A DNA stretch of 64,000 bases. Source: Methanobrevibacter sp. Its GTDB lineage: Archaea; Methanobacteriota; Methanobacteria; Methanobacteriales; Methanobacteriaceae. The stretch covers positions 19,575 through 83,574 of the forward strand of contig NZ_JAUNXI010000004.1 of assembly GCF_030539875.1 (NCBI RefSeq). Reading direction: 5' to 3'. The notes under the pieces were generated by a model. That model was not told the DNA's origin, searched no databases, and saw only the letters and a program-made list of their open reading frames with translations. Positions 1 to 64,000 of the stretch are shown here, one piece after another; position 1 is the stretch's first letter, and each line of letters starts with the position of its first letter. A program made the position numbers and the translations under genes.

Positions 1-64
1 CGCAACCGGCATACATTGCACCAATAATAACTGCAGTATTTCCTTTTACCATTTGATTACTCAT
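1..64 (-). CDS. vorB: 2-oxoisovalerate:ferredoxin oxidoreductase alpha-type subunit, 5' end only (runs off window)
   Basis: Minus strand reads MSNQMVKGNTAVIIGAMYAGC, the N-terminus typical of 2-oxoacid oxidoreductase alpha subunits; ATG directly follows the TAA of the upstream ferredoxin. Confidence 0.8.
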   Translation of the reverse strand, partial: MSNQMVKGNTAVIIGAMYAGC

Positions 65-355
65 TTATTTACCTCCCTTTTGGCTAGCTACTTTGGATTT
101 AATCATTTTTGCAATTGAGTTATTGGCAATATTTTTTATTTGATGCACCTCTAGGGCTAATGGTTCAGGACAGGTAAAATAACAGTCTTTGCATCCTGTA
201 CAACCATTTCCACTATAATAAGCAAATTGATATCCTGCATTATTCATATCTTCACTAAGCAATATTGCATTCTGAGGACATCCAATTATGCATCTCATAC
301 ATCCTTTGCAAATCTCTTTATTAATAACGGGGTAAGATATTTCTTCGTCTATCAT
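65..355 (-). CDS. vorC: 2x[4Fe-4S] ferredoxin subunit of 2-oxoisovalerate oxidoreductase
   Basis: Two CxxCxxCxxxCP motifs (CKGCMRCIIGCP, CTGCKDCYFTCP); directly upstream of vorB-like gene. Confidence 0.8.
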   Translation of the reverse strand: MIDEEISYPVINKEICKGCMRCIIGCPQNAILLSEDMNNAGYQFAYYSGNGCTGCKDCYFTCPEPLALEVHQIKNIANNSIAKMIKSKVASQKGGK

Positions 356-363
356 TATATCAT

Positions 364-2037
364 CTAATTAAATTCTTTGTGATCTTTTTCTCTGATTTCA
401 ACTCTTCTTGTTTTACCGCTGATGGTTTCCGGAATTTCATCAACATATTCAACCATTCTAGGGTATTTATAAGGAGCTGTAACTTTTTTAACATGATTTT
501 GAATGTCTTTTGTGAGTTTGTCTGATGGTTCAAATTCAGGCTGCAACACAATTGTCGCTTTAACGATTTGACCTCTTACTTCATCAGGATAAGCAGTAAT
601 TGCACAGTGCAAGACCGCTTCGTGGGATAGTACTGCACTTTCTACTTCATAGGGTCCAATACGGTAACCTGAAGATTTGATAATGTCATCATTTCTTCCG
701 ATAAAGTGAACGTATCCGTCTTCATCCACCCATGCAGTATCTCCGCAGTGGTAGTATCCTCCATAGCATTGAGCTGCCTGCTTTACAGGATCTTTATAGT
801 ATTCTTTGAATAATCCTGGTGTCGCTCCATCTGATATATCAAAACAGAGTTCTCCTTCTTCACCAATGTCAACAGGATTATTGTTTTCATCTAATAACTT
901 TAAGTTGTAAAGTGGAGACGGTTTACCGATTGAACCGATTTTTGCATCCAACCAGATAAATGTTCCGATAGATAATGTTGTTTCAGTTTGTCCAAATCCT
1001 TCTTTAATTCTTAAACCTGAAATCTCATAGAATTTTTCAGATACTTCTGGAGGAAGTGGTTCGCCTGCTGTTGTAACATAACTTAAATTTGAAAAGTCAT
1101 ATCCCTTGATATTTTCTTTAATTAAGAATCTGTAAACAGTCGGAGGTGCACAGAAAGTATTTACTTTGTTTTCAATAATCTTTTCAAGCAATTTTATTCC
1201 GTTAAATCTTTCATAATCATAAATAAAGATTGAAGTTCCGGAAATCCATTGTCCGTAAATATTTCCCCATACCGCTTTGCCCCATCCTGTATCGGCTGCG
1301 CTGTGATGGATTCCGTCCTCTACAACGTTATGCCAGTATTTTGCAGTTGGAATGTGTCCTAAACAGTAAGTATGTCTATGTGAAACCATTTTAGGAAGTC
1401 CGCTAGTTCCTGATGTAAAGTAGATTAGGAATACTTCATCAGCCATAGGGTTTTCATCACCGATTGGTCTTTCATAAACAGGACTTTCCTTTGCAAGCTC
1501 TTTGTTAAAATTAATCCATCCTTCTCTGTCGGTTTCAATAACGAGTTTTTTTAATTCCCAGTTTAATTCTTTTTCAGCTTCTTCATAATCCGGAAGTAAA
1601 GAATCCTCTTCAACTGTAATAACTGCTTTTACTTCGGCCTGCTTTAATCTAAAATCGATATCATGAAGTTTTAACATGTGGGTTGCAGGAATGGCTACTG
1701 CGCCAAGCTTGTGCAATGCAACCATGCAGAACCACCATTCGTATCTGTTTTTTAAGGTAAGCATTACTTTGTCGCCTTTTTCAATGCCTATTTTTTTAAG
1801 TAAATTAACAGTCCTGTTGGAATATTCTTTCATATCCTTAAAAGTGAATGTGCGGTCTTCTCCATTGTCGTTAGTCCAGATTAAAGCAACTTTGTCCGGA
1901 TCTATTTCGGCATATCTGTCGACCACATCAAATCCGAAGTTGAAATCTGGTTCAAATTTAAGCTTAAAATTTTTATAAAAGTCTTCATAAGAGTTAAAAT
2001 CAACTCTTTCAACAAAATTTCTTATTAATGATGTCAT
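364..2037 (-). CDS. AMP-forming acyl-CoA synthetase (short/medium-chain)
   Basis: YFTSGTSGLPK P-loop, EGFGQTET, GD/GRNDD and TISGK adenylate-forming motifs; 557 aa. Confidence 0.93.
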   Translation of the reverse strand: MTSLIRNFVERVDFNSYEDFYKNFKLKFEPDFNFGFDVVDRYAEIDPDKVALIWTNDNGEDRTFTFKDMKEYSNRTVNLLKKIGIEKGDKVMLTLKNRYEWWFCMVALHKLGAVAIPATHMLKLHDIDFRLKQAEVKAVITVEEDSLLPDYEEAEKELNWELKKLVIETDREGWINFNKELAKESPVYERPIGDENPMADEVFLIYFTSGTSGLPKMVSHRHTYCLGHIPTAKYWHNVVEDGIHHSAADTGWGKAVWGNIYGQWISGTSIFIYDYERFNGIKLLEKIIENKVNTFCAPPTVYRFLIKENIKGYDFSNLSYVTTAGEPLPPEVSEKFYEISGLRIKEGFGQTETTLSIGTFIWLDAKIGSIGKPSPLYNLKLLDENNNPVDIGEEGELCFDISDGATPGLFKEYYKDPVKQAAQCYGGYYHCGDTAWVDEDGYVHFIGRNDDIIKSSGYRIGPYEVESAVLSHEAVLHCAITAYPDEVRGQIVKATIVLQPEFEPSDKLTKDIQNHVKKVTAPYKYPRMVEYVDEIPETISGKTRRVEIREKDHKEFN

Positions 2038-2057
2038 TAAAATTACCTCTAATGTGA

Positions 2058-2618
2058 TTATATGATTACTGCTAAAAATTTAGCGGGTTTATCGTTTAGC
2101 GCTACCATTGCATGTCTATGGGCTGAGTCGAAGAATATACAATCTCCTTCGTTGAGTATTATCTCATTATTGTGGATGTATATTTTTAATGTACCTTCAA
2201 GGACGTAGTTAAATTCTTGTCCTGGGTGTGAGTTAAGTGAAGGGATAGGGTTTTCTTCAGGATCCACAACAACAAGGAACGTTTCAGCTTTTTTATGAAT
2301 AAATTTGGAACATAAGTTTTCGTGAGTGTATTCTTTTCGTCTGTTAACTGAAACTCCTTTATTTGCACGAGTAACATCAAAAATACTCATCCTACTTTCA
2401 TTACCGGTTAATAATAATCCTAAATCAACTTTAAAAATATGTGCAAGTTCGTATAAGAAGCTTGCAGGGATGTCTACTTCTCCGTTTTCATATTGAATGT
2501 AAGTTTCCTGTTTAATATTCAATTCAGATGTAATTTCACTAATTGTAATGTCTGATAACTCTCTCAATTCTCTAATTCTGTTTCCAATATCTTTGTTGTA
2601 TTCATTCAAAATAAACAC
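2058..2618 (-). CDS. XRE-family HTH regulator with C-terminal cupin domain
   Basis: [10 protein letters not shown]...[13 protein letters not shown]_3; [13 protein letters not shown] cupin. Confidence 0.9.
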
Positions 2619-2835
2619 CTGATTTTTTTTAATTGATTTGTAAAACGATTATATAATAATATATATAACATATAATAATTATGATTTTATGCTTATATAA
2701 AGTTTATTCAAAATCATGACAATTCATTATAAATTTTTCGAACAATCGATTTTTTAAATAAAAAGTTTTAATGAAAGTATTTAAATACTTAAACTGTTAT
2801 AAGTTTAATTTATTATATCGGAGGAGATTTTTAAA

Positions 2836-3207
2836 ATGTCATCTAATGAGATTGGAACTACAGTTCTTTTCAAAAAGCAATTAGGTTTGAATTATGAAAT
2901 AGACCAGAAATATGTTGGTTTAAAAATGAAAGAGAATAATATTTTATCTTTTAATTTCAGAGTTCCTGGAGATTTAAAGGATGAGCTTGAAGCATATTTT
3001 AAAAGATTTAAATTAGGTGAACCAATTTTAGTTGATATAGGTGGAACTGGAGATATTAAATGTGATTTTAAAGGAATTTCACCTGTTTTAAAAAATAATG
3101 ATGAATTTGACCAGTATTTCCTCTCAGCTACTCTTCAGGAAGACAAAAAATATAATCCTGTAGAAGAGGAAAAATGTGAAACTTGCAGCGGCTGCGGTTT
3201 TCACTGA
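2836..3207 (+). CDS. hypothetical protein with C-terminal CxxCxxC
   Basis: 123 aa ORF with GGAGGAG RBS and upstream TTTAAATA box. Confidence 0.7.
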   Translation: MSSNEIGTTVLFKKQLGLNYEIDQKYVGLKMKENNILSFNFRVPGDLKDELEAYFKRFKLGEPILVDIGGTGDIKCDFKGISPVLKNNDEFDQYFLSATLQEDKKYNPVEEEKCETCSGCGFH

Positions 3208-3208
3208 T

Positions 3209-4138
3209 TTAATTTTTTTTATACCATTCGATGGTCTTAATCAAATTCTCTTTTAAATCATCCTGACTTGCTTTTAAATTAATTTTTTTCATTTTATTAA
3301 TGTCTGCAACTGATCTTTCAATATCATTTTCTCTTTTTGCAAGATATTTAGGTTCTAAATCACTGTTTAAAAGGTCTTTGATTGTTGCATATATTTCATT
3401 AATGCTTAATTCCCGACCGGATGCAACATTTACTATTCCATTAAACTCAGATTCACAAACTTTTATATTGGCTTTAACAACATCATCTATGAAAATAAAA
3501 TCTCTTGTCTGATTTCCATCACCATGGATTTCAACCTGTTTGTTATTTAAAAGATTTAAAATAAAATTAGGAATTGCTGCGGAATATTCTCCGTTCAAGC
3601 ATTGTTTTTGACCAAAGATATTAAAATATCTCAATGATGCATAGTTTAGACCGTAAACATTGTGGAAAAATTTCAAATATAATTCGCAGTTTGCTTTTGA
3701 TAGTCCATATGGAGATATGGGGTTTGTCTTTTCTGTTTCTTTTAAAGGCAAGTTAGCATTATTTCCATAAACTGCTGATGAAGACGAAAACACGACTTTT
3801 TTAACATTATTTTTAGCAGCTGATTCTAAAAGCCTTATGGTTGCATTGAGATTTATATCATTGCATCTTGCAGGATCTTCATTGCACTGAAAAACGTTTG
3901 CCATTGCAGCAACATGAAAAATGTAGTGTACATCTTTTGTTATCTCATCAAAATCCACTTTAGTGAGGTCTTCATGTATTATTTCTAATTTTGAATCGTT
4001 TATATTATCTATATTTTTGATATTTCCCGTTGATAAATCATCAATTATTCTAACTTTATTGTGTTTTAGTAATTCGTTTGAAAGGTGTGAGCCAATAAAC
4101 CCAAGTCCTCCGGTTATTAAAACGCGTTTATTTCTCAT
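3209..4138 (-). CDS. NAD-dependent epimerase/dehydratase (UDP-glucose 4-epimerase-like)
   Basis: GGLGFIGS Rossmann, SSSAVYG, YGLSK (YxxxK), YFNIFG; start moved to MRNKRV at 4138. Confidence 0.9.
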   Translation of the reverse strand: MRNKRVLITGGLGFIGSHLSNELLKHNKVRIIDDLSTGNIKNIDNINDSKLEIIHEDLTKVDFDEITKDVHYIFHVAAMANVFQCNEDPARCNDINLNATIRLLESAAKNNVKKVVFSSSSAVYGNNANLPLKETEKTNPISPYGLSKANCELYLKFFHNVYGLNYASLRYFNIFGQKQCLNGEYSAAIPNFILNLLNNKQVEIHGDGNQTRDFIFIDDVVKANIKVCESEFNGIVNVASGRELSINEIYATIKDLLNSDLEPKYLAKRENDIERSVADINKMKKINLKASQDDLKENLIKTIEWYKKN

Positions 4139-4252
4139 TAAAACACCAGATATTAATTTAAATTTTTTAATTACGTCATATATTTTTTTAAGTAACAATA
4201 TTTATATATTTTTATTATACATACTTATTAATATAAGAGGAGTCTTAATAAC

Positions 4253-4642
4253 ATGTTTAATTTGATAGATAATACACTAGTCTTTGCTTCTTATGGCAAC
4301 ATATTTGGACTTAGTAATATTACTATTAGCCCTATGGATATTGTTTTAGCATATCTTGTGGCCATTTTAATTTCAATAATTGTGGCTTTTGCTTTAAAAA
4401 TTCCATTATTGCCAAGCAAACCATATAGGTATTCTTTTGATGTTAGTGCGATATATCCAACTCCGATTATTTCCATGGGCGTTTTTTCAATTTTTTTAGT
4501 TTTAAATTATACGTTCATGTATAATGGACTGGTTTTAGCAGTCATAATTGGAATTTTATCTGCATTATTTGTGAAATATTTATTTGATTTTGTATTTCCA
4601 AAACCTCTAAATGAAGATGAAAGGGATGAGATTAATGAATGA
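4253..4642 (+). CDS. ehaA: energy-converting hydrogenase A subunit A (membrane)
   Basis: First gene of Eha operon, GAGGAG RBS, hydrophobic; letter assigned by operon position. Confidence 0.8.
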
Positions 4643-5132
4643 GGTAATTGGAATAATAATTGCTGCAATTCTCTGCTGGTTGAATTTTGTCATTGTGGAT
4701 ACATACTTCGGACTTCCCGAACAACCTGGAGTTGAAGGAGCAAAAACGATTGGAGAAGATGTTGAGAGAAGAGGGGGGGATATTGCTGGTGGATTTTTCC
4801 AAGGAAACATTTTATGTTCTCCAGACGCATCTGCCGGTACGTTGTTGTCCTCCATTGGATATTTGCTGTTGGGCATTCCTGGCGGTATCATAGCTGCCTT
4901 TTTTGTATTGATGGGAAATAGATTATGTGCAGATCCTGGTTATGCTGGAACCTGCGGAAGTTTAACCGCAACAGTTATCATTTTTATTTGTTCATTTATA
5001 GGCATGACTCCTGAAATGTTTATTGTTGGAATGGTTATTGCAATTTTTACAATAATGGGTATAAATCAGGCCAAGGCTTCTGTAGTTTTGGGTAAAATTG
5101 CGAAAAAATTCAACAGGCATGCTGGAGAGTGA
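4635..5132 (+). CDS. ehaB: Eha subunit B
   Basis: [13 protein letters not shown]...[13 protein letters not shown]; overlaps ehaA stop. Confidence 0.82.
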
Positions 5133-5386
5133 TTAATATGTATGTTGAAATTATTGGCATTATTGTTCTATTTGCAGCATTGAGGGCTTTGGTAACAAGA
5201 AATAGGGCAGAAAGACTTTTATATTTAAATGTTATAGGATTTGGAGTATCTGCGATTATTGCATTGGTGATTAATACTCCATTTGCTCTTGTTGTTGCTG
5301 CTGCATTCTTTATATGTTCTACAATTAGTGCAAATGCGATTGCTTATACCTTAAAAAGGTTAGATGAGGAGATACTTTTGGAGTAG
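5129..5386 (+). CDS. ehaC: Eha subunit C
   Basis: Small membrane [16 protein letters not shown]; operon position. Confidence 0.8.
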
Positions 5387-5393
5387 GATAAAA

Positions 5394-5663
5394 ATGGAAT
5401 TTTTCGTATCAATAATTGCAATCGCTTTAATACTTATCGGAACATTTGGTATTGTGCTTCTTGAAAAGCCATTGGATAAAGTTATAATGTTTTCAATACT
5501 TGATGCAGGATTCGTACTGGTGATTGTGCTGTTTAAATATCTGGATGTTGCGATGTTTGCATCATTGGCAGGACCATTATCTACTTTGGTATTCATCTTG
5601 TCTATTGTTAAAATTAATGAGATTAGAAAAAAGAAACTTGTAAGTGGTGATGCAGATGATTAG
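5394..5663 (+). CDS. ehaD: Eha subunit D
   Basis: Small membrane [11 protein letters not shown]; start refined to MEFFVS. Confidence 0.8.
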
Positions 5664-5916
5664 TGTTCCGTTATTCTTTTACTTTGGAATTTTTCTTGCA
5701 ATTGTAGGAAGTATTGCTACTGCATGGGGTCCCGGTGTTAATGACCCGATTGTTAGAACATTCAATACTGAAGTAGCAGCTATTGGTGTATGTTTGGTGC
5801 TATTGTGCTATAATCATGTTTTGGCATTGTTGACATTGCTTGCGACTACTGTTATTATTAGTTTAATTTTATTTAGAGCCATCATTCGTTTAGAAGAAAT
5901 GGGGGCAGATGTATGA
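5656..5916 (+). CDS. ehaE: Eha subunit E
   Basis: [17 protein letters not shown]; membrane; start refined after GGTGA RBS. Confidence 0.8.
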
Positions 5917-6506
5917 GAATTGGAGTTTTATGGAACAAACTGGCTGAACCTAAAAATATTCCCAGATTATTTGCTTTTAGTTTAGGGATTATTTTGATTA
6001 TAGGCCTTATTGTCCCAATGGCTTTGAATCCGGATCAGATTTATGTCAGACCTGCTCCCCAAGAGCAAATCGATGAGGGTCTGGCTATTGCTCCTTATGA
6101 TAGGGGCGGTGAAGTCTTAGTGCAGCCTGGAATTATCAATCCCCAATATCCGGATAATTCTGTTAAATTGGGAATGATAACTGCATACTTATCTCCAATT
6201 GCACAATGGGTGTCTTCAATATCTCCGTATTTTGGAACATCAATTTATTCATCTCCTGGCGGTCTTATTGATGAGATTTTATATTATACAAGAGGATTCG
6301 ATACCATTTTAGAATCTTCCATACTGATGATGTCATTTATCATTGCTTCATGGTTATCAGTTAACTATACTATGAATAGGAAAAATGACAAAGCCGAGAT
6401 TAAAAAAGATGTTGAGAAGGCAATTAACAATTCGGCAAAAATAGCCAATGAAGTTAGCAATAGCGATGCTAAAGCCAGATTGAAACAATTGAGGAGGGAT
6501 AATTAA
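5913..6506 (+). CDS. ehaF: Eha subunit F
   Basis: APYDRGG and [13 protein letters not shown] (MnhB-like) motifs. Confidence 0.82.
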
Positions 6507-7201
6507 TGGTGGTCATACCTGCTTTTGTTCCCGCTGAGTTTTTAAGTATGTATCTGCCTGCAATCTATGCAGGATTAATTGTTGGTTTTATTGGAACAAT
6601 GGCAATAGCAATGAAAAGGGAAGAGATTCATATTCTTATCCTAACCGACATTGTGGGTCTTGCTATGATATTTGTCGTGTCTGCTGTTGGAACAGATTTG
6701 GCGGAGGCATTGATTTTGCCTGGTTTGGTAGTTGAGCTTGCAGAAACTCTGGCTATTTCAGAAATTTTAATTACAAGAGAAATGCGTATAATTGAGGCCA
6801 ATCCTAGAAAAAATTTATCTAGATCCGCTTCTTTATTCCCTCAACCATTTGCATTGAACATGGAAGTTTTAAATACTGCTCCAAATTTCATTGCACTGAT
6901 ATTAATTGGTTATGGTATTTTCTTAACAGGTTTTACTGGAGGTGCAGTAGCTGGTGGTGGAATTGTATTGTATGCACTGTCTAAAAAAGCAAGAGGACTT
7001 CCTGTACTCATTTTAGATGGTATTGCGGGAGTTTCTGGTATTGCATGGTGTTTGTGGATAATAGGATTTTTATTATTCTTCGTAACTCCTCAATATTGGT
7101 TATTGAGTTTATTCTTGGCAGCATGCGGATTATTATTAAAAGTAGCTTCAAAAGTTGGTTTGATTGGACTGCTTATGAGAGAGGACATAGACAAGGAGTA
7201 A
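6506..7201 (+). CDS. ehaG: Eha subunit G
   Basis: GFTGGAVAGGG MnhB-like membrane motif; operon position. Confidence 0.82.
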   Translation: MVVIPAFVPAEFLSMYLPAIYAGLIVGFIGTMAIAMKREEIHILILTDIVGLAMIFVVSAVGTDLAEALILPGLVVELAETLAISEILITREMRIIEANPRKNLSRSASLFPQPFALNMEVLNTAPNFIALILIGYGIFLTGFTGGAVAGGGIVLYALSKKARGLPVLILDGIAGVSGIAWCLWIIGFLLFFVTPQYWLLSLFLAACGLLLKVASKVGLIGLLMREDIDKE

Positions 7202-7882
7202 GTGATGGGTATGGATTTTGTTACACTTGGAGGAAATTTACTTGGAACAATTCCGCTTGGAGATATTGTATTGTACTTAACTCCGTTTAATTTGTTTTTA
7301 TTTGCGGTTTTGCTTGGGTTTACAGTTATGATTGGTTTAAGCAAGCCTGAAACTCAAATTGAAGCTACAATGAATCATTTGTATAATACTGAAGTTAAAG
7401 TAGGTCCGAAGGAATTTAAACAAAGAAGATTTTTATCTGTGCTCTGTGGTATTGCATCTGCAGGGGCAATGATTACCGGAGATTTATTTAACTTCACATT
7501 ATTCATGGCACTGGTTGGAATTTTGAATATTGGTATTGTATCTGCTGTAAAACAAACCAGCGTGTTAAATTCTGCATTTAATTATGGTCTGATAGCTATG
7601 ATGTGTAGTTTACCGTTGTTTGGTGGTGCAGCTATTATTCTTGCATCAACTGGAACTCTGTCACTTGCAGTGCTGTCTCAAATCTCTGCAAGTCCGATGG
7701 TCATTTTTGGTGCAGTATTGATGTTAATTGGTATTTTAGGTGAATGCGGGGTGGCACCTTTCTTTGCAAGCAAAGCAGAAATGTTTAGGACTGCCGGATC
7801 TCCGTTTATTGTTATCATTCATTTAAGTTCATTATTTATTATTGTAAGAGCTGTTGAAATTTTATTATTGGTATTGGGGTAA
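7202..7882 (+). CDS. ehaH: Eha subunit H (antiporter-like)
   Basis: GDLFNFTLF and [11 protein letters not shown]; multi-TM. Confidence 0.82.
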
Positions 7883-7890
7883 GTGATAGT

Positions 7891-8106
7891 ATGGATGGTC
7901 AAAAAAGTTTATGTATTATTTTATTGGTATTATCAACAATAGCTATTCTTGCGTGTTTGGTTATAAACTTTGAATCATGGATTGTTTATACTGTAGCTAT
8001 CTTTGGTATACCTGTATGGGTGTTATCTTTAGGTCTGCTGACAATGGCTAAACCAAGACCTGAAGACGTAGAAGAAAGGGTGAAAGAACCATTTACTGGA
8101 TATTAG
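7891..8106 (+). CDS. ehaI: Eha subunit I
   Basis: 71 aa two-TM ORF ending KEPFTGY; operon position. Confidence 0.78.
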   Translation: MDGQKSLCIILLVLSTIAILACLVINFESWIVYTVAIFGIPVWVLSLGLLTMAKPRPEDVEERVKEPFTGY

Positions 8107-8115
8107 TGTGGTATT

Positions 8116-8988
8116 ATGAATTTAATGGCAAATATTTTAATTCAAGTGATTATTGCGTTTCTGGCCGGAAGCTTGCTTCTGGGTTTGCATAGAAAAGTTA
8201 TGGCACGTGTTCAAAAACGTCCTGGACCACCTATTGTCCAACAGCTGCTGCACTCTTTGAAATTTTTCTTTAAAGAAACTGCAATTCCTAAAACTGTTTC
8301 AAAGATATTTTACATAGGTATTGTATTTACATTGGCTTTGATTTGGATTGTTGGTGTTATTGCAGGTCCTGTGGCTCATGATTCTCTATTAATCATTTTT
8401 GCTGTTTATGCAGTTTATAAGATTGTTGAACATAATGCGGGGTCAAGTTCAGGTTCCCCATACGGTAAATTAAGTTGTGTCAGGGCAGTATTGTCTGCGG
8501 CAACTGAGCTTCCGTTGTTTGCAGCTATCATATTTGTTTATTTGATAACCGGTTCAATGAATATAGGAGAAATCATTAACTACCAGTCTGTTCATGGTCC
8601 GTTAATATTTTCAATTCCTCTTGCAGCTTTAATGTTCTTTATGCTGATTATTACAAAATCACCATATTCTCCATTTGCAATAACAAAAGATAAGGCTTTG
8701 GTTTCAGGTTTTGAAACTGAACACTTTGGATTTTTAAGAGGATTTATGTTATTTTCAGAATCTATTGCATGGTATGTGCTGTTGTGGGTATTTTTAACAA
8801 TATTTTTCGGTCCGTTAAATGCAGTGGGATATTTAATCGGAATGATTGCAATCACATTCATTACAGGTTTCATTAATGCTACAACTCCTGTTTTAAGTCC
8901 GAACCATTCAGTTATGGCTCTAATTACAGTTGGAGCAATATGTTTCTTTGGAACAATAATTATGATATTTGGAGGGGTGGTGTTATGA
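8116..8988 (+). CDS. ehaJ: Eha subunit J (NuoH/HycD-like)
   Basis: [14 protein letters not shown] and SGFETEH NuoH-family motifs. Confidence 0.9.
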
Positions 8989-9239
8989 ATAGTGAAGATG
9001 TAATAGTTTATTTCACCGCATTAGTTGCTATTGGTATAATTGTTATTGGTTTGCTGACAACTGCATTGCATTCAATTGTCATTGCTCCGATAGTGATTAT
9101 TGGAGTTATCTTGGCAATTTTCGCATTGCTGTCTAAAGGTAATTTTTCACATAAGATAGAAAGTATTGAGAAATTATGTTTTATTATAACATTGATGGCA
9201 ATTATTTGTTCATTTATATTGCTTTATAAACCGATGTAG
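8985..9239 (+). CDS. ehaK: Eha subunit K
   Basis: Small membrane ORF overlapping ehaJ stop (ATGA); start refined. Confidence 0.75.
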
Positions 9240-9247
9240 GGGATATT

Positions 9248-9553
9248 ATGTTAGACTATATGATTTATATACTAGTATTTGCTGTAGGGCTTATTCTTGG
9301 TTTACTTTACAGTTATAAACTGCATGGGGAACCTTATGTTGCAGATTCAGGATTTAATGTGCCTTTGGCTATAGGTTCTGTTGTAGGTTGGTGTTTAGGT
9401 TTTAACTCAGGAAATGTAATTCTCTCCTCTGTTGGTTTTCTCTTATCAGGGTTTGTAATGGGTGGAAGACCTGGATATGGTAGAAAAGAAACTGTATTGG
9501 GTTTAATAATTGCAATTATTTTATATTTCTTATTGAATAGCGGTATGATGTGA
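9248..9553 (+). CDS. ehaL: Eha subunit L
   Basis: GGRPGYGRKE motif; membrane; operon position. Confidence 0.8.
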   Translation: MLDYMIYILVFAVGLILGLLYSYKLHGEPYVADSGFNVPLAIGSVVGWCLGFNSGNVILSSVGFLLSGFVMGGRPGYGRKETVLGLIIAIILYFLLNSGMM

Positions 9554-9558
9554 TTGGA

Positions 9559-9951
9559 ATGGATGAGGAAGCTAAATTAAGAGTAATGCAAGAAAGAATA
9601 ATAAAAAGTTATGCTTGGCAAAGAGATATTGTAGTTCCGCTTTCCAGGGAATTTGAATGTACCGTTGAAGAATTGGAGGAATTGTTCTATAATTTATTTG
9701 ATATGGACTCTCTTGAAGGATTGCATGGAACATTTATGTCAGCAAGTGATATTGGTTTGTATGAAAAATTTAACGCTGATTTGAGATTATGCTGGTTTGT
9801 TGATTCATTAAATGCAATACCTTACGAAGAAGGCAAAAAATTAAGAATAAAACTAATGAAAGAAGTTAAAAACGGCAAATCTTATGATGATGCATTAAAA
9901 GAAGGTAAATTAGAATTATTTGAATTATTAAAAAAAGAAGTTAAATACTGA
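9559..9951 (+). CDS. ehaM: Eha subunit M
   Basis: Soluble ORF RIIKSYAWQRD...DLRLCW just before the small subunit. Confidence 0.8.
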   Translation: MDEEAKLRVMQERIIKSYAWQRDIVVPLSREFECTVEELEELFYNLFDMDSLEGLHGTFMSASDIGLYEKFNADLRLCWFVDSLNAIPYEEGKKLRIKLMKEVKNGKSYDDALKEGKLELFELLKKEVKY

Positions 9952-9980
9952 GGTTTATTTATTGTTTATAAAATAGAAGA

Positions 9981-10439
9981 GTGAGTACAATGTTAGATGC
10001 TGTTAAAGATGCTGTGAGGAAAAGCTCAATTCATGTTTGTGTTGTAAATTGTGGAGGATGCAATGGGTGTGATGTGGAAGTTGTTGCATTATTGTCTCCA
10101 AGATATGATTTAGAGCAATATGGTATTTATGTTCAAAATAATCCTCGTGAAGCTGATGTCTTATTGTTAACCGGTGCAGTCACTGAACAATGGACTGATA
10201 ATTTAAAAAGGATTTATGATAAAGCTCCAGAACCGAAAATTGTTGTAGCGGTTGGGAACTGTCCTCAATCCGGAGATGTATTTAATCAGGAAGGAGGTCA
10301 TGTTCATGCCCCTGCATCTAATTTTATTCCAGTTGATGCAGCTATTCCTGGATGTCCGCCTAGGCCTAGTGAAATTTTAGAAGCCATTCTTGCTGTAGGT
10401 CCACAAGCTATTGCAGATAGGGGGAGGGAAGAAAAATGA
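9981..10439 (+). CDS. ehaN: Eha [NiFe]-hydrogenase small subunit
   Basis: [15 protein letters not shown] and PGCPPRP group-4 small-subunit motifs. Confidence 0.93.
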
Positions 10440-11560
10440 TAGTGCCTATTGGTCCAATTCATCCTGCTTTAAAAGAACCTATCAGACTCAAGCTCCAAAC
10501 TGAAGGGGAGAGGGTTGTTAGTGCCGAAATCGAATTCGGTTATGTTCACAGAGGTATTGAAAAGATTATTGAAGGCAAAACTTGGCAGAAAGGGATTTAT
10601 CTTTCTGAAAGAGTATGTGGTATTTGTTCATATGAACACACTCAAACTTTCGCTGAAACAATTGAGCGAATTTCTGATGTTGATGTTCCTGTAAGGGCTC
10701 AATTTTTAAGAACAATTACAAATGAGCTTGACAGGATTCAAAGTCATTTGCTTGCCAATTCAACATTTTTCAAATCAATGGATCATGAAACATTATTTAT
10801 GCATTCCCTGGAACTCAGGGAATATGCAATGGATTCGATTGAATTGTTGACTGGAAACAGGGTAAATATGGGTTGGAATGTTGTTGGAGGAGTTAGAATG
10901 GATGCCGATGAACGCCACTTCGAACCAATATTGGAAAACCTTAAGAAAATTGAAGAACGTTTTGATACCGTTAGAGCATTATTTGCAGAAGGTCCGGCTT
11001 TAGCATTAAGATGCAAAGGAATTGGACACATGAGTAAAAAAGAAGCCATTAAAGGCCGTGCTGTAGGTCCTATTGGAAGGGCTTCCGGTGTCAAAGAGGA
11101 TTATAGGGTTGGTCATTACACTTATGATGATTATTTTGACTTTAACATAATCAGGAGAAAAGAAGGAGATAATTACGCAAGAACATTAACAAGGCTGGAT
11201 GAAATTCCAGAATCCATAAGTTTAATTAGACAAGCAATTGACAATATTCCTAAAGGGGAAATCAGAACTCCTGCTGATTTAAAGTCAGGATATGCAATGT
11301 CTAGAAACGAAGCTCCTCGTGGTGAAGTTATCTACATGATTGAAACCAATGGCAATCTGATTAAACATATTTCCATCAGAACTCCAAGTATTTCAAACAT
11401 GAATTCCTGTGCAAAATACATGATTCCTGATGTTCCGACAGTTGCCGATGCAGTTTCAACTTATGCTTCTTGTGATCCTTGTGTTGCATGTGCTGAAAGA
11501 GTGGCAGTTACTGATGAGCATGGAAAAACAAGATTTAAAAACATTTATGAGGGGATATAA
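10436..11560 (+). CDS. ehaO: Eha [NiFe]-hydrogenase large subunit
   Basis: ERVCGICS (L1) and DPCVACAER (L2) Ni-binding motifs. Confidence 0.95.
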
Positions 11561-12586
11561 ATGTCATCTTTAATGTGGTATATTTTTGATTTTGCAAGAA
11601 AGGCATGGGCTGATGCATTTGCCAATGCGAAAACCAATCCTGAAATTGCTGAAAAACCTGAAAGATTCAGAGATTTTCCTAAAGTTAATAAGGAGTATTG
11701 TATAGGTTGCGGAGCATGTACTGTTTCATGCCCGTCTCCAAATGCTATTAAAATTGTTAGGGAAGAAGATGATGAAACAGGTGAAGGTTTAACCTATCCT
11801 ATAATTTTCCCTGAAGCATGTATTCGTTGCGGTTTCTGTGCTGAAGTTTGTCCTACTGATCCAAAAACATTGGAATGTGGTTTAAATCATTATATTTTGC
11901 CGGAATTTAATCTTATCCCGTCAAAAAGAAAATATGTTGTTGATGACTTTTTATGCATTAAATGTAAAAAATGTATGAAAAAGTGTCCTGTTGAAGCAAT
12001 AAGTGTTGTTGATGGCAAACTTGTTGTAGATCAACTTAAATGCATATCCTGCGGGGAATGTTTGGGGGTATGTCCTGTTAATGGTGCAATGAAAGGCGTA
12101 TTTGTTGATAATCTACAAGATCAAAAAGAATTAATCTTATCATGTGTAAATTTCCTTGAAGAGTTTATTGAAGGCAAGGAAGAAGATTTGAGGCTGCTTG
12201 AGCAAAATGACCTTTTACAGTATGATGTACCGGTCTCTGAAATTTGGGATGATGCTTTAAAAATAATGCCTGATGAAGAAATTGCTTTAGAAATCATAAC
12301 TAATGCAGTAAATAGGCTTAAAATTAGAATTATTGACTGGGATGAATCAAAATGTGAAAAATGTCAGTTATGTATTCCTGACTGTCCGACTGAATGCATT
12401 TCATTTGATGATGATAAAGATACTATTGTAAGGGATAAAAATAGATGTTTGCGCTGTAGCATTTGTTACCAAACCTGTCCATTTTCTGTAATTAAATATT
12501 TCATTGCTAAGTTTTCACTTGATGACGGTGAAAATATTCACATTATAGTTAATGCATCTAATTTAAATGAAGGTATTGTGGAGTGA
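11561..12586 (+). CDS. ehaP: Eha polyferredoxin (6x[4Fe-4S])
   Basis: Six CxxCxxCxxxCP motifs. Confidence 0.88.
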   Translation: MSSLMWYIFDFARKAWADAFANAKTNPEIAEKPERFRDFPKVNKEYCIGCGACTVSCPSPNAIKIVREEDDETGEGLTYPIIFPEACIRCGFCAEVCPTDPKTLECGLNHYILPEFNLIPSKRKYVVDDFLCIKCKKCMKKCPVEAISVVDGKLVVDQLKCISCGECLGVCPVNGAMKGVFVDNLQDQKELILSCVNFLEEFIEGKEEDLRLLEQNDLLQYDVPVSEIWDDALKIMPDEEIALEIITNAVNRLKIRIIDWDESKCEKCQLCIPDCPTECISFDDDKDTIVRDKNRCLRCSICYQTCPFSVIKYFIAKFSLDDGENIHIIVNASNLNEGIVE

Positions 12587-13950
12587 GTATTATGATTGAT
12601 AGTTATACCAAAACACCAAGACCATTAAGACATGTTGATGTTGATTATCTGATTGACCAAACACAATGTGCAAAATGTAAAGATAAACCCTGCCTGAATT
12701 CTTGTCCTATTGATGCCATTTATATGGATGATGATGAAGGCCTTATTAAAATAAAAAGCACATGTTTTGGTTGTGTATTATGTCGTAATGCTTGTCCCTT
12801 TGATGCCATTTCTCTTGATGTACATATGGATTCTCCTATAAAAGAAAATGTTCCAAACATCAATACAAAATTATGTGTGGCTTGTGGAGCATGTGTTCAG
12901 GCCTGTAAAAAAGGTTCAATCCATATTGTTTCTGACGGAAAGGAACCTCCTCACAGTGAGATTGATAAGGATACCTGTGTACGTTGCGGATATTGTTTTA
13001 GAGTATGTCCGACCGATGCGATTAAATATGGTCAATTGCTTCCTAAAACTGTTAAGGGGGGTAAGGCAATTGTTGTTAACCAGGACAAATGTATCGGTTG
13101 TATGACCTGTACAAGAGTTTGCCCATCAATGGGTGCTCTTAATGTTGCAAGAACAAACAAACTGCCTTATATTAATCCGGGATATTGTGCAAGATGTGAA
13201 GAATGTATGCATTCATGTCCTTCTGGAGCCATCAAGTACTCTTCACGTAAAAAAGCTTACAAGATATACAGTGAAATAAAATCATTTGATATAGTCTCCG
13301 GAATAATTGATCATGATATTAAGGTACTTTCACTTGATTTAATTAGTTTAAATAAGGTTTTACAAAAAGTAGCCAAGTCAATAGCTTTGGAATTCAACGA
13401 CCAGCAGTTTGAAAACTTCATTGAATACAAAGTCAATGATTTAATGGAAAAGGAGTTGAGTTTAAGTCTGAATTCAAATATTGAAGTCTGGAAGTTTACA
13501 AAGCTATTCGGGTCTTATTTGATGGATAGGAACATCGAGGTTTATGATAATAAATGTATTGCTTGCGGAGACTGTTTTAATGTATGTCCTGTAAATGCAA
13601 TCCAGTTAAACGGCCCTAATCCAATTACTATTTCAGATAACTGTGTTTATTGTGGAAAATGTGTTGAACAATGTAAATTCGATGCAATCGGAGCATATGA
13701 TGATTATTTCTACAGTAAAAACACTGACTTATACTATGCAAGGTCCTATTTGAAAAATCAAAGATTTGCCGACTTTTCACTTTCAGATGCTAAGTGTCAG
13801 GCATGTGCAGTCTGTGCAAAAAATTGTCCGACTGGAGCATTAACCTTAAATGACGATAAGATAGACTTTGATATTGAAAAATGCATTTATTGCAGAACCT
13901 GTGAGGCAATTTGTCCTCTTGATGCAATAAGGATGGTTAACTTTAGGTGA
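12583..13950 (+). CDS. ehaQ: Eha polyferredoxin (about 10x[4Fe-4S])
   Basis: Ten ferredoxin-type Cys clusters. Confidence 0.88.
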   Translation: MSIMIDSYTKTPRPLRHVDVDYLIDQTQCAKCKDKPCLNSCPIDAIYMDDDEGLIKIKSTCFGCVLCRNACPFDAISLDVHMDSPIKENVPNINTKLCVACGACVQACKKGSIHIVSDGKEPPHSEIDKDTCVRCGYCFRVCPTDAIKYGQLLPKTVKGGKAIVVNQDKCIGCMTCTRVCPSMGALNVARTNKLPYINPGYCARCEECMHSCPSGAIKYSSRKKAYKIYSEIKSFDIVSGIIDHDIKVLSLDLISLNKVLQKVAKSIALEFNDQQFENFIEYKVNDLMEKELSLSLNSNIEVWKFTKLFGSYLMDRNIEVYDNKCIACGDCFNVCPVNAIQLNGPNPITISDNCVYCGKCVEQCKFDAIGAYDDYFYSKNTDLYYARSYLKNQRFADFSLSDAKCQACAVCAKNCPTGALTLNDDKIDFDIEKCIYCRTCEAICPLDAIRMVNFR

Positions 13951-13954
13951 TGTC

Positions 13955-15001
13955 ATGTTTGAAAAATCATTTATTACTGACTGTGAAGGGCCATTGACTT
14001 TAAATGACAATGCTTTTGAATTATCTGATAGTTTCATTGAGAATGGTGGCGAATTATTTAAAATTCTTAGTTTATATGATGATTATTTAACAGATGTTGT
14101 TAAAAAAGAAGGTTATGTGGCTGGAAATACTTTAAAGTTAATTTTACCATTTTTTATAATTGAAAATCTTAAAAATGAAGATTTCACCGATTTTTCAAAA
14201 AAACATGTTTATGCAGTTGAGGATTCGAAATTCCTTTTAAGCTACTTGAAAAACGTTATGAATACCTACATAGTCAGCACCAGTTATGGCCAATATATTG
14301 AAGCAGTATCTGATTATATGAATGTTCCTTTTGAAAATACATTTTACACTAAGGTTAATCTAGATAACCTCAAGCCAACTGGCGATGAAATCACAAAAAT
14401 CAGGGAATTTAAAAAATTAATTTTAGAAAATCCTCAAGATTATGAACTGTTTGATGATATTTTCTTTTCCCAAATCGCAAAAATGGAAATTTATGAAAAT
14501 ATTAAGGATATTGAAGTAGTTGGAGGACAAGGAAAAAAATTGGCTATTGATGAAATCATTAAAAGAGATAAAATCAATAAGGAGGGGATTTTCTACATTG
14601 GAGATAGCATTACCGATGTGGAACCTCTTGATTTTGCTTGCAAAAACAATGGAATCAGTGTTTCGTTTAATGGTAATGAATACCCTTTAAGAGTTGCAGA
14701 AATCGCAATTGTATCTTCAAGTGCTGTTGCAACTGGATTAATAGCTAATGTTTATGTAAATAATGATAAAAATAAAGTAATTGAATTTATTAATGATTAT
14801 AATATTTGTAATGATTATGAAAAACTATTTAATGACTATGGTATTGATGAGGATATTAAAATTAAGTTTTTATCAGTTTTTAATAACAAAGAATATCCAA
14901 TAATTAAAATAATAGATGAGGATAACTTTGACGAAATTTTAAAGGCAAGTAAAGAAATGAGAAACGGTATCCGCGGTCATGATATAGGTGAATTAGGTTA
15001 A
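13955..15001 (+). CDS. ehaR: HAD-like protein of the Eha operon
   Basis: TDCEGPL N-terminal motif and [11 protein letters not shown] motif IV; position after polyferredoxins. Confidence 0.75.
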
Positions 15002-15015
15002 ATCGGTGTATTAAA

Positions 15016-15906
15016 ATGAGTTATGAAAAAGTAAAAGACACATTTTTCGAAGCTTTCAGAGGAAAATATGTAAGGGCTTTAATTACAGGACCTACTGAGA
15101 AAATAGTTAGAAGAGCTGCTTATGATTCAACTTCAACTCCAAGCGCAGTCATTGGAAGGGTTGAAGGTGGTGTTGAAGGATTTTTAGATGAATCTCAAAC
15201 TCCCGATGGGAGATTTGGAGCTGTTGTTCAATATTGGTTAGGTGGAGAAGATACTGAAAAATTTGCATTTGAATTATCATACAGATTAAGGCAGGATGTT
15301 TTAGTCAAACCATTTACACGTATTTTTGATTACTCTACAAGTGACAGTGGCGAATACATAGAAATGATGGATATTGTAGGTCACTGCGGTGATGGATATG
15401 AATGGATTGTAGAAGAATACGGCAGAAAAATGATTAATGTTCCTATTGCAGTACCTGATTTCCAAATTGAAGAAAAATTTAAAATCAATGAGGGGATTAT
15501 GGGTGGAAACTTCTGGTATTTATGCTCCACACAGCAGGCAGTACTGGATGCAGGGGATGCAATTATTGATGCAATAATGAATGTTGAAGGAGCTACTGCT
15601 CCATTTGATGTTTGTTCAGCTGCTTCAAAACCAGAAACAAACTATCCTGAAATAGGACCAACTACAAATCACATATATTGCCCTTCACTAAAAGAGTCTT
15701 TGGGAGAAATTTCTAAAGTTTCTGATGGGGTTAATTACATTCCCGAAATTGTAGTAAATGCAATCAGTGAAAAATCTATGAATGAAGCCATTAAGGCAGG
15801 TATTGATGCCGCTTTAGAATTTGACGGCGTAATTGGAATATCTGCAGGTAATTTTGATGGCAAACTTGGAGATAAAAATATAAATTTATTGGATATTTTA
15901 AAGTAA
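15016..15906 (+). CDS. ehaS: formylmethanofuran:H4MPT formyltransferase-like paralogue
   Basis: DTFFEAF, TPDGR, GGNF, SKPETNY and [10 protein letters not shown] Ftr-family motifs. Confidence 0.8.
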
Positions 15907-15915
15907 GGTTTTAAA

Positions 15916-16848
15916 ATGGAAATTCTAGACAATGATCTTAATGCAGAAGTAATAGGATTCGGAGCATTGAATGTTGATAAACTTTATTCTGTTGGAAATA
16001 TCGCAGGTAAAGATGAAGAAAGCTTTATAAAAAGTGAAACCGACACTCCTGGAGGGTCAGCGGCAAATACTATTGTTGGTCTTTCAAGGCTGGGTTGCTC
16101 TGCATCCATTATCGGCAAGATAGCAGAAGATGATGACGGAGAGTTAATCGAGTATAATCTGGCTATTAACGGTGTTTACTCAAATAATTTAATTTATTCC
16201 GAAACAGGGTCAACTGGAAAATGTTTAGGTTTTGTTGATGATGAAGGCGAAAGGTGTCTTTATATTGATCCAGGTGTTAATGATGAGATTCAACTGGGTG
16301 AAATAAATCCATTAAACATCATGAGATGTAAAATAATGCATTACACCTCTTTTGTTGGAGATTCGTTCAATACTCAAATTGAACTATTGGATTTGTTAAA
16401 CGAGCAGACAGTGCTGAGTTTTGATCCTGGAATGTTGTATGTTCAAAAAGGATTTGAAGAATTAAAACCTATACTTGATAGAACTAATATATTGCTCATT
16501 AATGAGTCAGAATTAAGATTATTATGTAATAATAATGAAGATTCCTTAAAAGAATTGGCTATAAGATTTCTTGATTTGGGAATAGAAACTGTTGTTGTAA
16601 AACAAGGTTCAAAAGGCGTATTTGCAATGAATAATTCAACAGAATGTTTTGTTGAGTCCTACAAATGTGATGTCGTTGATACGACCGGCGCAGGGGATAG
16701 TTTCAATAGCGGATTTTTATATTCTTTCTTAAAAGGATATGATTTGGAGAAATCTTGCAAAATCGGAAATTGGGTTGCCAGCAAATCAATAGAAGGATTT
16801 GGAATGGATAAATTCCCTTCTCTTAAAGATTTGAAAGATTTCTTTTAA
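15916..16848 (+). CDS. ehaT: PfkB/ribokinase-family carbohydrate kinase
   Basis: PGGSAAN and DTTGAGDSF PfkB signatures. Confidence 0.8.
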   Translation: MEILDNDLNAEVIGFGALNVDKLYSVGNIAGKDEESFIKSETDTPGGSAANTIVGLSRLGCSASIIGKIAEDDDGELIEYNLAINGVYSNNLIYSETGSTGKCLGFVDDEGERCLYIDPGVNDEIQLGEINPLNIMRCKIMHYTSFVGDSFNTQIELLDLLNEQTVLSFDPGMLYVQKGFEELKPILDRTNILLINESELRLLCNNNEDSLKELAIRFLDLGIETVVVKQGSKGVFAMNNSTECFVESYKCDVVDTTGAGDSFNSGFLYSFLKGYDLEKSCKIGNWVASKSIEGFGMDKFPSLKDLKDFF

Positions 16849-16911
16849 GTGAATTTATGTATGATGATGGATAAATATTTATATAACAAAGATTAATTAG
16901 TTGGTATTAAA

Positions 16912-17739
16912 ATGAATGTGTCTTTTATAAAACAGATGAAAGATTTGGAACGTGAGGTTCTATTGAAATCTGTTGAATTAGATGATGATGGTGAAGATTT
17001 CCATTTTGAACTAAAGGAGTTTAGTGCAGAAGATGAAATCATTGCAATTGCACCCAGATGTGTAAGATGTAATACTTGTGTTGGTGAATGCCCTGTTAAT
17101 GCAATCGAACCAGCTAATATTTTCAGAATAGCTAAAATAACGGATAAATGTGTCAAATGCGAGGTATGCCTTCAGACATGTCCAGTATCTGCAATTAAAT
17201 TAATCAATAATTCAATTGTTCATGATAATGATAATGAAGATGATGTAATCGAATACAAATTATCTAATGTCAGCACCCATCATCGGGTGGTGCGCATGAA
17301 TAATATTTCAGTTGATTATTCAGTTGATAACAATTGGGCTGATTGCGCAAAATTATGTCCGACTAACGCATTTACTTTGGAGTTTAAGGAATTTTTCGAA
17401 AGTAAGGATATTGATTGCGGCATTGATTTAATTGAAGATGAATTGTATCCTCATATTAATGAAAAAATGTGCATTGGATGCGGGGCTTGTGTTGAAATTT
17501 CCCTCAATGACTTTGCAGTAGAATTGGATCGTTATATCGGACCGATTATTCACAGTCGTTTTATTGAAGTCAATCACGATTTGTGCGTAAACTGCTTTTT
17601 ATGTGAAGAAAATTGTCCAACAGGAGCTATTGAATTGGTCGATGGTGAAGTTGTTTTGGATGATGATAAATGTATTAGATGTATTGAATGCACTAATCAT
17701 TGTCCGGTAATGGCTTTAAGAAGAGTGGTAATTGAATAA
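16912..17739 (+). CDS. polyferredoxin (4Fe-4S binding protein)
   Basis: Multiple CxxCxxCxxxCP motifs. Confidence 0.88.
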   Translation: MNVSFIKQMKDLEREVLLKSVELDDDGEDFHFELKEFSAEDEIIAIAPRCVRCNTCVGECPVNAIEPANIFRIAKITDKCVKCEVCLQTCPVSAIKLINNSIVHDNDNEDDVIEYKLSNVSTHHRVVRMNNISVDYSVDNNWADCAKLCPTNAFTLEFKEFFESKDIDCGIDLIEDELYPHINEKMCIGCGACVEISLNDFAVELDRYIGPIIHSRFIEVNHDLCVNCFLCEENCPTGAIELVDGEVVLDDDKCIRCIECTNHCPVMALRRVVIE

Positions 17740-17754
17740 AAATGAGGTCTGTTT

Positions 17755-18390
17755 ATGAGAGCTAAAGAGTTAATGGATAAAAATTTTGTATATTTAAATG
17801 CAAATGATGATGTTGTTGAAGTTTCAAAAGTAATGGAAGAAATTAGACGTTTTACTTGTCCAGTTGTAAATGACAATAAACAATTAGTTGGATGGATAAC
17901 TTCATTCGATATTACTAGAGGTTTGAGGGAAGGCAACAAAAAGATTTCAGAAATAATGAATGATCCCAAAGATGTGATTACTGTCTATGAACGGGATCCT
18001 GCAAGAAAAGCAGTTATACTTACAGCAAACAATAAATTCGTAACCGTGCCTGTAGTAAATGAGGATGAACAGGTAACTGGAATGATTCGTGCCTGCGATA
18101 TTGTTGAACTGTTATCTGAATTGTATGACATTAAAGTTTCAAAATTATATGAAGCAATGCAAAACCAACTTAAAGGTGTCTCCTGGGATGAATTGATGTC
18201 TGCATCTGCTCTTGTTTCTCAAAAGACTACAGGGGTTAAAATCACCGCTGAGGAATATGAGGACAACATCATGAACTCCACTTTTGGAGAAGCTATTTGG
18301 GCTACTGGAGGTTTAGAAAAATTCTTTGCAGGTTTAATATCTGTTGGAGAATTGGTCATTGCCCGTAAAGTCGGAAAAGCAAGAAGATAA
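17755..18390 (+). CDS. CBS-domain protein
   Basis: Tandem CBS repeats (CPVVNDNKQLVGWIT, VPVVNEDEQVTGMI). Confidence 0.85.
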   Translation: MRAKELMDKNFVYLNANDDVVEVSKVMEEIRRFTCPVVNDNKQLVGWITSFDITRGLREGNKKISEIMNDPKDVITVYERDPARKAVILTANNKFVTVPVVNEDEQVTGMIRACDIVELLSELYDIKVSKLYEAMQNQLKGVSWDELMSASALVSQKTTGVKITAEEYEDNIMNSTFGEAIWATGGLEKFFAGLISVGELVIARKVGKARR

Positions 18391-18630
18391 TGCCTACAAT
18401 CTCATTACAGACAATCCTTTAATTTATAATGCATTGATGGATTTTTTTAATTCCATTTAATGCAATCTATTTTTATTCAATTAATGGACATTTTAATCAG
18501 CTAATATGTATTGCAGTTCATTTTCAAATCTTATTTTATCTTTCCAATAAATCTTATTTGTTTAAGCTAGTTTTTACTTGAATTTTGTACTGTCATATTT
18601 AAATACTCTTAAAAACTAATATTTCCTTGT

Positions 18631-19272
18631 ATGAATTTGAATTTTGACTTTACTGAAAAACGTGTAATAATTACTGCATTTTTCTGTATGGCATTTACAA
18701 TTGCAAATCTAATCACTGTTAAAATTATTGATATTGGATTTTTAGGCATGGAAACTCCTGCAGGAGTTTTAATCTATCCGTTGGTATACATTTTAACAAA
18801 TGTGATTGCAGATGTTTACGGTGAAAAAGTAGCGCAGAGAACAATTATTTTAGGTCTTGCTGTAGATATTTTATTTGTTTTCATGACAACTTTAATATTA
18901 TTCTTACCTTCTCCGGCATTCTTTACTGGAGATTCAAGTCTGGCATTTGTATTTACTCAAACTCCGAGAATCCTTATTGCATCTTATATTAGTTACCTGA
19001 TTGGTAATTTTGTAAATGCAAGGATTACTTCTATTGTAAACAAAGGCAAGGAATATTCTGCTGTTAAAAACTTGGGAGTAATTGCATTCAGTGAACTGGT
19101 CGATAACTTTATATTCATCGGTCTTGCATTCATTGGTGTATTTGCAGTTACTGATATTTTGATAATGATTATTTCTCACTGGATTTTGAGTTTAATTTGG
19201 AGTGCAATTGCCCAACCATTTACAAATATGACTGTTAAATGGGCTGAGAAAGGAAAACCTGCAGAAGCTTAA
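18631..19272 (+). CDS. queuosine precursor (preQ0/preQ1) transporter, YhhQ/VUT family
   Basis: ANLITVKI, AGVLIYPLVYILTNVIADVYG, RILIASYISYLIGNFVNA family-like motifs; about 6 TM. Confidence 0.85.
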   Translation: MNLNFDFTEKRVIITAFFCMAFTIANLITVKIIDIGFLGMETPAGVLIYPLVYILTNVIADVYGEKVAQRTIILGLAVDILFVFMTTLILFLPSPAFFTGDSSLAFVFTQTPRILIASYISYLIGNFVNARITSIVNKGKEYSAVKNLGVIAFSELVDNFIFIGLAFIGVFAVTDILIMIISHWILSLIWSAIAQPFTNMTVKWAEKGKPAEA

Positions 19273-19280
19273 ACTTTTTT

Positions 19281-19310
19281 TTGGGAAACTTTTTTTCCCC
19301 ATTTTTTTTT
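19281..19310 (+). terminator. hairpin plus T-run terminator
   Basis: GGGAAA-CTTTT-TTTCCC followed by T9 directly after the yhhQ-like stop. Confidence 0.6.
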
Positions 19311-19628
19311 TAAAGGGCATTTGCCAAAGCTAAAAAAAGATTTTTAGCAAAAATGCCGGTAAGAGTTTTATAAAGAAATTTTGCAATAAATAAATTTGCT
19401 TTTTGCCTGTTTCTATGATAGGTAAAACTGCAATTTCTTTTTTTAGAACCAAAGTATTTTATTATTTCATTCAGATATATATTATTAATCAAAAATTGTT
19501 AAGATTATATTTTAAAAGTTTATTTATATATTTTAGATATTTTTAAGTTATATTTTATAATATTCAATAGAATTTTTTTAAAATAATTACTCAATTTATG
19601 ATAATACTAGGAAAATTTTGTGATATAT

Positions 19629-20915
19629 ATGGTTGAAGAAAATAGTAATATGCTACTTGGTGTTAAGGATAAACCGCCTGCTCTCAGATGGTTTTTACTT
19701 GCTATACAGCATGTATGTGCAATGTTTGGAGCCACAATTTTAGTGCCTATTGTTGTAAACGCTACTGCAGGTGCAGATGTTTTATCAATTCCCGTAGCAT
19801 TAGTCACATCTGGTCTGGGTACATTGATTTATATTGTCTGTACCCGCGGTAGGAGCCCGGTATATCTGGGAAGTTCATTTGCATTTATTGCACCTATGGT
19901 TGCAGGATTTGCAATAGCAGGCAAAGCTAGTGTTTTTACTGCTTTAATGATTGTCGGTTTGGTATATGTTGCTGTTTCATGTATAATTCGTGTTTCTGGG
20001 AAGGATTGGATTAATAAACTCCTGCCTCCAGTAATTGTCGGGCCTATGATTATGGTCATCGGTTTATCTCTTGCACCAACAGCAATTAGTGAAATTGGTT
20101 TGAATTTGGATGTAGTTCCGTGGAATAATCTGGTTGTTGCGTTAATTGCATTTTTAACTACTGCATTTTTAGCAGTTCGTGGAAAAGGTATTTTAAGGGT
20201 AATTCCATTTTTAGTAGGAATCCTTGTAGGTTATATTGCAGCAGCTGCACTGGGCATGGTTGATTTTACCCAGGCATTAACTGCAAACGTGATTGAAATT
20301 CCTAAATTCTATTTGCCGTTTATGAATTATGATTTGAATTTTGCAGCAGTCCTTACTATTGTTCCTATTGCATTAGTGACAATGGTGGAACATATTGGAG
20401 ACCACAAAGTATTAAGTGAAATCATCGGACGCGATTTAATTGAAGATCCGGGACTTGACAGAACTTTGCTGGGTGATGGTATTGCAACATTTTTAGCAGC
20501 AGTACTGGGCGGTCCGGCAAACACCACTTATGGTGAAAACACCTCTGTTGTTGGTATGACTCGTGTTGCATCTGTTTATGTAATTGCTCTTGCAGCCATT
20601 ATTGCAATAGTATTTGCATTTTCAGGACACCTAACAGCATTTTTAACTGCAATTCCCGCACCGGTTTTAGGAGGAATATCTGTACTTCTGTATGGTTTCA
20701 TTTGTGTAAACGGTCTTAAAATTTTAATTCACAATCAGGTTGATTTTAACAACACTAAAAACGTCGTCGTAGCCGCAACCATGCTTGTTTTAGGATTAGG
20801 TGGTGCAACATTATCTGTTGTATCAGGCAACTTGTCTATTGCAATTTCAGGAATGTCACTTGCAGCTATTGTCGGTGTAATTTTAAATCTTGTCATGCCG
20901 GAGGAAAAGACATGA
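19629..20915 (+). CDS. uraA: uracil permease (NCS2/UraA family)
   Basis: [29 protein letters not shown] signature; operonic with upp. Confidence 0.92.
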
Positions 20916-21538
20916 ATGAATTTGTTTTAAATCATCCGCTTATAACTCATAAGCTTGCACTTCTGAGAGATATTAATACTGGAACAAAGGAATTCAGAGA
21001 ACTGGTAACAGAAATTTCCACAATGCTCGTTTATGAAGCAATGAGAGATGCTAAACTTGAAAAAACCACTATTGAAACTCCCCTTGAAAAAATGGAAACC
21101 GGTATGTTGGATGAAGATAAATATGCTATTGTCCCAATCCTAAGGGCAGGAATGGGTATGGTTGATGGAATATTAAACTTAATTCCAAATGCGAAAATAG
21201 GTCATATAGGACTTTATAGAAATGAAGAAACATTTGAACCGGTTGAATATTACTATAAAATGCCTGATGGAATTGATAAAAGGGAAGTTCTTGTAATTGA
21301 CCCTATGCTTGCAACTGGAGGAAGTGCATCAGCAACAATATCCAGACTTAAGCAGGATGGGGTATGCAAAATCAAGTTACTCTGTATTGTAGCCGCTCCG
21401 CAGGGTATTAAAACAATTGAAGATAATCATCCTGATGTTGAGATATTCTGTGCAACTGTTGATAGGGAATTAAACGATAATGCATATATTCTTCCAGGTC
21501 TTGGAGATGCCGGTGATAGGGTATATGGAACAAAATAG
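20912..21538 (+). CDS. upp: uracil phosphoribosyltransferase
   Basis: [29 protein letters not shown]. Confidence 0.96.
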
Positions 21539-21570
21539 TGAAGTTTAACTTCACTTTATTTTCTTTTTTT
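21537..21570 (+). terminator. inverted repeat terminator
   Basis: Perfect AGTGAAGT-TTA-ACTTCACT followed by T-rich tract. Confidence 0.65.
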
Positions 21571-21987
21571 TAATTATACTGTCGAGATTTGATTATTTTT
21601 GTAAAAAATTTTTTAAAAACTTAATAAGAAATGGTTTTTAATCTTTTCCAGTTTTCTTTTGGTTTTACTTTTTTTTATTAAATAATAAATTATTTAAAAT
21701 ATTTTTAACAAAACCAATATTGTATCAGAGTTTATCAATGAATAAAAGTGATTTGAAGAAAGCCATATGTGCTCAATGGACTGCTTGTGGAATGGGGCAT
21801 GATTGTGGCGCTGATAAACAATTCACTTTTAATATGGGTTATGGTGCTGATAATCTTTTTAAAAAATTAAATTCATTTGAAATGTTTTTGGATGCTAAAA
21901 ACCGAGGTGAAACGGATTGTGCAGAAATATCAGAATTTTCATTGGTTATATGGAAACTGAAAGTGAAGGATGTGAATATGGAGGGTA

Positions 21988-22692
21988 TTGTTGATGATAT
22001 TTTCAGATATTCTTGTATTGATTGTAGTTTATATTTATGTTGCAGCCATTTTTGTAGTGGCTGAATTGGTTTTAAAGGCAAAGCCTGAAGTTTCACGTAA
22101 ATTTTTACATATTATGGTGGGCAACATGATATTTGTCATGCCTCTGTTTTCAAATCCCTGGAATATGGTTTGGTTTTTAACATTGCCGATTACATTTGTC
22201 TTGTTCTTATTGTCTGAATACTCACCAATTAAAATTGAAAATAGGGTAACTGAATCAGGTCATGCATTAGGATTATTTTTCTATGCAGGAATCTGGACAG
22301 TGCTAATTGCCATATTTAGTTTAATCGCACCTGCAAATGATCCCAAATTTTATATTTGGATTGTAGCATTGGCTGTTGTTCCTATGGTTTATGGTGACGG
22401 TTTTGCAGCATTAATTGGTCAGAAATTCGGTAGAGTCAAATATACTGTATTTGGAGGTGTAAAATCTCTTGAAGGTTCACTTACAATGTTTGTCATCACC
22501 TCTGTAATGAGCGTATTTGTATGGATGGTTTTCACTTCAATTGGATGTGTCATGCCTGAATTTGATATTGTTAAAATTTTTGTGATTTCTGCTGTTGCAA
22601 CAGTCTGTGAAGCATTCAGTTATGGGGGAATTGACAATTTGACAGTTCCAGGCTTAACTTCTATTTTATATTACCTGGTGGCTGTATTATAA
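21988..22692 (+). CDS. dolichol/phytol kinase family (CTP-dependent polyprenol kinase)
   Basis: SRKFLHI, YGDGFAALIG, KSLEGS, IDNLTVP. Confidence 0.88.
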   Translation: MLMIFSDILVLIVVYIYVAAIFVVAELVLKAKPEVSRKFLHIMVGNMIFVMPLFSNPWNMVWFLTLPITFVLFLLSEYSPIKIENRVTESGHALGLFFYAGIWTVLIAIFSLIAPANDPKFYIWIVALAVVPMVYGDGFAALIGQKFGRVKYTVFGGVKSLEGSLTMFVITSVMSVFVWMVFTSIGCVMPEFDIVKIFVISAVATVCEAFSYGGIDNLTVPGLTSILYYLVAVL

Positions 22693-22727
22693 GCTTCCAT
22701 GATTTTCATTTTCAGTCCTGATTTTTC

Positions 22728-22784
22728 GCACTTTGGTTTCAGTTTTATGCATCTTGGATGTGCTGCCAATTAGCCATTTATATA
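22728..22784 (+). promoter_or_regulatory. LytTR-type direct repeat (9-12-9) upstream of a TATA box
   Basis: GCACTTTGG 22728-22736 and GCATCTTGG 22749-22757, 12 bp apart; TTTATATA at 22777-22784. Confidence 0.6.
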
Positions 22785-22815
22785 TGGTTTTACTAATCAT
22801 ATAATTGAAGGTGAT

Positions 22816-23070
22816 ATGATGGATTTAAGACAAAAGGCAGAAAAAAGAGTTGATAGAAAAATCAAATTCAAAGAAAATCTATATAAGTATTTGATGGTAA
22901 ATACAATAATAGCAATTATCTGTTTTCTAATCCTGCAAAGCTTTTGGTTATTGGCATTTGTAATGCTTTTCTGGGGAATTGAACTTGCAGATGATTATTT
23001 TAAAGCTTATCCTCTTAATGATTATCGGGAAAGAATGATTGATAGGGAACTTTCTAAAATGGGTGATTGA
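22816..23070 (+). CDS. 2TM domain protein
   Basis: RQKAEKRVDRKIKF...two TMs...FWGIEL...RMIDREL. Confidence 0.8.
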   Translation: MMDLRQKAEKRVDRKIKFKENLYKYLMVNTIIAIICFLILQSFWLLAFVMLFWGIELADDYFKAYPLNDYRERMIDRELSKMGD

Positions 23071-23346
23071 ATGGACGACAGTTTAAGGGTTACAGCAGAA
23101 AAAAGAGCCGATGCCAAAATCAAATTTTATAAGGATTTTATTATTTATATAATTGTCAACCTATTGTTGGCGGCTGTCAACTTCACTTTCACTCCTGAAT
23201 TCTGGTGGGTGTTATTTCCAGCATTTTTCTGGGGTATTGCAGTGTTTGATGGCTTTTTAAAAGCATTTGTATTTAGTGCTAAATTTGACACAGCAGAATA
23301 TAGGGAACAAAAGATTCAAGAAGAAATGGAAAAGTTAAGGAAATAA
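23071..23346 (+). CDS. 2TM domain protein
   Basis: AEKRADAKIKFY...YIIVN...WWVLFPAFFWGI...KIQEEMEK. Confidence 0.85.
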   Translation: MDDSLRVTAEKRADAKIKFYKDFIIYIIVNLLLAAVNFTFTPEFWWVLFPAFFWGIAVFDGFLKAFVFSAKFDTAEYREQKIQEEMEKLRK

Positions 23347-23349
23347 ATC

Positions 23350-23790
23350 ATGAAGGTAAATTTATTTGTTTCAAGAGATATTGAAGAGCCCCATGCAGAT
23401 ATTCACACCGATGAATTAACTGATAACATCACAAAGGCAATGTCAATTTTAGAAAGTGATGAATCAAGTGAAATGCTGGCGGTAAGAAAGGGTCTTGATA
23501 TTGCCCTTTTAGAGTTTAATGAAGTTTACATGCTTAAAGTTGAAAATAAACAGGTTAATGTCTATACTGAAAGTGGCGAATACTTTATTAAAAAACCATT
23601 ATATCAGGTTGAAGAGACACTAACGGGCGATTTTGTCCGCATATCTAAAACTACAATTATTAATTTAAAAAAGATAGGGAGAGTTGCTCCTTCACTTAAA
23701 GGAATGATGTTTATAGAACTTAAAAATGGCTTAAAGGATAATATCTCAAGAAAATACCTGCCCGGATTTAAACAGGCTTTAGATTTATAG
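23350..23790 (+). CDS. stand-alone LytTR DNA-binding protein
   Basis: FVRISKTTIINLKKI LytTR signature; no receiver domain. Confidence 0.92.
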   Translation: MKVNLFVSRDIEEPHADIHTDELTDNITKAMSILESDESSEMLAVRKGLDIALLEFNEVYMLKVENKQVNVYTESGEYFIKKPLYQVEETLTGDFVRISKTTIINLKKIGRVAPSLKGMMFIELKNGLKDNISRKYLPGFKQALDL

Positions 23791-23802
23791 GTGGTTTTTA
23801 TG

Positions 23803-24222
23803 AAAATAAAATTAATTGAAATGCTAACATTAGGTGCTTTTATAGGCTGTTTTATTGTAATGTGTGTCATGGTTATAATTTCTTTAACAAACGGACCTCA
23901 TAACATTCAATTCAGTGGTGTTGATATAATAAATTCGTTTCTTGGATCAATAGTTGCAGGTTGGGGATTTTCCTTAAGCGGGCTGATTTACCATAAAGAA
24001 GATTTGCCTTTTCCGCTTCAGGTTATTTTTCAAATGACAATCGGAATGACAGTATTGTTCCTGATTGCAATTTATCTTCATTGGATGCCTATCAACCTCG
24101 GAATCGGTCCGGTAATAACCTGGATTGCAATAGCCTGCATATCTGCAATTATTTTCTGGATGGGATTTTATATTTATTATTATCTGGTTGCACGTGATTT
24201 GAATAAAAAGTTAAATAGATAA
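23803..24222 (+). CDS. DUF3021-like membrane protein (LRS inhibitor type)
   Basis: 4 TM, IAIYLHWMP and YYYLVARDLNKKL C-terminus; directly after the LytTR gene. Confidence 0.82.
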   Translation, partial: KIKLIEMLTLGAFIGCFIVMCVMVIISLTNGPHNIQFSGVDIINSFLGSIVAGWGFSLSGLIYHKEDLPFPLQVIFQMTIGMTVLFLIAIYLHWMPINLGIGPVITWIAIACISAIIFWMGFYIYYYLVARDLNKKLNR

Positions 24223-24232
24223 TGTATGTTTT

Positions 24233-24634
24233 CTATCTGATGTCATATCCGCATTCACTGCACTTACAGGTTTGGAATTTTATGACTCCTCCGCATTTAG
24301 GACACAACCATTTTTCACGGTCTTGAATCATCATACGTCCAATTCCTGTGGTTTTAATTCTTTTTGCACTTTCAAGTGTGTTTAAATCATGTCTTTTAAT
24401 ATATTTTTTTGAATGTTTTTTCATTAAAGGACAGGGAAACTCACTGCATCGGGCGCAATAGCTGAAATTCTTAGAATCAAAGCATGTTTTAATTTTACAT
24501 TTTAAGCTGGCCTTGCTTTTGCCGGTACTGCCGATTAAACAGCCCGCACAGGGGCTTTGATATTTATCACAGCTAATGCAGTTGATTCCGCAAGGAGCTA
24601 ATAATTTTGAATTGAGTTCATCAGGCATTTTCAT
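24233..24634 (-). CDS. DUF3795-like Cys-rich protein
   Basis: APCGINC..C, CAGC, CKIKTC, CARCSEFPC plus terminal zinc ribbon. Confidence 0.8.
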   Translation of the reverse strand: MKMPDELNSKLLAPCGINCISCDKYQSPCAGCLIGSTGKSKASLKCKIKTCFDSKNFSYCARCSEFPCPLMKKHSKKYIKRHDLNTLESAKRIKTTGIGRMMIQDREKWLCPKCGGVIKFQTCKCSECGYDIR

Positions 24635-24712
24635 GGGAGCACCATTTAAGAAAGTTATATATTTAATTTAATGCTAAACTTATCTTATAGTTATCGTAAT
24701 GTTTGTGGTAAT

Positions 24713-25456
24713 GTGCCGATTATTATTCATCCTGAATTAAAAAAGTTAAAACATAAATTATCTGATTTGATACTGGAGCATCAGGAACTCGAATTCCAGA
24801 TTTGTCCATGTCTTGAAAGAGAATATATTTTCAGTTTTGGTTTTATTGAATATAATCTTTATGAGAAGGATGTAAGGTTATCTATACTTAAAAGAAAGCT
24901 TAGGCTGATTCAAATCCAAATAAACAACAATGAACCTATTGATATGGACTTGATTAATGAAATTTTAAAAGAAGAATGCTCACAATACCGCAGGAATATT
25001 AAACTGCAGATGGACGAATTGGAAAATGCAATGAAAGACAAATTAAAAAAGACTCTCTCAAAAGAGGACACAAAAAGGCTTAAATTAATCTATAAGCAAT
25101 GTGTTTTGAAACTGCACCCCGATTTGAACAAGAATTTGTCTGAGGGTGAAAAAAATTTATTTATACGGATTACGGAAGCATTTAAAAATGCCGATTTAAA
25201 AGCATTGGAATCGCTGTATTATCTGATTCCTCATGGTGAAGTGGAATCCATGTTGGAAATGGACAGGTTGCAGGAATTAATTGATTATAAGAAAAGAGAA
25301 ATAGCTGAAATCAAAAATGAATATCCTTATAATAAAAAAGAGCTTGTATGTGATGATGAGAAAAAACAAGCATACATAACCGAACTTAGAAATCTGATTA
25401 GTCAGTTTGACAGTGAAATTCAAAGGTATAATGAAAAAATTAATGATCTGATTTAA
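24713..25456 (+). CDS. coiled-coil protein with J-domain
   Basis: YKQCVLKLHPDLN (HPD motif) after a long coiled coil; probable GTG start 24713 (ORF open from 24671). Confidence 0.8.
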   Translation: MPIIIHPELKKLKHKLSDLILEHQELEFQICPCLEREYIFSFGFIEYNLYEKDVRLSILKRKLRLIQIQINNNEPIDMDLINEILKEECSQYRRNIKLQMDELENAMKDKLKKTLSKEDTKRLKLIYKQCVLKLHPDLNKNLSEGEKNLFIRITEAFKNADLKALESLYYLIPHGEVESMLEMDRLQELIDYKKREIAEIKNEYPYNKKELVCDDEKKQAYITELRNLISQFDSEIQRYNEKINDLI

Positions 25457-25858
25457 ATGGCCAATATTCAAAAGAGCAATTCTGAAGTTACCAAATTCAT
25501 TGAATTTTTGCATAAAAGCGAAATAGTCCCTTTTCTGGAAGATATTTACTTAATTACTGTTGATGTTGCCGGTTTGCATTATATTGAAAATATCGATGAG
25601 ATAATTCCTAAAATTAAGGAAAAATCAAATCTTGAACTGGTTCGCGAAAAAAATAATAAATTTGATGCAAATGCAATACTGGTTCTGTTTAACGGTGAAA
25701 AAATAGGATATGTTCCAAGAGAGCATAATCTCATTCTGGCTAATTTAATGGATGCAGGAAAAGAGATTTACGGTGTTGTAAAAACAGTATCTGCAGAATC
25801 GGTTTATGAAAATGATGACTCTAAAATAATCAGTTTTAAAATTTTTTTAAAAGAGTAA
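25457..25858 (+). CDS. HIRAN domain protein
   Basis: VAGLHY, LVREKNNKFDANAILV, KIGYVPR HIRAN pattern. Confidence 0.88.
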   Translation: MANIQKSNSEVTKFIEFLHKSEIVPFLEDIYLITVDVAGLHYIENIDEIIPKIKEKSNLELVREKNNKFDANAILVLFNGEKIGYVPREHNLILANLMDAGKEIYGVVKTVSAESVYENDDSKIISFKIFLKE

Positions 25859-25913
25859 ATGATAATCTGCTTATTTTACGATACATTTATAAATAGACAA
25901 AACAAATATTTCA

Positions 25914-26006
25914 TTACTGTTATTTTTAACAGTAAGTAATTTACTTTTTTTGGGATAATTTCCCATATGGATGTGGCCTTCGTGGCTGAACAAAAAGGTG
26001 TTATTA
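25914..26006 (+). promoter_or_regulatory. structured 5' leader of rpl15e (candidate eL15 r-leader)
   Basis: TTTATAAA box at 25886; hairpins TTACTGTTA/TAACAGTAA, TGGGA/TCCCA and GCC/GGC before the RBS. Confidence 0.5.
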
Positions 26007-26564
26007 ATGTATAAATATATTAGAGACGCATGGAAAAACCCAGATGAGTCTTACGTACGTGAACTCATGTGGCAAAGAGCTCCTAAATGGAGAAGAGAAA
26101 AAGCAGTTCAAAGAATTGAAAGACCAACCAGATTGGACAGAGCTAGAAGCTTAGGTTACAGAGCTAAAAAAGGTTTTGTTTTAGTAAGAACTAGAGTAAG
26201 ACGTGGTGGAAGAAGAAAATCCCGTCGTTTCAACGGCCGTAAACCTAAAAGAATGGGTGTAAACAAAATTACCCAAGCAAAATCTATTCAAAGAATTGCT
26301 GAAGAACGTGTAGCTAAAAAATACCCTAACTTAGAAGTATTAAACTCTTACTGGGTATGGGCTGACGGCAAATACAAATATTTCGAAGTCATTTTAGTTG
26401 ATCCACAAAGTCCTTCCATCGTTAACGATGAAAAAATCAACTGGATTTGTTCTAAAAAACACACTAACAGAGCTCTCAGAGGCTTAACTAGTGCAGGTAA
26501 TAAAGGACGTGGAATCAAATCCAAAGGAAAAGGCTCCGAACAAGCTAGAAGAAGAAAATTATAA
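26007..26564 (+). CDS. rpl15e: 50S ribosomal protein L15e
   Basis: [47 protein letters not shown]; start refined after AGGTG RBS. Confidence 0.97.
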
Positions 26565-26591
26565 TATTTTCTTCATCCTTTTTTGATTTAA

Positions 26592-27014
26592 ATGATTCAT
26601 AATATTAAATTTAGAGCTTTCGTTTATGAGGATGAAAGCGTTGATGAAATTTCTCAAGCCATTTTAAATTTACTTCCCGACGCTGAAATAGAAGCAGAGG
26701 AAGCCGAAGGATTGCTTGAAGATAAAATTATAATTTTATCAGGAATATTATCTAAAAAACGATATACAAAGACTTTTTTTAATACACTTTTAGAAAGTGT
26801 GGATTTGGATAAATTAAATAATGATTTAGAGCGTAAAATTGATGAAAAGGGAAATTGGTTTTTAAGATTTGATAAAACCGATGCTTTAGATGAAAAATTA
26901 ACTATTTTGGATAAAGGAGATGCAATTCATATAAAAGTTAAGATTGCTGCATTTCCTGCTAAAAAACAAATTGCTGTTGACAAAGTGCGTGAAGCTATTT
27001 TAAAATGTGATTAA
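26592..27014 (+). CDS. conserved archaeal RNA-binding-like protein (DUF54 type)
   Basis: Follows rpl15e as in the archaeal exosome superoperon; FLRFDK and IHIKVKIAAFPAKK. Confidence 0.75.
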   Translation: MIHNIKFRAFVYEDESVDEISQAILNLLPDAEIEAEEAEGLLEDKIIILSGILSKKRYTKTFFNTLLESVDLDKLNNDLERKIDEKGNWFLRFDKTDALDEKLTILDKGDAIHIKVKIAAFPAKKQIAVDKVREAILKCD

Positions 27015-27404
27015 ATGGAAAAACAAAGTAAAATGTTAATTGTTTTATTAGTTGCTTTTGTAATTTGTATTGGTGTATTTTTGTTTCAGTTCAACAATAA
27101 CGTTTCAACATTCATAATCATTAATGAAACTGAGGTTGTTGAAAACGAGTCATTTTCAGCCATGTTGGTTGATGCTTATGGTTTTGGTGTTGCAAATCAG
27201 ACAATCATATTCCATAAACCTGGATATGAGTTGGGAACCCTCGTAACTGCCACTACTGATGATAATGGTGAATTTACAATTGAAAATGCCGAGTATCTGC
27301 CGGATGCAGGTGAGGATAATTACTATGGAAACTTTGCATTTGCAGGGCATGGCAAATATCAGGGCTGCAGCTATGAAGGTAATGTCACAGTAATTCCTAA
27401 ATGA
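27015..27404 (+). CDS. small membrane-anchored protein with one Ig-like/adhesin-type domain
   Basis: N-terminal TM, TATTDDNGEF, FAFAGHGKYQGC. Confidence 0.7.
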   Translation: MEKQSKMLIVLLVAFVICIGVFLFQFNNNVSTFIIINETEVVENESFSAMLVDAYGFGVANQTIIFHKPGYELGTLVTATTDDNGEFTIENAEYLPDAGEDNYYGNFAFAGHGKYQGCSYEGNVTVIPK

Positions 27405-27447
27405 AAGCAATCCTTTCAATGAACGCCGGATAATTAATTTTGAAGGG

Positions 27448-27513
27448 ATGAAAACTCACATAGTAGCTACGGCTTTATTTATACCTATTTTTATTCGCCG
27501 GCCATGGCGATAA
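27448..27513 (+). CDS. small ORF MKTHIVATALFIPIFIRRPWR (MKTH family, divergent copy)
   Basis: 21 aa, GAAGGG RBS; same ATG AAA ACT CAY start as the other copies. Confidence 0.5.
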   Translation: MKTHIVATALFIPIFIRRPWR

Positions 27514-28045
27514 TATCTCATTTTTTTTATAATAAGTTTTTTTTGCCCATTAGAGCATTTTTTTTAAATTATATTTTCATTAGTTAAACAAGAGAATGTC
27601 TGATGCAAAAAATGTGTTGTAATTTATATTAATTTTATGAAATTAGTTCCACATGTGATGGCCATATTTATCAAAGTGTTTGTTTTACAATGAATTTAAT
27701 CTAGATTGGATGGTGTTGCTTTTCCACCATTGCACCGTTTTAAAAGTCATGTAAATTATGAAGGGATTTTAAGATTTAATTTGATTGAAGGAGGAAGGCA
27801 ATGTGTTTTACTAAAAATCACACAAGTTTTTTGAAAGTGCCTTGTTCGCAAAGATTATATTTAATTGATAATATAAATTAATATGATAAAATTAATTTTA
27901 AATTTATTCATTTAATATTAACTTAATGCAGTTTAATAAAAAATCATAGGTAAATGAATAAAATTATTTTATCAAAATTTGTATTAAGTTAGATGATGCA
28001 TCTAATTTAACCGTGTTTCATAAATTAATATAGGAGATAAAAGTT

Positions 28046-31000
28046 ATGAAGTTAAAAACAAGTTTATTTATAGCAGCATTGTTAATCTTCATATGTTGTA
28101 TCGGATCTGCAAGTGCAACGGATACTTTTGATGATAACTCCCAGCTTATGGAGGATACTGATGAAGTGAAGGATACCATATCTGAAGTTAATAATGAAAA
28201 AACAAATACTTTCGAAACTGATGATAATGCAAAAGACCTGCAAAGTTTAAGTTATAGTGGGACTGAAGTTAATGCAAGCAATTGGAATGCAATACACAAT
28301 CATGCTAAACGGACAGATAAAAATTTTATTATCAAATTGACTGGAACCAGTTATCATCCGACAAAACAAATTACCTTTGGAAATAATGCCACTATTATAG
28401 GTACTGCAAATAGTTATATAACAGCCGGATCTTATACTTTAATTCCATTCTTAAATAATAATTCTGCATTGACAATTAATTTTATTAATGTTACATTTAA
28501 GGATATGAGTGTAACTTATCTTTTAGAATTAGCAGGGACTAAAACTTTGGAAAATTGTAATTTTTATAATATAACTGCAGGAACTGGACAGAATGCAGTG
28601 ATTTATAATACTTTAGGGACTATGAATTTAATTAATTGTAATATTGTTGATTCATCTGCAGGTTATGGTGTTGTCAGCAATTATAACTCCGGAACTGTTA
28701 CTGGGGTTGTGATGAATGTAAATGATTGTACATTTGTTCGTAATTCAGCTAATGTGGAGCCAGGTGCAATTAACAATTGTGGAATTTTAAACGTGGACAA
28801 TTCTCAATTTATTAATAATACTGCTGCTTGGTGGGCAGGAGCAATTCACACTCATTACAATGCAAGAACCATGATAAATAACAGTCTCTTTGAAGGAAAT
28901 GTAGCAGGATGGAATGGTGGAGCATTATATACCTACAGTACATTAAAAACATACAATACTGTATTTAAAAAGAATAAATGTCATACTAACATTGGTGGTG
29001 GAGCTATTGGAGCTTCCAGATGGTGGGCAGGTAACTACAACATCACAATAGAAAACTGTACATTTGAAGAAAATGAAAATTGCCACGCTGATGGAAATGG
29101 GGGTGCAATTACTGCATTGAACAGTGGAGCGCTAAATGTGCATGATTCCACATTTATTAATAATGCTGCTGCTAATGGACAGGCGATTGCTGCTTTCAGT
29201 CAAGCATTTGAAAACATAACTGCAGGAATTCCAAACTTAAAAGTATACAACAACACATTTTACAACCATACATTAACATCATCCGATACAGTTGAAATAA
29301 GTGGAAATTATACTTTTGAAAACAATACATTCAACAATTGCTATCAACAAAATTTGGGAACAAACAATATATTTATTAATCCGGTAACTCCTAACAACAA
29401 AAATTTAAGCACCATTCTCAACCAACCGCTTCTTAAAGCTACTGCACCAGACATTCTTAAAGATTGGGAGGAACACGACATAATTTATATAAATAGTAGT
29501 TCTGAAAATGATCCTTATTCTGATGATGTTGATGGGCAAAGTTGGGAAAATGCCTATGGGGGAATAGAAGATGGATTTTCCATTGCTGCAGGCAATATCA
29601 AAAATAATGGGATTATTTATTTAGCTGATGGATATTATGAAACATTATTTACTGATGAAAAAAATATTACATTCATTGGACAAGGAGTTAATACCCGAGT
29701 TAAATTAAAAACAAATTATGGTACAGAGATAGGTGAGAAATTTACTTTTATTAATCTAACTGTTGAGGGTAATGATTATCAGAGGCCATGTCATTTTATT
29801 AATTGTACAATTGCAGGTTCATTTTCTGTATGTTCAGGATTTAATCATTATGCTCCTGGTTTGGAACATGCTGAGCAAGATGGGTGTGCTTTCACACGTA
29901 ATATAATTTTTGATAATTGTACTTTTATTCAAAATGCAAGGGTTAATGTTTATATGTATGGTTTAGTTAACTTTACCAATTGTACTTTTAAAGATATAAC
30001 TGCCGATTCAATTGTAACTAAAAAAGGTACTTTTTATGTTGATGATGGAATATACTTCTACAATTGTAAATTCAGCAACTGTGATGTAAAAGGTATTGTC
30101 GATATTCCTGGAAATATAGCTATAGAAACTTATTGTGAAATTGAAGACTGTGATTATGATTTCGATGCAACAACTGACATTGAAACTGTAGGGGATTATG
30201 AACACAATTATTTAAATGCCACCAAACTTAAAATTGTTGCTGTTGAAACATCCACTTCCATTAAAACTGAAAATGGTAATGTGATTGTCACTGTTAAAGA
30301 TGCTGAAGGAAATCCCGTTTCTAACGTTAATGTGATTTATACTGTTAATGGCGTTGGCAATAATAAAACCACTGATGCAAACGGAACTATTGCGGTTTCA
30401 AACTTAAAAGGAAATATTGAATTTAAAGCTTTCTTTGAAGGAAATGATGCATTATTGCCATCAAATGCTTCCAGTAACTTTACATTCAAATATAGTACTA
30501 AATTATCTGCATCTAAAGTATCTGCCACTTATAATGCTGCTAAAAACTTGGTCATAACTTTAAAAGATGAAAAAGGAATTGCCATATCAGGTAAAAAGAT
30601 TAATGTTAAAGTCGGTACAATCAACAAGGCTTTCACCACTGATAAAAATGGTCAAGTCAAAATAAATGTTGCAACTTTGGTTCCTAAAACCTACACAGCT
30701 ACATTCTCCTTTGCAGGTGCTGGTCTATACGCAGCATCAAGTAATAAGGCTAGTGTTGTTGTATCTAAGGCAACTCCGAAGTTGACTACTCAAAAGTTAA
30801 CAACCAAAGTTAAGGTAAAAACCAAGATGGTTAAAGCAACCTTAAAGGACAACAAAGGTAAAGTTCTCAAGAACACTAAAGTTACTTTAAAAATAAACGG
30901 CAAAACCTACAAGGCAACCACTAACAAGAAAGGTGTTGCAACATTTAAAGTAACCAAACTAAACAAGAAAGGAACTTTCAAGGGAACTGTCATGTTTGCA

Positions 31001-31057
31001 GGAAGCAAATACTTCAAGGCAGTCAACAAAAAGGTAACTGTTGTTGTGAAAAAATAG
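28046..31057 (+). CDS. adhesin-like protein (signal peptide, beta-helix/Pmp-like repeats, Ig-like Lys-rich C-terminus)
   Basis: Signal MKLKTSLFIAALLIFICCIGSASA; GGAI/GAI and FxxN repeats; KINGKTYKATTNKKGVATF tail. Confidence 0.9.
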   Translation: MKLKTSLFIAALLIFICCIGSASATDTFDDNSQLMEDTDEVKDTISEVNNEKTNTFETDDNAKDLQSLSYSGTEVNASNWNAIHNHAKRTDKNFIIKLTGTSYHPTKQITFGNNATIIGTANSYITAGSYTLIPFLNNNSALTINFINVTFKDMSVTYLLELAGTKTLENCNFYNITAGTGQNAVIYNTLGTMNLINCNIVDSSAGYGVVSNYNSGTVTGVVMNVNDCTFVRNSANVEPGAINNCGILNVDNSQFINNTAAWWAGAIHTHYNARTMINNSLFEGNVAGWNGGALYTYSTLKTYNTVFKKNKCHTNIGGGAIGASRWWAGNYNITIENCTFEENENCHADGNGGAITALNSGALNVHDSTFINNAAANGQAIAAFSQAFENITAGIPNLKVYNNTFYNHTLTSSDTVEISGNYTFENNTFNNCYQQNLGTNNIFINPVTPNNKNLSTILNQPLLKATAPDILKDWEEHDIIYINSSSENDPYSDDVDGQSWENAYGGIEDGFSIAAGNIKNNGIIYLADGYYETLFTDEKNITFIGQGVNTRVKLKTNYGTEIGEKFTFINLTVEGNDYQRPCHFINCTIAGSFSVCSGFNHYAPGLEHAEQDGCAFTRNIIFDNCTFIQNARVNVYMYGLVNFTNCTFKDITADSIVTKKGTFYVDDGIYFYNCKFSNCDVKGIVDIPGNIAIETYCEIEDCDYDFDATTDIETVGDYEHNYLNATKLKIVAVETSTSIKTENGNVIVTVKDAEGNPVSNVNVIYTVNGVGNNKTTDANGTIAVSNLKGNIEFKAFFEGNDALLPSNASSNFTFKYSTKLSASKVSATYNAAKNLVITLKDEKGIAISGKKINVKVGTINKAFTTDKNGQVKINVATLVPKTYTATFSFAGAGLYAASSNKASVVVSKATPKLTTQKLTTKVKVKTKMVKATLKDNKGKVLKNTKVTLKINGKTYKATTNKKGVATFKVTKLNKKGTFKGTVMFAGSKYFKAVNKKVTVVVKK

Positions 31058-31654
31058 ATTCATATTCTATTTTTTCTTTATTTTTTTTCCTTAAATCCAT
31101 CATTGGTAATGTTAATGAATATTGGCCATTGCATGCATAATCCTTAAATGCAGATAAAGATTAAATAAAAAGCAAGTTCTTAAATTCTATTTTCATGCAT
31201 GTATTATATAATGAGTTATCTTATCAGGTATTTTCTTGGCTCATATTTTTCTTTCATAACGCAATCTTTTTTTTTTACCAAATCTATTATGGGATGGCTG
31301 CTGATTCTTGTTTTTGATTATTATGCTTTAGAATTGCTCATCATACAAATGGTGGCAAATATTCGAATTTTTTGTTGCATATTTTTTGTGATTTTGTTTG
31401 GCCAATTCCGGATTGTTTGGTGATATATCTGTATTCAAAGGTTATAAACTAAAGCCATAACTTTCAAAACACCTAATCATTAAAACCAAAACATTTAAGT
31501 ATTGCAGAATACGTAAAATGGATTATAGGATGTATTTTAGTTTTGTTACCTTGGATAACTGCCTATATTCTAACATATTTGCTTTTTAAATAATTATAAC
31601 TAAAATCAACACTGAATCAGACGAAAATTAATAAAAAAATTAGATTAGGCAGTC

Positions 31655-32905
31655 TCAATATTCACAATAATTGTACTGATTATTTTTCTTAAATTTAACA
31701 GAATATAACATTAACTTTTCCATATCCTGAGGGTTATTGATAAACTCCTCCAAATTGCTTGTAAGCATTAATTGCATTGATTTGGAAAAACGTTGCCAAT
31801 CAAAAACCTCAGAAGTTTCATATTTCAGTTCAGAATATTTTGGCATATCATTAATCTTTGAAAATTCTTTTTTTATGTCCATTCTTAGATTCTCATCTAT
31901 ATATGGCTCAATAATTGATTTTATATAATCAGCAAAGGTATTCCCTATCCCGTTTGCAACTTCAACATGGTCTTCTGAATAGTATTGCAAAAATTCTGAT
32001 AAACGGTGTTTATATGAACCATAATCCTGATACCCCAATAGTGCAAATCTCCCTTCAACAGTATGGGCGCAGTACTCATCAACCAAATAATTTAATTCAT
32101 TATTTATTAAAGCATAACAAACAAAAGCTTCAACTGCTTCAGTTTTTTCAGTTTTAAGAATTTCTGAAACGACCTGTTCTAATATTTCGGATAATAAAAA
32201 ATGTGAAAGTTCATGAATCAATGTGGTGATTTGTATTGCATCACTTGCTCTATCGTCAATATAAATTTCATTAAATTCAAAATGCCCCAAATTTCCTCCG
32301 CCTTCCTTATAATCTGTTTTAACAAATGATTTTGAAAATAACATGATTTTGTCTAGTGTAGAAATTGAATAAAAATTTATATGGTGTTTATCAATTAGTT
32401 CATTAAGAATTTTCTCAGATGTCTTTTTAATGTTAGTTATTATTTCATTAAATTGCAATTGGCTTAAATTAAAATCAGTTAATTTATCAATATTTGGCTG
32501 TGAAAGCAAGTCTTTAACTTCACTAAACTTATTGGGATATTCATTAAAATTATAATGGTTATTCGGATTAGTTTTAATATCTTTAATCTTGGGTGTTTTA
32601 ACAAAATAAACTAATGAACCATCGGAAGGGCATCTTATACAATGATTGTACTCCTCAGGATACTTGGCTCCGCATGCACTGCATATTTTAACCAAATCAC
32701 CTATATTAATAAGTTCGATTAAATCTGAATGTTGTGAGCAAAAATTATCCTCTTTTTTATATTTTTTTCCACATTTTGGGCAAATTTTAACTAGATCTCT
32801 TGAGTAAACTAATTTAATGACTTCTTCATGATGGGAACAAAAATTATGGGAACTGCCATAAATTTCACCACATAAAGGACATTCTTTTTGATCATTTAAC
32901 TGAAT
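31655..32905 (-). CDS. triple zinc-ribbon protein with HExxH metallopeptidase-like domain
   Basis: Frame is open 70 codons upstream of the track start, to an ATT at 32905 lying 5 nt after AGGTGG; ITTLIHELSHFLL. Confidence 0.7.
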   Translation of the reverse strand: MQLNDQKECPLCGEIYGSSHNFCSHHEEVIKLVYSRDLVKICPKCGKKYKKEDNFCSQHSDLIELINIGDLVKICSACGAKYPEEYNHCIRCPSDGSLVYFVKTPKIKDIKTNPNNHYNFNEYPNKFSEVKDLLSQPNIDKLTDFNLSQLQFNEIITNIKKTSEKILNELIDKHHINFYSISTLDKIMLFSKSFVKTDYKEGGGNLGHFEFNEIYIDDRASDAIQITTLIHELSHFLLSEILEQVVSEILKTEKTEAVEAFVCYALINNELNYLVDEYCAHTVEGRFALLGYQDYGSYKHRLSEFLQYYSEDHVEVANGIGNTFADYIKSIIEPYIDENLRMDIKKEFSKINDMPKYSELKYETSEVFDWQRFSKSMQLMLTSNLEEFINNPQDMEKLMLYSVKFKKNNQYNYCEY

Positions 32906-32929
32906 TTAAACCACCTAATAAAGAAAAAA

Positions 32930-33385
32930 TTAAGGATTGCATACGCTACATGGTTTTTTACCATCTGATATTGCATCCTCCCGGGAAGTATAAACTATTT
33001 TGTTATGGTCACTAATTTTTTGAGCCCATTCACATGATGAGAGATGGAATTTATCTGTTTTTGCACTGGCCCAATATTCTGTACCGGTAGCAGGACTTGA
33101 ATCATCACTAGAACCTGATTGGGATTGTGAATTAGTAGTTTTATTTTCATTAACTGGACTAACTGCATTAGAAGAGGAATCTTTTGAGATATCGCCTGTT
33201 TCATTGCTGTTGAAAACACCGCCAGCTAAAGCCCCTACAACCGCTAAAATAACAATGATGACAATTATTCCAATCAGCAATTTTGAAGAATTATTTGATT
33301 TTTCTTTATCTAATTTAGCACCGCATTTACTGCAGCGTTTATCTGATGCATTTAAATCATTTCCACAACTAGGACATTTTGCCAT
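32930..33385 (-). CDS. zinc-ribbon + TM + Ada-type metal-binding domain protein
   Basis: CPSCG...CSKCG, TM, Ser-rich linker, YWASAKTDKFHLSSC...GKKPCSVCNP. Confidence 0.85.
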   Translation of the reverse strand: MAKCPSCGNDLNASDKRCSKCGAKLDKEKSNNSSKLLIGIIVIIVILAVVGALAGGVFNSNETGDISKDSSSNAVSPVNENKTTNSQSQSGSSDDSSPATGTEYWASAKTDKFHLSSCEWAQKISDHNKIVYTSREDAISDGKKPCSVCNP

Positions 33386-33717
33386 TGATACGCACCTCGA
33401 ACAATATTGTTTAGATATTATAACTTTGTCATATGTTAGTAATATATTGTTTGTATGAATAATTATGAAATTTTTACAATTTGCATGTGGAAATCTCTTT
33501 TTTCGCTTTTCTAAACTCTGCGGTTGCTAAAAATTCTCTGTTAGACAGAACAATGGCAAAATTTGAAAAATGATTAAGAAGAATAAAAACAAAGAGGGCA
33601 TGAAAATTTCTAATGAATGCAGAAGTTAAACGTTTCATTTTTTTAACTCAAAATGCAATGACTTTATAGTTTCTAATTAATTTAAAAATGAAATCATTAA
33701 TTAAAAGATTAAAAATA

Positions 33718-33820
33718 TTGGAGAAGATTTATGAAAACTCATGTGATAGTTGTGCTACTTATGTTCTCTTTAGCTTATTTTTAGTGAACTTATATTAATT
33801 AAAGATTTTCATTCGTTTAA
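33718..33820 (+). repeat. MKTH dispersed repeat copy 1; ORF 33731-33784 MKTHVIVVLLMFSLAYF
   Basis: GGAGAAG RBS, intact 17 aa hydrophobic ORF; shares core with 35486, 43009 and 45841 and the 3' block AATTAAAGATTTTCATTCGT with the 43009 copy. Confidence 0.85.
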
Positions 33821-33823
33821 TAT

Positions 33824-33917
33824 GTACTAAATTTTTTAGTACATGTTCTATATACTATATTTTATAATATGTACTAAAATTTATATTATATTAGGTACAT
33901 ACTATAATTTGTAGTAC
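33824..33917. promoter_or_regulatory. operator array GTACTA-N7-TAGTAC upstream of ATPase gene
   Basis: Perfect site 33824-33842, near-perfect 33899-33917, partial at 33852 and 33871. Confidence 0.6.
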
Positions 33918-33938
33918 ATTTTTTAGGAGGATTCTGTA

Positions 33939-35129
33939 ATGACAGATTTGCCTTGGGGAAATAACCAGAATTTGACTGATGAAGAATTTTACAACAGAGA
34001 AAGCGAATTAGTAAATATTAAAAATATTTTGCATTCAACCAGTCAGGGTCATGCCCCAGATTTATTATTGACTGGCATAAGGGGAGTAGGTAAAACTGTT
34101 TTTCTTAAAAAGCTAAAAAGAGAACTGGATGATGAATATCTGGTAGTATATATGGATTTTTCAAAATCCAAATGCTATCAGAAAAACCAGATGAGCATAA
34201 TCGGATTGATGGAACATTTCTTCAAAGAGTTAATTCTCGAATCAAAAAACAAAGGATTGAACACGTTAGACAAGCAAATAGAAAAATATTTCAAATCCAA
34301 TGATTTTAAAATCAGGGAGTTCATACAGCTTGATAAAATACCTGTACCAGTTTTTTCAAGTAAAACAAATGAAGAAAAACTTATGGATTTTACATTGAAT
34401 CTGCCTGAAAAAATATATGATGAAAATAATGACAAAATTAAAGGTGTTTTAATATTCATTGATGAATTTCAAATTATTAAAGAACTGAACAATTACAAGG
34501 AATCCTTTTTATGGAAAATTAGAAGCTACATTCAAAACCAAAGAAACATAGCATACATATTTTCAGGTTCAATGAGCCTGCAGGACAAATTAATATCTGA
34601 AATTGCAAGCCAGAATGGAGCATTTGGCGGAAGAATGATTTCAATAAACATTAATCCATTTGAGAAAGAAACTGTCAAAAATTATCTGTCTGAAAAAACC
34701 CCATATATCTTATTCACTAATGATGGTTTTGACAGATTTTACAAATGCACCTCTGGAGTTCCGTCATATGTCAATATATTTGCATCCCTGCTTCCAATCA
34801 ATGAGCAGCTGGATGATGATGCAATAAAAATGTATTTTGATAAAAAAATCCAGGCAATAAGTTCTCATTTAATAAATATATGGGCTAGACTGTCTTTTAG
34901 AGAACAGACCATAATCATAATTCTGCTCGAAAAACCCCTGAGAAGAATAGACATAGCGAATGAATTTGGAATATCTACGGGGTCATTAAGCAATTACTTA
35001 AACAATCTTCAAAATCAAGGATTAATAAGTTTAAATAATGGATTATATGAGATTTCAGAACCTATTCTTAAAAGATGGTTGGAATTGGAATTTAAAGAAA
35101 AGGGAATATATCCCTACAGAAATATATAA
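33939..35129 (+). CDS. archaeal ATPase (AAA+/STAND-like) with C-terminal winged HTH
   Basis: FYNRESEL, Walker A GIRGVGKT, Walker B LIFIDEFQ, GSLSNYLNNLQNQGLI wHTH. Confidence 0.9.
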   Translation: MTDLPWGNNQNLTDEEFYNRESELVNIKNILHSTSQGHAPDLLLTGIRGVGKTVFLKKLKRELDDEYLVVYMDFSKSKCYQKNQMSIIGLMEHFFKELILESKNKGLNTLDKQIEKYFKSNDFKIREFIQLDKIPVPVFSSKTNEEKLMDFTLNLPEKIYDENNDKIKGVLIFIDEFQIIKELNNYKESFLWKIRSYIQNQRNIAYIFSGSMSLQDKLISEIASQNGAFGGRMISININPFEKETVKNYLSEKTPYILFTNDGFDRFYKCTSGVPSYVNIFASLLPINEQLDDDAIKMYFDKKIQAISSHLINIWARLSFREQTIIIILLEKPLRRIDIANEFGISTGSLSNYLNNLQNQGLISLNNGLYEISEPILKRWLELEFKEKGIYPYRNI

Positions 35130-35485
35130 CTACTAAATATCAAGTTCAATTAATTACTTCATTTGTCTGAAGTTACACTATTAACTTTAGTAATTTGAAG
35201 TACTTTAAATTGTTAAAGTATATGTGTTTGTGATTTTTTTGTAATGGAATTCAGATAAAAAATTGTCTTGGATACTAAAATAATTCATTAAATTAAATTC
35301 AATAAAAATTGATATAAATAATTTTTTTTTGATTTAAGAATAATTTTATAGTTTAATATCAATATTAAATTTTGACAGTAATTCTATCACGTCCTAACGA
35401 TTAGATATTATGAAGATAGTTTAACAATAGGTTCTAATTTTGTTGTACTCAAAACTAGAAATGTATATAGTAATGATATATAACT

Positions 35486-35600
35486 TGAAATTTAAAATAT
35501 TAATTAATTATTAATTTGGAGAGATTTGTATGAGACTCATGTGATAGTTGTGCTACTTTTCTCTATATGCTTATTTTAATGACATGGTTATTAAATATTA
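35486..35600 (+). repeat. MKTH dispersed repeat copy 2 (1-nt deletion after ATG)
   Basis: GGAGAGATTTGTATGAGACTCATGTGATAGTTGTGCTACTT; the ATG frame stops after MRLM, an alternative TTG frame gives MYETHVIVVLLFSICLF. Confidence 0.85.
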
Positions 35601-35806
35601 TTTCACTCATTTTTTTACTCTATAATCTAGGACAAATTATTCCTTAAATTCATACAAACGAATCTTGTTATGTAAATTCAAATTTAGATTGTAAAAACAA
35701 TTTCAAACTTCACAATCTGGATTTTCGCCATTGGTTGGAATTTTAATGATAATGATTTTATATAGGAAATTATGGGGTCCAGCTATTGATGTACAGCAAA
35801 ACGATT

Positions 35807-36775
35807 TCAAAATAAGTTATTGCAAACAAAGAATAGTCTAGAATTCTTAATCAATAAGCAGAATTTTGAAACGATATAAAGTACAGGCAATTCTATTAAA
35901 GGTCCTATTATTAGTCCAATTGCTATTAATTCATGTCCTGGGAAAGAATTTATTGCAATAGCTAGTGCTATTGGAGAATTACGTGCTAATGTTGTCATTG
36001 TCAGGCTTGCATATTCAGGATAGGTAAAATTAATTTTTTCAGATAATAATAAATCTATAATGACATTAACACCAAAGAAAATGATTAATGGTATAAATAT
36101 TGAAATTATGGAGTTCAAATTATCAAGTAATAGGGAGCCTTGGCTTGAAAAAATGCAGATTACTGCAAGTGCTAAAAACCAGATCTGTAAATTTGAAAAT
36201 AATTCTGTTGCTTTTTCATTTAGATTTTCATTTAATACAAATTTTGTAATCTGTGAAGCTATAAATGGAATTACAATAACGATTAAAAGTGAATAGATGA
36301 TTTGCGAGTAATTTAATGTAATCTTACTTGAAAAGAATAATATTAAATAAATTGGAAGTAAAATAATTTGCAATACCAAATTAATTGGCAATATTGATAA
36401 ACTTAGTTTAATGTCTCCTTTTGCTATTTTGGTAAATACCAGATACCAATCTGTACATGGTGTTACTATTAACATGAAAAATCCAATTAAAATATCCAGA
36501 TTGCCTTTTAAAAATATTGACCCTAGAAAATATCCGAATAAGGGTGTCCATATGAAATTAATAATTAAACTTGCGAATGTGAATTTAAGATTTTTAAAAC
36601 TGTTTTTCAACTCATTTAATTCTGTTTCTAAAAATAATCCATAAATCATTAAGCATAAAAATATGGTTATAAAATACTCACTATTTTGGGCAATAAACAA
36701 AATATTGCTAAATATCAGTCCAATAATGATTGAAAAAATAATTATAAACGGTTCTATTTTTTCTATTAATTTCAT
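35807..36775 (-). CDS. arsenite efflux-like transporter (ACR3/SBF family)
   Basis: INFIWTPL, VTPCTDWYLVFT, ARNSPIALAIA, GPLIELPVL. Confidence 0.88.
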   Translation of the reverse strand: MKLIEKIEPFIIIFSIIIGLIFSNILFIAQNSEYFITIFLCLMIYGLFLETELNELKNSFKNLKFTFASLIINFIWTPLFGYFLGSIFLKGNLDILIGFFMLIVTPCTDWYLVFTKIAKGDIKLSLSILPINLVLQIILLPIYLILFFSSKITLNYSQIIYSLLIVIVIPFIASQITKFVLNENLNEKATELFSNLQIWFLALAVICIFSSQGSLLLDNLNSIISIFIPLIIFFGVNVIIDLLLSEKINFTYPEYASLTMTTLARNSPIALAIAINSFPGHELIAIGLIIGPLIELPVLYIVSKFCLLIKNSRLFFVCNNLF

Positions 36776-36819
36776 GACAACACCTTAGAATAACTATTTT
36801 TTTTTAAAATGTAACTAGC

Positions 36820-37065
36820 TCATTTGTCTTTGTCTATTAATTGCATTAATCTCCATATTGATTTTCTGTTCATCTTGGAAATTGCCCGTTGTGTTGGAAT
36901 TTTCATGGGACAGACATCTTCACATGATAATGTTTTCAGACAATGTGGATAAAATTTTTCTTTATATAACAATGTATTCATAAATGCATGATATGCCGGC
37001 ATCAACACTACAATAATTATTAGAATACTATTTATTTTTCTAAGAGAAATCATTTTTATCCCATC
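36820..37065 (-). pseudogene. probable chimeric remnant (membrane N-terminus fused to a ferredoxin-like C-terminal fragment)
   Basis: Short ORF with TM start and only a partial CEDVCP motif. Confidence 0.3.
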
Positions 37066-37076
37066 ATATACGTGCT

Positions 37077-37571
37077 TTATTTATCATTCATATTTTTGAT
37101 TCTTAAAATTGAGGATGTAACTGCACATAGGGTTATAGCAATTGTCAATAGGAATATGATATTTTTGGAGTTTATCAATATTGCAATAATGGGAAATGCA
37201 TAGAACATATATGCAACGAATGTTCCGAATCTATCATATTTTAACCCGCCCTTTCCGGATGTTATGAAAAACTCAATCAATTTCAATGATATTATAAATA
37301 TGAACCAAAAAGGCACTAAATCAATTAAAACAAGTGACAATGTTGATAGGATTATAAATAAAAAATCACAGATAACATCGATTTCAGAGCCATTTGCGGA
37401 TATCAAATCATATTTGCGAGTTAAATGACCATCTAAGATATCGCTAATTATCGTCAATGTAAATATCCAAGTTAGGTAAATGATATTGAAATCAAAAAGA
37501 ACAGCATATAGGAATAATAGTCCAAGAATTATTCTTGAAAAAGATAGTGAATTAATTATTAATCTATTCAT
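37077..37571 (-). CDS. CDP-alcohol phosphatidyltransferase family protein
   Basis: SDILDGHLTR...GSEIDVICD signature. Confidence 0.88.
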   Translation of the reverse strand: MNRLIINSLSFSRIILGLLFLYAVLFDFNIIYLTWIFTLTIISDILDGHLTRKYDLISANGSEIDVICDFLFIILSTLSLVLIDLVPFWFIFIISLKLIEFFITSGKGGLKYDRFGTFVAYMFYAFPIIAILINSKNIIFLLTIAITLCAVTSSILRIKNMNDK

Positions 37572-37822
37572 AGTTGTCGTTGTAATTTATAGCTAATCAA
37601 TTTATATGTCTTTAAGTTAAGAATTGAGCTTAATGAATGATTATGACTATTGCAAATATAATTTCCATTAATCAAACTTTAAATATGAGATTATACGATT
37701 CAAGTTGTTGACTTTATAATATTATTAATCAAGTTTTAGAATAATGATTGAATAATTGCGTTTTCATGTGCTTGATATATTTTCACCTCATTAATATATT
37801 TTTTAGCAAACATATATAAATT

Positions 37823-37836
37823 TTAGGTTTACCAAA
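37823..37836 (-). promoter_or_regulatory. DtxR/SirR-like box
   Basis: TTAGGTTTACCAAA, 2 bp upstream of a minus-strand TTTATATA (37813-37820). Confidence 0.5.
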
Positions 37837-38007
37837 ATTTAGTATATTTTGTAGATATATCTTCGATAATGCTGTGATAATATGGTTAATAATGGAGAGC
37901 GAATTGATTAATAGTTTATTGATAATATTGGTTTCGTAAGTGTTGGACAATTCCAATAGTGCTATTTGGAACAACTTTTATGGCTGTTGATATATGCTAG
38001 AATATCA

Positions 38008-38090
38008 ATCAAATAGAAAAACATGAAGTTAATGCCAAAACCGTTAAATTAAATGAAAAAATAGATATTAATTATATCACTTTCAAATTA
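38008..38090 (+). repeat. shared promoter module upstream of the integrase
   Basis: AATAGAAAAACATGAAGTTAATGCCAAAACC...AAATGAAAAAATAGATATTAATTATATC resembles 45738-45820 and 47521-47600. Confidence 0.6.
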
Positions 38091-38166
38091 TTATATACTT
38101 ATCCCAAATTTGTTTTTTTATGGCTCTTTGAAATTTTTTTTACAACCGAAAATTAGAGGTGTAACT

Positions 38167-39274
38167 ATGAAAAATAATGAGCTTTTAAAAAATATATTTG
38201 TAACATACAACCATTCCCCCTGCTACTCAGAAGGCATATGTCTATGCTCTTAAGCAGTACTCAAACTATTTTGGCATGGATCTTCATGAGTTTTTAAGGG
38301 AAGCGGAAGACGAGGAAAACAAGGGAATAAAATGGAAGCACAGGAAAATCAAAAGCAGACTTCTGGAATTCAGGCAATATTATCTGAGCAACTATGCATT
38401 GAACATTACAAGATCTGTGATGATGTGTATCACTAAGTTCTACAAGTTCTATGACATTGAAATCTATTCCTTGCCGAAAATCAACCAGAAATCCATACAG
38501 AAACCGCAACCTATTTATTTCACTGATTTGCCTGATAAGGAGATAATCCGTGAGGCGATTAGTATTGCAACACCTGTCATGAAGGCGGCGATAATTTTCA
38601 TCTGCTCCAGTGGATGTGCAAGGGCAGAGACCTTGAGCCTTAAAATACAGGATTATATCGATGCGCTGTCCGAATACCTGCCCCGCAAGGATATGGATAT
38701 CTTTGAGATAATCGATTTGATTGAGGGCGACGACACGATTGTTCCCACATTCAATATCTGCCGTAAAAAGACCAACAAGTACTATACGACACACTGCAGT
38801 CCCGAAGCCGTCAAGGCAATCAATGCACATATTCTGTATCGTACGGACAATGCAACCAATGATTTAAAGCTATTTAAGATGGATTTGAGTTATTTTTCTC
38901 TTAATTTCCAAAAGATAAATGATGCTTTGGGACTGGGCAAAGTTGGAAACTACAACCGTTTCAGAAGCCATATGCTACATAAATTTCATGCATCAGCACT
39001 TTACAATGACGGCATGAGCCTTGATGATGTCAACGACCTGCAAGGAAAATCCAAAAGCAGGACGGATCAGGCATACTTTATGATTAACCCTGAAGATTTG
39101 AAATACGAATACATCGAGCATTTACCTGCCGTTACCATCAGTACTGATGTTAAAAAATTGCATGTCAAATCACCGGAGTTTGTTAAAATTGAAAATGAGA
39201 AAAATGAACTTAAAAGTGAACTTGACAGGCTCCGGGCTGATATTGACATTATTAAAGGTATGATTGGGAAATAA
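38167..39274 (+). pseudogene. tyrosine recombinase/integrase, frameshifted and with altered catalytic motif
   Basis: ATG 38167 after GAGGT; extra C in TCCCCCT shifts into the 38276 frame; SSGCARAE, RKKT, HMLHKF (HxxR Arg replaced), AYF. Confidence 0.75.
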
Positions 39275-39348
39275 GTATTTTTCCCAATCTCAATATTTAA
39301 CTCCTTAAAAGTGTTAAATTGCTATTTATCATCTTAAAATACTCATTT

Positions 39349-40800
39349 TTATAAAAATGAGAATGTTTTCGGAGGCAGATAAATAATATTATCTTTTTTT
39401 GTTATAGTTTTAGTGGTATTTGAAATTATTATTCCATAATCAGCATTGTAACGCTCAATTGCAGGAGCAAGTTGTCTTTTCTTCTTTTTGCCCATACTCA
39501 CTTCAATAGGTATTGCCTTTTGGAATTCACTCTGAATTACAAAATCGACATTGGTCTTGTCTTCCGGATCATAGTATAATGTGAAATAGTTTCCCTCCTC
39601 ATTGCTCAGGTAGAATAATGTTGATGCAACCAGATTTTCCAAAAGAACGCCGAGATATGCCTTTTTATTTGAATTTAAATTGCCTATTGATGATGTCATG
39701 ATATGTTTTATGCTTGATGTTGCAAAGAAATACTCCCATGACTTGATGGACCTTTTAGGTGATGCGATATGTGGTTCGCAATGAAATATCAGCTGAGTTT
39801 TTTCAAGAATGTCAAGGATGTTTCTTACATTGCCTTTGGATGTTCCAAGGTATGTTCCCATTTTTTCCTGGGAAATGTCTCCCGGCTTTTGCAGTGCAAG
39901 AAATCTCAACAGACGGTTAGCATGTGTTTGACTGGTGGAGGTTATTGAGGATATTGCTCCCATATCATGTGATATTACTTTCTTTATCATTCCGGTTATG
40001 TTTTTGCAGATTATATGATGGTTGGTTTCAAACAGTGATGTTGGAAATCCACCATATTTTAAAAATTCATCCCAATCAGTTGTTGAATAACCGTTGATGT
40101 TGATTAAATCCTGATTTATCTGTTGCTCACAAGCTGCTGCATCAGTTATGTCTCCTTCGAAAATTAATTTTTTAAGGGATGCTGAAGCATTGGCGGCATT
40201 GTAGTTGTATTTCAGTTTCAGGTGCTGATTGTAGTTTAGTGGAGTGATGTTTTCTTTTAGAAGTCTTCTTGCTGAATCGGCATCGTATTCAAGGTTCAGT
40301 GCTGATGAACCTGTAAAAATCATGAATATGTTTTTGGTTCTGTCATATATCCTCTTTCCGGACAATGCCCAGTTTTTGTCATACTGTGATTCGTCGATGA
40401 GCAGGAATATTTTTTTGTCCAGTCTCCTTAAAGTGGTGTTGTGGTAGGTTTCTAAAAATTGTGTTACAACATCTATGATTTTAAAATCCACAATGTCATT
40501 TAGGTTTTCGCATGAAATGAACAGTATCTGATTGGGATTGATATTTTTGGATTTGAACAGGTATTCATAGGTCTGGTATAGTAGTGTTGTTTTCCCAATA
40601 CCTCTTAAGCCTGGAAGTGCAAAATAACGGTTGTTGGTTGTTTTTTCTAAAAACTCATCAATATGATGTTTAATAAATTCAAACTCTTTTCTATGTTCAA
40701 AATTTCTGCCATCCAATGTTAATTCATTATCTAAAATGTTTGGAACATCAGATAATTCTTCTTTAATATAATCACTGATAATTTCTTCTTTTTCATACAT
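39349..40800 (-). CDS. ATP-binding protein (AAA_14 + DUF4143 type)
   Basis: GLRGIGKTT, LLIDESQY, GSSAL, FLKYGGFP; start refined to MYEKEE after GAGG. Confidence 0.9.
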   Translation of the reverse strand: MYEKEEIISDYIKEELSDVPNILDNELTLDGRNFEHRKEFEFIKHHIDEFLEKTTNNRYFALPGLRGIGKTTLLYQTYEYLFKSKNINPNQILFISCENLNDIVDFKIIDVVTQFLETYHNTTLRRLDKKIFLLIDESQYDKNWALSGKRIYDRTKNIFMIFTGSSALNLEYDADSARRLLKENITPLNYNQHLKLKYNYNAANASASLKKLIFEGDITDAAACEQQINQDLININGYSTTDWDEFLKYGGFPTSLFETNHHIICKNITGMIKKVISHDMGAISSITSTSQTHANRLLRFLALQKPGDISQEKMGTYLGTSKGNVRNILDILEKTQLIFHCEPHIASPKRSIKSWEYFFATSSIKHIMTSSIGNLNSNKKAYLGVLLENLVASTLFYLSNEEGNYFTLYYDPEDKTNVDFVIQSEFQKAIPIEVSMGKKKKRQLAPAIERYNADYGIIISNTTKTITKKDNIIYLPPKTFSFL

Positions 40801-40835
40801 TTTAAACCTCATCCTGGAAAAAATATTTAATTTAC

Positions 40836-40888
40836 TGGTTAAATATTTGACCACATAATATATAAATCTGTGGTCAGATAACTGACCA
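40836..40888. promoter_or_regulatory. two 18-bp palindromes TGGTYA-N6-TGACCA flanking a TATA box
   Basis: TGGTTAAATATTTGACCA 40836-40853; TGGTCAGATAACTGACCA 40871-40888. Confidence 0.65.
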
Positions 40889-40909
40889 GTATATGCTTGC
40901 TATGATAAA

Positions 40910-42244
40910 TAATATCAACTTCCAAAACAATAAACATTTGTCAAGTGTGCATCCGCACAAAAACACAAATGTGATTGCAAAAAACAGTTGAGTAATCTAG
41001 ATTAATGTCAGCTACATTGATAATCTGGGTCCGAAAGTTGTAGATTTGCAGAATTTGCCTGTTATCAGTCTGCAGAAGGCATCCAGTTTCATTCAAATTA
41101 TCAACAACACTTTCATTGTTAAGACGATAATTTATTAATCTTGTCTGAAGCTGAAAACACTGCTCACGGTTTTGCATCTGTAATCGGCGGAATAAACATC
41201 ACAGGAAACACCGTTAAAAAAGCAGACTCAAGTGTTGACGGTGCCGGCGTAACATTCTATTATATCAAGGTGCTTGAAACTCTTGGTATCAGTCCGGTTG
41301 AAGCAATAAGTGTTAAGGACAATGATTTTTCAGATATTCCTGATATTGAAAGCTTTAAGATTGAATTTGCACAGATGCATATTGACAACGGTACTGTCTA
41401 TATCCCGCAGGCTAAAACCGCTACAAAAATGGCAGTTACATATGTAAAAGACGGCCGTGTGGTAATCGAACTTGCAGGCATTGATGACAGAGTTATTGAA
41501 AATGCTAAAATCACATATGCCATAAACGGCGGCGCTAAGATAATTGACACTACCGATCAGTTCGGACACATCTACATTAACGGTCTTGCAGGTGTGTGTG
41601 ATATTGAGGCGAAGTATGCCGGAAGCAACATCTACGGTGACAGCAGCATTGAAACCACCATACAGATGGGATCCGTGCAGAGTGCAACTAAAATCACTGC
41701 AGGCACTTTAACTGTTTATGCGGCAAATGCCAAAGGCACAAAATATCGGTTCACACTAAAAGACGGTCAAGGCAATGTCATCGCAAATCAGGACGTCAGC
41801 ATAACCTTCAACGGCAAGGTTTATAATCTTAAAACTGATGGAAACGGAGCTGCAAGCTTCATTCTTCCGACAAATGCTTCCGGAAAATATGATGTCGCAA
41901 TGGCATTTACAGGTACAGCCAGCTATAAAGGAAGCGTTGCCGCATCCACAATTACAGTCCAGAAGCAAGCAACCAAACTGACAGTAGCCAAAAAGACATT
42001 CAAGAAAAAAACCACCAAAAAGATTACAGCCACACTAAAAGACAATAACGGTAAAGCATTAAGCGGCAAGAAAGTGACTTTGAAAGTTAACGGTAAAACA
42101 TACAAGGCAACCACCAACAAGAAAGGCGTTGCAACATTCACCGTTAAAATCACCAAGAAAGGCACCTTCACCGCTACTACAAGCTTCAGTGGAGATTTGC
42201 TGTACTCTGCAAAAACAGTCAAATCCAAAATTAAAGTAAAATAG
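40910..42244 (+). pseudogene. 5'-truncated adhesin-like gene
   Basis: No signal peptide; INNTFIV frame joins the 41141 ORF through a 1-nt deletion near 41121; in-frame stops near 40990; intact Lys-rich C-terminus. Confidence 0.75.
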
Positions 42245-42371
42245 CTCAAATGCTATTTTACAATTTTTTCTTATTTTTAAAGCATATCCTGAAAATCCAT
42301 AAAGTATAAATTATAAAAGATCCATGATGTATACTCAGTATACAATAGATTATGGCGGATGTGAAAAAACA

Positions 42372-42632
42372 ATGTTAAATAAAACAATCAGAGTTTCAGA
42401 AGAAGTCCATGAAATGCTATCCAGACTGGCAGCAAAAAACGACAGTTACAATGATGTTATAAAAAGATTAATCGAAGATAATGAGGAATTTACAGACGAA
42501 CAGGTGGAATTCTACAATCAGGAAATCGAAAGAGTGGAAAATGACCTATATGAAAACGTCACTGAAATAACATTATCCGAACTCGAAGCAAGAGTAGCCA
42601 AACTCGAACAGGAAATCAAACATGGCCTATAA
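42372..42632 (+). CDS. antitoxin-like ribbon-helix-helix protein
   Basis: KTIRVSEEVHEMLSRL...SYNDVIKRLI, acidic C-terminus; overlaps the RelE start. Confidence 0.75.
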   Translation: MLNKTIRVSEEVHEMLSRLAAKNDSYNDVIKRLIEDNEEFTDEQVEFYNQEIERVENDLYENVTEITLSELEARVAKLEQEIKHGL

Positions 42633-42894
42633 AATCCTAGAACACGACAAAGCCAAAAAGTTCAAAAGAAAACACAAAACCGACAAACAGCTGTTCTGCG
42701 CATCGAAAAGAAATATATTGAAATAATAAAAATCCATATAAACCTAGCTTTTTGGAAATGAAAGTGACTAATGCCAAAAATGCCGAAGAGCAAGAGTCGG
42801 AGACTACCGAATCGTATATTACATCTCAAAAAAGAAAAACCTGATTGAAATCATTGATATCATTCCCCGCAGTAACGACTACAGACTATTTTAA
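42622..42894 (+). pseudogene. RelE/ParE-family toxin, decayed
   Basis: Reconstructs to MAYKIL...NPY...RRARVGDYRIVYYI...IEIIDIIPRSNDY with three 1-nt deletions and one TAA. Confidence 0.8.
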
Positions 42895-43008
42895 ATTTAT
42901 AAGCCATCATCATTAAAAATTACATTCTCGCCCAAAGATTAATTAAGATTATCGAAAACAAATCTAACATGAAAAAAGATTTCAAAGATCAGGTAAGTAT
43001 CAGATAAT

Positions 43009-43143
43009 TTGAAATTTAAAATGTTAATTAATTATTTAATTTGGAGAGTTTATAATATGAAAACTCACGATAGAGTGTACTGCTTACGTTCTCTCTACAC
43101 TACTTTTTTTAGAACTTACGATAATTAAAGATTTTCATTCGTA
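43009..43143 (+). repeat. MKTH dispersed repeat copy 3 (ORF 43057-43128, frameshifted after MKTH)
   Basis: GGAGAG...ATGAAAACTCACGATAG...TTCTCTCT; peptide MKTHDRVYCLRSLYTTFFRTYDN. Confidence 0.8.
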
Positions 43144-43298
43144 TAAAACGAAACTTATTCTCAAAACTTTGATTTGCTGTTGTGTTGTTGACATTAACAC
43201 TAATGATATAGAAAATCAAATTTAATTCAACTTTGATATCATGAGCCTTTTCAAACTAATCTTTGAATCTCAAATGGGTGATGTTAATGTTAAAAAAG

Positions 43299-43445
43299 TT
43301 AGTTGTGATGAAGTTCACAACTTTGTCTTGTTATTAAGTGCTTGTGAGCATGCATATGCTTAATTCCATTATCTGTAATGATTTCATCAATGATTCTAAT
43401 GCCTTCATGGGAATGGGTATGCTCACCATCATTGTGGAAATGGCA
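43299..43445 (-). pseudogene. orphaned His-rich C-terminal tail of the P-type ATPase
   Basis: CHFHNDGEHTHSHEGIRIIDEIITDNGIKHMHAHKHLITRQSCELHHN*, with no start codon. Confidence 0.7.
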
Positions 43446-43518
43446 TTGAAATCATTCCATACTTTTTGAAAAACATAATTTTTCAAAGGCTCTTGAGCTA
43501 AATATGGAATGAATTAAA
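43446..43518. mobile_element. 73-bp inverted-repeat (MITE-like) insertion
   Basis: Ends TTGAAATCATTCCATA / TATGGAATGAATTAAA (14/16 complementary); internal TTTGAAAAA/TTTTTCAAA. Confidence 0.45.
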
Positions 43519-45439
43519 TAGCACCATGGAAGTGATAATGTGAATGTTCGGTATGCTCAGTATCGATTTTTTTAATTGAATCATCGAAATGCCTGTCATA
43601 GAGCAATGCTGCATTTAAAACCACTAAACAGGATCCTGCATTGTGAACAATTGCTCCAGTTACTGGATTTAAAAGTCCCAATACAGAGCAGACGATAGCA
43701 GCCGCATTGATTGTCATGGACATTGCAATATTTGCTTTGATTGTAAACAATGTGGAATTAGACAGTTTTTTCAGATAGGGTATCTTGCCGATATCATCTC
43801 CGAGAAGTGCAATGTCTGCAGCTTCGATTGCAACATCACTTCCAACTGATCCCATTGCCACACTGACATCAGCTGTTTTAAGTGCTGGTGCATCATTCAC
43901 ACCGTCTCCAATCATACATACCTTTTTGCCTTCATTTTTAAGCTTTTCAATCCATGAAAGTTTTTCTTCAGGAAGTAAATTGCCAAATACTTTACCGATT
44001 CCGACTTGGCCGGCAAAGTAATTAGCAGTTTCTGAGTTATCTCCAGTTAGCAATAGGGTTTCAGTTCCAAGGTCATGTAATCTTTCAATCATTTCTTTGG
44101 AATCTTCACGAATCACATCAGACAATCCGATCAGTCCGATGACTTCACCGTTCAATGCAACAATTATTGAAGCTTTTCCTTCATGTTTGAACTTGTCTAA
44201 ATGACAATTAACATCAACGTCAATATTATATTCTGATAGAAATTTGGAGTTTCCTGCATATACCTGACCATAAGAATTTGTAGATGTAACACCTTTTCCA
44301 GGATACATTTTAAAGTCCTGTGGATCTTCAATATCAATATTAGCTTCTTTTGCATTTTTAACAATTGCTTTGGCTAAAGGATGTTCACTTAGTTTCTCAC
44401 ATGAGGCAACAATTTTAAGCAGTTCCTCACTAGGCAAATCTTCCCTAAGGGAAATAACATCAGAAACTTCTAAATTACCGTAAGTTAAAGTACCAGTTTT
44501 ATCGAATACCAGAGTATTTAAACCGCCCAATGTTTCCAGCGCTTCACCGGATTTGATGAGTACTCCGTACTTTGTGGCCTGACCGATTGCAGCCATTATT
44601 GCAGTTGGTGTTGCAAGTATCAATGCGCATGGACAGAATACTACTAAAACAGTAACACCTCTTTCGATGTTTCCTGTCACAAGCCACGCGGCAATTGCAA
44701 TTGCCAGTGCAACCGGAACGAGCCATGTAGCCCATTTGTCTGCAATTCTCTGTGTCGGAGCCTGCTTTTCATCAGTGGCTTTTACAAGGTCAATCAATTT
44801 TTGAAGTGAAGAGTTTTCACCTAAACTGGTTGCTTTAATGTCAATGGCACCATACAGGTTCATAGTTCCGCAGAATACTTCATCGCCAACTTCCTTGTCG
44901 ATTGGAAGTGATTCTCCAGTCATGATGGACTGGTCAAGTGATGAAGTACCGTTTATGATTTCACCGTCAACAGGTACACTTTCACCCGGAAGAATCCTTA
45001 ATGTATCACCAATTTCTATTTCATCTACTGGGATTACTTCTTCAATTCCATCGGTTATTCTTCTTCCAGTTTCTGGAGTTAGATTAATTAAATTTCTTAA
45101 GCCTTTTTTAGCTCTTTCAACGGTCCAATCTTCTAAAAGCGCTCCCAATGCCATAATCCATGCGACTTCGCCTGCTGCGAATACCTCTCCTATCAGAAGT
45201 GATGCCACCATGGCTATTGCAATCAGTAGTGCAGATGAAATCCATTTTTCACGGAGTAATCTAGTCATTGCTAGAAGAAGCATAGGAATACCACTTATTA
45301 TTACTGTTCCCAATGCTGGATTTAAATAGATTGGAGTTTTTATTCCAAATATCATGAAAATAACTGCTATCAATAGGAATATTCCGGAAATAATAGTCAT
45401 TTTTAATCCGAATAGGAAATCAGTTATTTCATTAATCAT
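43514..45439 (-). CDS. heavy-metal P1B-type ATPase (CPC motif)
   Basis: TGES, FCPCAL, FDKTGT, EHPLA, GDGVNDAPAL; start refined to ATG 45439 after GAGGTG. Confidence 0.93.
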   Translation of the reverse strand: MINEITDFLFGLKMTIISGIFLLIAVIFMIFGIKTPIYLNPALGTVIISGIPMLLLAMTRLLREKWISSALLIAIAMVASLLIGEVFAAGEVAWIMALGALLEDWTVERAKKGLRNLINLTPETGRRITDGIEEVIPVDEIEIGDTLRILPGESVPVDGEIINGTSSLDQSIMTGESLPIDKEVGDEVFCGTMNLYGAIDIKATSLGENSSLQKLIDLVKATDEKQAPTQRIADKWATWLVPVALAIAIAAWLVTGNIERGVTVLVVFCPCALILATPTAIMAAIGQATKYGVLIKSGEALETLGGLNTLVFDKTGTLTYGNLEVSDVISLREDLPSEELLKIVASCEKLSEHPLAKAIVKNAKEANIDIEDPQDFKMYPGKGVTSTNSYGQVYAGNSKFLSEYNIDVDVNCHLDKFKHEGKASIIVALNGEVIGLIGLSDVIREDSKEMIERLHDLGTETLLLTGDNSETANYFAGQVGIGKVFGNLLPEEKLSWIEKLKNEGKKVCMIGDGVNDAPALKTADVSVAMGSVGSDVAIEAADIALLGDDIGKIPYLKKLSNSTLFTIKANIAMSMTINAAAIVCSVLGLLNPVTGAIVHNAGSCLVVLNAALLYDRHFDDSIKKIDTEHTEHSHYHFHGAI

Positions 45440-45451
45440 ATAAAACACCTC

Positions 45452-45690
45452 AAAGTATTACTTTTTTTAAGTTCATTTAAATACTTAGTATTACTCAAAA
45501 ATTTTTTCAAGAGCTTACCCCAATTTTGAAATGTCTTGAAAAATCAAATTCAGTAACTACCAAACAGCCAAAAAGTATTACTTTTTTTGAGTTCATTTAT
45601 ATACTCAGTATTACTAATTATAATTTTGCAATTTGAAGTATATAAAAGTATTACTTTTTTTGAGTTCATTTATATACTATGTATTACTAA
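45452..45690 (-). repeat. three copies of a 44-bp promoter/operator unit
   Basis: AAAGTATTACTTTTTTTRAGTTCATTTAWATACT..GTATTACT at 45452, 45572 and 45645. Confidence 0.9.
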
Positions 45691-45737
45691 TTTAATATCA
45701 ACATTAATTCCAAAAATAAATTCCCGCCCAATATTAG

Positions 45738-45940
45738 AATCCAATATTGAAAAATCATTGTTGTTAATGTAAAACCAACTGTTAAATGAAAAGAAAAAAT
45801 AGCTATTAATATATATCTTAAAATTAAAAATATTAATTAACTAATAAAATTATTTGGAGAGATTTGTATGAAAACTCATGCGATAGTTGTATCACTTATG
45901 TTCTCTCTACACTTATTTTTATTGATTTTACATATTTAAA
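45738..45940 (+). repeat. MKTH dispersed repeat copy 4 with full promoter; ORF 45868-45939 MKTHAIVVSLMFSLHLFLLILHI
   Basis: TTAATATA box, GGAGAGA RBS, intact 23 aa hydrophobic ORF. Confidence 0.85.
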
Positions 45941-46151
45941 TGTTTTAAACTTAAACTAGATGAAAATAATTTTCAGGTTTCTGATAAATAAGTCCTTTTT
46001 GGATTAGGGTTGGTAAAAGTTGACTAACTATAGTTTCATTAATACTATATTTTCCACTCATATTGGAAATATAATACATTAATTTTTTTGCTCCGTTATA
46101 TGCATAGGTCAAAGACATTTCCATATATGAATTAGTGATGAAGAAGTATTT

Positions 46152-46260
46152 AAAAAGTTAATTTCATAAACCTAAAATTTTTAAAAAATCTAAAAAGTTA
46201 GTCTTATAAACCTAAATTTTTAATAAAATAAAAAAGTTAGTCTTATATACCTAAAAAAAT
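46152..46260. repeat. three tandem 39-40 bp repeats upstream of ATPase gene
   Basis: AAAAAGTTAGTCTTATAAACCTAAA core at 46152, 46192 and 46231. Confidence 0.85.
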
Positions 46261-46271
46261 ATACTATTACT

Positions 46272-47474
46272 ATGGTTCAAAGAGATTTATATATGAAAGA
46301 AATACTTCCATTAATTGATAATGAGTTAATTAAGGTAATTACAGGCATTAGAAGATGTGGTAAATCTTACATGTTGGGTTTAATTAAAGAGGAACTCATT
46401 AAAAAAGGAGTAAAATCACATAATATTATATTGATAAACTTCGACAGTAAGAAATATAAAAATGTCACAAATAACAATGAATTGGATAAAATAGTTTCAA
46501 AATTAGTTAAAAATAAAAAAGGAAAAGTATATTTATTTTTTGATGAAATTCAAAATGTTAAAAAATGGGAACGCTCAATTGCAGGATATAAAATAGATTA
46601 TGATTGTGATATTTATATCACTGGTTCAAACTCAAATCTATTGTCTGGTGAATTAGCAACCCATTTGACTGGCAGATATTATGAAATCAAAATGTACCCA
46701 TTTTCCTATCAGGAATTTTTAGAGTATAAAGAAAAATCAAACAGTTTGGAATTATTTAATGAATATTTGCAATATGGTGGAATGCCACAGACATTTCCAC
46801 TTGATGAACATCAGAAAATCAACTATTTGGATGATTTATTTAACTCAATATTTTACAAAGACATTGTTAAACGATATCAAATCAGAGATATTGATATATT
46901 GGAGAGATTAACAACCTTTATTTTTGATAATATTGGAAATATATTCTCAGCATCAAGCATTGCTGAATATTACAAAGAAGAAATGAATATTAAAATTTCA
47001 AATAAAACAATAACTAACTATCTTAAATACTTGGAAAATGCCTGTTTTATTAAAAAAGTTAAAAGAGAGGATGTTGAGGGTAAAAACATCTTAAAGTATA
47101 ATGAAAAATACTATGTAACGGACCATGGATTTTGCGAAGCAAAAGCTAAAGGCAATGTTGATAATATTGGTAGAGTAATGGAGAATATTGTTTATTTTGA
47201 ATTTTTAAGAAGAGGTTGGAAAGTAACTATTGGAAAAGCCAATGATTATGAAGTAGATTTTGTGTGCAGAAAACATAAGCAAACAATTTATGTTCAAGTC
47301 AGTTATCTGCTTGAAAATGAAGATACTATTGAAAGAGAATTCAGACCATTTACAAAAATTAAAGATAATTATCCAAAATATGTTATCTCAATGGATCAAT
47401 TTGATAGGTCTCGTGATGGAATAATGAATGTAAATTTATTGGACTTTTTAACTGATTATGATTTGGTAAACTAA
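46272..47474 (+). CDS. ATP-binding protein (AAA_14 + DUF4143 type)
   Basis: ITGIRRCGKS, FFDEIQ, ITGSNS, YVTDHGF, YEVDFV, QVSY. Confidence 0.92.
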   Translation: MVQRDLYMKEILPLIDNELIKVITGIRRCGKSYMLGLIKEELIKKGVKSHNIILINFDSKKYKNVTNNNELDKIVSKLVKNKKGKVYLFFDEIQNVKKWERSIAGYKIDYDCDIYITGSNSNLLSGELATHLTGRYYEIKMYPFSYQEFLEYKEKSNSLELFNEYLQYGGMPQTFPLDEHQKINYLDDLFNSIFYKDIVKRYQIRDIDILERLTTFIFDNIGNIFSASSIAEYYKEEMNIKISNKTITNYLKYLENACFIKKVKREDVEGKNILKYNEKYYVTDHGFCEAKAKGNVDNIGRVMENIVYFEFLRRGWKVTIGKANDYEVDFVCRKHKQTIYVQVSYLLENEDTIEREFRPFTKIKDNYPKYVISMDQFDRSRDGIMNVNLLDFLTDYDLVN

Positions 47475-47520
47475 TTAAGTTAATATTTATAGATTTGTTT
47501 ATATATTATATTTTAGTCCA

Positions 47521-47646
47521 AATCCAATAGAAAATCATGCAGTTAATGTCTAAACCAATTGTTTAATGAAAAGAAAAATAGCTATTAATATATATCTTGA
47601 AATTTAAAATAATAATTAACTATATAATTTTTGGAGAGGAGAAAAT
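47521..47646 (+). promoter_or_regulatory. promoter/RBS module shared with MKTH copy 4
   Basis: Near-identical to 45738-45867 up to TTGGAGAG. Confidence 0.75.
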
Positions 47647-47991
47647 ATGAAAGGCAATGTATATTATGGAAAAGGAATTAGGGAATTGGAAGATGAATAT
47701 CCTGACTTGTATAATCTTGTAGCTGATATTAATGAAACTGTCTGGGATGGAAAAACAATTGATTATAAAACTCAAAAATTAATTGCAATCGGCATTACTG
47801 CATCTCGTGCAGATCCAAGGGCTATCAAAAAGCAGATGAAAAGTGCCATTGAAGTATTGGGAATTACCAAGGATGAAATTGTTGATGTTTTAAGGGTTGT
47901 TTTATTAACTTCTGGAATGCCTGCATTTTCTAAATCACTTCAAATATTAAATAGTATTACTGCAGCTATTGAAGAAGAAAAAGAAGAATGA
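47647..47991 (+). CDS. carboxymuconolactone decarboxylase (AhpD-like) family protein
   Basis: IDYKTQKLIAIGI...GITKDEIVDVL...SGMPA; lacks CxxC. Confidence 0.8.
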   Translation: MKGNVYYGKGIRELEDEYPDLYNLVADINETVWDGKTIDYKTQKLIAIGITASRADPRAIKKQMKSAIEVLGITKDEIVDVLRVVLLTSGMPAFSKSLQILNSITAAIEEEKEE

Positions 47992-48003
47992 TCTTCTTTT
48001 TTT

Positions 48004-48936
48004 TCATGTTATTGCTTGGTATGCTATTTTAACTATAAAAAATACTATAAAACAAACCATCCCATAATTTAAAAACATTGTTCCAAGAGGGTTTTTTAAA
48101 CTTATTTCGGTCAGTTTTCCATTAAATCTTTCCTGTTTGTACTTTAAAAGACTGGTTATACCAATATATAATGCAATTACAATCACCATTAAATATATTA
48201 ACATTGCAACTATGTTGAAAGGGTCAATGGCACCTGCAGCAATTGTTTGAACCGTATCTGAAACAAATATGCTTACAACTGATCCCATTAAATTAATGAT
48301 GATGTGTAAAACTATAGTATAGATTATTTTCCCAGTTTTTAGATACACATATGCAAAAAAACCGCCAATCAGGAATGCATAGCAGAATTGATTTAAATTT
48401 CCATGGATTAATCCAAAAGTAACTGCAGACAATATGATTGAAACTTTAGCGCCGTATCTGTTTGTTCTATCTATTAATAACTTTCTAAAGATGATTTCTT
48501 CAAAAATTGGTCCAATCAAACTTATTATTAAAATATTTAACCATATTCCTGTTGAGCTTATTAAGTTCTGAATGGGATTGGATATTTCGCTCTGAAGCGC
48601 ACCGCCAAGCAGGCTAGTTATGATGATGCCTGTGACATTTCCAAACCACATCAATGTAAATGTAATACATAAATACTTTAAAAATGTCTTAATATCTAAT
48701 TTATGGATTTCAATCGGTTTTGATTCTATTTTTCTCATTAAATATACTAAAATCGGAAACGGCAAAATATAATTGCAGATAGCTGTTATTATTGTAGCTA
48801 TATTTATGTCGTTGAGAATTTCTGGTTTTATGATTACAATAATGTTTGCAACTATTATTGTAATTATTATTGAAAGGATTGTATAAATTAAATAATTAAA
48901 TCCTATCTTTGAGAAAATTTTTTTATTTGAATTCAT
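48004..48936 (-). CDS. CPBP (Abi/CAAX) intramembrane metalloprotease
   Basis: PIFEEIIFR, FGLIH, IVLHIIINL. Confidence 0.9.
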   Translation of the reverse strand: MNSNKKIFSKIGFNYLIYTILSIIITIIVANIIVIIKPEILNDINIATIITAICNYILPFPILVYLMRKIESKPIEIHKLDIKTFLKYLCITFTLMWFGNVTGIIITSLLGGALQSEISNPIQNLISSTGIWLNILIISLIGPIFEEIIFRKLLIDRTNRYGAKVSIILSAVTFGLIHGNLNQFCYAFLIGGFFAYVYLKTGKIIYTIVLHIIINLMGSVVSIFVSDTVQTIAAGAIDPFNIVAMLIYLMVIVIALYIGITSLLKYKQERFNGKLTEISLKNPLGTMFLNYGMVCFIVFFIVKIAYQAIT

Positions 48937-48976
48937 TTTATCATCCTATTGTAAGATATATTCTTTCTTATACTAT

Positions 48977-49010
48977 TTAGGTATATCCCTAAAAATTTAG
49001 GTATGCCAAA
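48977..49010 (+). promoter_or_regulatory. tandem DtxR/SirR-like boxes
   Basis: TTAGGTATATCCCTAA at 48977 and TTAGGTATGCCAAA at 48997-49010, 3 bp before TTTATAT. Confidence 0.55.
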
Positions 49011-49069
49011 ATATTTATATTATATTTTTATAATATGATAATTAAATAAAATAGATTTTGAGGGATTAA

Positions 49070-49345
49070 ATGAGGCATAGACATGGAAATTCATCATTGG
49101 GATTAGAAATTGTTAAGCTGTTTTTTTCAGAGTTTTTAAGTACATCCTATAAACCGAAATGGCGTATAAGCAATAATATTGAAAGATGTACTTTATGCGG
49201 CCGGTGTGAATCGGTTTGTTGTTCCCAGGCGATTAGTGTAAGTACAGACAACCGAACATGGACACTAAATAATAGAAGATGCAATAAATGTTTGAAATGT
49301 GTCATGTCATGTCCGGCTAGGTGCTTGGCGCAGGTTGATTTATAA
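49070..49345 (+). CDS. 2x[4Fe-4S] ferredoxin-like protein
   Basis: CTLCGRCESVCC and CNKCLKCVMSCP. Confidence 0.8.
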   Translation: MRHRHGNSSLGLEIVKLFFSEFLSTSYKPKWRISNNIERCTLCGRCESVCCSQAISVSTDNRTWTLNNRRCNKCLKCVMSCPARCLAQVDL

Positions 49346-49649
49346 TGGGCCATTAATGCTTTAATTAGATGTTTGTTATTGTATATGGGAGGGTGGTTTA
49401 TCTAATATTGTCATAGTAATCAACTCGTGAGGTCATTTTAAAAAATTCATAAAATTATTAAAGTGTTTTTTTTTTTTAACTGAACTGTATTCTGTTGCAT
49501 TGTACGCTAACTCTTTTTAAAACCCTTCATTTAAATATAGTTTATTTGATAGTGGGGGATGCTGATTTTGCTTGTCAGATTTTTAGGTTCATGCAAGTTT
49601 TTGTTCCGGAAAGTTTTCCTGCTGCCGGTTTAAATGAACAAAGAAATTA

Positions 49650-49675
49650 TTAGGTTTACCTAAAAATTTATATAA
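49650..49675 (+). promoter_or_regulatory. DtxR/SirR-like box plus TATA
   Basis: TTAGGTTTACCTAA 49650-49663, 3 bp before TTTATATAA. Confidence 0.65.
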
Positions 49676-49752
49676 TATTATGATAAGATATAAAGTCATA
49701 ATTGAAATAATCTACTTTCAATTAAATTAATAAAATAAAGGATGGTATTAAA

Positions 49753-50019
49753 ATGACTTATAGAAAATTGTTAAACAATTGTATAGAACATAAACACGCA
49801 TTACTTTTTGCAGGAGGTATTGCAACTGCTATTGTAGGTAAAAAGGTAATTGAATCAAAAACTGTAAAAGATGCTGCAACTAAAGGTATGGCAACCATAA
49901 TGTCTGTAAAAAAAGATGCTGAAGAATGTTTTCAGGATATGAAAGAAAATGCTGAAGACATTGTTGTTGATGCTCATGAAGAGGATAAAAAAGAAATTTA
50001 CGTCGAATCCAAAAAATAA
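49753..50019 (+). CDS. DUF6110/DUF1490-like small protein
   Basis: LLFAGGIATAIVGKKVIES amphipathic start, acidic coiled C-terminus; precedes the P1B ATPase. Confidence 0.7.
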   Translation: MTYRKLLNNCIEHKHALLFAGGIATAIVGKKVIESKTVKDAATKGMATIMSVKKDAEECFQDMKENAEDIVVDAHEEDKKEIYVESKK

Positions 50020-50042
50020 ATTATTTTTAAGGGCATACAATA

Positions 50043-52172
50043 ATGAAATACAAAGTAATGCATGATAGCAGATCCCGTTTAAGGGTTCGTTCTGGCAAGT
50101 GGGCCTTCACTAAAAAAGAAGGTTATGGTCTTGCATCTGTACTTTTACAACAGGATTTTATTCATGATGTTTTTACTTCCCATAGAAACGGCAGTATTAT
50201 AATATACTATGATGAAGGTAACGAGAACAAAGAAAGCATATTCGATATTTTAAATAATATTACATTAGATGATCTTTTTGAAGGAAAACCAACACAAATT
50301 CAGGTTTCTAAAGAAATAACTGATGATTTTTATTTAAAATTATCAAAAATGATAGGTTATAGGATATTTAGAAGAATATTTGTTCCAATTCCTGTCAGAA
50401 TAATTCTTACAATATTTGATGCATCCAAATATATTCTTGAAGGTTTGGACAGCTTAACTAGTTTCCGTGCGGATGTTGCATTACTGGATGGTGTAGCAGT
50501 TGCCGGAGCATTAACTCAAAGGCAATTTAAACCTGCCAGTTCTATGATGTTCTTATTATCAATTTCCGATGCCTTAGAAGGATATACTGTACAAAAAGCA
50601 AAAAGCACGTTAAAGGATAGCTTAGCTTTAAATATAGATACTGTTTGGGTAATTGGAGAAAACGGTGAAGAAAAACAAATTTCCACTATTGAAATTAATA
50701 AAGGTGATAAAATCAAAGTCCACATGGGCGATGTAATACCTGTGGATGGTAAGGTAGTTGAAGGCGATGGAATGGTTAATGAAGCATCAATGACTGGAGA
50801 GCCATTGGCGGTTCATAAATCTGAAGGCAAAACGGTTCATGCTGGAACAGTAATGGAAGAGGGAAATATTGTGGTTGAAGTTTACTCAATGAATAAAGAG
50901 ACAAGATTAAATAAAATCATGGACTTGATTGAAAATTCCGAAGATTTAAAAGCTGAAACTCAAAGCAAAGCTGAAAGACTGGCTGATTCTATTGTTCCAT
51001 TCAGTTTCGTTGCAACTGCAGTTACTTATTTGCTCACTAGAAATGCTTCAAAAGCATTGTCCGTTTTGATGGTTGACTTTTCATGTGCAATAAAACTGAC
51101 TACTCCATTATCAGTTATCTCTGCAATGCGCGAAGCGTCCGATAATAAGATGATGATTAAAGGCGGAAAATTCCTTGAAAATTATGCAAATGCCGACACT
51201 ATTGTATTTGATAAAACCGGAACCTTAACTAATGCAACTCCAAAAGTTGTTGATGTGATTCCGATGTCTGGGAGATACAAACGCGATGAAATCTTAAGAA
51301 TGGCCGCCTGCATTGAAGAACACTTTGCCCATAGTATTGCTGCTGCTATTGTTAAACAAGCTGAAAAAGAAGGCTTGAAACATGAAGAAGATCATAGTGA
51401 AGTTGAATACATTGTAGCACATGGTATTGTAACGGAATATGATGGTAAACGTGCAGTAATTGGTTCAAGGCACTTTTTATTTGATGATGAAAAGGTTAAA
51501 GTAACTAAAACTCAAGAGAAGAAAATTGATGAGAAAATAAATAAACATTCTGTTGTTTATCTGGCTGTTGATGGAAAACTTGAAGGCATTATCTGCATTG
51601 ATGATCCTATACGTGAAGAAGCAAAATATGTTATTGAGGAACTTAAATCTTTAGGAATTGAAAATGTAATAATGCTTACTGGAGACAGTGAAAGCGCTGC
51701 TCGTGCAAGCGCCAGTGCATTGAACATAACTGAATATAAATCACAAGTTCTTCCAGAAGACAAATCCAGAATTGTCAGTGAATTAAAAACAAAAGGAAGG
51801 ACTGTGATAATGGTGGGTGATGGAATTAATGATTCTCCTGCTCTTGCAGCTGCTGATGTGTCTGTTTCTATGAAAAATTCATCTGATATTGCCCGTGAAG
51901 TTGCAGATATTTCATTATTGTCTGATGATTTATATGACCTTGTAACTCTTAGAAAACTCAGTACTGGAATGTTGGATAAAATTAATAATAACTATCGCAA
52001 TATTGTAGCAGTAAATGGTTCTCTTCTAGTTTTAGGTGTTTTGGGAGCAATTCCTCCATCAACTTCTTCAGTTGTACATAATCTATCCACCATGTTATTC
52101 GGACTTTTAAGCACAAGGTCTGTTTTAACTGATGAGGATTATATAAAAGATATGGGATTGGAAGCTATTTGA
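50043..52172 (+). CDS. P1B-type ATPase with SCA motif (P1B-6 class)
   Basis: TGEP, VDFSCAIKL, FDKTGT, GDGINDSPAL, HNLST. Confidence 0.9.
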   Translation: MKYKVMHDSRSRLRVRSGKWAFTKKEGYGLASVLLQQDFIHDVFTSHRNGSIIIYYDEGNENKESIFDILNNITLDDLFEGKPTQIQVSKEITDDFYLKLSKMIGYRIFRRIFVPIPVRIILTIFDASKYILEGLDSLTSFRADVALLDGVAVAGALTQRQFKPASSMMFLLSISDALEGYTVQKAKSTLKDSLALNIDTVWVIGENGEEKQISTIEINKGDKIKVHMGDVIPVDGKVVEGDGMVNEASMTGEPLAVHKSEGKTVHAGTVMEEGNIVVEVYSMNKETRLNKIMDLIENSEDLKAETQSKAERLADSIVPFSFVATAVTYLLTRNASKALSVLMVDFSCAIKLTTPLSVISAMREASDNKMMIKGGKFLENYANADTIVFDKTGTLTNATPKVVDVIPMSGRYKRDEILRMAACIEEHFAHSIAAAIVKQAEKEGLKHEEDHSEVEYIVAHGIVTEYDGKRAVIGSRHFLFDDEKVKVTKTQEKKIDEKINKHSVVYLAVDGKLEGIICIDDPIREEAKYVIEELKSLGIENVIMLTGDSESAARASASALNITEYKSQVLPEDKSRIVSELKTKGRTVIMVGDGINDSPALAAADVSVSMKNSSDIAREVADISLLSDDLYDLVTLRKLSTGMLDKINNNYRNIVAVNGSLLVLGVLGAIPPSTSSVVHNLSTMLFGLLSTRSVLTDEDYIKDMGLEAI

Positions 52173-52258
52173 ATAGCGGAAAATTCCTAATTTTTTTTAA
52201 TGTTTTTATATTATGAACATTATAGTAATTATTGTATTGAATTTTAATTAGTGATGTA

Positions 52259-53008
52259 ATGTTAGATAATTATAAAAATAAATTTGTTCCGTTAATTTTA
52301 CCCATAATTTTAATATTGTTTTGGTATGGTATTACTGATGGTTTAGAGTTATTTTCTTCCTATATTCTGCCAAGCCCTGTTGATGTGGTAAATTCTGCAA
52401 TTGTGGTAATAGAAAATGGCAAACTCTTAACAAATACTATTGCTACATTATATAAAGTATTCGCAGGTCTAATTTTATCATCAATTGTTGCTATTCCTCT
52501 TGGAATTATGCTTGGGTGGTACAAATCTTTAGAAGATTTATGCACTTTGATTATCAGTGTTTTAAGACCGATTCCTCCGATTGCATGGATTCCATTTTCA
52601 ATTTTATGGTTTGGTATTGGTACTTTCCCGGCAATATTCATTATTTTCATGGGTTGCGTATTCCCGATTTTGGTATATACCATTGACGGTGTTAAAAGAA
52701 CTGATAAGGTTTTGGTCGAATCTGCTCAGACACTTGGAGCTGATGACTTGCATATTCTAAAACGTGTTATTGTGCCTTCTACAGTACCGTATATTGCTTC
52801 CGGTTTAAAAGTGGGTATTGGAATTGCTTTAATGTGTACAATTTCAGCAGAAATGATTGGATCTAGTAATGGTTTAGGTTATATGATTTTAACTGCAACA
52901 AACCTTTTTGATACAGGTACAACAGTTGTTGGTATGGTTGTAATTGGTTTGATTGGACTTGTATTTGACTTTGTATTCGGCAAAGTTCAAGAGAGGATAT
53001 TTTGGTAG
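52259..53008 (+). CDS. ABC transporter permease (NitT/TauT/SsuC type)
   Basis: LRPIPPIAWIP, ESAQTLGA EAA motif. Confidence 0.9.
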   Translation: MLDNYKNKFVPLILPIILILFWYGITDGLELFSSYILPSPVDVVNSAIVVIENGKLLTNTIATLYKVFAGLILSSIVAIPLGIMLGWYKSLEDLCTLIISVLRPIPPIAWIPFSILWFGIGTFPAIFIIFMGCVFPILVYTIDGVKRTDKVLVESAQTLGADDLHILKRVIVPSTVPYIASGLKVGIGIALMCTISAEMIGSSNGLGYMILTATNLFDTGTTVVGMVVIGLIGLVFDFVFGKVQERIFW

Positions 53009-53770
53009 GTGTTTTACATGTCAATTGAAGTTAAAAATATTTATAAAACATTTTATTCTAAAAAATCTGATAAATTAACCGTTTTGGAAAATATTAATTT
53101 AACCATTAATGATGGTGAATTAGTTTGTCTTTTAGGACCTTCCGGATGCGGTAAAACAACTCTTTTAAGATTGATTGCAGGTCTTGATCAGCCCACTTCC
53201 GGCGAGATTGTTGCTAATGGTGATGTTGTTAAAAAACCATCAGGAGACCGGGCTGTTATTTTCCAACAATATTCACTGTTTCCATGGCTAACTGTTCTTC
53301 AAAATGTAACTTTTGGTTTGGAGATGACAAAACCGGGAGCTAAAGAAGAAAATCTGAAAGCAGCTGAGAGATATTTGAAAAGTGTTGGTTTAATAGAATT
53401 TAAAGATAGCTATCCTCATGAACTTTCAGGTGGTATGAAACAAAGGGTTGCAATTATCAGATCCTTGCTTAATCATTCACCTATTTTGCTTATGGATGAG
53501 CCATTTTCTGCAGTGGATATGCAAAATAGGCACAGTCTTCAAGAACAGCTAATAGGCGTTTGGAAAAGATTTAAAAATACGATTGTTTTTGTAACACACG
53601 ATGTGACCGAAGCGATTTATCTGGCAGACCGGATTGTTATTTTAGATAAAAATCCCGGCAGAATTTCAGATATTGTCGAAGTCAATATGGAAAGGCCAAG
53701 AAAAAGAGAGTCACTTGAGTTTGTCAATCTTCAAGAGGAACTTCTTAAAAAATTAAATGTGGAAGACTAA
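53009..53770 (+). CDS. ABC transporter ATP-binding protein (NitT/TauT type)
   Basis: GPSGCGKTT, LSGGMKQR, LLMDEPF. Confidence 0.93.
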   Translation: MFYMSIEVKNIYKTFYSKKSDKLTVLENINLTINDGELVCLLGPSGCGKTTLLRLIAGLDQPTSGEIVANGDVVKKPSGDRAVIFQQYSLFPWLTVLQNVTFGLEMTKPGAKEENLKAAERYLKSVGLIEFKDSYPHELSGGMKQRVAIIRSLLNHSPILLMDEPFSAVDMQNRHSLQEQLIGVWKRFKNTIVFVTHDVTEAIYLADRIVILDKNPGRISDIVEVNMERPRKRESLEFVNLQEELLKKLNVED

Positions 53771-53773
53771 TAG

Positions 53774-54508
53774 TTACAGTTTAGCTATTAATGTTCCATA
53801 ATTCCCATTTTTTATTCCTTCATATACATAATCAAGGGATTTTAAGACTGATGTGTGAAGGTCGTTATTTTTAGCAAGATAAGCAGCAATGGCTGAAGAT
53901 AAATTGCAGCCGGTACCATGCAAATTGTCTGTTTTAATCAATTCCTGTTTTTTAACTGTAATTTCACCATTGATATTGATGGTATTTATCCCATCCAAAT
54001 GACCTCCGGTAATTATATTGTTGCAAATGAGTTTACTAGAAGCTTTTATGGCATCTTCGCCAGTTTTAATTTCTATTCCAGTTAATTTTTCAGCTTCAGT
54101 GATATTTGGAGTAGTCAATATGGATTTTGGAAGCAAATACTTGTTAAATGCCTTTGCGATATCCTCTTTTGTCAAATCTCCTCCTGAAGTTGCAACCATT
54201 ACAGGGTCAACTACTGCCTTTAGATTGTATTCGGATATCTTTTTTGAAACTAATTTAATGATTTCAGGAGAGTACAACATTCCGGTCTTTATAAATTCGA
54301 TTTCATAGGAGTCTAAAACAGCATCAATCTCTTCTGCAATATAATCTTCACTAATCGGCAATGTTGAAAAGAATTTGTAGGGGTTTTGTGCCGTAAGTGC
54401 TGTAACAATGCCTGTTCCATACACTCCAACAGCTTGAAAGGTTTTCAAATCGGCATATATGCCGGCACCTGCCGACGGGTCAACACCTGCAATGGACATT
54501 ACAATCAT
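53774..54508 (-). CDS. thiD: hydroxymethylpyrimidine/phosphomethylpyrimidine kinase
   Basis: SIAGVDPSAGAGIYADLKT, KTGML, VDPVMVA, HGTGC. Confidence 0.93.
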   Translation of the reverse strand: MIVMSIAGVDPSAGAGIYADLKTFQAVGVYGTGIVTALTAQNPYKFFSTLPISEDYIAEEIDAVLDSYEIEFIKTGMLYSPEIIKLVSKKISEYNLKAVVDPVMVATSGGDLTKEDIAKAFNKYLLPKSILTTPNITEAEKLTGIEIKTGEDAIKASSKLICNNIITGGHLDGINTININGEITVKKQELIKTDNLHGTGCNLSSAIAAYLAKNNDLHTSVLKSLDYVYEGIKNGNYGTLIAKL

Positions 54509-55183
54509 CTAATCAGCTCTTGTAACTTTTAACCGTTCATTTCCTCGGAAGGGCTCCACATTCACTTTAAGTTCTTTTAAATATTTTCTAGTGTGTGTGC
54601 TTTTTCCATGAATCATTATTTCCCCTAAATCCTGAGCAGTATTGACGTCCAGCGCCATGAAAAACGAATCATGAACTTGCGGATTCAATTTCTTTCTCTC
54701 GGCGGCATTTACATGCTCTTTATAACTAAACCCTTCAAACCTGGTATGTATGGCCATAGGTTTCATGAGTATCATGTTTGTTCCGCCGCCCTTTGATGGA
54801 ACAATAATGAAATCTAACTTTTTAGATGCATCAATCAGCATTGAAATATTTGTTTTGCTGATTAGAGGAACATCAGAAGGAACAATAAGGACTTTTTTAG
54901 CTTTTCCTTTACAGTATTTCATTGCCTGTTTTAATGCTTTGTTTAAATTTGAATTTTCATCCTCAAGAATAGTGTCCAAGCTTAAACTTTCAGCATAATT
55001 GAGCACATCCTCGTCCCTGCTTATTATAAAGATTTTATCGACGTGTTTTCTTAAGGCATCAGTAACGTCCTGAAGCATTACTTTTAGGAGCTTTTCACGT
55101 TCTTCTTCAGATAGAAATGGGGATAATCTGGTTTTAGCATTTTTGAACTTGCTAACTGGAATTATTGCATATATATTATCCAT
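54509..55183 (-). CDS. cofC: 2-phospho-L-lactate guanylyltransferase (F420 biosynthesis)
   Basis: AIIPVSKFKNAKTRLSP, VPSDVP, GGGTN, LDVNTAQDL. Confidence 0.92.
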   Translation of the reverse strand: MDNIYAIIPVSKFKNAKTRLSPFLSEEEREKLLKVMLQDVTDALRKHVDKIFIISRDEDVLNYAESLSLDTILEDENSNLNKALKQAMKYCKGKAKKVLIVPSDVPLISKTNISMLIDASKKLDFIIVPSKGGGTNMILMKPMAIHTRFEGFSYKEHVNAAERKKLNPQVHDSFFMALDVNTAQDLGEIMIHGKSTHTRKYLKELKVNVEPFRGNERLKVTRAD

Positions 55184-55191
55184 AAAACCAC

Positions 55192-56595
55192 TTAGTATGT
55201 TTTAGCAATCAGGGCTGTGTATCTGGCATCCCCTTTACCTGAAATACATTTTCCTTCGCTGATTTCTTCTTGAATGCCTAAAATATCATAACCTGTCTGT
55301 TCTTCAATTTCTTTACCTATTTTTTCATCTCCGCACCAGTTGAATTTAACGACATTGCCTGCTTCAACAAGTTCGGAAACTTCATTTAAGTCTTCGCAAA
55401 ATATGACATGGTCTTTTTGGAAAGCCCAAGCACTTTTTGAGAGATTGTCTTCTGTTTTGTTTAATAAATCAGATACATTATCTCCAAGAGAATCATCAAG
55501 TGAAAGTTCTATTTTTTCTCCTTCATCCCTTCTCATTGCAATAGTGATGTTGTTTTCCAAATCCCTAGGTCCAAGCTCAAGCTTTAGAGGAGTTCCCTTT
55601 AACTCCCAGTCATTGAATTTCTTACCTGGCCTGATATCTCTGTTGTCAATGTTTACTCTTAAACCTGCTGATTCCAGTTGTTCTTTGATTTCTCCGCATT
55701 TTGCTAAAACTTCCTCTTTTCCTTTCTTAAACAAAATTGGAATTATTGTGACTTGATTAGGTGATACTTTTGGAGGTAGGCGCAAACCTGTTTCATCTCC
55801 GTGAATTCCAATTACGGAAGCTATTACCCTATCGGATACTCCTGCACATGTCTGATATACATATTTATGTTCTCCGTCCTTATCTTCAAAGGTAATGTCG
55901 AATGTTTTTGCAAAAGTCTGGCCTAAGTTGTGAATAGTGCCTATCTGTAATGTTTTGCCGTTAGGCATTATTACATCAAAAGCCATGGTGTAATCTGCAC
56001 CGGGGAATTTGTCCCATTCAGGTCTTTTAGAAATTAAATATGGAATTTTTAATTCATCGAAGAATTCCTTATAGATTTCAATGAATTCTCTGATTTGTTC
56101 ATCAGATTCTTCTTTAGTTGCATGAGCAGTATGAGCTTCTTTAAATGTTGTAATTTCTCTTACACGAATTAAAGGTCTTGTATGTTTTGTTTCATATCTA
56201 AATGTGTTTACAATTTGATAATATTTGATTGGAAGATCAATGTGGGTTCTAATCCATAATGCATACATAGGATAAATTGCAGTTTCACTAGTAGGTCTTA
56301 AAGCTAATTGTTCGTTTAATTCTCTTTTGCCCCCTCTTGTAACCCAGTAAACTTCATCTTCAAATCCTTTTACATGAATTCCTTCTTTTGCAAGTTCGCT
56401 TTCAGGAACAAGCATTGGGAAGAGCACTTCATCATGGTCTTTATCTAATAATTTTTTAATTATATTCATTGAGTGTTTTCTTATCTGAAAACCATATGGC
56501 ATCCAAATAGCCATTCCTTTAATAGGATATCTTGAATCAGTAATATTCGCATTTTCTAAAATATCATGAAACCATTCATCAAAATTTTCCACCAT
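55192..56595 (-). CDS. proS: proline--tRNA ligase (archaeal/eukaryotic type)
   Basis: [34 protein letters not shown]. Confidence 0.96.
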
Positions 56596-56808
56596 ATCAC
56601 CTAAAATAATTTATAACATTAGATTATCTGTTTTTAATTAGTATTAAAGTTTTTTTTAAAATAGGATTATTTGAATGAAGGGAGTTTATCTGCAATAAAA
56701 TAATTTTATCATATGGGTAAATCTCTCAAAAATCTTTTTAAATAAGAAAGTTATTTATAATTATTTTATACATACATAATAGTGTATAATTTTATTTTAG
56801 GAGATATC

Positions 56809-57852
56809 ATGACTAATAGGAAAATACAAATGCCTCGTGAGGTTTACATCGATCCAGGTATTATAAAAGATACTGCGGAAATTTGTAAGTCCTTGCATTT
56901 AAATAAAAAGTTTTTAATCGTCACTGGTTCAACTACTTATGATATAGGTGCAAAACTGGTTATTGAAAGTTTAGAAAAAGACAACTTGGATTATGATGTA
57001 ATTAAAGTTGACGGGGCTTCTGATGAATCAATTTTTGAAGTTGAAGAATTAATCACTCCGGAAACTACTGTGTTAGGTGTTGGAGGAGGAAAAGTTATTG
57101 ATATAGCTAAATTATCTTCATTCAATAAAGGCGTATATTTTGTATCCATGCCAACAACTGCTTCTCATGATGGTATTGTATCTCCTATGGCATCAATAAA
57201 AAACCCCAATACTTCCATATCTGTTACTGCACACTCACCGATAGCGGTTATTGCAGATTCTGAAGTTATTGCGCAGTCTCCATTCAGACTGCTTTCAGCA
57301 GGATGTGCTGATTTAATATCTAATTTTACAGCTATTAAAGATTGGGAATTGGCTCATCGTTTAAAAAACGAACCATTCAGCGAATCTGCAGCAGCATTAT
57401 CAATAATGTCTGCTCATTTAATAACTGACAATATTGATAATATTAAGCCTAATCTTGAACCCAGCGCACGTATTGTCATGAAATCATTGTTTAGTGGAGG
57501 AATGGCAATCAGTATTGCAGGTTCATCACGTCCGGCAAGTGGTTCTGAACACCTGTTTTCACATGCTCTTGATAAGATTCTTGATAAATCAGCACTCCAT
57601 GGTGAACAGTGCGGTATCGGCACTATAATGATGATGTATTTGCATGGTGGGAATTGGAGTGCAATTAAAGATGCTTTATCTGCGCTTAAGGCGCCAACAA
57701 CCGCTGCTGAGGTGGGCATTTGTGATGATGATATTATTGATGCATTGGTAATGGCTCACAAAATCAGGCCGGATAGGTATACGATTTTAGGTGATAAGGG
57801 AATCTCTCGTGAAGCCGCATATGAGCTTGCTTATAAAACAGGAGTGATTTAA
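56809..57852 (+). CDS. egsA: sn-glycerol-1-phosphate dehydrogenase
   Basis: GVGGGKVID, PTTASHDG, SSRPASGSEH, LHGEQ; start refined. Confidence 0.95.
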   Translation: MTNRKIQMPREVYIDPGIIKDTAEICKSLHLNKKFLIVTGSTTYDIGAKLVIESLEKDNLDYDVIKVDGASDESIFEVEELITPETTVLGVGGGKVIDIAKLSSFNKGVYFVSMPTTASHDGIVSPMASIKNPNTSISVTAHSPIAVIADSEVIAQSPFRLLSAGCADLISNFTAIKDWELAHRLKNEPFSESAAALSIMSAHLITDNIDNIKPNLEPSARIVMKSLFSGGMAISIAGSSRPASGSEHLFSHALDKILDKSALHGEQCGIGTIMMMYLHGGNWSAIKDALSALKAPTTAAEVGICDDDIIDALVMAHKIRPDRYTILGDKGISREAAYELAYKTGVI

Positions 57853-58290
57853 ATGATTACATTGATAGGTAAAGATTTAGCTAAAAAAGGTCAGGAATTT
57901 GTTTTTTTAGGTCCAACTGATGAATGCGAAAACTGCAGATTTAAATCATCTTGTCTTGGAAGTTTGGAAGTAAACAGGAAATATGTTGTTTTGGATGTTA
58001 AAGACAATGAGCAAAAATGTCCGGTTCATGCAGAGGGGATTGTGGTTCCTGTTGAAATTGACCGTGCTGAAATCGAGTTATTAACTCCTTCAAAAAATAT
58101 TTTTGAAGGTTCAACATTCACATTCAGCGCTCCTGACTGTGATGAAAAATGCGATTATCATGATTTTTGTTTTCCTGAGGGATTAAAAGAAAATGACAAA
58201 TGCATTGTTTTGAACAATGAAGGTAAACATGAAGGGGAATGTAGAAAAGGTTTAAGTCTTAATAAACTTACTTTGGGATTTGTGATATAA
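57853..58290 (+). CDS. UPF0179 family protein
   Basis: MITLIG...CENC...CL...C Cys pattern. Confidence 0.85.
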
Positions 58291-58976
58291 TGAAAGATGC
58301 TGGCAGTAATAATTCTAGTAAAAAGAATGCAGGATATAAGGCTGCAGAATATGTGGAAGATGGAATGGTTTTAGGATTGGGTACAGGTTCAACAACTCAC
58401 TTTTTCATTGAAAAGGTGGGAATGAGAATCAAAGAGGAAGGAATAAGCGTTAAAGGAATTCCAACTTCATTTCAATCATTATTAATAGCTAAGGAATGGA
58501 ATATTCCAATTACAACTTTAGAAGAAAATGACATTGATTTGTCTGTTGATGGAGCAGATGAGGTTGATTTGCAGTTTAATTTAATTAAAGGAGGGGGAGC
58601 AGCCCATACTAAAGAAAAAATTGTTGATTATGCTGCAGAAAAATTCATTGTTATTGTGGATGAATCAAAGGTTGTAGAGGAATTAGGTAATTTTCCAGTT
58701 CCTGTTGAAGTATTGCCGGATGCATCCCGTATGGTCATAAGGGAATTGGAAGATATGGGTGCTGAATGCCAAATCAGAATGGCTCAAAGAAAAGACGGTC
58801 CTGTAATAACTGACAATGGAAATTTTGTAATTGATGCTAAATTTGATAAAATAGAATCTCCTGAACACTTTGAAATAGATTTAAATACAATTCCGGGTGT
58901 AGTTGAAAACGGAATATTTTCACAAATGGTTGATAAGGTCATTGTTGGTACTGAGAACGGAACTAAAGAATTATAG
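58290..58976 (+). CDS. rpiA: ribose-5-phosphate isomerase A
   Basis: GLGTGST, DGADEVD, KGGG, TDNGN. Confidence 0.96.
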
Positions 58977-59099
58977 GTTTAACCTGGTTATGGTTATTTG
59001 CCGTCGTATAATTCCAACTGATATATTATTTCCGTAAATTATCTGATTTTTATTATTTGCGTCGTTGCGGACGTAAAATGGAATATAATTATTTTTTAA

Positions 59100-59133
59100 A
59101 AAAAGAAAAGAAAAGAGATTTTACATCTCTTTT
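59100..59133 (-). terminator. terminator of adhesin gene
   Basis: Perfect AAAAGAGAT-TTTAC-ATCTCTTTT followed by a T-rich tract on the minus strand. Confidence 0.6.
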
Positions 59134-62100
59134 ATTTTTTAACAACTATATTATTTGATTTGCTGCAAGGTTTGTATGCGCCGTCTCCTGCAAATTTAAC
59201 TGTATATTTGTAAGTTCCTTTTTTAGTTAATTTTGTAATTTTAAAAAGAGCAACACCTTTGTTGTTTGTTTTAGCAGTGTATGTTTTACCGTTAACTTTT
59301 AAAGTAACTTTTTTGTTTTTAAGTACAGTTTTTCCGGTTTTAAGTGTAATCTGCACATTCTTGGTTTTCACGGAAGCCTTGAAAGTCTTTTTAGCAAGAG
59401 TTAAAGCAGTAGCTTTTTTGTTTACAGTAATTTTTGCAGTATCTAAGGATGATTTGGTAGCATCATCACCTGCAAAGTATGCAACAATATTGTGTGATCC
59501 TGCAGAGGAATATTTTAAAGATAAGTATGCCACACCCTTTTCATCGGTTTTGACATCTTTTTTAGTGGTGCCGTCAATAATTACTGTTATGGCTTTGTTT
59601 GCTAATGGCTTGCCGTTACTATCTTTTAATGTAATGGCTAATTTTCCTGTATTTCCAGCATAAACAACCAGATCTTTTGCATAAATAGTTGAAGCAACAG
59701 GTGCAGGGGAAACGTTAGTTAATGTAATGTCTGCGGAGGTTCCTGCAATAGTTTTGCTTCCAGCATATTTCATTTCGACTTTTCCATTAACATTGCTGAT
59801 AGTGAATTTACCCTCTGAATTGGTTTTTACAGTTGCATTTCCATTATTGGAAGAATATGAAATAACTGCTTTGGCAATTGCATTTCCATTACTGTCTTTT
59901 AAAACACCAACAATATTTCCATTTCCATTAACTTCGATAATGCTAATAGCTGAGGTAATTGAAGCTTCTTTAACAGTAATTGAGGTTTTTCCACTTGTTT
60001 TAGCATAATTTTCAAAACCAGCATAACTCATTGAAACAGCATGTTTTCCATAGTCCAATGCTAGTGAAAATCTAACTTTTCCATTTTCATCGGTAGTTTC
60101 ATTGTACTGGACATTGTCGATGGTGATGGTCACTTTTTGATTTTCAAGTGATTCGCCATCTGATGTGGTTAAGGTTACTTCTAAGATGACATTTTTAGCA
60201 GTAGTTTCAATAGGTTCGGCATTTAATACAGTATCTTTGTAATTGCTATAAATTCCAATCGCTTTTTCGTAACTTTGATATTTGCCTTCAGCTTTTGCAA
60301 GGTAAGTTGCGAATGTAGGTGGGAATTGCAATGAATCTAATTTGTATGTATTGGTGCCGATGGTTACATTATAATAACCTCCGCCAAGCATAATACCTAT
60401 TCTGCTTCCGCTTATTGTGTTGTTGAAGATGTTTTCATTACCTGATCCATATGCGGTAATACCGCTGATTTTTGCATCAATAATGGTATTGTTGTAAACA
60501 TTGTGTCCTTGTGAGTGCATGAGGTAAATTCCCTCTTTTGCACCGATAACTGTGTTGTTAAATACAGTCACATTTGGTCCGGTTCCGTGTCTTACATCAA
60601 TACCGTGGTTTGCAGCATTTTTAATGGTATTTCTGGTAATGATGCTGTTAGGGGTTCCGAAGTTTAGTATTCCTGTAGTGTACTGGTTTGAAATGTAGTT
60701 ATTTGCAACAATAGCTTTTCCACAGTATTCTAAGTAAATACCCCATGATGCGCCATCAATATTACAGTTAATGATGGCTATGTTCGGACTGTTTTGTGTA
60801 CGAATTCCTACAGTTTTGTATTCACTAGGATTTGAAAGAACTGTATTTGGATTGTATTTGGGATATTTTGACACAATGTTCAAGTTTGCAATAACAACGT
60901 TTGTGTTGTTGATGGAGTATAATACGGCAGGGTTTGAAATACCATATCCTCCGTTAGCGGTTTTATTTTTAATTTTTTCAGGAATATTTTCTATATTTGC
61001 ATTGTCATATCCGATTAAAGTAGCATTGTTACCGATGATTTTAATATTTTTATCAGTATATATGGAAATATCATTGTATACTGCGTTTTTAGCAAATATT
61101 AAACTGTCTCCATTCTGCATTGAATTGATGATTGATTGGATTTCTGCAGATGAAGCGCCTTCACTAATGACATATGTATTTCCGGTTATAGCTAATAGGG
61201 AATCATAATCAATATTAATATCGTCTGGAGTTGCTATTTCGCTGTAAGGAATATAAGGTTGGTTATTAGAACTGCTGTCACTGTGTGTACCCATTATATT
61301 TGTTGCACTTTGATATGCAGACTGGGATTCTGCAATGTAGTATACAAATGTAGGAGGGTAGGGCAGTTGGTCTAATTTATACTCATTTTCACTAATATTG
61401 ATGTTTGAGTGGCCTCCACCTAATAAAACACCAATTCTTGATTTGGACATGGTGTTGTTATAAATTTTAATATTGCTTGATCCATAACATGAAATTGAAC
61501 TAATGGTACAGTTAATGAGTTTATTATATGCAGCTGTGTGATTTTTAGAATGCATAAGGTAAATACCTTCTTTTGAACCGATTACGGTATTATTAATCAC
61601 CTGCACATTTGGTCCGGTTCCGTGTCTTACATCAATACCGTGGTTTTTAGCATTGATGAATTTATTTCTTTCAATTACAGTTGCTTTTGATCCAAAGTTT
61701 AAAAGACCAGTAACAGCCTGGTTTTGGATTGTATTATTTTTAATAATTCCTTTATTTGAGGATTGTAAGTTAATACCCCAGGAAGACCCGTCAAGTGTGT
61801 TTTCCATAAAAGTTAAATTATCTGATGATTTAACATAAACTAAAGCATTTTGATAATTTGAAGCACTATTTGCCCCGCCGATAATTGTCAATCCTTTAAT
61901 GGTTACATTTGCTGCATTGATAACATATAATGTTGCAAAATTGGAGATTCCATATCCTCCATCAGCAGTCTTGTTTGTAATGATGCTTGGAGTATTATTG
62001 GTTGAAGGAGTGTCGTAACCAACTAATGTGGCTCCGTTTCCCTTAATGCTTATGCTCTTGTTGACATAAATACAAACATCATTATATGTGCCTTTTTCAA

Positions 62101-62329
62101 AGTTTAAAACATCTCCTTCTTTCATACTATCAATTGTATTTTGAATGTCCTTGCTTGAAGCGCCAGGTAAAATAGTATGTTCTGCATATGTTAAAACATC
62201 GTCATTTCCAATAGCTAAGTTATCATTATTATCTTCTATGTTGCTTGCATCTTCTGCGAATACTGCGCTTGAACTTAAACATAGAAAGAATACTAATAAA
62301 ATAGCCAATATAAATTTCCTATTTATCAT
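59132..62329 (-). CDS. adhesin-like protein with duplicated NosD/pectate-lyase-like beta-helix
   Basis: Signal peptide; two similar modules about 345 aa apart (NHGIDVRHGTGPNV twice); Lys-rich Ig-like tail. Confidence 0.92.
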   Translation of the reverse strand: MINRKFILAILLVFFLCLSSSAVFAEDASNIEDNNDNLAIGNDDVLTYAEHTILPGASSKDIQNTIDSMKEGDVLNFEKGTYNDVCIYVNKSISIKGNGATLVGYDTPSTNNTPSIITNKTADGGYGISNFATLYVINAANVTIKGLTIIGGANSASNYQNALVYVKSSDNLTFMENTLDGSSWGINLQSSNKGIIKNNTIQNQAVTGLLNFGSKATVIERNKFINAKNHGIDVRHGTGPNVQVINNTVIGSKEGIYLMHSKNHTAAYNKLINCTISSISCYGSSNIKIYNNTMSKSRIGVLLGGGHSNINISENEYKLDQLPYPPTFVYYIAESQSAYQSATNIMGTHSDSSSNNQPYIPYSEIATPDDINIDYDSLLAITGNTYVISEGASSAEIQSIINSMQNGDSLIFAKNAVYNDISIYTDKNIKIIGNNATLIGYDNANIENIPEKIKNKTANGGYGISNPAVLYSINNTNVVIANLNIVSKYPKYNPNTVLSNPSEYKTVGIRTQNSPNIAIINCNIDGASWGIYLEYCGKAIVANNYISNQYTTGILNFGTPNSIITRNTIKNAANHGIDVRHGTGPNVTVFNNTVIGAKEGIYLMHSQGHNVYNNTIIDAKISGITAYGSGNENIFNNTISGSRIGIMLGGGYYNVTIGTNTYKLDSLQFPPTFATYLAKAEGKYQSYEKAIGIYSNYKDTVLNAEPIETTAKNVILEVTLTTSDGESLENQKVTITIDNVQYNETTDENGKVRFSLALDYGKHAVSMSYAGFENYAKTSGKTSITVKEASITSAISIIEVNGNGNIVGVLKDSNGNAIAKAVISYSSNNGNATVKTNSEGKFTISNVNGKVEMKYAGSKTIAGTSADITLTNVSPAPVASTIYAKDLVVYAGNTGKLAITLKDSNGKPLANKAITVIIDGTTKKDVKTDEKGVAYLSLKYSSAGSHNIVAYFAGDDATKSSLDTAKITVNKKATALTLAKKTFKASVKTKNVQITLKTGKTVLKNKKVTLKVNGKTYTAKTNNKGVALFKITKLTKKGTYKYTVKFAGDGAYKPCSKSNNIVVKK

Positions 62330-62701
62330 AATCTCACTTTAATATTAATATTCATAAATCCTTGCTTATCTAATCCATACTGAATTTAATCGATATGCAA
62401 TTATATTATATTTGTATTTTTCATATTATTTAAATTCTAATATCTTGATTATTGGCTATGCTGCTGACAATATTGTCATTTCTTTCTAAATTTCATTGAT
62501 AAAATATATATTGTTGAAAAATGAAATATTATACTAATAATCGATATCAATATTTACTCAATTCGGTAATATTTTGCCGTTAAAATTGGGTTAATTTAAT
62601 GATTATTCAAATCAATATTACATTAAGTTTATATGGATTGCTTATGCGATATTGATTTGTGCATTGAAATGATTATAAGAATAATGTCGTGAGGTTGGAT
62701 T

Positions 62702-64000
62702 ATGAATAAAAAAGTTTTAAATCTTTTTTTCATATGTTTTATAAGCTTATTTCTTATTTCAGCTGTTGGTGCGGTAGAGGACAATTCAAGCAATAAAACT
62801 TCTACTTATCAAATCACATCAGCAATTTCAAATGATGAAATTCAATCTATGTTTGACAATGCAAATGATGGAGATACCTTTAAATTTACCAATTACACTT
62901 ATAAGGGCATTTCTTTAGTTGTAGATAAAAGAATCAATATTGTTTCAAATAAAACTGCAACCATTTATGCATCAAATAGTGTAAGTGATAAGGCTAAAAG
63001 TTTAGGGATAAGCGAAACCTTCGGATTTTACTTTACATCAAATGCCGCTGGAAGTGTTTTATCCGGAATTAGGATTATTGCAGATTCTTGTGACCATGCT
63101 GTTGTTGTTAATGGTGCTGATAATATCACTATTAAAGACAGCAGGATTGTTAAAGGTGAAAATTCTGTTTTAATTAAAAATTCCCAAAATATTAATTTAA
63201 GCAATAATGATATTTCGGGAGCTGCAAAAAATGGTGTTCAACTTCAGAATGTAAAGAACTGCAGTATCTCAAATAACAATATTCACAATAACAAGAGGTC
63301 AGGTGTTGAAACTTCCCATATATATGATTCTAATATTTTAAGGAATAATATACATCACAACGGTTTCAACGGAATTTCAATGTATGATGTTTCAAGTGGA
63401 AATGTGATTAAATATAATACAGTTCACAATAATACAAATGGTATTTACATTGACTGTACAACTATAAATGACATAATCATGGCAAATACTTTTTCATATA
63501 ACCGCAATGATCCGTCATGTGAACTGGGAGGTTCTGAAACAGGTAACGGTCTTTTGTTCGGAGAGCATTTTAAAACTCCAAAAAAAGACGGAAGATTGCT
63601 TGTTAAAAATAATGCCCTGATTCATAATGAAAATTTCCAAGCTAAAAACAATCCGTTTAATGAAGTTTTTAAACTTGACCAGAATTATTTTGATTCAACA
63701 GATGGTGAAGACACTTTTATATGCCCAATGCTTCTTGCAAAAATTTTAAAACTTAATGCTATTACAATACAGGATGGTATTGGTATTCAATTAGAAGATG
63801 AGGATGGAAATATAATCAGTGATGCTCCTGCCTTTGATTTAGGTGAGGTTGAAGTAGACGGCAATAAGTATACTGTCAAAATGGACAATGACGGCATTGC
63901 TAAAATTCAATCAAAAGATATTGAACCTAATACTGAGCACAATGTTAAAATAACCATTGGAGATAGGATAAAAAAAGTCATTGAACAAATTGTTAAATCA
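62702..64000 (+). CDS. adhesin-like beta-helix protein, 5' part (runs off window)
   Basis: Not in the ORF track; MNKKVLNLFFICFISLFLISAVGA signal after GAGGT, then beta-helix repeats (NNIHNNKRSGV, NTVHNNTNGIY). Confidence 0.85.
   Translation, partial: MNKKVLNLFFICFISLFLISAVGAVEDNSSNKTSTYQITSAISNDEIQSMFDNANDGDTFKFTNYTYKGISLVVDKRINIVSNKTATIYASNSVSDKAKSLGISETFGFYFTSNAAGSVLSGIRIIADSCDHAVVVNGADNITIKDSRIVKGENSVLIKNSQNINLSNNDISGAAKNGVQLQNVKNCSISNNNIHNNKRSGVETSHIYDSNILRNNIHHNGFNGISMYDVSSGNVIKYNTVHNNTNGIYIDCTTINDIIMANTFSYNRNDPSCELGGSETGNGLLFGEHFKTPKKDGRLLVKNNALIHNENFQAKNNPFNEVFKLDQNYFDSTDGEDTFICPMLLAKILKLNAITIQDGIGIQLEDEDGNIISDAPAFDLGEVEVDGNKYTVKMDNDGIAKIQSKDIEPNTEHNVKITIGDRIKKVIEQIVKS

Follow-up and report, generated by a model that had tools for sequence, protein, structure and literature searches.

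LytTR regulators are common in bacteria, whereas in archaea they are rare (PMC8253408) and unstudied. The membrane inhibitors of LytTR regulatory systems contain a DUF3021 or a DUF2154 domain (PMC6193735). The characterised systems of Streptococcus mutans operate by positive feedback, in which the membrane protein holds the regulator inactive and the released regulator binds direct repeats and activates the operon (PMC6193735). These repeats follow a rule of 12 bp between the half-sites, with a strong bias to a position 10 bp before the -35 hexamer (PMC6193735), and those of Listeria lmo0984 read GCATCTTAG-12-GCATGTTAC (PMC6193735, Table 3). ABC transporters have been linked to several LytTR regulatory systems (PMC6193735), and systems with operon repeats have also been reported for “some archaea”, with the promoter read as a -35/-10 promoter (PMC6193735). 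The accessible parts of the main text and supplements of that study contain no mention of Methanobrevibacter, and a literature search retrieved no paper linking LytTR to methanogen promoters. Archaeal activators such as Ptr2, TFB-RF1 and EarA bind upstream of the BRE/TATA elements and recruit TBP or TFB, activator-dependent archaeal promoters typically contain a weak BRE or TATA box, and TTTATATA has been quoted as the methanogen TATA consensus (PMC5512572).

The window, by which we mean the whole 64-kb stretch of Methanobrevibacter DNA that was analysed, contains a putative operator and promoter in a 123-nt gap between a membrane-protein gene and an operon of four genes (2TM, 2TM, LytTR, DUF3021) that are tightly packed on the + strand (Table 1). 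The source names of near-identical proteins assign the DNA to this archaeal genus, and a ribosomal protein L15e-type ORF is present at 25971. The LytTR domain scores 75 bits against a Pfam gathering cut-off of 22.6, which places the protein in PF04397, and a whole-genome search identified this gene as the sole LytTR gene in the 1.82-Mb genome. The 146-aa protein has one Pfam domain, is matched by the NCBIfam models LytR and BtsR through their C-terminal DNA-binding part only, and shows a weak match to the solved LytTR domain 3d6w. No phospho-receiver domain was detected in it with Pfam or NCBIfam, and no kinase gene is located within the operon. The start codon of the DUF3021 gene directly abuts the LytTR stop at 23790, and the DUF3021 protein is presumed to be the inhibitor partner of the regulator. 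The first start codon of the operon is at 22816, or at 22819 if judged against the orthologues, which begin with MDLR or MNLR; the ATG at 22819 is the likely true start of 2TM gene 1. The upstream 234-aa protein has no Pfam or NCBIfam match at E <= 0.01; its gene, which ends about 35 nt before the site, flanks the operon on the left in 19 of the 20 loci examined within the genus (L002 differs).

Table 1. Positions of the operator, promoter and gene features within the window.
Feature	Position	Strand	Remark
Upstream polytopic membrane protein, 234 aa	21988-22692		
T-rich tract TTTTTC, extended half-site	22722..22727	+	5' of DR1; pairwise identity 0.95 (20 orthologues)
Direct repeat 1 (DR1), putative LytTR half-site, GCACTTTGG	22728..22736	+	Genus consensus GCATTTCAG
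12-bp spacer between DR1 and DR2	22737..22748	+	First 6 nt variable, last 6 T-rich
Direct repeat 2 (DR2), putative LytTR half-site, GCATCTTGG	22749..22757	+	
19-bp linker from DR2 to TATA box, length fixed	22758..22776	+	
TATA box TTTATATA, methanogen consensus	22777..22784	+	Pairwise identity 0.90
TATA box to predicted transcription start	22785..22809	+	Predicted AT-rich proximal element and initiator
Shine-Dalgarno-like GGTGAT	22810..22815	+	Conserved ahead of the orthologous start codons
2TM-domain membrane protein gene 1	22816..23070	+	PF13239, E 2.7e-13
2TM-domain membrane protein gene 2	23071..23346	+	PF13239, E 7.4e-20
Receiver-less LytTR DNA-binding protein, 146 aa	23350..23790	+	PF04397, E 5.6e-21, residues 51-144
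DUF3021 membrane protein	23791..24222	+	PF11457, E 7.2e-21
Ribosomal protein L15e-type ORF	25971		

Among the traits that Zou et al. 2018 listed for LytTR systems, the locus has the small receiver-less LytTR protein, the DUF3021 gene immediately downstream and the 9-bp repeats with a spacer of 11-13 bp, and it lacks the placement of the repeats about 10 bp (range 4-11) before a sigma-70 -35 hexamer. Judged from its sequence, the locus thus agrees with every sequence-testable criterion for such a system, the sole exception being the criterion that takes a sigma-70 promoter for granted.

The order of elements across 22722-22784 is TTTTTC-GCACTTTGG-TTTCAGTTTTAT-GCATCTTGG-ATGTGCTGCCAATTAGCCA-TTTATATA. 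The sequence-only reading of this DNA had described two repeats 21 bp apart, start to start, the second of which ends 19 bp before a TATA box, and both distances are exact. The last approximately 7 nt of the linker occupy the BRE position and read TTAGCCA in the window and ATAGCCA in most orthologues. Downstream of the TATA box lies a conserved ACTAA...TATAATTGAA block, and a conserved C/TGAA is found about 23-24 nt after the box. The stretch up to this motif is conserved and of fixed length among the orthologues, with a single 1-nt deletion, which is in the window, while indels are frequent just downstream. Based on the TATA geometry and on where these indels begin, the transcription start is predicted at about G22807 in TTGAA. 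The TTTTTC tract before DR1 is possibly also the oligo-T terminator of the upstream gene. A partial extra copy of the half-site, (G/A)CATCGCC, is located 2 bp after repeat 2 (GCATCTTGG-AG-GCATCGCCA) at 22758-22769 in the window and in many same-genus promoters, and its score on the half-site matrix is low, at about 2 bits. A candidate third half-site overlapping the TATA box (GCCATTTAT) was rejected, with a matrix score of -3.1 bits and an offset of +24 rather than +21.

Within a single sequence the repeat is not significant. Matches of 7/9 or better at an offset of 21 occur at 0.79% of the genome positions, which corresponds to about 0.74 expected per intergenic region of this length and would by itself suit a chance repeat in AT-rich intergenic DNA. 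The motif GCAYYTTGG has exactly two occurrences in the 64-kb window, both at this site, in what is a post hoc test. The significance of the repeat comes instead from comparison across species. We compared the locus to orthologous operons (2TM, 2TM, LytTR, DUF3021) from the same genus, Methanobrevibacter, and found TTTTTGCAYYTYRG twice in 20 out of 20; all 20 promoters also keep the period of 21 bp and the 19 bp that separate the repeat from the TATA box. Absence of the repeat upstream of orthologous operons had been named beforehand as the observation that would speak against it, and on this test the proposal stands. No indel was observed in any of the 20 loci from the T-tract before DR1 through the TATA box, whereas immediately 5' of this stretch they are common. 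Pairwise identity among the 20 orthologues is 0.79 for the DR1 core and 0.82 for the DR2 core, as compared to 0.36 for the first six columns of the spacer, 0.68 for its last six, and 0.66 at third codon positions of the upstream gene. The most conserved part is the GCA..T..T core and not the T-runs alone; because these runs misled a generic repeat finder based on self-similarity, a core-anchored search was used instead. This pattern of identities indicates that the repeat is under purifying selection before every orthologous LytTR operon examined.

A position weight matrix was derived from 19 other species, without the window, and on this matrix the window site ranks first in the 1.82-Mb genome (34.1 bits, versus 17.7 for the next). 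The family genomes were searched with a pattern for the full geometry, GCAYYTYR-N13-GCAYYTYR-N20-TTWATA, with the reversed pattern as a control. In total, 103 of the 314 family genomes were matched, including 81 of the 103 same-genus genomes, usually at one to three sites each, while the control matched none of the 314. With these counts, the top leave-one-out matrix score and the cross-species conservation, the chance explanation is refuted, and we give it next to no weight. Orthologous promoters missed by the strict pattern have the TATA variant TTTAAATA at the same 19 bp. Further genera (g12, g22, g23 and g26) keep the arrangement repeat-12-repeat-19-TATA despite a different linker sequence, for example TTAATTTGGATAAGTATTCA in place of AAACATCGCCAAATAGCCA.

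PF04397 was identified in 85 of the 103 genomes of the genus, and within the phylum it is confined to this family, where it occurs in 10 of the 30 genera. No site was found in the complete genomes that lack a LytTR gene (G014, G043, G011, G080, G118, G062, G110), and genome G002, which has a second LytTR type only, has no GCAT-type site. This second type (L021, G002:C12, ~1406-1500) is encoded in a LytTR-DUF3021 operon with 47% identity and no 2TM genes, and its repeat, ACCTCTTAA-12-ACCTCTTAG, is of the S. mutans HdrR type and located 19 bp before TTTATAAT. Two LytTR types thus have their own repeats within a common geometry, and the repeat sequence therefore follows the protein subtype.

Several loci deviate from the common arrangement. 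The loci L033, L034/L035 and L049, which are related to L021, have ACA/ACC-type repeats. In L045 (G311:C9, ~889-940), three half-sites in 21-bp phase, ACATTTTAG-12-GCATCTTGC-12-GCATCTTGT, precede the TATA box, and L037 contains additional upstream half-site pairs. Downstream of the promoter, L031, L032, L037, L038 and L040 (genera g12 and g22) have a long, conserved 5' leader (TATTATCTAAAAACAAATGGAATTTCATTA...), and some g12 and g22 loci have about 100 nt or another gene between the 2TM gene and the LytTR gene. In L019 (G013:C3:54257-57691), the LytTR gene has two in-frame stops and no upstream 2TM ORF of at least 60 aa was found; this species nevertheless retains the repeats and an intact exporter promoter site. 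L019 looks like a decaying system. Extra LytTR matches in frames of about 240-270 aa, the size of response regulators, were found on short contigs in G070, G089, G004, G112, G130 and G306, and may represent bacterial contamination or true two-component regulators.

It had also been proposed that a genome scan for the motif before TATA boxes would define a regulon. The scan yielded a small regulon in relatives and, in the window genome, the autoregulatory site only. Across the genus, the repeat pattern is about ten times commoner than the control even when the TATA constraint is removed, and the matches fall into four recurring classes: the operon's own promoter, an exporter site, a methyltransferase site and two coding coincidences. 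The recurrent matches GCATTTCATGAAGGTATAGCTGCACTTCA and GCACTTCATCAATGTATTTTTGCACTTCG were rejected as operators, as both are inside conserved coding genes, GCACTTCATCAATGTATTTTTGCACTTCG in that for the proteasome alpha subunit. The exporter site was found in many Methanobrevibacter species (loci L053-L058, e.g., G017:C1:486323 and G044:C1:374524) and consists of GCATTTCA-ACACCTNNTTTTY-GCATCTTR, 19 bp, TTTATATA and 20-21 nt up to the ATG of an operon for a MacB_PCD/FtsX permease and an ABC ATPase. A distance of 20-21 nt from TATA box to ATG is the geometry expected of a leaderless mRNA, and these putatively leaderless exporter promoters give independent support to TTTATATA as a functional TATA box. 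The methyltransferase site, identified with the TATA-constrained pattern (loci L060-L067, e.g., G087:C23:10173 and G041:C4:92386), precedes a gene for a SAM-dependent Methyltransf_11 protein of about 200 aa, and its linker resembles that of the operon promoter. An MFS-like ORF of 504 aa follows the methyltransferase gene in one locus. The window genome contains no close homologue of the MacB-type permease and none of the methyltransferase. A second site in this genome, on contig C8 (17.6-17.7 bits), was treated as a chance match; no TATA box follows it, and the exporter that bears that site in relatives is without a close homologue here.

We also compared the archaeal loci to their closest non-archaeal homologues, which have 40-43% identity and are encoded in two-gene LytTR-DUF3021 operons on contigs that either carry bacterial markers (ribosomal protein L9, SpoIID) or are labelled Clostridium sp. 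Their upstream regions have the form GCATTTCAY-12-(G/A)CCNCTTRY, with 10 bp between the second repeat and the -35 box and 17 bp between the -35 and -10 boxes, in exact agreement with the published rule (PMC6193735): GCATTTCAT-12-GCCTCTTAT-10-ATGACA-17-TATTCT in L026, GCATCTTAA-12-ATCTCTTAC-10-AACACA-17-TATAAT in L023, GCATTTCAC-12-GCCACTTGC-10-(-35)-17-TACGAT in L052 and GCATTACAC-12-ACCACTTAC-10-CTGACG-17-TAATAT in L050. A TTTT or AAAA tract before GCA is present in the bacterial relatives as well. The half-site and the dimer spacing are thus common to both domains, and the sole difference lies in how far the operator is from the core promoter. The 3' edge of the operator is at about -46 relative to the start in the bacteria and at about -50 relative to the predicted start in the window; the operator is barely shifted relative to the start, so that BRE/TATA occupies roughly the place of the -35 region.

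The T5-T6 runs before both GCA cores could terminate the upstream gene, and the T-runs beside the repeats may be conserved partly in that role. It could accordingly be proposed that the conserved blocks serve an oligo-T terminator, another factor or a generic upstream element, and that the likeness to LytTR sites is coincidental. We consider this very improbable, given that conservation peaks in the core beyond the T-runs, that the sites are confined to genomes with a LytTR gene, that the repeat sequence varies with the LytTR subtype, that the bacterial homologues share the half-site, and that the ABC-exporter site has no T-run before DR1. The proposal of a LytTR-type 9-12-9 repeat in front of an archaeal TATA box is supported by the conservation among orthologues and by the match to published repeats and to those of the bacterial homologues. 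The repeat is almost certainly a binding site of a bacterial-type LytTR regulator.

A quick maximum-likelihood tree placed the archaeal LytTR sequences in one clade (SH-aLRT 87), nested in a wider radiation that is presumably bacterial. In view of this single clade, it is less likely that the GCAT-type and ACC-type systems of archaea were acquired independently, and one transfer with later divergence is favoured. The system probably entered the Methanobacteriaceae from bacteria on a single occasion and was then inherited vertically, with divergence into two subtypes. We infer the direction of transfer from the rarity of LytTR in archaea (PMC8253408), most representatives in the tree having no taxonomy.

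The TATA box of the window promoter corresponds to the consensus, while its BRE is off the genome consensus, as estimated from 52 crude promoter calls. Before TTTATATA, the genome-wide consensus in these calls is c-g-A-A-A-n-n, whereas the operator promoters have A-G-C-C-A or A-T-G-C-A at the BRE position; at positions -5 to -3, the genome's promoters have A-A-A, as compared to A-G-C here and A-T-G in other genera. The operator ends 12-13 bp before the BRE position, and repeat 2 and the BRE are about 20 bp apart, centre to centre. The sequence-only reading held that recruitment of TBP/TFB from such a site would be an unusual mechanism. This is not so: such recruitment is the standard model for archaeal activators (PMC5512572), and what is new is its proposed use by a LytTR fold.

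We consider it likely that the 146-aa LytTR protein encoded in the operon uses the repeats as its operator; it would activate this archaeal promoter in a positive autoregulatory loop. The LytTR protein, the DUF3021 protein and the two 2TM proteins would constitute a LytTR regulatory system of the HdrRM/BrsRM kind that has kept its DNA specificity from bacteria (GCAYYTYRG twice, with a 21-bp period), with the operator moved to 19 bp before the TATA box. Counted from the predicted start, the repeats would lie at about -79 to -50, whereas in bacteria they precede a -35 hexamer by 10 bp. If the system works as in S. mutans, its membrane partner would keep the regulator inactive until a signal at the envelope releases it to bind both half-sites on one face of the DNA. 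The bound regulator would then help TFB and/or TBP to assemble at the perfect TATA box and non-consensus BRE. Help to TFB binding is favoured because the TATA box is consensus and the BRE is not, as for EarA (proposed) and TFB-RF1 (shown), and a contribution of DNA bending to activation is possible. In many relatives, the same operator and geometry would drive the MacB-type ABC exporter operon and the SAM methyltransferase gene.

The same TATA box can be read differently. As a perfect methanogen consensus it may bind TBP without help, in which case the promoter might be constitutive and the repeats could mediate something other than activation. The site also lies close behind the stop codon of the upstream gene. 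A bound LytTR protein might act in negative autoregulation or as a roadblock to upstream read-through. We regard such roles as unlikely. The site is outside the TBP/TFB footprint, since it ends 19 bp short of the TATA box and 12-13 bp short of the BRE position, whereas archaeal repressors usually overlap the BRE/TATA elements or the start site (PMC5512572). The characterised S. mutans systems show positive feedback (PMC6193735), and the identical geometry is found again before unlinked targets that have other upstream neighbours.

Part of the common 19-bp geometry could be inherited rather than independently selected, because the archaeal LytTR proteins form one clade; against inheritance alone stands the finding that the geometry is common to three non-homologous promoter classes. 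The fixed 19 bp over these three classes and over unrelated linkers speaks for a LytTR dimer that is placed stereospecifically with respect to the pre-initiation complex. A more far-reaching reading is that a transferred LytTR protein activates the archaeal complex from a fixed distance of 19 bp, through a new TFB contact or through DNA bending, within a defence circuit formed by the exporter and the methyltransferase. We put this forward tentatively, as a possibility short of an even chance. If true, the LytTR module would be an activator portable across domains, and the circuit may serve gut and rumen methanogens in sensing, and in defence against, envelope-active compounds of neighbouring bacteria.

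The promoter architecture shared across the family is best read as a bacterial activator module that was re-fitted to a TBP/TFB-dependent promoter after transfer, with the DNA specificity and the dimer spacing retained and the distance to the core promoter altered and then frozen. It offers a simple experimental system for what an activator needs across the bacterial/archaeal divide, and a compact inducible promoter for use in methanogen genetics could be derived from it. The small regulon (MacB-type exporter, methyltransferase) is that of host-associated methanogens, with relevance to methane mitigation. Recruitment of TBP/TFB by archaeal activators and LytTR systems in “some archaea” (PMC6193735) were already known. 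New are the LytTR fold at an archaeal promoter, the geometry frozen throughout the family, the defined regulon and the 2TM genes ahead of the regulator.

Compared to known archaeal activators, the window site resembles those of Ptr2 (Methanocaldococcus jannaschii, TBP), TFB-RF1 (Pyrococcus furiosus, TFB, weak BRE) and EarA (Methanococcus maripaludis, fla) in its position upstream of the BRE. The EarA-dependent fla promoter also combines a consensus TATA box with a non-consensus BRE (PMC5512572). These activators have Lrp/HTH-type folds, in contrast to the LytTR beta-fold here; the window site is farther from the BRE, with a gap of 12-13 bp at a strictly fixed distance, and recruitment is putative in this case. 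AgrA, ComE, PlnC/D and BlpR have the same DNA-binding fold and the same imperfect 9-12-9 repeats, two helical turns apart, upstream of activated promoters, but regulators of the AgrA/ComE type have a phospho-receiver and a cognate kinase, whereas the window protein has neither.

The closest similarity is to the LytTR systems of the Firmicutes. HdrRM and BrsRM of S. mutans likewise have a receiver-less regulator and 9-12-9 repeats before their own operon (PMC6193735), and the DUF3021-type systems of Listeria (lmo0984/lmo0985) and Staphylococcus aureus (SACOL_RS12395/12400) share the order of a LytTR gene followed by a DUF3021 gene (PMC6193735). The Listeria half-sites are almost identical to those in the window, and ABC transporters are targets or neighbours in the Firmicutes systems and here alike. 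Unlike the Firmicutes systems, the window system is in an archaeal host with no sigma-70 polymerase, its operator precedes a TATA box by 19 bp, where theirs precede a -35 hexamer by about 10 bp, and one or two 2TM-domain genes head the operon. Among archaea, the pair TALC_RS05580/05575 of Thermoplasmatales archaeon BRNA1, the only archaeal entry in the published list (PMC6193735, Table 3), also combines a LytTR protein and a membrane protein with proposed repeats. That promoter was read as TTGTCC-16-TATATG with poorly matching repeats (TCCGTCGGT and TACGAGGGA) and without comparative support, whereas the window promoter is read as BRE/TATA and its geometry is backed by more than 100 genomes.

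Follow-up and report, generated by a model that had tools for sequence, protein, structure and literature searches.

A probable DUF3021-type LytTR regulatory system with a putative archaeal promoter and inserted 2TM genes in Methanobrevibacter

Introduction

LytTR regulatory systems (LRSs) are poorly understood, kinase-free sensors, and to our knowledge the signals that they perceive are not known even in bacteria. In HdrRM and BrsRM of Streptococcus mutans, as in the operon described here, a receiver-less LytTR regulator is encoded with a small membrane protein directly downstream and without a kinase (PMC6193735). LRS operons are typically marked by a pair of ~9-bp direct repeats, 11–13 bp apart, with the −35 hexamer ~10 bp further downstream (PMC6193735). 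The presence of LRSs in “some archaea”, and of a DUF3021 or DUF2154 domain in their membrane proteins, has already been stated (Zou et al. 2018, PMC6193735). A LytTR and DUF3021 pair, BrpR/BrpS of Staphylococcus aureus, is under study (PMC13509338).

Our literature search turned up no publication that deals with LytTR in Methanobrevibacter or with 2TM proteins alongside LytTR, and Methanobacteriaceae are not mentioned in the searchable supplements of Zou et al. 2018 (PMC6193735). Here, we analysed a Methanobrevibacter operon in which two 2TM genes precede a LytTR gene and a DUF3021 gene. We compared its proteins, promoter and gene content with those of related loci in Methanobacteriaceae and Clostridia.

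Results

The operon lies in a 64,000-nt stretch of a Methanobrevibacter sp. genome (the window; NZ_JAUNXI010000004.1, 19575–83574). It consists of two 2TM genes (2TMa and 2TMb), a stand-alone LytTR gene and a DUF3021 gene, all on the same strand (Table 1). The Pfam scores of all four proteins were far over the curated cut-offs; for PF13239 the gathering score is 24.8 bits, which both 2TM proteins exceed. A first-pass annotation had described the order 2TM, 2TM, LytTR, DUF3021 with tight packing, and this order was borne out by the ORF list and by Pfam, with intergenic gaps of 0, 3 and 0 bp. Judging by the placement of Shine-Dalgarno sequences and by alignment with relatives, translation more likely starts at ATG 22819 in 2TMa and at ATG 23800 in DUF3021. 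The latter ATG is preceded by the Shine-Dalgarno sequence AGGTGG, matches the relatives better, and would leave a gap of 9 bp after LytTR.

Table 1 Genes, operator repeats and promoter element of the operon (positions counted from the first letter of the window)
Feature	Position	Strand	Description
Distal 9-bp operator repeat GCACTTTGG	22728-22736	+	First half of 9-12-9 direct repeat
Proximal 9-bp operator repeat GCATCTTGG	22749-22757	+	Second half of 9-12-9 direct repeat
Archaeal TATA box TTTATATA	22777-22784	+	Inferred promoter; TSS expected near 22807
2TMa gene	22816-23070	+	84 aa; PF13239 2TM, E 2.7e-13, 50.2 bits (Pfam)
2TMb gene	23071-23346	+	91 aa; PF13239 2TM, E 7.4e-20, 71.2 bits (Pfam)
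Stand-alone LytTR DNA-binding regulator gene	23350-23790	+	146 aa; PF04397, E 5.6e-21, 75 bits (Pfam)
DUF3021 membrane protein gene, presumed LytTR inhibitor	23791-24222	+	143 aa; PF11457, E 7.2e-21, 75 bits (Pfam)

The host is archaeal: ribosomal protein L15e is encoded at 25971–26564 of the window (Pfam), and the nearest named proteins came from Methanobrevibacter (84–88% identity for LytTR). Comparison with orthologues indicated purifying selection on all four operon genes, with dN/dS values of 0.04–0.08 for LytTR, 0.15–0.22 for 2TMb and DUF3021, and 0.16–0.45 for 2TMa, at dS values close to saturation. Of 30 related loci, 26 have the order 2TM–LytTR–DUF3021, and these come from five genera. 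Judged from sequence, the four-gene arrangement is not due to chance.

To characterize the regulator, we assigned domains to the operon proteins. PF04397 spans residues 51–144 of LytTR, and neither a second domain nor a receiver was found in the protein. Its NCBIfam matches, to the LytR and BtsR models, were confined to the C-terminal portion of these models and were far under the cut-offs. This LytTR gene is the only one in the window's 1.82-Mb genome. We detected no kinase or other enzyme domain in the four operon proteins using Pfam, NCBIfam, PHROGs and PADLOC. A two-component system of the LytSR/AgrCA type was rejected, as LytTR has no receiver and no kinase gene lies in or beside the operon. 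In PHROGs, LytTR matches an uncharacterised phage family, phrog_34833.

DUF3021 (PF11457) lies directly 3′ of LytTR (gap 0–9 bp), which is the position of an LRS membrane partner. Its predicted structure has four TM helices that form a confident four-helix bundle (pLDDT 92, AF2). A fold search of the PDB with this model gave chance-level matches only (E ≥ 1, TM ≤ 0.42) and no solved relative, and a PDB sequence search with LytTR gave zero matches at E ≤ 0.01. PHROGs and PADLOC showed no match for the membrane proteins of the operon, and Rfam returned sub-threshold noise only. All four features by which an LRS can be tested in sequence were found in the Methanobrevibacter operon: a receiver-less LytTR, an adjoining DUF3021, no kinase, and ~9-bp repeats before the promoter. 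The operon is very probably an LRS of the DUF3021 type. The first-pass annotation had proposed an archaeal LRS here, a claim that the stand-alone LytTR, the DUF3021 directly downstream, the lack of a kinase and the 9-12-9 repeats before the promoter all support.

We then analysed the region upstream of the operon. The GCACTTTGG-12-GCATCTTGG direct repeat ends exactly 19 bp before the TTTATATA box. We compared this region with the LytTR loci of 30 Methanobacteriaceae genomes and permitted spacers of 10–13 bp and 14–26 bp. The spacers were exactly 12 and 19 bp in 26 of the 30 loci, and the spacer sequences varied freely. Across these 26 loci, the distal repeat has the consensus GCAT(T/C)T(C/T)(A/G)G, the 12-bp spacer is invariant in length, and the proximal repeat has the consensus GCATCTTG(G/T), always 19 bp ahead of TTTATA. 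The combined archaeal operator consensus is GCAYYTYRG-12-GCATCTTGK. The 19-bp distance between operator and TATA box was found at all 26 operon loci and, in seven sister genomes, at 8 further sites (second or third ones in their genome).

Among 151 genomes of Methanobacteriaceae, a degenerate operator–TATA pattern occurred in 26 of 40 LytTR-positive genomes compared to 0 of 111 LytTR-negative genomes (P = 2e-19, Fisher test). The reversed pattern, used as a control, had 0 matches in the 151 genomes. The strict pattern was absent from 14 of the 40 LytTR-positive genomes, some of which have ACC-type half-sites or other spacing. A PWM derived from the 26 conserved operator sites picked out a single strong site in the window's genome, at the operon promoter (27.5 bits); the runner-up reached 17.2 bits and has no TATA at the correct position. 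We rejected a sigma-70 promoter (TTTATA-17-TATAAT) because the host is archaeal and matches were equally frequent in shuffled sequence. The fixed distance of 19 bp to the TATA box across genera suggests that the module works with the archaeal transcription machinery, in agreement with the first-pass annotation.

Because the operator overlaps neither the TATA box nor the TSS, we infer from operator position alone that LytTR is an activator rather than a repressor. The invariant 19-bp distance argues for contact with basal factors on one face of the helix. Alternatively, LytTR could be a repressor, or have no activating role in the archaeon, and the 19-bp spacing could reflect occlusion or DNA bending instead of TBP/TFB recruitment. 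Most characterised bacterial-type regulators of archaea are indeed repressors. We nevertheless consider this alternative very unlikely, as 19 bp separate the end of the operator from the TATA box, which leaves the BRE clear as well, and as bacterial LRSs use an equal placement, just upstream of the core promoter, for activation (PMC6193735). The geometry is also kept at exporter promoters (see below), which would make sense for inducible targets.

To determine where the switch came from, we searched 1.84 billion representative proteins. We found many full-length stand-alone LytTR proteins of 140–150 aa, and the named ones were from Clostridia. LytTR is 39–44% identical to Clostridial LRS regulators over its full length, and DUF3021 is ~22–32% identical. 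Four Clostridial loci that we examined gene by gene were two-gene LytTR–DUF3021 operons with DUF3021 immediately downstream and with repeats of the form GCATCTTAC-12-ACCACTTGC or similar. A scan of species-representative genomes gave 80 loci, nearly all from Clostridia and many from rumen or gut MAGs. DUF3021 was present within the 5-kb flanks in 75 of these 80 Clostridial-type loci. An HMM built from the archaeal 2TM sequences detected a 2TM gene within 5 kb in 0 of 80, so that the absence of the 2TM–LRS triad outside Methanobacteriaceae refers to these 80 closest Clostridial loci alone. The Clostridial operator consensus is GCATCTTAC-12-GCCACTTAC; a GACA −35 element lies ~10 nt further on, with TATAAT after it.

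The first-pass annotation had viewed the module as bacterial-type, and a phylogeny against Firmicutes placed the archaeal LytTRs as one clade beside or nested among Clostridia. The 40 archaeal LytTRs formed this clade with an SH-aLRT support of 94, nested among unnamed and Clostridial representatives, and their split from 71 named Clostridial sequences had a support of 96; the proteins are short (about 146 columns), and the rooting of the trees follows the taxon distribution. LytTR was found in 10 of 30 genera of the sampled phylum, all of one family, while the domain is ubiquitous in bacteria. Because there is one archaeal clade in one family and the domain is ubiquitous in bacteria, we infer a single old transfer of the LytTR switch from Clostridia-like bacteria to Methanobacteriaceae. 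The half-site GCATCTT appears to have survived the transfer, and only its phasing to the core promoter to have changed.

We next assessed which other genes the switch might control. A second site with identical geometry was found in 7 genomes, six of the window's genus and one of another genus. It precedes a MacB_PCD/FtsX permease gene and then an ABC ATPase gene (ABC_tran), and a DUF3781 gene is divergently transcribed from this exporter. At the exporter sites, the ATG of the permease is 28–29 nt downstream of where the TATA box begins; this points to a leaderless exporter mRNA. A third site, present in one genome, lies before a gene pair for a SAM methyltransferase and an MFS transporter. 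Close exporter orthologues were also found in three LytTR-negative genomes (G004, G083 and G114) and in G080, which has a LytTR pseudogene. The proximal repeat at the exporter promoter was decayed in exactly these genomes.

In the window's genome, the exporter is a decayed pseudogene on contig C17. DUF3781 and the distal repeat are still there, the 5′ end of the permease gene is recognisable although its frame is broken, and of the ATPase ~50 C-terminal residues are left. Since the exporter is decayed and the only strong PWM site is at the operon promoter, the four-gene operon has no detectable target but itself. Such self-only wiring is the common state and not an oddity, because 18 of the 26 motif-positive genomes have the operon site alone.

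These observations bear on whether the LRS of the window's genome is an orphan heading for loss, that is, an operon that regulates only itself and has no physiological output. The decay of the MacB/FtsX exporter and its operator would fit such an orphan, as would the lack of another strong operator site in the genome (PWM) and the frequent loss of the LRS in the genus, where ~18 of 103 genomes are without LytTR and G080 has a pseudogene. This reading is quite improbable given that the four genes, the operator and the TATA box are all intact, and that the operon site stands alone in the majority of motif-positive genomes, as noted above. The dN/dS of each gene, which is averaged over the whole divergence and not just over the time after exporter loss, is also well below 1.

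We also examined the history of the 2TM genes. LytTR is preceded by a 2TMb orthologue at 26 of the 30 related loci. 2TMa is limited to loci L002–L006, as tandem copies in five genomes of the window's genus only. The two proteins are 37% identical; 2TMa lacks the WW motif, has an incomplete C-terminal helix, and evolves faster than 2TMb. 2TMb has the conserved motif AE.R.D.KI.FY...Y..VN...WW....FWGIG...YRE.KI..EMEKL. Its predicted structure (pLDDT 74, AF2) is a helical hairpin in which the N-terminal helix is long and to which a charged helix is added at the C-terminus; the helices span residues 2–39, 42–71 and 75–90 of the model, and the two-helix hairpin expected of the family is present. The 2TM gene was duplicated only in part of the window's genus, with 2TMa as the younger copy. 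The first-pass annotation had referred to a 2TM pair: two genes are present, but the pair is a recent tandem duplication, and the conserved state is one 2TM gene. We rejected a holin/antiholin pair for 2TMa and 2TMb, as there was no PHROG or Pfam holin match and no lysis gene nearby; topology alone would be compatible.

LytTR–DUF3021 without 2TM was found in several deeper archaeal lineages (G049, genera g2, g4, g6, g7 and g22, and G002 of genus g3), most of which retain the 9-12-9-19-TATA promoter. Because the 2TM-bearing loci form one supported subclade (support 95), our data imply that 2TM was gained once, on one branch within Methanobacteriaceae, and that it was inserted between the promoter and the regulator gene. 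PF13239 was present in 96 of 151 Methanobacteriaceae genomes and in 24 of 27 genera, LytTR-negative ones included; LytTR was present in 40 of 151. In four LytTR-negative species of the same genus that we examined, a 97-aa 2TM paralogue lies 7–10 nt before a MatE efflux gene, and in other genera a 2TM paralogue lies beside an HTH-PhoU regulator and pst-like genes. In Bacteroidota, 2TM domains may be fused to LytS-type kinases, which we did not use as evidence. The LRS-linked 2TM gene was broken where the LRS was broken: G080 has a truncated copy, and the G004 copy is interrupted by an in-frame stop. Since neither the 80 Clostridial loci nor the deeper LRS lineages of the archaea have 2TM, it appears to be an archaeal addition that is accessory and not a core part of the signalling.

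What the 2TM proteins do can be read in two ways. They could take part in the signalling as a third subunit, be it as an accessory sensor, as a co-inhibitor or as an anti-inhibitor, which would act with DUF3021 in the membrane and tune the release of LytTR, so that the switch would have three components. The start and stop codons are coupled at 0–3 bp, and such tight translational coupling with the regulator suits a subunit of a signalling complex. 2TM is kept upstream of LytTR across 26 loci and five genera, and it decays along with the regulator in G080 and G004. Both termini are predicted to be cytoplasmic helices, whose conserved charged motifs could touch a soluble partner. However, the core switch lacks 2TM not only in all 80 Clostridial loci but also in at least seven archaeal lineages, the 2TM family is more widespread than LytTR and also occurs in other operons, and the lengths and domains of LytTR and DUF3021 are unchanged where 2TM is present. 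We regard a third subunit as a tentative and rather doubtful possibility.

In the other reading, the 2TM proteins are an output controlled by the LRS: small hairpin membrane proteins that would be made first and in step with the switch. We give this reading about an even chance. It is favoured because 2TM is dispensable for the core, the family works without LytTR, the genes are promoter-proximal, and they are the only cargo left. With the exporter target decayed, the 2TM proteins would be the only output remaining in the window's genome. The basis for an output role is circumstantial: other outputs exist in sister species, so 2TM is not required in this capacity. We favour the output reading over the third subunit, though not decisively.

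Discussion

Taken together, our data suggest the following model. By analogy to HdrRM/BrsRM of S. mutans, whose membrane proteins are not close homologues, the DUF3021 protein would keep LytTR inactive at the membrane. A membrane or envelope signal would free LytTR from DUF3021, as in the HdrRM/BrsRM analogy. LytTR would then bind both repeats as a tandem pair and, from about −50 to −80, might help TBP/TFB load on the adjoining BRE/TATA. On the same analogy, LytTR would turn on its own operon in a positive feedback. In sister species, LytTR may also turn on efflux genes, namely the MacB/FtsX ABC exporter and, in one of them, the MFS pump. The account as a whole (an LRS acquired once from Clostridia-like bacteria, placed under an archaeal promoter and operating by this mechanism, with 2TM preferably as an output) is in our view reasonably probable.

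A bolder version combines two proposals: LytTR would directly contact TBP/TFB from its rigid 19-bp position, and 2TM would be an archaeal-specific third subunit that receives the signal or acts as an anti-inhibitor. This combination is unlikely. If it were true, the methanogen version would be a three-component, kinase-free sensory system without a bacterial counterpart.

In the searchable literature, we did not find a Methanobacteriaceae LRS clade, a TATA-phased operator, exporter targets, or the insertion and duplication of 2TM. The operon offers a clear comparative example of a bacterial activator module that would have moved into an archaeon and retained its DNA half-site, while its core-promoter phasing alone changed. 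Here, a single small protein and a promoter of 60 bp would suffice to test directly how bacterial-type activators recruit TBP/TFB. PF13239 is an uncharacterised family, and the insertion and duplication of 2TM in particular lineages provide a natural experiment on what it does.

The system may also be of interest for methanogen physiology. Rumen and gut Methanobrevibacter are the main source of enteric methane, and the targets linked to the switch are efflux pumps (MacB-type ABC and MFS). Given efflux-pump targets in a methanogen host, the switch may report how these methanogens detect membrane-active inhibitors, bacteriocins or feed additives and withstand them.

Compared to HdrRM and BrsRM, the Methanobrevibacter system has an archaeal host, an operator phased to a TATA box (19 bp) and not to a −35 hexamer (~10 bp), and one or two 2TM genes between promoter and regulator. 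For outputs encoded upstream of a regulator, liaIH-liaGFSR of Bacillus subtilis can serve as a model: small membrane effector genes lie before the regulatory genes, the promoter is regulator-dependent, and read-through gives autoregulation. It is a model in this respect only, as liaIH-liaGFSR is a two-component system with a kinase and shows no homology to the operon.

Linkage to an ABC transporter is shared with the LRSs of the Listeria lmo0984-0987 type and the S. mutans SMU_433/434 and SMU_1070c/1069c types. Similar to these systems, genus g4 has an ABC ATPase gene in cis, after the DUF3021 gene. In contrast, the Methanobrevibacter exporter is a trans target that lies elsewhere, and it is a pseudogene in the window's genome.

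Another LRS of a gut methanogenic archaeon is TALC_RS05580/05575 of Thermoplasmatales archaeon BRNA1 (Zou et al. 2018, PMC6193735). It differs from the operon described here in belonging to another archaeal order, in having a BrsM-like protein with very weak similarity, and in having no 2TM genes. Its promoter was interpreted by the authors as −35/−10, and its operator is without comparative support.

The closest sequence relatives that we found are the LytTR–DUF3021 operons of gut and rumen Clostridia (Christensenellales, Lachnospiraceae and Oscillospiraceae). They have the same LytTR–DUF3021 gene order and the half-site GCATCTT in common with the Methanobrevibacter operon. They differ from it in their lack of 2TM (0/80), in their sigma-70 type promoters, and in the proximal half-site, which is GCCACTTAC in Clostridia compared to GCATCTTGG in the archaeon.

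Linkage of LRS and 2TM genes to efflux genes

We observed a third site with the 9-12-9-19-TATA architecture (two 9-bp operator repeats, a 12-bp spacer and 19 bp to the TATA box) in one species, with a class I SAM methyltransferase gene and an MFS transporter gene downstream (Table). Another archaeal LRS lineage occurs in genus g4 (loci L126, L123 and L127), where LytTR accompanies a DUF3021 protein of ~229 aa. An ABC ATPase is encoded in cis with the LytTR-DUF3021 pair at L126, and in genome G002 (locus L124) a MatE efflux gene lies immediately 5' of LytTR-DUF3021. Taken together, the g4 lineage and the G002 arrangement are further instances of an LRS-efflux theme.

The MacB/FtsX ABC exporter is intact in sister species, where it carries the LytTR operator. 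The window's own genome retains, on contig C17 beyond the window, a decayed promoter and pseudogene remnants of this exporter immediately after a DUF3781 gene.

In LytTR-negative species of the window's genus, a 97-aa 2TM (PF13239) paralogue lies 7-10 nt 5' of a MatE gene. The own genome encodes a MatE orthologue (70% identity) with no 2TM gene ahead of it. Within the small set sampled, the 2TM-MatE and 2TM-LRS arrangements appear to exclude one another. Outside this genus, stand-alone 2TM genes (L113-L115; genomes G005, G085 and G024) adjoin a winged-HTH and PhoU regulator, alongside pstS-like genes and an uncharacterised membrane protein of ~205 aa (310 aa at one locus).

Coordinates of the features discussed
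Feature	Location	Genome
LytTR gene	23350-23790	window
DUF3795 zinc-ribbon-like gene, convergent	24233-24634	window
J-domain and HIRAN genes	24671-25858	window
DUF3781 gene and exporter remnants	C17:1-800	own genome
MatE orthologue	C15:153591-154952	own genome
Third 9-12-9-19-TATA site (L053)	C15:69331-69385	G140
2TM-MatE loci	L108-L110, L112	G066, G111, G147, G103

Leader palindrome and operon neighbours

At the other-genus loci L012-L022, L028 and L029, a conserved imperfect palindrome, AATGGAATTTCATT, lies ~45 nt 3' of the TATA box within a leader of ~100 nt. This palindrome is missing from the window. It may be a second operator; as sequence, it can alternatively be read as a mini-ORF (MEFH-stop).

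Near the window operon are the DUF3795 gene and a weak J-domain protein gene (DnaJ E 3.7e-4, under the cut-off) followed directly by a stand-alone HIRAN-domain protein gene. These genes are outside the LytTR-2TM finding.

Phage relatives of the LytTR protein

Along its entire length, the window LytTR protein matched phrog_34833 (E 4e-28), a PHROG family annotated as unknown function. Phage genomes therefore also encode stand-alone LytTR proteins of this type.
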